Below, piece by piece: positions 1 to 28,807 of a DNA stretch of 28,807 nt (the first letter of the stretch is position 1; the number at the start of each line of letters is the position of its first letter). The position numbers were made by a program, and so were the translations under genes. Location of the stretch: assembly GCA_035653315.1 (NCBI GenBank), contig DASRCD010000448.1, positions 1 through 28,807 of the forward strand. The letters run 5' to 3'. Source of the DNA: Candidatus Angelobacter sp. (GTDB taxonomy: Bacteria; Acidobacteriota; Terriglobia; Terriglobales; Acidobacteriaceae). The notes under the pieces are model-generated. The model had not been told where the DNA came from, ran no database searches, and worked only from the letters and a program-made list of their open reading frames with translations.

Positions 1-1896
1 CCGGAATACGGAGCCACTTGCGGCATTTTCCCCGTGGATGAAACCACGCTCAACTATCTGCGTACTACGGGCCGCAGCGCAGACCAGATTGCGCTGGTAG
101 AAACTTACTGCAAGGAACAAGGGCTCTTCCACACGGTGGAAACACAAGATGCGGAGTATTCGCATGTAGTGGAGCTGGACCTGAGCACGGTTGAGCCGAG
201 TGTGGCAGGCCCGCGGCGTCCGCAGGACCGCGTGCCGCTTTCCAAGGCAAAAGATTCTTTTGAGGCGGCCATACCCACATTGATTGGACCGCGTCCGCAA
301 AAAGAAGCGCGCAAAGTTGCGCCAACACAAGTAGAGCGTTTTGAAGGTGAAGGCGGCACGCCGATTGGCATTGCTGAAGACCCAACGCTGCCCGCCGGCA
401 CTAAAGACCTAGGTGAAGACGTGTTCGAGCAACTGCATGATGGCGCGGTGGTAATCGCGGCTATCACGAGTTGTACCAATACCTCTAATCCTTCTGTGAT
501 GATGGCCGCTGGACTGCTTGCAAAAAAGGCCGTGGAAAAAGGACTGAAACGCAAGCCGTGGGTCAAGACTTCTCTTGCTCCTGGCTCACGCGTAGTAACG
601 GAGTATTACCGCAACGCCGGACTTATTCCTTACCTTGAGCAACTGGGTTTTCACATTGTGGGCTATGGCTGCACCACGTGCATCGGCAATTCAGGGCCGC
701 TGCCGCAGGATGTCTCGCACGCTATCAATGAAAAAGAGCTGGTTGCGGTTTCCGTTCTTTCCGGCAATCGCAATTTTGAAGGCCGCATTAACTCTGAGGT
801 GCGCGCCAATTATCTGATGTCGCCGCCGCTGGTAGTGGCTTACGCGCTGGCAGGGCACATCGACACGAACATCACGGATAGTCCTTTAGGTAACGGCAAA
901 GATGGCCAGCCGGTTTACTTGCGTGATATCTGGCCAACGCAGCAGGAAGTGCAGGATACGGTGCGCAAGGCCATCCATTCCGAGATGTTCACCAAAAATT
1001 ACGAAACTATTTTTGAAGGCGACCAGGAGTGGAAAAAGTTGTTTGTCCCTGAAGGCGAGACCTATTTGTGGGATTCTGATTCCACCTACATCAAGCGAGC
1101 GCCTTATTTTGACGACATGCCGGCGAAACCTTCCGGGGTGAAAGACATTACCGGAGCGCGCGTGCTGGCCAAGCTGGGCCATAGCGTAACTACTGACCAC
1201 ATTTCTCCCGCAGGTTCCATCAAGCCCAGCAGCCCTGCAGGAAAATATCTGCAGGAACATGGCGTTCGTCCCGAGGATTTCAACTCCTACGGCTCACGGC
1301 GTGGTAATCATGAGGTGATGGTGCGCGGGACATTTGCGAATGTCCGTCTGCGCAACCAGCTTGCGCCGGGATCAGAAGGCGGCGTGACCCGCCATTTTCC
1401 TGACGGCGAAACCATGTCCATCTTTGACGCCTCAGTTAAATACATTGCAGATAAAGTTCCGCTCATTGTGCTGGCGGGCAAGGAATATGGCTCAGGCTCA
1501 TCGCGTGACTGGGCGGCGAAAGGCCCGTTATTGTTAGGGATTCGCGCGGTCATCGCGGAAAGCTATGAGCGCATCCATCGCTCCAACCTTGTGGGCATGG
1601 GCATATTGCCGCTGCAGTTCCTGGCTGAGGAAAACCCGGAGAGCCTGGGGCTCCAGGGCGATGAAGTTTATGACATTCTGGGTCTTCCGGCATTGCTGGC
1701 AAGTAAATTTGCCAATGGCAAACAAGTCCAGGTAAGGGCTCATTGTGCTGACGGCAGCACCACTGAATTCAGCGCGCTGGTAAGAATCGATACTCCACAG
1801 GAGATTCTGTACTATGAGCATGGCGGAATTCTGCAATATGTACTGCGCCAGTTGCTGGCCAGCAAGCCTGCGCCCGAAGCAGTAAAGGTGGGATAA
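1..1896 (+). CDS. acnA: Aconitate hydratase A, 5'-truncated by the window edge
   Basis: Frame is open from base 1 ([13 protein letters not shown]). It has [11 protein letters not shown] and [12 protein letters not shown] (Fe-S cysteines), [16 protein letters not shown] and the swivel-domain [12 protein letters not shown]. Confidence 0.97.
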
Positions 1897-2052
1897 GCAG
1901 CCTGAATTCGCCAGTGACCAACATGGATAAACGCTGATTTGCATCTGCGATCATGAGCTTTAGTTCCGGCCAATGCTGACGGCTGGCCGAAGATGCTATA
2001 TCCTCACTGGTCAGGTTTTTCCAAATACGAGTTTTTTCAAAAGCACGAACTT

Positions 2053-3330
2053 ATGAAGATCCTGGTTATTGGCGGTGGCGGCAGGGAGCACGCAGTGGTG
2101 TGGAAGCTGCGGCAGTCAGCACGCGTGTCTGAATTGTTTTGCCTGCCCGGAAACGGGGGCATCTGTGAAGAAGCCACGTGCCTGCCCGGCGATCCTAAAA
2201 GCTTGGCCAATGTGCTTTCCGCCGCGCACCAGATCCAGCCCGACATAACGATTGTTGGGCCGGAACTGCCGCTTTCACTGGGCATTGTGGATGAGTTCAC
2301 CCATCGCGGGCTGAAGATTTTTGGTCCCACGCAGAAAGCCGCGCAACTGGAGACGAGCAAGAGCTTTGCCAAAGAGTTCATGCAGCGCCATAACATTCCT
2401 ACGGCGCATTATGCGGTTTGCTCATCAGAAGAAGAATTGCGTAAATCGCTGGGATTGTTCTCCACTCCCGTAGTGGTCAAGGCTGATGGGCTGGCCGCGG
2501 GCAAGGGGGTGGTGATTGCCACAACCAAAGAAGAGGCCGCTGTAGCTGGAGTGGAGATGTTCAGCGGCAAGCTGCTGGGCTCGCCTGTGGCGAATGTGGT
2601 GCTTGAAGAATTTCTGGAAGGCGAGGAAGTGTCTTTTCTGGTCTTGAGCGATGGAGAAAGAGTGGCGGCGCTGGTGCCATCGCAAGACCACAAGCGCATT
2701 GGCGATGGTGATAAAGGAGCGAATACCGGCGGCATGGGCGCATACTCGGCTGAATCGCTCCTGGATAAGGGCATGACGGAATGGCTGCTGAACCATATCG
2801 CGCGGCCAACCATCGCCGGGATGAAGTCAGAAGGCGCAACCTATCGAGGCATCCTGTATTGCGGCTTAATGATGACTGCGCGCGGGCCCATGGTGCTGGA
2901 ATACAACTGCCGCTTTGGGGATCCTGAAACGCAGGCTGTGCTTATGCGGCTGGATAGCGACCTGCTGGACGCAATTGAAGCTTCCATTGAAGGCCGCGTG
3001 AGCGACGGCGAGTTCAAGTGGTCAAAGGACGCTTCCTGCTGCGTGGTGGTGGCTTCCGGCGGATATCCCGGAAGTTTTGTGAGCGGCAAGCAGATTTCCG
3101 GCCTAGACCGAGCCGCGCAATTGAACAACGTAAAAGTATTTCATGCGGGGACTAGCAAGCGCGATGGCATTTTCTATACGAATGGCGGACGCGTGCTTGG
3201 CGTAACGGCCCGCGCGCCAAGGCTGGATGAAGCCATTGCCCGCGCCTATGAAGCTGTAAACATGATCAGTTTTGAAGACATGTACTACCGCAAAGACATT
3301 GGGGCACGCGCCCTACGGTCAAAGAAATGA
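2053..3330 (+). CDS. purD: Phosphoribosylamine--glycine ligase
   Basis: The protein begins MKILVIGGGGREHA and has VVKADGLAAGKGV, DHKRIGDGDKGANTGGMGAYS and EYNCRFGDPE. The start is set at ATG 2053, not the ORF-track 1993. Confidence 0.97.
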   Translation: MKILVIGGGGREHAVVWKLRQSARVSELFCLPGNGGICEEATCLPGDPKSLANVLSAAHQIQPDITIVGPELPLSLGIVDEFTHRGLKIFGPTQKAAQLETSKSFAKEFMQRHNIPTAHYAVCSSEEELRKSLGLFSTPVVVKADGLAAGKGVVIATTKEEAAVAGVEMFSGKLLGSPVANVVLEEFLEGEEVSFLVLSDGERVAALVPSQDHKRIGDGDKGANTGGMGAYSAESLLDKGMTEWLLNHIARPTIAGMKSEGATYRGILYCGLMMTARGPMVLEYNCRFGDPETQAVLMRLDSDLLDAIEASIEGRVSDGEFKWSKDASCCVVVASGGYPGSFVSGKQISGLDRAAQLNNVKVFHAGTSKRDGIFYTNGGRVLGVTARAPRLDEAIARAYEAVNMISFEDMYYRKDIGARALRSKK

Positions 3331-3349
3331 GCGAGCCCTCATGTTTCTA

Positions 3350-3703
3350 ATGGCCACAGAAGAGTTATTGCGGCGCTATAAGGCGGGGCAGCGGGTCTTC
3401 GATGACATAAAACTCCCCGAACAGGGATCACTACGCGGAGCAGAACTGGCAGGCATAATCTTCACGAACTCGTGGGTTTATTGGGTCGATTTGCGTGACG
3501 CGGACCTGCGCGGCGCTTCTTTTATAGACTCAAACGTGAAGATCTCCGATTTTCGTGACGCTGATCTTCGTGGAGCAACTTTTCGCGGATGCGTGGTCTG
3601 CGGTTCGATTTGGAAGGGCGCCAACTTGGATAATGTGGTGGTGGAAGATACCACCTACTATGGCGGGGCAGTGGAAGATATGAAGGATTTGGAAAAACTT
3701 TGA
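3350..3703 (+). CDS. Short pentapeptide-repeat protein
   Basis: The N-terminus MATEELLRRYKAGQRVF is typical of this family. Repeats include LRGAELAG, DLRDADLRGASF, FRDADLRGATF and WKGANLDNV. An alternative start lies at 3341. Confidence 0.8.
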   Translation: MATEELLRRYKAGQRVFDDIKLPEQGSLRGAELAGIIFTNSWVYWVDLRDADLRGASFIDSNVKISDFRDADLRGATFRGCVVCGSIWKGANLDNVVVEDTTYYGGAVEDMKDLEKL

Positions 3704-3728
3704 TCTTTAAAATTGGAGTGAAGAACTA

Positions 3729-4238
3729 ATGGCAGAGAGCCCTCTTGTATCGATTGTAATGGGATCGGATTCCGATCTCGAAATCATGAATGAAGCCGCC
3801 AAAGCGCTGGATGACTTTGGCATTGCCTATGAGATTGACGTAACTTCAGCGCATCGCTCACCAGCGCGGACCTCAGAATATGCGCGCAACGCCGCCGGAC
3901 GCGGGATCAAGGTGATTATCGCCGGAGCGGGTGGAGCGGCGCATCTGGCGGGCGTGATTGCCGCGGAAACAACGCTGCCAGTGATCGGCGTGCCCATTCC
4001 TTCCACCGCGCTCAACGGCATGGATTCATTGCTGGCCATAGTGCAGATGCCGGCGGGTATTCCCGTGGCCACCACTGCCATTGGCAAGCCCGGCGCGACC
4101 AATGCCGGAATTCTGGCAGCGCAGATCATTGGCCTGAGCAATACCACGGTTGGCGGCAAGTTGAAAGAGATGAAGGCCAAGCTGGTGAAGAGCGTGGAAG
4201 AAAAGTCACAGAAGCTGCAACAACTGCGGAAGAGGTAG
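3729..4238 (+). CDS. purE: N5-CAIR mutase / AIR carboxylase PurE
   Basis: Motifs [32 protein letters not shown] and [11 protein letters not shown]. Confidence 0.96.
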
Positions 4239-4329
4239 CTAGTGTGGGCTTGCATCGCTTTTGGCTGGGCGGGGATTCTGGTGAGAATTTCCTGAAGCAG
4301 AATGGCAATGGCGGACAGGATGGGCGCTT

Positions 4330-5070
4330 ATGACAGCTTCCTTTTCCGCCGTGGCCATCATTCCTGCGCGGCTGGCTTCTACACGGCTGCCGCGCAAGGT
4401 GCTGCGTGAGATAGCAGGCAAGCCGATGATTGCGAGAGTCTATGAAGCGGCCAAAAATTCTCCGCTACTCAAAGACGTAATCATCGCCACCGACTCTGAA
4501 GAGGTAATGCAGTTTGCCCAGGCGCAGGGCTGGAAAGCGCAGATGACTTCGTCTGAGCATCGCAGCGGGACGGATCGTGTGTATGAGGTGGCGCAGCGCC
4601 TTGCAGCGGACGTATATGTAAATATCCAGGGCGATGAACCGCTGGCGCGTCCGGAGCACCTGGATGCGCTGCTGAAGCCCATGCAGGACGCCAAAGTCAT
4701 GGTTTCCACCATCATGACGCCATGCCCGGCGCATGACGTGGACAATCCCAATGCGGTGAAGGTGGTAACAGCGCTGGATGGCCGTGCGCTTTATTTTTCA
4801 CGCTCCACGATTCCGTATGATCGCGATAAAAACTCAGCCGTGAAATATTTCAAGCATCTGGGCTTTTATGCCTATCGCCGGGCCGCGCTGGACCGATTCT
4901 GCAATCTTCCGGAATCAAAGCTGGAAGCCGCAGAGCGGCTGGAGCAACTGCGCTTTCTGGATAACGGCATTGACATCTACGTAGCGGAGACGCCGTTCAA
5001 CACCGTTGGCGTGGATACGGAAGAAGATCTGCAGCGCGTGGCCGAGATGGTGCGATCAGCCAAGACGTAG
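4330..5070 (+). CDS. kdsB: 3-deoxy-manno-octulosonate cytidylyltransferase (CMP-Kdo synthetase)
   Basis: Motifs IIPARLASTRLPRK, SGTDR, NIQGDEP, ALYFSR, KHLGFYAYR, ERLEQLRFL and GVDTEEDL. Confidence 0.95.
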   Translation: MTASFSAVAIIPARLASTRLPRKVLREIAGKPMIARVYEAAKNSPLLKDVIIATDSEEVMQFAQAQGWKAQMTSSEHRSGTDRVYEVAQRLAADVYVNIQGDEPLARPEHLDALLKPMQDAKVMVSTIMTPCPAHDVDNPNAVKVVTALDGRALYFSRSTIPYDRDKNSAVKYFKHLGFYAYRRAALDRFCNLPESKLEAAERLEQLRFLDNGIDIYVAETPFNTVGVDTEEDLQRVAEMVRSAKT

Positions 5071-5113
5071 CATGCTACGTCTCTAAGCAAAAGCCATTGG
5101 TTTCTGCCGCAAA

Positions 5114-6268
5114 CTATGTCGCCAGGCTTGGCCGGTGCTTCTTGGCCCAGGCTTCCGCCGCAGCAATGCGCTTGGAAATCGGCGGGTGTGAGTGAAAGAG
5201 CACTTCCACCAGCCGTGAAGGATGGCTTTCACTCAGGTTCTGCTTGCCTAGTTTCTCCATTGCTGTAATGTAAGGCGTAACGTCAGCCACGCACTTCCAG
5301 CAGTAGAGATCGGCTTGGCGCTCCGTGAAGCGCGAATAAGCATTCAAGGCCGGCATCAGGACAAGGGAAAGTCCGCTGGCCACAAGGGCAAGCAGCGGCA
5401 GGTTGGCAAAATCGGCCAGATGCTGGAACATCTTGCGGTCATCAATGGCATAGCGCAGCACCTCATTCGCAGCCCAAAAGCCCGCCAGCGTGACTGCAGC
5501 CTCTACCAGAATATTTTTCAGGATGTGGCCGTGAACGTGGTGGCCCAGTTCGTGGGCCAGAACTGCTTCAATTTCATCGTCACTGTAATTTTGCAGCAGC
5601 GTGTCCGCGACAATAATGCGCCGCGTGTTGCCCAGGCCGGTAAGTGCAGCATTGGCCTTTCTGCTCTTCTCGGAAAGTTTCCATTCATACACGCCGCGAA
5701 TGCGCGTCCCGGCGCGCTCTCCCAGACGGACAAGCCTGGCTTTAAGCTCTTCATTCTGCAATGGAGCAAATTTATAAAACAGCGGAAAAAGCACCACCGG
5801 CGCAACCTGGGCGAAAAAGATAAACAATGCAATGAAGATCACCCAGCCGATGATCCACCAGTATTGCGGCGAAATGCGTATGAACGAATAAACAACTTCT
5901 GCCAGAAATGTTGCGAAGACAAGGCCGAGCACCCAGCCTTTGATGGCGTCTTTGATCCATGAACCAATATGCTGGTTCGACAAGTTGAAGCGGTGCTCCA
6001 GGCGAAAGCTGTAAAAGTCCAGGCCAAAGCTCAAGACCTTGCTGATGACGCTGAGAAACAATACATAGATGAATAAATCCAGCGCGTAATGGTCCCGGCC
6101 AAGGCGCGTAGCCAGGGCGCTCAGGGTATTGGTCCATCCAGTGGCCAGCAGCGCAATAAGGAAGCCAAAGCTCACAACCAGGTCGGCAAGTTCCAGCCAT
6201 CGCTTGGTGCGGTTATAGGCCAGCGTCTCTGGAGTGTCCGGATTTGTATGGGTTTCTGATGTCGTCAT
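5114..6268 (-). CDS. M48 family (Ste24-like) membrane zinc metalloprotease
   Basis: Several TM segments plus NAALTGLG, EAVLAHELGH (HEXXH), ERQAD and SHPP. Confidence 0.92.
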   Translation of the reverse strand: MTTSETHTNPDTPETLAYNRTKRWLELADLVVSFGFLIALLATGWTNTLSALATRLGRDHYALDLFIYVLFLSVISKVLSFGLDFYSFRLEHRFNLSNQHIGSWIKDAIKGWVLGLVFATFLAEVVYSFIRISPQYWWIIGWVIFIALFIFFAQVAPVVLFPLFYKFAPLQNEELKARLVRLGERAGTRIRGVYEWKLSEKSRKANAALTGLGNTRRIIVADTLLQNYSDDEIEAVLAHELGHHVHGHILKNILVEAAVTLAGFWAANEVLRYAIDDRKMFQHLADFANLPLLALVASGLSLVLMPALNAYSRFTERQADLYCWKCVADVTPYITAMEKLGKQNLSESHPSRLVEVLFHSHPPISKRIAAAEAWAKKHRPSLAT

Positions 6269-6990
6269 GGCTTTTCTGCCTTGAATTCCAGCACAACAAA
6301 CTGCTGTGGGTTTGCAGTGTCATTCACCAGCGTTGGCGCTGTTCCTCTGCCCGGTATCCAGTTCACCTGGCCGGATGCCCGCTTGAGCCTGAAAGTCCTG
6401 CTGGGATCTCCTAAATCCACTGCCAAGTCCAGGTCAGAAACCGGAATAAAAAGATGCGGCGCGGAGCGCGCGTGATTTTCCAACCGTCCTCCGGGCGGAA
6501 TCTTGATCAGAATCGCGGTCCATTGATCAGAAGAGATCAAAGGATAGATAGTGGCGCAGGCCGCTTTTTCTGATGCGCATGGCGCAGGCATCTCGCATGC
6601 TTCCGTGCAGGTTTTTACGTTAGTAGAGGGATTCAGCAACTCAATTGTTGTGTTATGAAAGGGCTTGCTGCTGTTATTGATGGCGGCATGCGCAAAGTTC
6701 CCCGGCGTGAAGCGGACCTCACCATCTTTCAGTTTCAGAGAAACAGGTTTTTCGCCGACGCGCGCATTCGTGATGTCTGAGTCGCCCAGAGTGACAAACA
6801 AATAATCATGGCCATGGCGATGCACGAGCGTGGTCGCTTTGGGAGCAACTGTTACATCAAACACACGAACGTATTCATTTTGCAGGACCTGATGATGACT
6901 GGGGTCAGAGGTAATTTCCACGGACTGTTGCTGTTGCGCCAAAGCGGCCGTGGCCAGAAGCACCAGTCCCGCGATACGGGACTTTTGCAT
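6265..6990 (-). CDS. Secreted two-domain cupin-like protein (paralog 1)
   Basis: Signal peptide MQKSRIAGLVLLATAALA. It has NEYVRV, HRHGHDY and FAHAAIN cupin elements and a 4-Cys linker. Its stop overlaps the M48 start (ATGA at 6265-6268). Start is set at ATG 6990. Confidence 0.75.
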   Translation of the reverse strand: MQKSRIAGLVLLATAALAQQQQSVEITSDPSHHQVLQNEYVRVFDVTVAPKATTLVHRHGHDYLFVTLGDSDITNARVGEKPVSLKLKDGEVRFTPGNFAHAAINNSSKPFHNTTIELLNPSTNVKTCTEACEMPAPCASEKAACATIYPLISSDQWTAILIKIPPGGRLENHARSAPHLFIPVSDLDLAVDLGDPSRTFRLKRASGQVNWIPGRGTAPTLVNDTANPQQFVVLEFKAEKP

Positions 6991-7115
6991 AATCATAATT
7001 TTATGAAGAAGAGGCATGCACCCGCAAGCCGGTAAAACCCTGAAAACCGCGGTTACAAAGGTCAATAGACCTGCGGGCGCATCTGTTGCCAGGAACGAAT
7101 CAACTAAGAAGTTGC

Positions 7116-7835
7116 TTATTTTGATGGGCTAAATTCCAGCACCGCGACCTTTGCTGGCGTCTTGCCGGTATTGGTCACGGAATGTGTTTCAGGTTCATGC
7201 CACTTGATATCGCCGGCCTTAGAATGCGCCTTGGATGATTTGCCCTTAACATTCATCGTGACGTCCGAATCCGCGAGTTCCACGGTAAGGTAAGGGCCCG
7301 CATGGGTATGTTCTGCATACTTTGAGCCAACCGGCAGCGTGAAAATAGTGACGGTCCACTGGTCTGAGCTGAAAGCCTTGTTGCCGGTGGCGCACTTGGA
7401 TTTGTCAGCAGAGTCGCACGGAATGGAAACTGCGCATGATTCCGTGCAGGCCTTGGGATTGGTGGTGGGTTGCAGCAGTTCAATGGTAGCGTTACGCACC
7501 GGAGCGCTGCCTGTACCAGCTACCGCATGCACAACCCCGGCGGCTGCAAATTTCACGTCACCATCCTTGAAAGTGGCCGGCGTGGGCTGCCCGCCTTCCT
7601 TGGTATTGGTGCCGGTGGAATCCCCAATGAAAATGCCGAGATAATCGTGCTCATGCTTATGCATCAGCGTTGTGTCGCCGGGATTTACGGAAAATGCAAA
7701 GGCACGCACATATTTGTTGTCCACCACCAGATGATGGTGAGGTTCAGCTGTAATCGCCACAGGCGCTTGTGCTTGCTGCGCCATCGCTGTTAGAGCAAGA
7801 ACTGCCAGAGCAACTACGGTTAAATGTTTTCGCAT
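7116..7835 (-). CDS. Secreted two-domain cupin-like protein (paralog 2)
   Basis: Signal peptide MRKHLTVVALAVLALTAMA. It has NKYVRA, HKHEHDY, VVHAVAG, a second cupin EHTHAGPY..THSVTN and a 4-Cys linker. It is clearly similar to the 6265-6990 product. Confidence 0.78.
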   Translation of the reverse strand: MRKHLTVVALAVLALTAMAQQAQAPVAITAEPHHHLVVDNKYVRAFAFSVNPGDTTLMHKHEHDYLGIFIGDSTGTNTKEGGQPTPATFKDGDVKFAAAGVVHAVAGTGSAPVRNATIELLQPTTNPKACTESCAVSIPCDSADKSKCATGNKAFSSDQWTVTIFTLPVGSKYAEHTHAGPYLTVELADSDVTMNVKGKSSKAHSKAGDIKWHEPETHSVTNTGKTPAKVAVLEFSPSK

Positions 7836-7844
7836 AGGAGAGAC

Positions 7845-7872
7845 ATTCTAGCCATGCAGAGCAGGAATGCAA
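7845..7872 (-). promoter_or_regulatory. Putative sigma70 promoter of the cupin genes
   Basis: TTGCAT-16 nt-TAGAAT on the minus strand, 9 nt upstream of ATG 7835, with no SD sequence. Confidence 0.4.
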
Positions 7873-7941
7873 ATGGAAAGCGCATGAGCACAGCCGGGGT
7901 GGCTGCGGTTCCAAATTTTATTAATTGTATTGTTGTATCGA

Positions 7942-8310
7942 TTAAGGAATTTTAGGCAATCCCTGGCGCAAGTCCCTGCCGATGCGACGCTCATGCCACA
8001 ACCGCAAAGGCCGCGAATAATTGATAATGCCAAACGCGGCGATAGCGGCCATTAACAGTATGCTGCTGATAATGAGAAACACGCGCGCAGCGCCAGTTTG
8101 GGCCATTTGCAGGATCACCAGAGCATTGCGTGGCGTGAGCAGCATGGAGGCGGCAAGCGCCAACATACCTATACCGGCAAGCAGGCCGGTGATATTTTTG
8201 GCCCAGCGGCCAGTGGCGTGGTATTCGGCGAACAGGTTGAATCCGTAAGAGATCAGCCCCGCGATCACGACGAAATTAGCGATGATGGCGATCCAGGTTT
8301 TTGCGTCCAT
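7942..8310 (-). CDS. Small hypothetical membrane protein (about 3 TM helices)
   Basis: The 122-aa ORF has three hydrophobic stretches and a basic C-tail, and fills the gap between flanking genes. Confidence 0.7.
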   Translation of the reverse strand: MDAKTWIAIIANFVVIAGLISYGFNLFAEYHATGRWAKNITGLLAGIGMLALAASMLLTPRNALVILQMAQTGAARVFLIISSILLMAAIAAFGIINYSRPLRLWHERRIGRDLRQGLPKIP

Positions 8311-8389
8311 AACTCTTGGTATGACGCAACCAGAGTAGCTCAGGTTGTGAGGTTAGGTGGCGAAGAGCAAGGGTTAAGGCGCGATTTTA

Positions 8390-8416
8390 AACCGGCCCAG
8401 AGAGCCTGGGCCGGTT
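8390..8416 (-). terminator. Hairpin downstream of the PPIase gene, probable terminator
   Basis: Perfect 11-bp inverted repeat AACCGGCCCAG / CTGGGCCGGTT with a 5-nt loop, 12 nt after the stop at 8429. The U-tract is weak. Confidence 0.55.
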
Positions 8417-8428
8417 CTCAGAAAGGTA

Positions 8429-9571
8429 CTAAAAGATGCCGAACTTTTTCTTCTTTTTGGGCGATTTTCCCGGGCGGCTCACGTTGTCAGTGTTATTGGC
8501 AGCCACAATCACAGGCTTGTTATTCTGCTGGTTCGGGCTCGCGCCGGTATCCACAAAGCCAGACTTAACATCAATAAAAGCATCTTCGCGCAGCTTGGTC
8601 AGGTAAGCACGCGCTGCCGGTTCAAGACGGTCAGAGTAAATGGTCTCGCGAATATGCTCTTCCACGTCTTTCAACGGAGGTATTCCGGCTGCACGATGCC
8701 CGGTAACTTTCAAAATGATGAAGCCTTGCTTGGTCCGAATCACGTCAGTCGTTTCACCTGCTTTGAGCGCAAACGTCTTATCTTCAAGGTCTTTTGCCAG
8801 TTCGCCGCGTTTAAAGTCGCCTAAATTGCCGCCTTGCGCCGCTGTGGGGCCGTCTGAATTTTTCTTTGCCAGATCTTCAAATTTTGCACCTTTGTGAAGC
8901 TGCTCAAGAATCTGTTTTGCCTTTGCTTCAGCTTCAGCAACCTTGGCCGGATCTTCCGGGAGAGGCTGGTCCTGATTTACTTTGTCTTTGTTTTCCACGT
9001 TCTGCTGGGCTGGTTGAGTGGAAATCAGAATTTCACTCAAGCCGATTATTTCCGGTCCATCCAGTTCTTTCTGGTGCTTGTTGTACCAATCCTGAATGTC
9101 TTCATTCGAGATATGGATTTTTGCGCCGACCTCCTGACCAATTACCTGCTGTGTTACCGCGCCGATGCGTATCTGCTCCTTGAAATCCTCATAGGAAACC
9201 CCCTGCTTCTGGGCTTCCTTCTCCAGATCGTCAATGCTGGCCAGCCCCATCTGTTTACGCATTGCGTCCAGGCGCTTCACAACATCAGTTTCACCGGTGA
9301 TTCCAAGCTCCTTGCCCCGTTCCAGCAGAAGCTGCTGGTCGATGAGGTCGCGCAGTACATCTCCCTGTGCTTTGTCCCACTTAGCCTGCCAGTCAGAGGG
9401 GAAGCGCTGCTTGAGTTCTTCGATTGTGGTTTGCTTGGCCTTTTCCACGTCCGACCGGGTAATGATCTGATCGTCAACACGGGCAACAATTTCATCCACA
9501 ATATTGTCAGCGTGGAGCGCAACCACGCCCAAAACACATGCGCAAGCAAGCAGAGATAATTTCTTCAACAT
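8429..9571 (-). CDS. SurA/PrsA-like periplasmic parvulin peptidyl-prolyl isomerase
   Basis: Signal peptide MLKKLSLLACACVLGVVALHA. It has the SurA N-domain EIVARVDDQIITRSD..LRDLIDQQLLL and the rotamase motif FEDLAKKNSDGPTAAQGGNLG..GFIILKV. Start is set at ATG 9571. Confidence 0.9.
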   Translation of the reverse strand: MLKKLSLLACACVLGVVALHADNIVDEIVARVDDQIITRSDVEKAKQTTIEELKQRFPSDWQAKWDKAQGDVLRDLIDQQLLLERGKELGITGETDVVKRLDAMRKQMGLASIDDLEKEAQKQGVSYEDFKEQIRIGAVTQQVIGQEVGAKIHISNEDIQDWYNKHQKELDGPEIIGLSEILISTQPAQQNVENKDKVNQDQPLPEDPAKVAEAEAKAKQILEQLHKGAKFEDLAKKNSDGPTAAQGGNLGDFKRGELAKDLEDKTFALKAGETTDVIRTKQGFIILKVTGHRAAGIPPLKDVEEHIRETIYSDRLEPAARAYLTKLREDAFIDVKSGFVDTGASPNQQNNKPVIVAANNTDNVSRPGKSPKKKKKFGIF

Positions 9572-9614
9572 AACAAAGATGACCTTTTTACGAATAATTG
9601 GGCTATTGATAACT

Positions 9615-9642
9615 ATTCTAGCAGCGCAGAGCGCCGTGGCAA
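9615..9642 (-). promoter_or_regulatory. Putative extended -10 sigma70 promoter of the PPIase gene
   Basis: TTGCCA-16 nt-TAGAAT with the TG extension (TGCTAGAAT) on the minus strand. Confidence 0.5.
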
Positions 9643-9668
9643 TGCTATAAGAACGCTGGAACCGGCGA

Positions 9669-11330
9669 TTATTGCTGCTTTTTCTTCTTGCCCAGCAGGC
9701 CGCCAAGGGCATCCTGCAGGCTTTGTTTAGGATTCTGCTGGGTGCCATTCTTATTTCCCTGGACCGCGTTCAGCAGAGTGTTTTGAAGATTGCCTTTGAT
9801 GGCATCACCCAGAAGAGGCCGGAACTCAGGGTTGGAAGTGGTGCCTGTAATCTGGAATGGCAGGCCTTTGCTCTGTGTGGAAGCAGAAATACCGGTCAGG
9901 CTGCCAAGCAGATTGCTGGCATTGCCGGAAAGCTTGAGCAGCATTTTGAAATCAAGAGCATTGTTGCTGCTAATTACGCCATTGCCGGTCAAATTGCCTA
10001 GCGATGGAACGTCAAGCACAATGTTATCGGCCTTGATGCCATCCGGCGCCACGCGCAAAGCGGAGCTCAGGGTCTGGATCAGCGTATCCGTGCTGCCGCC
10101 TTTATTGCCGGTAAAGGAAGCTAGAGAACCAAGCTTTGAGGTCAGGTTATAACCGGAGAGATGCGTGCCAGTGATGCTGAGCGGGCCTGTGATCACAAGA
10201 CGGTCCAGCGGGCCTTGCGCCGTGAGGTCCATGTTGATATTGCCGCCCTGCAAAGAAGCTCCGGAAGGCAATACCACGGCAAAGGCCGGCAGCAGGCCTT
10301 CCACATCATTGACCGACATGTTCTTGCCTTGAATCTTCAAATTGGCAGTGGTGTCTTCTCCTTTGGTGTTTAGCGTTCCACTGGCATTAGTTACGCTGTT
10401 GCCTGTATGGAGATTGGCATTGATGGTGCCGGTTTCAGAGTCAAGCGAGTAGTCAGATTTATAGTCCAGTGAGACCGCTTGCTTTGCGGGCTGTCCGCCT
10501 TTAATCACGCGCAGGTTTGTAGCTGTGGCTTTGCCTTCCGAGTGGATTTTATGGCCATCGGATTTCACTTGGCCGTCAAAATCCACAATGCCAGCAATTC
10601 CGGAACTGGGATCGACAAAGCCGGTCGCGGCAAGATCCACGTGCTTAAGCGTGATTTTGGCATCCAGAGGACTTTTGGCGGAATCGGCAGAGTTGATTGG
10701 GCCTGCCTGTCCGTCCAGATTGAGCGTGCCGCCGCCCGGCATCTCCATGGAGAGCGTAAAGGGCATGGCGGTCTGGGTGGAGATGTTATGCGCCACCAGA
10801 TTTACTTTCTGATAAACGCTTTCCTTGCCCACGGAATGCCCGCTGTTATGGCCCACACGGACTGTTCCATCCGCGATTTCAAATTTCTCGACGGAGATAT
10901 CCATCGGCTTGCTTGTGGATTCGGAGCTGGCTTTCTGGCCCCCGCCGCCGAAAGTGGAGTAGTTCCACTTGCCTTCAGCATTTTCAATCAACGTAATCTG
11001 CGGCTGCTGGACCGTAATGGAATTCACTTTGAGCTGGCGGGAAAAAATCAGCGGCATCAATTGCACGCCGATCTTCACTGATGCAGCCTGCAGGAACGGC
11101 CCTTTGTTGAAGGCCGGATCGTCTGCAATGGAGATCTGGCTGGCTGAAGCGCCACCGCTGAAGATGGAAGCATCCAGCTTGCCGATCTGCACCTGGCGGT
11201 TTAACGCGGCGGAAAGTTTCTTTTCCAGGTCTGGACGGAAACTATCAACGTTAATGAACAGCGGCACCAGAACAACGATCAGAACAAGGACCGCAACAAT
11301 CACTCCGGCGACTATAAGCAAGCGCTTCAT
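9669..11330 (-). CDS. AsmA-family protein
   Basis: Single N-terminal TM anchor followed by FINVDSFRPDLEKKLSAALNRQV, LMPLIFSRQLKVNSITVQQPQITL..GKWNYS, beta-rich repeats and C-terminal LPFQITGTTSNP. Confidence 0.88.
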   Translation of the reverse strand: MKRLLIVAGVIVAVLVLIVVLVPLFINVDSFRPDLEKKLSAALNRQVQIGKLDASIFSGGASASQISIADDPAFNKGPFLQAASVKIGVQLMPLIFSRQLKVNSITVQQPQITLIENAEGKWNYSTFGGGGQKASSESTSKPMDISVEKFEIADGTVRVGHNSGHSVGKESVYQKVNLVAHNISTQTAMPFTLSMEMPGGGTLNLDGQAGPINSADSAKSPLDAKITLKHVDLAATGFVDPSSGIAGIVDFDGQVKSDGHKIHSEGKATATNLRVIKGGQPAKQAVSLDYKSDYSLDSETGTINANLHTGNSVTNASGTLNTKGEDTTANLKIQGKNMSVNDVEGLLPAFAVVLPSGASLQGGNINMDLTAQGPLDRLVITGPLSITGTHLSGYNLTSKLGSLASFTGNKGGSTDTLIQTLSSALRVAPDGIKADNIVLDVPSLGNLTGNGVISSNNALDFKMLLKLSGNASNLLGSLTGISASTQSKGLPFQITGTTSNPEFRPLLGDAIKGNLQNTLLNAVQGNKNGTQQNPKQSLQDALGGLLGKKKKQQ

Positions 11331-11406
11331 GCAGAAATGCTACCAGAAAGCATTCTTAAATAGATGTGATTGACAGGAGCATGGGTTTGCCCGACGATAA
11401 TCGGTT

Positions 11407-11778
11407 ATGAGAACCAGAATCTTGCTGTTCTTATGTATGCTGCCGAATTTGCTAGTGCCATCCATGGCGCAGAGTGGCGGAACCACGCGGTCTTTGCAAC
11501 TTAGCGTGTCACCAGGAGTTATGGAAGGGAGCCGAATCCACTATATGGCTCCGGTTTATCCCAAAGAAGCCAAAAAGAACCATATACAGGGCGACGTGCT
11601 GGTCCGAATGAAAATTGACACAGAAGGAATTCCTGTAGACGTGACCGCCATCCATGGAGATCCGCTTCTCGCTGATGCCGCTGTTACGGCCATCAAGCAA
11701 TGGAGATATAAGCCATATCTGCTGGATGGAAAGGCGGTGATGGTGGAAACCACTGCGACGGTCAAATTTCATTTATAG
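11407..11778 (+). CDS. TonB C-terminal domain protein without the Pro-rich linker
   Basis: Signal peptide followed by PVYPKEAKKNHIQGDVLVRMKIDTEG..LADAAVTAIKQWRYKP..VKF. Confidence 0.85.
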   Translation: MRTRILLFLCMLPNLLVPSMAQSGGTTRSLQLSVSPGVMEGSRIHYMAPVYPKEAKKNHIQGDVLVRMKIDTEGIPVDVTAIHGDPLLADAAVTAIKQWRYKPYLLDGKAVMVETTATVKFHL

Positions 11779-11864
11779 CGGCATCCTGTACAAAGTAATA
11801 GCCGCTGCCCGGGAATGCGTATAAAATCTGCCTAATTCAGCAAGTCACGAATTGGGGGGAAGCA

Positions 11865-12605
11865 ATGACAGTTCTTCGGACAGTTCTGCTCGCTGCCTCG
11901 TTGTTGAACGTGAATGCTATAGCGGCCTACGGCCTGGGGGCACAAAATGGGGCTGAAGCCGCACCGGTTGTTCTTGAGAACAACACAATTCTCTATCTTG
12001 AATTGTCAAAAACCATAGACGCCAAAAAAGTAAAGCCGGGCGATCTGGTGACGGCAAAACTCCTTACTGAAGTTGTGTCTCAGGGCAAAATCGTGCTGCG
12101 TCGGGACATGAAGGTGATGGGGCACGTGACAGAAGCCCAGCCTTTAACCAAAGAGAACCACGAATCCAGGCTGGGGTTTGTGATTGATAAGTTCCTGCTG
12201 AAGAACGGACAGGAACTATCTTTCAACTCTGACCTTTTGGCAGTAGGAGCAGCGCCCCGCATACAGATGAGCGCAGCTCCCAGTGGCCCCACTCCGCCGG
12301 GCGTGAATCCAGCGTCATCGCAGCCGCAAGAGAGACATTATCCTGCGCCCAAAGGGCCTTCCATGCCTAAAAATGTGAATGGGCCTACGGGAGAATCGCC
12401 CTTTAGAGGCGACATGGATCAGCATACAAAGTCAGTGCAGGGCACATACGCCACTGATATTGACGCGGTCAATCTGTCCCGTTCCGCAGACGGGGCTGGA
12501 CGCATTCTGATTTCAATGCAGCACACTATTAAATTGGAAGATGGTGTACGGCTCGAATTGCGCGTGACTCACGGCAACCAGGCGGACCAGGTTCACGCGC
12601 CGTAA
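11865..12605 (+). CDS. Secreted hypothetical protein with TrbI/VirB10-like beta pattern and a Pro-rich insert
   Basis: Signal peptide followed by LELSKTIDAKKVKPGDLVTAKL..KVMGHVTEAQP..SRLGFVIDK..IKLEDGVRLELRV. A G-rich SD precedes the ATG. Its 3' end overlaps the convergent gene by 13 bp. Confidence 0.65.
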   Translation: MTVLRTVLLAASLLNVNAIAAYGLGAQNGAEAAPVVLENNTILYLELSKTIDAKKVKPGDLVTAKLLTEVVSQGKIVLRRDMKVMGHVTEAQPLTKENHESRLGFVIDKFLLKNGQELSFNSDLLAVGAAPRIQMSAAPSGPTPPGVNPASSQPQERHYPAPKGPSMPKNVNGPTGESPFRGDMDQHTKSVQGTYATDIDAVNLSRSADGAGRILISMQHTIKLEDGVRLELRVTHGNQADQVHAP

Positions 12606-14002
12606 TTCTTTTTCAGATATCCGGTAATCTCCGCTTCCAACTCCGCATAGCCGCCGTGAATGGTGCTGCGCAGCGCAGACTCAATGCCCTGGCCATCCCC
12701 GAGGCGTTGCAGCAATCGCGCAAGATCACTCATGCCGTAAGTGGCGCGGATATATTCCACGGCAGCCAGACTTTCCGCATAGGCCACGGATGCTTCCGCC
12801 GTACTGTATCCCTGAAATTCGCTTTCCAGTTGGTTGAGCGGGACCTGCCGTCCGGAGTCATAGAGTGAAGCCAGACGCTGGCCAATTGCCACCGTAGTCA
12901 TCCCCTGTTCCACCTGAGCAATGCCTTCATTCAACCAGCTTGGCGTGCGGTTGTGCGTAATTTGCGCGATAAACGAATGCGCCAGTTCATGTTTCAAGAC
13001 GGACGCCATTTCCGGGGTAACGGACTTCACACCGGAGATGGGAATGCGGATCTTGCCATCATTCAGCGCGGAGGTCCAGGCAGCGGCATGCGTCACATCA
13101 AAAAATGCCTGGTCTGTGTAAAGTGAAACGTAAATGTTTTTGGGCGCTGCGCCAAGGTCCACGGATAACTCCCGGTAATCGGCTTCAAGAAGATCTAAAA
13201 CCTGCGTGCGCAGAATGTCTGAAGCCTGGGAACCCTCATAGCGCAAGGTGAAATGGCTGCTCTCCTGCTGGCGAAAGTCGGCTTCCGTACGGGACTCGCG
13301 CTCCACTTTGTCGAGTAGTTGCTGCGTTCTTGCATCAGGACGCAACTGCAAAGCCTTTTTCAGCGCCGCAATCGCTTCATGGTTATGGTCAGTCTTGTAA
13401 TAAGCAAAGCCGAGCAGCAGGAAAGCATCTGCCGACTGCGGACTGGCATGCGCGGCCTGCTGCGCCCGCAGCAGGGCTTCATCGTTATTGCCGAGCTTTA
13501 ATAAAACAGCGGTAAAGTTTTCCAGCAGCACTCCGTGGCCGGGAAGGAACACAAGCGCTGCCTGTAAATAGCGGGCTGCTGCCCCGTAATTATTGCGCTT
13601 TTCCTCAAAATTCGCCGCAATAGAATTGGCGGAGGCGGATTGCTCCGGAATGTTTTCACTTTCAATGTCTTTGATCGCGGCGGCGTCTATCACGCCGTTG
13701 CGGATGACGCGGGCAACCAGATCGCCGGAGGCCGCCATTTCTTCATGCGGCGGAGGCGGATCAATAGCGCCAGAAGGCACAGAACTTGCAGGTGATGCCG
13801 TTACTATGGGGCCTTTTTCAATGCGGACGACGATGGATTTGGGGATGGTCAGGGTATTGTCGCCGACGGTGTATTCCACACGGCCATTGCTTTCATGCGC
13901 GGAATCGGCATGGATACGGTCACCATTTTTCAGAATAATGGTGTCTGAATAAGCAGCACATGAAAAAAGTGCGGCGATACAAAATGTGATAATCGATTTC
14001 AC
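12593..14002 (-). CDS. Secreted TPR-repeat protein with C-terminal HEXXH (peptidase MA-like/gluzincin) domain
   Basis: GTG start and signal peptide. It has an N-terminal DTIILKNGD beta domain, TPR-like helices (AFLLLGFAYYK..EAIAALKKALQLRP) and VLKHELAHS..WLNEGIA. Confidence 0.85.
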   Translation of the reverse strand: MKSIITFCIAALFSCAAYSDTIILKNGDRIHADSAHESNGRVEYTVGDNTLTIPKSIVVRIEKGPIVTASPASSVPSGAIDPPPPHEEMAASGDLVARVIRNGVIDAAAIKDIESENIPEQSASANSIAANFEEKRNNYGAAARYLQAALVFLPGHGVLLENFTAVLLKLGNNDEALLRAQQAAHASPQSADAFLLLGFAYYKTDHNHEAIAALKKALQLRPDARTQQLLDKVERESRTEADFRQQESSHFTLRYEGSQASDILRTQVLDLLEADYRELSVDLGAAPKNIYVSLYTDQAFFDVTHAAAWTSALNDGKIRIPISGVKSVTPEMASVLKHELAHSFIAQITHNRTPSWLNEGIAQVEQGMTTVAIGQRLASLYDSGRQVPLNQLESEFQGYSTAEASVAYAESLAAVEYIRATYGMSDLARLLQRLGDGQGIESALRSTIHGGYAELEAEITGYLKKNYGA

Positions 14003-14035
14003 GCGTAAAAAGTCTAAGTAAATTATGGCATTTCT

Positions 14036-16423
14036 ATGAAGAATGTCTTCACCCTGCGAGTAACGAAGGTACTACTGCTGTTTTTGGTCCTTGGCTTTAC
14101 GCGCGCGCACGCCCAGAGCGCTGCGCCGGCTTCAAGCGCAGTGGCCCTTTACCGCGACCTCCTGAACCCGGTCTTTAACATAAAAGATGTTTACCATGTA
14201 CGCGATGTCTCTTTCCTTTTGGAAGACCTGCACATCTCTATTAGCGATGGGACCATGGCGCTGATGCGCGAAGTGAATGGGCATGTGACCGGCGCGGTGT
14301 TTGAAGGCGTGGGCGAGGTGCTGCTGGTGCCGCCCAATCGTGCGGAGCGCACGTCACTGGCGTTGTTTACCAATTCCGCCGTGCTGGAGCAGCGTTTCCA
14401 GTCAGCTTATTTCCGTTTTTCTGACGACAAGGTTACGCAGGAGCTGCGCTCCGGGTTTCGCCGTCCCGCGGAGGACGCGGAAGAGTTCATTGCACGCTGG
14501 CATGAGCCTGCCACTTTTCTGGCGCGGGCTGACGCGCTGAGCATCTTGCAATCCATGACAGACGCCAGAGAGACAGCATCGCGCTTCCTGCATCTACGCG
14601 TGGGCGGCGCACCGGCGGGGATCTTTGACGTGTTTTTTAACACCAATTCCCCTGAGCAAATCAGCGTTGCCCAATCGAATGTGCTGAATAACGCTACCTA
14701 CTATGACATCTGGACTTCATTCCCCATGCGCTCCATCCGTGAAGCCGCAGGCGAGGAAGACCCGACGACGCGTGCCATTTATGAAATGTCTGACTACAAG
14801 CTGCGCGTGAAAGTACAACCGCCCACAGACTTGAGCGCAGAGGCGGAGTTCATGCTGATTCCGCGCTTCTCCGGGCAGCGAACAGTCATCCTGGAGCTTT
14901 CACGCTACCTCAAATTAAGCGAGGTGCGCTGTAATGACGCGCCGATTGAATTTATCCAGAATGAAGCGATCAGCGGCAGCGATCTCGCACGGCGCGGCGA
15001 TGATTTGATCGGCGTTGTACTGCCCACTCCACTGGAAAAAGGAAAGCCGGTGAAGCTTTCTTTAAAATATTCCGGCCCGGTGATGTTCGATGCCGGCGGC
15101 GACCTGATTTATGTGGGTGCGCGAGGCACATGGTATCCGAATGTGGGACCTGCTTTCAGCAATTTTGATCTTATTTTTGAATATCCGGCGGACTGGTCAG
15201 TAGTGGCAACAGGCAAGCAGGTTTCAAGCACGGTGGACTCAGGCCAGCGCACCACGCATTTTGTTACGGAAAAGCCAATTGGCCGCGCGGGATTCAACTT
15301 GGGCAAGTATGCCGCTGCAACTTCCGCAGCCGGGAATGTGGCAATTCACGCTTACGGCGGGCATGTAGTGGAAAAGTCGCTGGCGGGGGCTGAAGCCAGG
15401 GTAGGTAGACATCCTGATCCGGGAAAAGAGGCGCAGCAGATCGCGCAGCAGGCCGCAACCACAATCCAGTTTCTTTCCACGGAGCTTGACCCTTTTCCCT
15501 ACTCCAATCTGGAGATCACGCAGCTTCCCGGCCTTGTAAGCCAGTCATGGCCGGGGCTGGTTTATTTATCGAGCACGGCGTTTCTCTCACCGGATGAACG
15601 CCGCGCCGTGGGTTTGCGCGATCCTTATGTGGAATTGCTGCTGAGCCGCCTGATGCTCTCCCATGAAACCGCGCACCAGTGGTGGGGAGATGCGGTGGAT
15701 TGGGTCAGCTATCGCGATGAGTGGATTATTGAAGCACTAGCCAATTACAGCGCCCTGGTCATGCTGGAGCAGAGCCATCCGGGAGATATGAAAACCGCGC
15801 TCAATTATTATCGCGGGGAACTGCTGCGTGAAAACAAAGACGGCATCATTGCCGATGCAGGCCCAGTCACGCTGGGGCATAGGTTAACGTCGTCAAAATT
15901 TCCTGACGCTTATGAGCGTGTGCTTTATGGCCGGGGCACGTGGCTAATCCACATGCTGCGCACCATGCTGCGCGAATCCGGCGGCGGGCATAATGACGCT
16001 CTCTTCTTTTCCGCGCTGAAAGGCCTGCTGGCGCGCGCCTCAAACCACAAAATTTCCACGCTGGAGTTGCAACGCGCTTTTGAACAGATAATGCCCGCTT
16101 CTTTGGGCTATGAAGGAAAGAAATCACTCGACTGGTTTTTTGATAGCTGGATCAATGGAAATTCAGTCCCACAATTTTCCATGCAGAACGTCCACATGAC
16201 GTCCAGTGGAGGCAGGCTGAAAGTAACCGGAACCATTGTTGAAGACCATGCCGCGCACGATATGGTGACCGCCCTGCCCTTATATGCAGTGGATGCAACG
16301 GGCAAATCGCATTTTCTGGCATTTGTGTTTGCGGACGATGCCAAGACAGAGTTCAGCATAACCGCTCCCGCGGGGACAAAGGAAATTCTGCTGGACCCGG
16401 AAGAGACGGTACTGCGGCGGTAA
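14036..16423 (+). CDS. Secreted M1-family-like zinc metallopeptidase
   Basis: Signal peptide followed by WYP, SHETAHQWWG (HEXXH)..EWIIEALANY and LYGRGTWLIHMLR. The canonical GXMEN motif is not seen. Confidence 0.85.
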   Translation: MKNVFTLRVTKVLLLFLVLGFTRAHAQSAAPASSAVALYRDLLNPVFNIKDVYHVRDVSFLLEDLHISISDGTMALMREVNGHVTGAVFEGVGEVLLVPPNRAERTSLALFTNSAVLEQRFQSAYFRFSDDKVTQELRSGFRRPAEDAEEFIARWHEPATFLARADALSILQSMTDARETASRFLHLRVGGAPAGIFDVFFNTNSPEQISVAQSNVLNNATYYDIWTSFPMRSIREAAGEEDPTTRAIYEMSDYKLRVKVQPPTDLSAEAEFMLIPRFSGQRTVILELSRYLKLSEVRCNDAPIEFIQNEAISGSDLARRGDDLIGVVLPTPLEKGKPVKLSLKYSGPVMFDAGGDLIYVGARGTWYPNVGPAFSNFDLIFEYPADWSVVATGKQVSSTVDSGQRTTHFVTEKPIGRAGFNLGKYAAATSAAGNVAIHAYGGHVVEKSLAGAEARVGRHPDPGKEAQQIAQQAATTIQFLSTELDPFPYSNLEITQLPGLVSQSWPGLVYLSSTAFLSPDERRAVGLRDPYVELLLSRLMLSHETAHQWWGDAVDWVSYRDEWIIEALANYSALVMLEQSHPGDMKTALNYYRGELLRENKDGIIADAGPVTLGHRLTSSKFPDAYERVLYGRGTWLIHMLRTMLRESGGGHNDALFFSALKGLLARASNHKISTLELQRAFEQIMPASLGYEGKKSLDWFFDSWINGNSVPQFSMQNVHMTSSGGRLKVTGTIVEDHAAHDMVTALPLYAVDATGKSHFLAFVFADDAKTEFSITAPAGTKEILLDPEETVLRR

Positions 16424-16493
16424 GGGCCAAGAGCCTCGCAATGGCAGGAGTTTCACCCGCTGGCGAACACGAATCATTTACTGGATTTGAGGT

Positions 16494-16739
16494 TCATTGC
16501 GGCTTGCGAACGTCTGGATAAATTATGCCTGCTTCCTTGAAATGTGCTCCGCATAAGCCAATCTCCCGTTCTTCGGATGGGGACTGAATCCGCAGAACGC
16601 GAAATGCAATTTGCGAGCACAGCGCGCATGTCTTGAGATGGCCCCGGCTATTGAGCGGACTGAAAGAATTTATTATTTTTTCATCGGGTGACAACTTGAA
16701 CATTGCAGACTTCCAGTGAAATATACGTGCGGGTTTCAT
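16494..16739 (-). CDS. Small hypothetical protein (81 aa) with CxxC..CxxH
   Basis: AAGGA lies just upstream of ATG 16739. The product contains KTCALCSQ..IGLCGAHF. An alternative start lies at 16703. Confidence 0.45.
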   Translation of the reverse strand: MKPARIFHWKSAMFKLSPDEKIINSFSPLNSRGHLKTCALCSQIAFRVLRIQSPSEEREIGLCGAHFKEAGIIYPDVRKPQ

Positions 16740-17174
16740 GGCTTTCCTTACAGTTGCATGGAAGAGCAGCTGCCAAACTCTGCCCCTTATGGACTCTGTT
16801 GATAGCGAACACAGAGCCCCTATATACAAAGTGCAGATTAGATCGGGTAACGATATAAGGTGCACGAGTTATTTTTTCTTAAATCAGCCGGATTTATTTC
16901 CTCGGGCTGAATGGAATCATTTTGTGGAATTCCACAGCATGTACTATTTCGTATTTGATTCGCCTGACAGATTCAGCTAGTATTTCGTTACTGCCTTAAC
17001 AGACAAATGTTCTGGGAAGGCATTGGGTTGGGTTCTTTGATCTTTGAAAAAACAGCAGCATCGACTGGTCTATGACTGGCTTGTTGAATCGCGTAAGCCC
17101 TTTGTTTGCTACAGAATGCGGATAAGACTCAGTTGAACAGGTCGCTAATGCCTGAGTCTGCCTAGCGGGGCTGG

Positions 17175-17651
17175 TCAGAATTTTTCGCGGATTCGTTTGT
17201 AAGTAGTTTGCAAATCTTCAGGAAGCACGCGGGTTTCGCCAATGGCGCTCATAAAGTTTACGTCGCCAAACCAGCGCGGCAGGATGTGCATGTGAATATG
17301 GCCGGCAACGCCGGCTCCGGCAGCTTTGCCAAGATTCATGCCCAGGTTGATGCCATCGGGGTGGTAGAGATCGCGGAGAACGCCTTCCAGCCTTTGCGTA
17401 AGGGACATGATCTCTTCGGCTGCGGGTGAAGGAAGCTTTTGGAGTTCATCCAGGTGGTCATAGGGAACCACCATGATATGGCCTGAGGTGTAAGGGAAAG
17501 CATTGAGGACCACGAAACAGTATTGAGCGCGATGGACCACGTAATTTTGTGTGTCATTTTGGGACTGGGCGATGCCGCAGAACACGCAATGATTGGCGTT
17601 ATTCGCCGTAGAAATGTAAGCGTAACGCCACGGGGTAAATAGAAAATCCAT
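17175..17651 (-). CDS. HIT-family nucleotide hydrolase (Ap4A hydrolase/phosphorylase-like)
   Basis: The protein begins MDFLFTPWRYAY and has CVFC, LNAFPYTSGH and NLGKAAGAGVAGHIHMHILPRW (HxHxH). Start is set at ATG 17651. Confidence 0.93.
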   Translation of the reverse strand: MDFLFTPWRYAYISTANNANHCVFCGIAQSQNDTQNYVVHRAQYCFVVLNAFPYTSGHIMVVPYDHLDELQKLPSPAAEEIMSLTQRLEGVLRDLYHPDGINLGMNLGKAAGAGVAGHIHMHILPRWFGDVNFMSAIGETRVLPEDLQTTYKRIREKF

Positions 17652-17709
17652 GCCCTTGAAAAGATACGACGGGGTTAGGGTTTTAAGCAATTTTAACGTG
17701 TGCAGAGGT

Positions 17710-17738
17710 TTGACAGTGCCTTAGGCCATTGTTATAGT
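17710..17738 (+). promoter_or_regulatory. Near-consensus sigma70 promoter upstream of rpsA
   Basis: TTGACA (17710-17715), a 17-nt spacer, and TATAGT (17733-17738) with the TG extension. Confidence 0.75.
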
Positions 17739-17834
17739 CGAAGGAGTCTTATGGCCTATTCAGGGCTGCATAAGATCCGGCCGCTGGTTTCAAGCTTTCA
17801 AAAAGAACATCAGAAGGCGACACATAACCAGTGG

Positions 17835-17852
17835 GACTCGGGGCCCCGAGTC
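17835..17852. repeat. Perfect 18-bp palindrome in the rpsA leader
   Basis: GACTCGGGGCCCCGAGTC is its own reverse complement. Confidence 0.9.
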
Positions 17853-17920
17853 TGCCTTCAGCACTACTGCCTCTCGAATGAGTTCCAGCCGTGTTCAGGT
17901 CCATTGGCGACTTACGGAAT

Positions 17921-19765
17921 ATGATCGATCACACAGCACGCAACGAGGAGTTCTCGTCGGATGCTGAATCCAACAGTTCGGCGGATTCCGTACAGTCCTA
18001 CGAAAATTTAACCACTATGTCCGGGAATAATTCTCAAACTCAATCTCCTGAGCAGCCCATCGCGGGTGTTGCCCAAAAAGAAGAAACGCATATGGACGAT
18101 TTCGCCGCAGCTCTTGAATCGTACACCCTTGAAACTGAACCGGCGCCCAGTGAAGACAACGTCTTCAAAGGCACCGTGATCAAGATTACCCCCACGCATG
18201 TTGTTGTGGACATCGGCTTCAAATCGGAAGGGCTTGTTCCGATTGCTGAAGTCACTGATGCTCACGGCAACGTGAAATTCCAGCCGGGCCAGGAAATTGA
18301 AGTGATGGTCCAGCGCGGTGAGAATGAAGAAGGGTCCGTTCTGCTTTCGCATGAACGGGCGCAGCGCGTGCGGGTCTGGGAGAACATCGAGAAGGCCTAC
18401 CACTCCAAGGAAGCCGTAAAAGGCACCGTGGTGGAGCGGGTAAAAGGCGGGGTCTCCGTGGATATTGGCGTGAAGGCGTTTATGCCGGGATCGCAGGTAG
18501 ATGTTCATCCTGTGCGCAACCTGGAAACGCTAAAAGGCCAGGAGATTGAAGTTCGGGTCATTAAGCTCAACAAGAAGCGCGGCAATATCGTTGTTTCGCG
18601 TAAAGCCATCCTCGATGAGGAAATTGCCTCCAAGCGCGGCAAAACGCTGGAGCATCTGGCTGAAGGCGCGATCATGACCGGCACGGTGAAGAACCTGACC
18701 GACTACGGCGCTTTTGTTGATTTGGGAGGCATTGACGGCCTGCTCCACATTACCGATATGTCCTGGGGCCGGCTGACACATCCCCGCGACCTGGTCCACG
18801 TTGGCGACCAGATCCAGGTGAAAGTCCTGAAATATGATCCGGAAAAGCTGCGCGTTTCTCTTGGCTTTAAGCAGCTCACGCCTGATCCGTGGCTGGACGC
18901 CGCTGAACGCTATCCGATTGGCGCACGCGTCAAGGGCCGCATTCTGAGCGTGACCGATTACGGTGCTTTCGTCGAGTTGGAACAGGGCATTGAAGGATTG
19001 GTCCATGTGAGCGAAATGTCGTGGTCCAAGCGGATGAAACATCCTTCCAAGCTGGTGAATATCGGCGATGAGATTGAGTGCGTGGTGCTGAACGTGAACT
19101 CCACGGAACGCCGCATCTCGCTGGGCTTGAAGCAGCTTGAGTCGAACCCATGGGAGCGTCTGCACGAGAAATATCCCATTGGTTCAACCGTGGAAGGTCG
19201 GGTCCGCAACCTGACTGACTTTGGCGCTTTCATTGAAATTGAAGACGGCATTGACGGCCTGGTCCACGTGAGCAATTTGAGCTGGACCAAGCGCGTAAAG
19301 CATCCTTCTGAAGTCCTGAAGAAGGGCGAGAAGGTAAAGGCCATTGTGCTGGGCATTGAGCCGGAGCAGCGTCGCCTGTCACTAGGCGTGAAGCAGCTTC
19401 AGCCGGATGCCTGGGAGACCTTCTTCCAGACGCACCGCATTGGTGATGTTGTCCATGGAAAAGTCCTCCGTCTGGCGCAATTTGGCGCTTTCGTTGAAAT
19501 TGCGGAAGGCGTTGAAGGCCTTTGCCACAACTCTGAAGCCACTGATTCCAACGGAGCACCAGTGAAACTGGACGCCGGCCAGGAACATGACTTTAAGATC
19601 ATCAAGATGAACGCTGATGAAAAGAAAGTAGGCTTGAGTCTGCGCGCCGTGGGTGAAGAAGCCAGCCGCGCCGATGTTGAAGCTTACAAGCACCCTGCAT
19701 CTAGCGCTACCACCACGTTGGGCGATATCATTAACTGGAAGCGCGCAGGCAACGACCAGGAATAG
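17921..19765 (+). CDS. rpsA: 30S ribosomal protein S1 (six S1 domains)
   Basis: Motifs DFAAALE, VDIGFKSEG, AFMPGSQVD, GTVKNLTDYGAFVDLGGIDGLLH and further repeated GAFVE domains. The start is uncertain: in-frame ATGs lie at 17921, 18017 and 18092. Confidence 0.95.
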   Translation: MIDHTARNEEFSSDAESNSSADSVQSYENLTTMSGNNSQTQSPEQPIAGVAQKEETHMDDFAAALESYTLETEPAPSEDNVFKGTVIKITPTHVVVDIGFKSEGLVPIAEVTDAHGNVKFQPGQEIEVMVQRGENEEGSVLLSHERAQRVRVWENIEKAYHSKEAVKGTVVERVKGGVSVDIGVKAFMPGSQVDVHPVRNLETLKGQEIEVRVIKLNKKRGNIVVSRKAILDEEIASKRGKTLEHLAEGAIMTGTVKNLTDYGAFVDLGGIDGLLHITDMSWGRLTHPRDLVHVGDQIQVKVLKYDPEKLRVSLGFKQLTPDPWLDAAERYPIGARVKGRILSVTDYGAFVELEQGIEGLVHVSEMSWSKRMKHPSKLVNIGDEIECVVLNVNSTERRISLGLKQLESNPWERLHEKYPIGSTVEGRVRNLTDFGAFIEIEDGIDGLVHVSNLSWTKRVKHPSEVLKKGEKVKAIVLGIEPEQRRLSLGVKQLQPDAWETFFQTHRIGDVVHGKVLRLAQFGAFVEIAEGVEGLCHNSEATDSNGAPVKLDAGQEHDFKIIKMNADEKKVGLSLRAVGEEASRADVEAYKHPASSATTTLGDIINWKRAGNDQE

Positions 19766-19785
19766 CGCAATATATCAGCTAAATC

Positions 19786-19815
19786 AAAAGGCCGTCCCTA
19801 GTGGACGGCCTTTTT
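19786..19815. terminator. Bidirectional intrinsic terminator
   Basis: AAAAGGCCGTCC-ctagt-GGACGGCCTTTTT lies between convergent genes, with A and T tracts on the two sides. Confidence 0.88.
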
Positions 19816-19835
19816 CTTGGATGCTCTTTGACAAT

Positions 19836-20207
19836 TCATTTTGCGTGAAGTTTCAGCGTAATATTTGCTTCCTTGCGGTTATCAAAACCACTAAGCGTTT
19901 TGGTATCGGTATGGGCGCCTTCATGCTCGGCATACACTTCATAATCCACATTGGGCGCCAAGCCGGGAAAGCGATAACTGCCATCCGCCTCAGTGATGTA
20001 TGTCTTGATTGCCAAAGTTTTAGTGTTCTTGACGTAAACAATGGCCTTCTGCACAGGTTCGCTGCGGTCATTTAAAACGTGACCCACCAGCGTTCGGGGC
20101 TCATTTTGCGAGCCTCGCTGCATCTCAGCCACAGCCGGAGAAGCGCCAATGCAGGCAAACACACCACAGGCAAGCAAAACAGCCGTAATGATGGTTCGCC
20201 GTTTCAT
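19836..20207 (-). CDS. Secreted carboxypeptidase-regulatory-like (beta-sandwich) domain protein B
   Basis: Signal peptide MKRRTIITAVLLACGVFACIGASPAVA followed by LVGHVLNDRSEPVQKAIVYV..TEADGSYRFPGLAPNVDYEVYAEH. AGGAG lies upstream. Confidence 0.82.
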   Translation of the reverse strand: MKRRTIITAVLLACGVFACIGASPAVAEMQRGSQNEPRTLVGHVLNDRSEPVQKAIVYVKNTKTLAIKTYITEADGSYRFPGLAPNVDYEVYAEHEGAHTDTKTLSGFDNRKEANITLKLHAK

Positions 20208-20232
20208 CAAGAGCACTCCTTTTGCCGGCCCG

Positions 20233-20649
20233 CTATTGCAGATGCAATCCGATGTCTTTACGCTCGTCGTTATCTATACGAACCCTGGTCTCACCCCTGA
20301 GTTTTTTCTTTTTTGAAAGCTGCGGTTTGCCATCTGAACCAACAGGAGCATACACCGCTTCTCCCTTGACCAGATAATCGGCCGTTCCCGCAGGCACACG
20401 CTGGGCAAACTCTCCGCGATGGTCAGAAAGCAATTCCCAGCTCTGGTGCTTTTTTCCCTGCGACTGAATTGTGACCTTTACCCCGTACAGCGGACGATCA
20501 TCCGGCCCATAAGCTGTGCCGAAAATCAGGGCGTATGGTTTTTCCTTGTTTTTATCATTCGCCAAAGCGGCGGGCTGGAGCAGCGTGAAGAAGAGCCAGG
20601 AAACAACGCAAGCAGCCGCTATCGGACGCCAGCGCAGTTTAGTAATCAC
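20233..20649 (-). CDS. Secreted carboxypeptidase-regulatory-like domain protein A
   Basis: GTG start at 20649 overlaps the upstream gene by 11 nt. Signal peptide ending ..QPAALA is followed by IFGTAYGPDDRPLYGVKVTI..SDHRGEF. Confidence 0.72.
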   Translation of the reverse strand: MITKLRWRPIAAACVVSWLFFTLLQPAALANDKNKEKPYALIFGTAYGPDDRPLYGVKVTIQSQGKKHQSWELLSDHRGEFAQRVPAGTADYLVKGEAVYAPVGSDGKPQLSKKKKLRGETRVRIDNDERKDIGLHLQ

Positions 20650-20842
20650 TATCCTCGTCTTCCTCGTCTTCGTCTTCATCCTCATCGTCTTCATCAAGCT
20701 CATCAATGGGGTTCAGTTCCAGCGGATGCTTGGTGACGACTTCAAAGTCCGAGCCGCACTCCGGGCATGAAACAATCTCGCCTTCGTCGAGTTCTTCTTC
20801 GTCCAGATCGAGATCGGTTTCGCATTCCGGGCAAATTGCCAT
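20639..20842 (-). CDS. LysW-like Zn-ribbon protein with poly-acidic tail (lacks EDWGE)
   Basis: CPEC..GEIVSCPECGSDFEVV..PLEL matches the LysW pattern. A strong SD (GGAGG) lies at 20851-20855. Confidence 0.85.
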   Translation of the reverse strand: MAICPECETDLDLDEEELDEGEIVSCPECGSDFEVVTKHPLELNPIDELDEDDEDEDEDEEDEDSDY

Positions 20843-20946
20843 TTCACTTTCCTCCTAATGGGGCTGCCACAGAAGAGTGGCCAGTACCACGTGATTATAT
20901 TTAGAATCTCTTGGGGTTGTCGTCAAGTTCTCAAATTGAGGTCTGA

Positions 20947-22422
20947 ATGTTACTCCTGCGCCATAACAAATTAATTATCATCTCGATTGCGCTTCTGATG
21001 CTTGCGTCTACTTATGCCGTTGCCCAAAAGCCTGCAGCAAAAAAAAGCAGCCGTTCAGCGGTTCCAAAGAACACAGAAAAAAAGAAGACAGAAAAAACTC
21101 CCGCCAGAAGCAAACGGGAACGCGACCCTGCCATTACTCAAATTATAAAAGATGTTTCCCCGCAGCGTGTGCAGCAAACCATTGAAAAGCTGGTCAGCTT
21201 TGGAACGCGCAGCACGCTTTCCGTCAACAACCCGGATGCAGCCACATCAAACCAGGGCATTGTAGCCGCGCGCAACTGGATCAAATCAGAATTTGAGCGT
21301 ATTTCATCAGAATGCAATGGATGCCTGGAAGTCAAGACGGATACATTCATTGAGCAGCCAAAAGGCCCCAAAGACCGCATTCCACAGCCCACGGAAATCC
21401 AGAATGTTTATGCAATCCTGAAAGGCACGGACCCGGAGCAGGCCAAGCGGGTTTACCTGGTTACAGGACATTACGATTCGCGCAACTCTGATGTAATGAA
21501 CTCCACGGCTCCCGCTCCTGGCGCAAATGACGATGGCAGCGGCACAACAGTTTCCATTGAGTGCGCGCGTGTGCTCAGCAAGCATAAATTTCCCGCGACC
21601 ATTATTTTTCTGACCGTGGCCGGTGAAGAGCAGGGACTGAACGGCAGCACCCATTTTGCCAAGATGGCCAAGGAACAGGGCTGGCAGCTTGAAGGCGTGC
21701 TGAACAATGACATTGTGGGCGGCAACACTACGCCGGGCGATACTGCACAAAATAAAAACTGGGTGCGTGTTTTTTCTGAAGGCATTCCCGCCGCGGCAAC
21801 AGAAGCCGACCTTCGCCGCATACGCTCCGTTGGCGGCGAGAATGATTCTGCTTCACGCCAGCTTGCCCGTTATGTTAATTCCGTGAGTGAGACCTATGAT
21901 TTTGGTTCATTTGTTCCCAAGCTGATCTTCCGTCGTGATCGCTATCTGCGCGGCGGGGATCATAGCGCATTTAATGAATCAGGGTTTGCCGCAGTTCGCT
22001 TCACTGAATATCGCGAGGACTTCAATCATCAGCACCAGACGCTGCGCACCGAAAACGGCATTGAATATGGCGATCTGCCGAAATTTGTGGACTTTAATTA
22101 CGTGGCGAATGTGGCGCGCTTGAATGCGGCAACGCTTGCAGCCCTGGCTTCAGCGCCTGCGCCGCCTGCTGACGTACATATCCTGACCAAGGGGCTGGAA
22201 AATGATTCCAAGATCGAGTGGAAGCCTGCCGCCGGCGCCACTGCTTATGAAGTACTCTGGCGCAAGACTACAGATGCAGACTTCTCTGATGACGACATGA
22301 CGCGCATCACAGAAACCAAAGTTGACCTGCCCGACTCTAAAGACAACGTGATTTTCGGGGTGCGGTCAGTGGATGCGAAGGGCCATCGTAGTTTGATCGT
22401 GATTCCCGAACCGGAAAGATAA
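20947..22422 (+). CDS. Secreted M28-family metallopeptidase with C-terminal FN3-like domain
   Basis: Motifs GHYDS, GANDDGSG, GEEQGL, NNDIVG, GGDH and HQHQ. The C-terminal part is PPADV..IEWKP..AYEVLWR. Confidence 0.9.
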   Translation: MLLLRHNKLIIISIALLMLASTYAVAQKPAAKKSSRSAVPKNTEKKKTEKTPARSKRERDPAITQIIKDVSPQRVQQTIEKLVSFGTRSTLSVNNPDAATSNQGIVAARNWIKSEFERISSECNGCLEVKTDTFIEQPKGPKDRIPQPTEIQNVYAILKGTDPEQAKRVYLVTGHYDSRNSDVMNSTAPAPGANDDGSGTTVSIECARVLSKHKFPATIIFLTVAGEEQGLNGSTHFAKMAKEQGWQLEGVLNNDIVGGNTTPGDTAQNKNWVRVFSEGIPAAATEADLRRIRSVGGENDSASRQLARYVNSVSETYDFGSFVPKLIFRRDRYLRGGDHSAFNESGFAAVRFTEYREDFNHQHQTLRTENGIEYGDLPKFVDFNYVANVARLNAATLAALASAPAPPADVHILTKGLENDSKIEWKPAAGATAYEVLWRKTTDADFSDDDMTRITETKVDLPDSKDNVIFGVRSVDAKGHRSLIVIPEPER

Positions 22423-22424
22423 TT

Positions 22425-23261
22425 ATGCCAAGAAATACTTCAGCCAGCCTGGGCTTGCCGCGCTTTCAAGGCGCGGTAAGGGATCTCATTATCCTGAATG
22501 CAGCCATTTTCATTGTCCTGCTTTTGCTGTTCTCATTTGCACGGAACCTTGGCTCAGCAATATTGGATTATGGAAGTCTCTCCAGCGAAGGGATTGCGCA
22601 TGGATGGATTTGGCAGTTTCTAACTTATGGCTTTCTTCATGTCGATCCGCTCAACTTTGCATTGTCAATGCTTGGCATATATTTCATTGGCGGAGCGGTT
22701 GAAGACCAGATTGGGTCAAAGCGGCTGGTCAATCTCTATCTCACAGCATTGATCGGAGCGGGACTGATTGGCTTTTTTTTCTCCATGACAGGAAAAATTG
22801 GGCATGGTGGAGCTGCCGGGTCGGGTCCGGCAGCTAACGCGCTTCTCATGGTTTTTTATTTTCTCTACCGTGAAGCGCGCGTTATGCCCATGTTTATCCC
22901 CATTCCGATTCCCATCAAGTACATTGTGATTTTCACGGCTGCCATTGAAGCTGCGTACCTCCTGCTCTCTGGCTTCTCTCTTATGATGATGGTGCAGCTG
23001 CTTGGCTTGGGAATGGGGTATGTCTGGTATCGATTCATGTGGCGCCGCCGCAGCCCGTTTGCATTCGTTGGGAATCAGATGGACTCTTTACGCAACAGCT
23101 ACCACCGCTGGAAGCTCAATCGCTCCAAGAAAAAGTTTCAGGTATATATGAAAAAGCACAGCCAGGATCCTAAAGATTATTTTGATGAATATGGCAATTT
23201 TCGTCCGCCCGATGATAAAGACAAAAAAAATGGCGGCAGCACCGGCGGCTGGGTGAATTGA
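22425..23261 (+). CDS. Rhomboid-like membrane protein, probably catalytically inactive
   Basis: WQFLTYGFLH loop and rhomboid-type TM pattern. GxSG is altered and no His is present in the last TM helix. The start is 2 nt after the M28 stop. Confidence 0.8.
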   Translation: MPRNTSASLGLPRFQGAVRDLIILNAAIFIVLLLLFSFARNLGSAILDYGSLSSEGIAHGWIWQFLTYGFLHVDPLNFALSMLGIYFIGGAVEDQIGSKRLVNLYLTALIGAGLIGFFFSMTGKIGHGGAAGSGPAANALLMVFYFLYREARVMPMFIPIPIPIKYIVIFTAAIEAAYLLLSGFSLMMMVQLLGLGMGYVWYRFMWRRRSPFAFVGNQMDSLRNSYHRWKLNRSKKKFQVYMKKHSQDPKDYFDEYGNFRPPDDKDKKNGGSTGGWVN

Positions 23262-23313
23262 ATTGGAAATTAAGTAATTTGGTAATTGAGCAATTTTGAA
23301 TTTGCCCTCAATT
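23256..23313. repeat. Degenerate ~8-bp AATT-periodic repeat with inverted arm
   Basis: AATT begins at 23256, 23261, 23268, 23276, 23284, 23292, 23299 and 23310. AATTGAG (23284) and CTCAATT (23307) form an inverted pair. Confidence 0.6.
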
Positions 23314-23345
23314 CGCGCACTTTCGCGGCTAAATTATCTAGAAAG

Positions 23346-24860
23346 CTACTTCTTTCTCCGTTCTGGCTCCACTGGCTTCTGTCTCGGTGCTGTTCGGCGT
23401 TCCTGCAGCCCTGGGGAAGTATGATCGCTGGTGCCAACCACATGCAGCCGCAAGAAATTTGTTGAACCGCTGCTTGATCTGGTTCCGGCCACAACGGCAA
23501 TAATGTCGCCGGATTGCGCTGCGTGCAGCTTTTGTAAAAAGCTTTCCGCCCTATGCACCATGTCTTCCGCATTCGGCGTCATCTCGCATGTGAGCGGTGA
23601 AACACCCCACATCAGGTTCAGGCGCGCCTGGACTTTTGCGTTCGCCGCAAATGCGTAAATCGGGGCTTTAGGACGATATTTGGAAATAAGCCGCGCCGTT
23701 GTTCCTGACTCCGTGTAAACCGCAATGGCTTTCATTTCCAGATCCTGCGCGGCATGAGCAACGGATTCGCAGATCGTTTCGGAGATGGAGAGATGCCGAT
23801 GTTGCCTGCGCCTTTGCACAGGCTCTTCCTTGGCCGATTCCGCCTCAAGCACAATCTTCGCCATGATCGCCACGGCTTCACGCGGATATTTGCCGCTTGC
23901 CGTCTCGGCGGAAAGCATGACTGCGTCTGTGCCATCAAGAATTGCGTTGGCCACATCGCTGGCTTCCGCGCGTGTAGGCCGCGGGTTCTCAATCATGGAT
24001 TCAAGCATCTGCGTGGCCGTAATCACCGGCTTGCGCCAGTCTGCGGCGCGGCGAATCACATGCTTCTGGATGATTGGCACTTTTTCCGCCGGCATTTCCA
24101 CGCCCAAATCGCCGCGTGCGACCATGATTCCATCTGCCACGTCAAGAATCTCTTCCAGGTTCTCCGGATCAACTGCCTGCGGCTTCTCCAGTTTCGCAAT
24201 CACCCATGCATCAGAGTTATGCACCCGCACCAGCCGCTTTACCAGACGCACATCGTCAGCAGTGCGGATAAAAGACACAGCCACCATGTCCACGCCGTGC
24301 TTCAGGCCAAATTCCAGGTCTTTTTCGTCTTTTTCCGTGAGCGATGGCACGCTGACCACCGTGCCGGGCAGATTGATGCCTTTATGCTCTCCCAGCAGCC
24401 CGCCGTTAATGACCTCGCATTCAACGTCATCACCGCGTACCGCTGTGACACGCAACTCTATCAAGCCATCGGAAAGCAGAATGCGCGCGCCGGGCTCCAC
24501 TTCCTGCGCCAATGTCTTAAAAGTTGTGGAAAGCAACGTGGCAGTGCCGGCGATATCGCGCGACGTAATCGTGAGCTTTGCGCCGCCTTTCAAAGCAATG
24601 GGCGTGCGATATTTAAGGCGTCCGGTCCTGATCTTTGGCCCCTGGAGGTCTTGCAGAATGCAAATGACGCGGCCCTCTTTTTCGGCAACCTTCCGCAGCC
24701 GCTCAATGATGCGCGCATGTTCTTCATGGGTTCCGTGCGAAAAATTCAGGCGGGCAACGTCCATGCCTGCCCGCATCAGGTCGCGCAACACAGCCTCAGA
24801 GCTGCTGGCCGGGCCGATGGTGCAGACAATTTTTGCTTTGCGTAGGCTACCTGCGTTCAT
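23346..24860 (-). CDS. pyk: Pyruvate kinase
   Basis: Motifs RKAKIVCTIGP, RLNFSHG, DLQGPKIR, IAKLEK, IMVARGDLGVE, ATQMLESM and DAVMLSAETA. Start is set at ATG 24860. Confidence 0.97.
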   Translation of the reverse strand: MNAGSLRKAKIVCTIGPASSSEAVLRDLMRAGMDVARLNFSHGTHEEHARIIERLRKVAEKEGRVICILQDLQGPKIRTGRLKYRTPIALKGGAKLTITSRDIAGTATLLSTTFKTLAQEVEPGARILLSDGLIELRVTAVRGDDVECEVINGGLLGEHKGINLPGTVVSVPSLTEKDEKDLEFGLKHGVDMVAVSFIRTADDVRLVKRLVRVHNSDAWVIAKLEKPQAVDPENLEEILDVADGIMVARGDLGVEMPAEKVPIIQKHVIRRAADWRKPVITATQMLESMIENPRPTRAEASDVANAILDGTDAVMLSAETASGKYPREAVAIMAKIVLEAESAKEEPVQRRRQHRHLSISETICESVAHAAQDLEMKAIAVYTESGTTARLISKYRPKAPIYAFAANAKVQARLNLMWGVSPLTCEMTPNAEDMVHRAESFLQKLHAAQSGDIIAVVAGTRSSSGSTNFLRLHVVGTSDHTSPGLQERRTAPRQKPVEPERRKK

Positions 24861-24883
24861 CCCTTGTTCTTTAGATGCGGTCG

Positions 24884-25738
24884 TCAAACCCTTACCTTCT
24901 TCTTCCTGGCGCTTTTCTCCGCCAGTTTTGGATATACCTGCGCGTTCATCTCCGCGCCCAGCAGAACGATAATGGAAACAATATAGAGCCACACCAGCAA
25001 TGCAATGGCGGCGCTGAGCGATCCATAGACAACACTGTAGGTTGCGTAATCTCGCACATACCAGCCAAAAATTACGGTGGCGGGAAACCACAGCACGCCG
25101 GCCATGATTGCCCCCGGCAATACGCGGCGCCATGACTGCGTCTTGGGTAATCCATGATGATAAATCAGGCTCATGAATGCGATGGCCGTGAGCAGCGCAA
25201 TCGCCCAGCGCACGCCGTCCCATACGAGCAATACCAGAGGCTTGAACAGATGCATGGTTTCAGCCTGGACCCAGTTCTCAACCTGGTCGCCAAAGGCAAC
25301 CAGCAGAGTTGCAAAACTCAATGGCACAAGCGCCAGCAATACCAGATAAAGCGCAATGGCCCGCTCTCTCCAGAAGCCCCACGTATTTTCCATGCCATAA
25401 GCTTTGCGGAAACCATCCATCCAGGAGATCATCACGCCTGACGCGGCCAGCACGGTTACAATAGACGCTGAGTAGATGATGCGTGTAGCGTGATGTTGCT
25501 TGGTCTAGAAGAACCCCAGCGCCACTGAACGCGAGCCCGGCGGCAGCACCCAGCCAATTGCCCCGGAAATCTGCTGTAGAAATCCTTCTGTCTGGTGTGA
25601 GGCTTCCAATACTGATGCTACAACCAGAAAAGCTGGAAACAATGTAAGAATGGATGAATACGCCGCTCCCTTGGCGGCTGAAAACTGTCCGTGCTGAAAA
25701 GCCTGCCAAAAGGCCCGGCGGAACCGCGTGAAGTGCAT
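24884..25738 (-). pseudogene. YihY/virulence factor BrkB family gene interrupted by one in-frame TAG at 25505-25507
   Basis: ORFs 25505-25738 and 24884-25453 share a frame. The sequence reads ..ALGFF*TKQHHATRIIYSASIVTVLAASG.. with no other stop. YihY motifs present: AAYSSILTLFP, YATYSVVYGSLSAAIALLVWLY and LGAEMN. Confidence 0.8.
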
Positions 25739-25944
25739 TTAGGTGAATAGGTTAAAGGCAGTCGATGAGCTTAGCAAGGCGACTTTTTGCATCCAGGGCT
25801 TTGACCGGATTTTTTTAGCTGATAGCACAATCATCCCTAGTTTTTGTTTTGAAAATGTTACCGGTTGTTAATTCAGAGTTCGCGACTTGGCAATATTCTC
25901 CAATTCAGAGGCATCAAGGAAAGATCGGCAATGAAACGTTAACC

Positions 25945-26583
25945 ATGAAAACTTCCCTGCTCTTCCTGGAATTCTTATTGGCATACATTTTTCTGCCACT
26001 GTTTATCCATTATGGCGTCCTTCCAAATGCTCCGGTGCCATCGTTGCTGCTCATGGCATTCGTTTTCGGGCTTGTGGTCTGGGGTGATGCGACTTTTGAC
26101 AGGTCATGCCTGTTGAATGTTCCTGCTGCGCGACGCAAATTATTGCCGGTGCTGCTGCGCAGCGCGTTTCTGTGCCTCGCCCTGGGAGTTGCTGTTTGGT
26201 GGTGGAAGCCGCAACTGCTGTTTTCATTGATTAAAAGATCTCCTGGGTTCTGGGCGCTGATGATGGTGATCTATCCGCTGTTCTCCGTTTATCCCCAGGA
26301 ATTTCTCTTTCGCGCATACTTCTTTCATCGCTATCAAACGCTCTTTGGCACAGAATGGCCCATGATCGCGGCCAGCGCTCTCTCATTTGGCTTTGTCCAT
26401 ATTGTGCTGGGCAACTGGATTGCCGTGGTGCTCAGCGCGATTGGCGGAGTTCTTTTTGCGTCGACCTATAGGCAATCAAGATCTCTGTTGCTGGTCTGCA
26501 TCGAGCATGCCATCTTTGGCAATTTTATTTTCACCATCGGGCTGGGACAGTACTTCTATCATGGCAATCTGAATATTCAATAA
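25945..26583 (+). CDS. CPBP/Abi (CAAX protease-like) intramembrane protein
   Basis: Multi-TM protein with YPQEFLFR, FGFVH and EHAIFGN. Start is set at ATG 25945. Confidence 0.85.
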   Translation: MKTSLLFLEFLLAYIFLPLFIHYGVLPNAPVPSLLLMAFVFGLVVWGDATFDRSCLLNVPAARRKLLPVLLRSAFLCLALGVAVWWWKPQLLFSLIKRSPGFWALMMVIYPLFSVYPQEFLFRAYFFHRYQTLFGTEWPMIAASALSFGFVHIVLGNWIAVVLSAIGGVLFASTYRQSRSLLLVCIEHAIFGNFIFTIGLGQYFYHGNLNIQ

Positions 26584-26642
26584 TCAAGCCTTGGGTGCAA
26601 AACTAAGCTGTGTAAGGTATATAAGGTGGACAAGCTTAGCGA

Positions 26643-27038
26643 CTATTTACCACACCAAAAGGTCTCGACTCGATATTTATCTATGAACGAATCTACTGTC
26701 ATGAGCACCATCTTTTCGCTTCGTGCTTGCGCAATCAGCAATCTATCGAATGGATCTCGATGATATTGCTCCAATTCCGCCACTGCCAAAGTATGCGCGT
26801 GGGTAATGGAAAGCGGCTGGATTGAAAATCTTGACATTACCTCCACAATAAACAGTGCGGGCGCCTTTGGTAGAGCAAGTTTGCCGATGGCAGATTTAAT
26901 CACAATCTCCCATGAGCTGACTGCAGAAAGAAATACCTCTTGGGCATCATCTTCCAAGATTGCGAATGCTTGCTGATTAAGTTTTTCGGGTTCTTTAAGG
27001 CTCCAGACAAAAACAGTTGTGTCCAGAAGATATCTCAT
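26643..27038 (-). CDS. vapC: PIN-domain toxin (VapC family)
   Basis: Motifs YLLDT, SAVSSWEI, GKL, HRDPFDRLLIAQA and MTVD. Its start has an ATGA overlap with the antitoxin stop. Confidence 0.92.
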   Translation of the reverse strand: MRYLLDTTVFVWSLKEPEKLNQQAFAILEDDAQEVFLSAVSSWEIVIKSAIGKLALPKAPALFIVEVMSRFSIQPLSITHAHTLAVAELEQYHRDPFDRLLIAQARSEKMVLMTVDSFIDKYRVETFWCGK

Positions 27039-27325
27039 GCTTTTTTGCGCTTCTTTCCAGATGCATTTTTGGCCGGTTTACGCTCCGTTGGCTCTTCTCC
27101 ATAGAACGCTGCCAAAATATCATCTGGTAATGGAGCATCAAAGTCCTCCGCCATCCAGATTTGCCCCCGATAAAGCCCCAATGGGCGCTTGCCTTGTGCT
27201 GCCCGCACTGGTACTAATTTCGCCACTGGTACGCCGGCTTTGGCAATAATTATTTCTTCTCCCAACGCAACGCGTTGCAGCAGCTTGGAAAAGTTGGTTT
27301 TAGCTTCATGAATATTGACTTCCAT
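27035..27325 (-). CDS. Phd/YefM-family antitoxin
   Basis: Sequence MEVNIHEAKTNFSKLLQRVALGEEIIIAKAGVPVAKLVP..RPLG..DFDAPLP. Start is set at ATG 27325. Confidence 0.92.
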   Translation of the reverse strand: MEVNIHEAKTNFSKLLQRVALGEEIIIAKAGVPVAKLVPVRAAQGKRPLGLYRGQIWMAEDFDAPLPDDILAAFYGEEPTERKPAKNASGKKRKKA

Positions 27326-27334
27326 TATCCTGTC

Positions 27335-27364
27335 ATTATGGACTAAGTCATGGACTAAGTCCAT
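27335..27364 (-). promoter_or_regulatory. TA promoter with overlapping operator palindromes
   Basis: TGGACT-17 nt-CATAAT on the minus strand. ATGGACTAAGTC is repeated exactly at 27338-27349 and 27350-27361. ATGGACT-A-AGTCCAT forms an inverted repeat at 27350-27364. Confidence 0.7.
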
Positions 27365-27396
27365 CATTCTGTTTTTCGGTGCGGGACACTGACTGC

Positions 27397-27428
27397 AAAA
27401 AGAGTGGGCTGGATTTCTCCAGCCCACT
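27397..27428 (-). terminator. Intrinsic terminator of pckA
   Basis: 11-bp stem AGTGGGCTGGA / TCCAGCCCACT with a GAAA loop, followed by CTTTTT on the minus strand. Confidence 0.88.
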
Positions 27429-27450
27429 GCTAATGCTTTTTGCCTGAGTG

Positions 27451-28806
27451 TTACTTTTTTCCCGGTCCTGCGGCGCGGATATTGTCCGGGACATCAAATT
27501 TCTCAAAATTCTTGGCGAACCGGGCAGAAAGATCAGCGGCAGCTTTGTCATACGCTGCTTTGTCTTTCCAGGCATCGCGGGCATGCAGAAATTCCGCCGG
27601 TACTCCGGGCACTGACTTGGGGACAGTCAATCCAAAGGCCGGATCTGTTTCAAACTCCACGTTGCTCAGCGCGCCTTCAATGGCGGCATTTACCATTTTG
27701 CGCGTGTAAGCCAGCTTCATGCGTGATCCAGTGCCGTATGGCCCGCCAAACCAGCCGGTATTCACCAGCCAGCATTGTGAACCATGCTCTTTCATTCTGC
27801 GGCCCAGCATTTCCGCGTAAACCTTTGGCCGCAGCGGAAAGAATGGCGCTCCGAACAGGGTAGAAAAATTCGGCTGCGGCTCTTTCACGCCAGCCTCAGT
27901 TCCTGCCACCTTGGCCGTATAACCAGAGAGAAAGTGGTACATCGCCTGATCAGTATTCAGTTTGGAAATAGGAGGCAGCACACCGAATGCGTCTGCCGTG
28001 AGAAAAATAATATTTTTGGGGTGTGCGCCAATGCCCGGAATTACCGCGCCTTCAATGTAGTCCACCGGGTAGGCGCAGCGGGTATTTTCCGTCCGGCTAT
28101 CGTCGTTGTAATCCGGTACGTGAGTTTCTTTTTCCAGGGTCACATTTTCCAGCACGGAACCGAACCGGATGGCATTCCATATCTGCGGCTCATTTTCTTT
28201 TGAGAGCCTGATGCACTTGGCATAGCAGCCGCCTTCAAAATTGAAGATGCCGGTTGGGCTCCATCCATGCTCATCGTCGCCAATCAGCAGGCGCTCCGGA
28301 TCAGCCGAAAGCGTGGTCTTGCCAGTGCCGGAAAGCCCAAAGAACAGGGCCGTCTCGCCATTTTTGCCGACGTTGGCCGAGCAGTGCATAGGGAAAACAT
28401 TGTTCTGCGGCAGCAGGAAGTTCATGATGCCGAAGATGGATTTCTTCATTTCCCCGGCGTATTTGGTGCCGCCGATCAGGATGACCTTGCGGGTAAAATT
28501 CACGATCACAAAAGCTTCTGAGCGGGTGCCGTCGCGCTGCGGGTCTGCCTGAAACTCCGGCGCGGAAACAATCGTGAACTCGGCGCGATGTGTTTTCAGC
28601 TCTTCCTCTGTGGGCCGGACAAACAATGCGCGCACAAACAAGTTGTGCCAGGTATATTCGTTGATGACACGCACAGGCAGGCGATACTTGGGATCTGCGC
28701 CGGCAAACAGGTCCTGCACAAACAGCTCTTTGCCACGCAAATAGGCCACTACGCGCTCAAACAGAGCGTCAAATTTTTCCGGCTCGAATGACTGGTTTAC
28801 GTCGCC
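27451..28806 (-). CDS. pckA: PEP carboxykinase (ATP), 5'-truncated by the window edge
   Basis: Motifs [50 protein letters not shown] and WLVNTGW. The frame stays open to the edge ([15 protein letters not shown]..). Confidence 0.97.
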
Positions 28807-28807
28807 C

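Follow-up and report, generated by a model that had tools for sequence, protein, structure and literature searches.

The small LysW-like protein encoded in the window (the whole stretch of 28,807 nucleotides that was analysed) is, with high confidence, a true structural homologue of LysW and an orphan member of the LysW superfamily. With high confidence, too, it is no amino-group carrier of lysine or arginine synthesis. As read from the sequence, its gene is the first of an operon that has a strong promoter and, by translational coupling, links it to two exported sandwich proteins. This operon was missed in an earlier note on the same DNA. We tentatively propose that the protein has lost the covalent carrier function and, instead of carrying a substrate, serves as a polyanionic partner or escort that binds non-covalently.

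A LysW-type zinc ribbon with an acidic tail

The gene and its product comprise the following features:
20639..20842, minus strand: LysW-like gene, 67 aa plus stop (ORF and translation)
20851..20856, minus strand: Shine-Dalgarno (SD) sequence AGGAGG, 8 nt 5' of the LysW-like ATG (sequence)
20705..20842, minus strand: predicted Cys4 zinc-ribbon globular domain, residues 1-46 (AlphaFold2 pLDDT about 85; fold matches; dN/dS)
20642..20704, minus strand: acidic tail, residues 47-67, with a 15-residue D/E run and the end SDY (composition; low AlphaFold2 confidence)

The earlier note, which named no strand, had described a 67 aa protein with CPEC, 33 D/E residues, a 15-residue D/E run, a terminal SDY and a strong SD sequence. 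All of these are present. The protein contains two CPEC knuckles of the CPxC/CPxCG type. It has 15 Asp and 18 Glu, a single Lys and no Arg. The uninterrupted D/E run covers residues 50-64, and the C-terminus reads EDSDY. A GGAGG-type SD sequence is found in most of 13 orthologue upstream regions inspected.

The LysW-type fold postulated in the earlier note was corroborated by profile and structure comparisons. Pfam model PF21344 (Zn_ribbon_LysW) matches residues 4-48 with 45.8 bits (cut-off 27). Using a profile of 24 family members, LysW from T. thermophilus (3wwl, E 4e-10) and LysW from T. kodakarensis (5k2m) were found as best solved relatives. In the AlphaFold2 model, the ribbon has a pLDDT of about 85 and the tail of 55-63. 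The top six matches of this model in a PDB fold search are all LysW chains, so the fold is not an unrelated zinc ribbon. The best of them, 5eio_C, yields an rmsd of 0.9 Å over 45 residues with 42% identity. The protein shares its Cys4 zinc-ribbon fold with LysW/ArgW from T. thermophilus (3wwl/3wwn/5eio), T. kodakarensis (5k2m) and Sulfolobus tokodaii (3vpb), at 42-45% identity, and like them it combines an acidic surface of the globular part with a flexible, acidic stretch at the C-terminus. In contrast to them, it lacks EDWGE and the terminal Glu, the length of its tail is about double, partners of the type LysX/ArgX, LysZ, LysY, LysJ or LysK are not encoded alongside it, it belongs to a separate clade and its operon encodes exported proteins. 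Scoring against LysW HMMs, as the earlier note had proposed, gave a two-sided result: The Pfam domain model was passed, and both NCBIfam LysW equivalog models remained under their cut-offs (TIGR01206, 34.4 vs. 53.2; NF041070, 42.2 vs. 75).

Conservation and phylogeny

A word-indexed search yielded 684 close relatives. Most of them bear the label Candidatus Angelobacter, and JGI often lists them as LysW. All 80 species-level loci of the genome collection belong by synteny to Terriglobia/Terriglobales. Three MAGs labelled Limnocylindrales, Verrucomicrobiia and Dormiibacterota (L086, L095, L103) contain the complete locus of the Terriglobales type, flanking genes included, which suggests mis-binned contigs or mislabelled bins. 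Within a sample of 401 Acidobacteriota genomes, 145 were matched by the profile. The gene is present in a single copy in all 38 sampled Terriglobia, 33 of 33 in the family and five of five elsewhere in the class. With a dN/dS of 0.10 (822 pairs), the ribbon evolves under strong purifying selection, and its four Cys are kept across the phylum. In a ribbon tree, the four EDWG[EQ] proteins encoded beside LysX/Y/Z/J are split from all 57 orphan acidic-tail proteins (support 98/89), and the Terriglobales proteins form one group (support 89/94).

By these sequence criteria – 684 homologues, the low ribbon dN/dS, and a conserved promoter and SD sequence – the LysW-like gene is real. The earlier note had considered that orthologues might end in EDWGE and that this copy might be degenerate or mis-assembled. 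EDWGE terminates none of 81 Terriglobales orthologues, and together with the number of homologues and the dN/dS value this rules out a degenerate or mis-assembled copy.

Lysine and arginine synthesis proceed without the protein

LysW is the textbook case in which amino-acid synthesis employs a protein as protecting group and carrier. The earlier note had pointed out that EDWGE is absent and that the window contains no pathway genes. Both statements were confirmed: lysX, lysZ, lysY, lysJ and lysK are all missing from the window. In addition, neither LysX nor LysZ was detected by profile and tblastn anywhere in the genome assembly (838 contigs, 91.5% complete), which encodes one LysW-like copy. 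Since both the EDWGE motif and the pathway genes are missing, the canonical LysW chemistry is not available. When LysX, LysY, LysZ, homocitrate synthase and LysJ of the canonical acidobacterial cluster (L146/L140) were used in tblastn, LysX and LysZ had no match, and the hits were confined to ArgC- and ArgD-like genes. The genome encodes LysA of the diaminopimelate (DAP) route and an ordinary argC-argB-argD cluster, and as judged from these genes, lysine and arginine are synthesized via LysA and argC-argB-argD. Across the phylum, the LysW-type proteins encoded beside LysX are exclusively those with an EDWG[EQ] end.

A RimK/LysX-like ligase had been suggested as partner of the small protein. 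The genome search for lysX, argX and rimK proposed in the earlier note returned nothing above cut-off: The best scores in the whole genome were 57.9 for TIGR02144 (cut-off 275.6) and 72.3 for TIGR00768 (cut-off 143.4). The same holds for the GTDB family, where a RimK/LysX-family ligase above cut-off is encoded in none of 61 genera (one genome per genus). A search for the TTL family had no match in the genome, and the control genomes were silent, too.

One orphan RimK/LysX-like ATP-grasp protein of 321 aa is encoded on another contig (C208, locus L025) and reaches 73 bits at a cut-off of 143 bits. Its gene overlaps an SfnG-like LLM monooxygenase gene by one base, and this pair (C208:3368-5379) has a patchy distribution (41 of 401 phylum genomes). 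As a partner it was ruled out: It is present in nine of 33 family genomes, the LysW-like protein in all 33. The suggestion of a RimK/LysX-like ligase partner is therefore not supported.

An operon with two exported sandwich proteins

Upstream and downstream of the LysW-like gene, the following features were found:
20894..20926, minus strand: predicted sigma-70-type promoter TTGACG, 17 nt, TAAATA, overlapping TATAAT (consensus scan)
20233..20649, minus strand: p147, putative exported transthyretin-like beta-sandwich protein (sequence, start position and codon bias, AlphaFold2, weak CarboxypepD_reg match)
19836..20216, minus strand: second putative exported beta-sandwich protein, CarboxypepD_reg, with a lipobox-like LLAC (PF13620, 44.6 bits)
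20947..23261, plus strand: M28 peptidase and rhomboid genes, divergent (Pfam, synteny)

The promoter, of the form TTGAC[CG]-17-TAAATA, is conserved: The 8-mer CTAAATAT is located upstream in 70 of 81 loci and CTTGACCT in 42 of 81. Between promoter and SD sequence, the 5' leader contains a short GC-rich hairpin, GTGGTACTGGCCAC (20877-20890), which was flagged in a terminator scan and has no proper T-run. The strength of promoter and SD sequence predicts that the LysW-like gene is strongly expressed.

The GTG start codon of p147 is situated at 20649-20647, within the codons for Ser65 and Asp66 of the LysW-like gene. This means, both genes overlap by 11 nt. Translated from this GTG, p147 begins with a typical signal peptide composed of a basic n-region, a hydrophobic core and an ALA-N cleavage site. 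ATG and TTG codons further upstream in the tail-coding region were discarded as p147 starts. They carry no information, because the +1 frame of the GAN repeats is stop-free by nature and always encodes K/R/T/M. The AlphaFold2 model of p147 (pLDDT 86.5) has an N-terminal helix followed by a transthyretin/CarboxypepD_reg-type sandwich. A fold search with p147 pointed to a generic transthyretin/CarboxypepD_reg sandwich and to no specific function. In Swiss-Prot, its fold is matched best by two DUF1416 (SseC) proteins of M. tuberculosis, Rv0814c and Rv3118, with E about 1e-5 and 12% identity. Both are encoded next to rhodanese sulfurtransferases. A two-domain relative at locus L127 also reaches the DUF1416 cut-off. 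This model-based likeness of p147 may be taken as a lead only.

The second sandwich gene starts 16 nt past p147. Among 78 loci with enough sequence, 76 contain one or both sandwich genes at most 1.2 kb downstream of the LysW-like gene. The pairing is also kept in four loci from three other Terriglobia families (f2-f4), where the flanks differ. The M28/rhomboid flank is conserved in Terriglobales only and is not retained in three of these four loci. In most loci with enough downstream sequence, rpsA, encoding ribosomal protein S1, is found in convergent orientation about 1 kb away. It is absent from this position in the four loci of the other families of the class. On the other side, the longest pyruvate kinase ORF (23346-25453, 625 aa) carries an N-terminal extension of ~120 codons that overlaps a same-strand BrkB/YihY-family gene. 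Relatives have 497-513 aa, and the real start is probably internal.

The LysW-like protein has a charge of about -32, compared to +5 for mature p147 (pI 9.4). A complex prediction for the LysW-like protein with full-length p147 (alignments A1 and A2) scored 0.00 and provides evidence neither way.

The genomic context bears on two alternative roles. The first is that of a nucleic-acid mimic or regulator, whose tail would take the place of RNA or DNA on a basic protein like S1, RNA polymerase or a nucleoid protein. The acidic tail of the delta subunit of Firmicute RNA polymerase resembles the proposed mimicry. Tail charge and disorder would fit this role, as would the housekeeping-like ubiquity of the gene, its near-consensus promoter with a strong SD sequence and the convergent rpsA gene. 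However, the link to nucleic-acid-binding proteins consists of synteny alone, it does not extend to the four loci of other families, and the conserved, translationally coupled neighbour encodes an exported protein. Hence, we regard this role as unlikely.

The second is a metal protein, either with a rubredoxin-like iron redox Cys4 site or as a polycarboxylate buffer for Ca, Fe(III), Al or Mn in bacteria from acid soils. It might explain the CPxC/CPxCG knuckles combined with 33 carboxylates, and the neighbourhood includes both the divergent M28 metallopeptidase and the second sandwich protein, which has a NikL-like match. Yet this match is weak and far below cut-off, the conserved operon lacks a metal-regulator site and a transporter, and the LysW proteins, its nearest relatives with a known structure, are carriers with a zinc ribbon, not redox proteins. 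A rubredoxin-like NCBIfam model scored 17.4 on the LysW-like protein (cut-off 32). Such a metal protein appears quite unlikely.

The tail and its C-terminus

Orthologue tails, counted from the P-L-E-L motif onwards up to the last residue, were compared in 81 Terriglobales species. They comprise 18-30 aa (median 23) with a median of 65% D/E. The C-terminal comparison suggested in the earlier note revealed a variable end, with EDWGE in none of the 81 species. The final residue is Ser in 34, Tyr in 23, Glu in 14 and Asp in six species. Tyr, Phe, Leu or Met occupies the last or next-to-last position in 46 of 81 (DYS, SDY, GDY, GEY, DFS, DLS). Fifteen tails have a purely acidic end, and 15 end with DEDS or GDDS.

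The earlier note had compared the acidic tail and its Tyr to the tails of alpha-tubulin. As Tyr is terminal in only 23 of 81 species, it is a trait of certain lineages and does not characterize the family. For the Ser/Gly-Asp/Glu pair before the end, there is a second explanation, too, because its codons create the GTG of the downstream gene. Among 49 loci with such a pair, Gly/Ser is encoded by GGT in 26 and by AGT in 11, together 37 of 49, and Ser, where it occurs in this pair, has the codon AGT in 11 of 11 cases. In 32 loci, the GGT or AGT codon provides the GTG in the p147 frame. Thus, the tubulin analogy is not supported. An acidic C-terminal tail is common to the LysW-like protein, to ribosomal protein S6 in the RimK system and to alpha-tubulin in the tubulin tyrosine ligase system. 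Here, it is genome-encoded, and the two systems differ from ours in that the family genomes lack a RimK-family ligase above cut-off (0 of 61 genera) and Tyr is not conserved.

The same codons might suggest that the ORF acts in cis: The purine-rich tail region and the overlapping stop and start codons would load ribosomes onto the downstream gene, and the peptide would be of little import. The overlap of 11 nt between the ORF and p147, the strong NGT codon bias that creates the GTG of p147, and the GAN repeats, which are SD-like throughout, agree with this idea. Against it stand the strong purifying selection on the ribbon (dN/dS 0.10), the LysW fold with its four Cys, both of which are retained throughout the phylum, and relatives that are monocistronic in two other families. 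We consider a purely cis-acting ORF highly improbable.

LysW-like genes in other acidobacterial lineages

In other acidobacterial families, the stop codon of the LysW-like gene overlaps or abuts the start codon of a LarE equivalog (TIGR00268, 318 bits) in at least 15 of 40 loci, followed by Pal. The LarE-adjacent loci are L107, L109-L112, L115, L116, L124-L126, L129, L130, L136, L137 and L143 (around position 7000 each). LarE encoded there is of the three-Cys type, and pal is a lipoprotein gene. These LarE-coupled orphans and the Terriglobia proteins belong to the same orphan clade and share the long poly-D/E tail, the absence of LysX and the overlap with the next gene. They differ in their downstream genes – LarE and then Pal compared to two sandwich genes – and in their ends: Many LarE-coupled proteins have a DW.E-type end (8 of 15), and the Terriglobia proteins have [SG][DE]Y or another variant.

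This arrangement raises the alternative that the protein is a covalent carrier or acceptor for an enzyme outside the RimK family, e.g. the PP-loop sulfur-insertion enzyme LarE, which would activate the C-terminal alpha-carboxylate of the tail or an internal Glu. The LarE-adjacent loci with their DW.E-type ends are in accord with it, and LarE and LarC are encoded elsewhere in the genome of the window, LarE on another contig. By contrast, LarE is hundreds of kb or more away from the LysW-like gene in complete Terriglobia relatives, and it is missing in five of 33 family genomes that are 100% complete and keep the LysW-like protein. Among 401 genomes, it is much more widespread than the small protein (296 vs. 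145). For these three reasons, LarE is not an obligate partner in Terriglobia and was rejected as such. The terminal residue is not conserved, which argues against such a carrier as well, as do the lack of a RimK/LysX ligase and of a TTL match (the TTL control was silent). All in all, a carrier for another enzyme is rather unlikely and, in our opinion, less likely than non-covalent polyanionic binding.

Two further families, f31 and f88, have a monocistronic LysW-like gene, convergent with an acidobacterial VWA (acidobact_VWFA) gene. It is located 1-2 kb from a gene for a single protein with two CarboxypepD_reg domains and an excisionase-family HTH. This two-domain protein may correspond, as a fusion, to the pair of single-domain genes found in the window. 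We count this recurrence in favour of the binding-partner reading discussed below. At the f31/f88 loci L114:4294-7180, L118, L121 and L127:6938-9187, the tails end with EDEF, DYDY and EEEEW.

Unusual architectures were encountered in metagenomic proteins. P0154, P0179, P0182, P0193, P0195, P0198 and P0234 contain two to six tandem LysW-like ribbons with acidic linkers between them. In P0151, P0161, P0166, P0175, P0186, P0191 and P0203, the ribbon switches to a K/R/T-rich stretch and sometimes continues into p147. This stretch is what the GAN repeats of the tail region encode when read in the +1 frame. Most likely, these calls are indel errors or miscalls in the repeat and not real fusions.

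A possible electrostatic escort

The polyanionic partner proposed at the outset, which among the options of the earlier note corresponds to that of a polyanionic binder or chaperone, is favoured by four observations: The docking features of LysW are kept, the covalent features are lost, the tail end is variable, and the gene is coupled to one for a basic exported protein. According to this proposal, the protein would have retained the ribbon and the flexible acidic tail from LysW, would have given up the covalent amino-group-carrier function and would use the non-covalent half of the LysW mechanism. Its charge of about -32, distributed over the ribbon and a disordered tail of roughly 20 residues, might let it dock on a partner protein with a basic surface, and the aromatic or hydrophobic residue that many lineages have at the tip of the tail might act as an anchor. 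The likeliest partners would be the two sandwich proteins in their precursor form, which are predicted to be produced together with it – in p147, the n-region of the signal peptide is itself basic – or another basic protein. In this way, the LysW-like protein could fulfil the role of a dedicated electrostatic escort or partner.

The type III secretion chaperones and the Tat-signal-binding REMPs like NapD include small acidic proteins that serve one exported partner and are encoded beside it. By analogy, the LysW-like protein would be small, very acidic and cytoplasmic, and it is encoded beside and predicted to be co-translated with an exported basic protein. Its fold, however, is unrelated to theirs, and no such secretion system is implicated. 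To our knowledge, an escort chaperone of such a type would have no described precedent for Sec substrates.

Some considerations count against an escort. As the sandwich proteins are exported out of the cytoplasm, they could be contacted only as precursors. A gene order shared within one class may simply have been inherited. The orthologous orphan of other acidobacterial classes is paired with LarE instead of sandwich genes, so the partner varies across the wider family. Moreover, small CarboxypepD_reg proteins are common in Acidobacteria, and therefore some proximity could be due to chance.

A broader hypothesis can be put forward, to which we assign a rather low probability: Orphan acidic-tail LysW-like proteins might constitute a new class of small partners that were re-coupled to different clients – LysX in the canonical case, LarE in the Vicinamibacteria type and the sandwich proteins in Terriglobia, where the small protein would be a cytoplasmic electrostatic escort. 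If this were true, the overlapping stop and start codons would allow the escort to be made in a fixed ratio with the exported protein.

Significance

A literature search yielded nothing on an orphan LysW-like family of Acidobacteria. The JGI name "alpha-aminoadipate carrier protein LysW" wrongly implies an aminoadipate lysine pathway and thus represents a widespread mis-annotation. Taken as a family, the orphans form a large and strongly selected branch of LysW proteins in an abundant soil phylum, which has shed the carrier motif and the known partner enzymes and is kept in every sampled Terriglobia genome. The identification of the binding partner would, besides correcting the mis-annotation, illustrate the re-use of a carrier scaffold.
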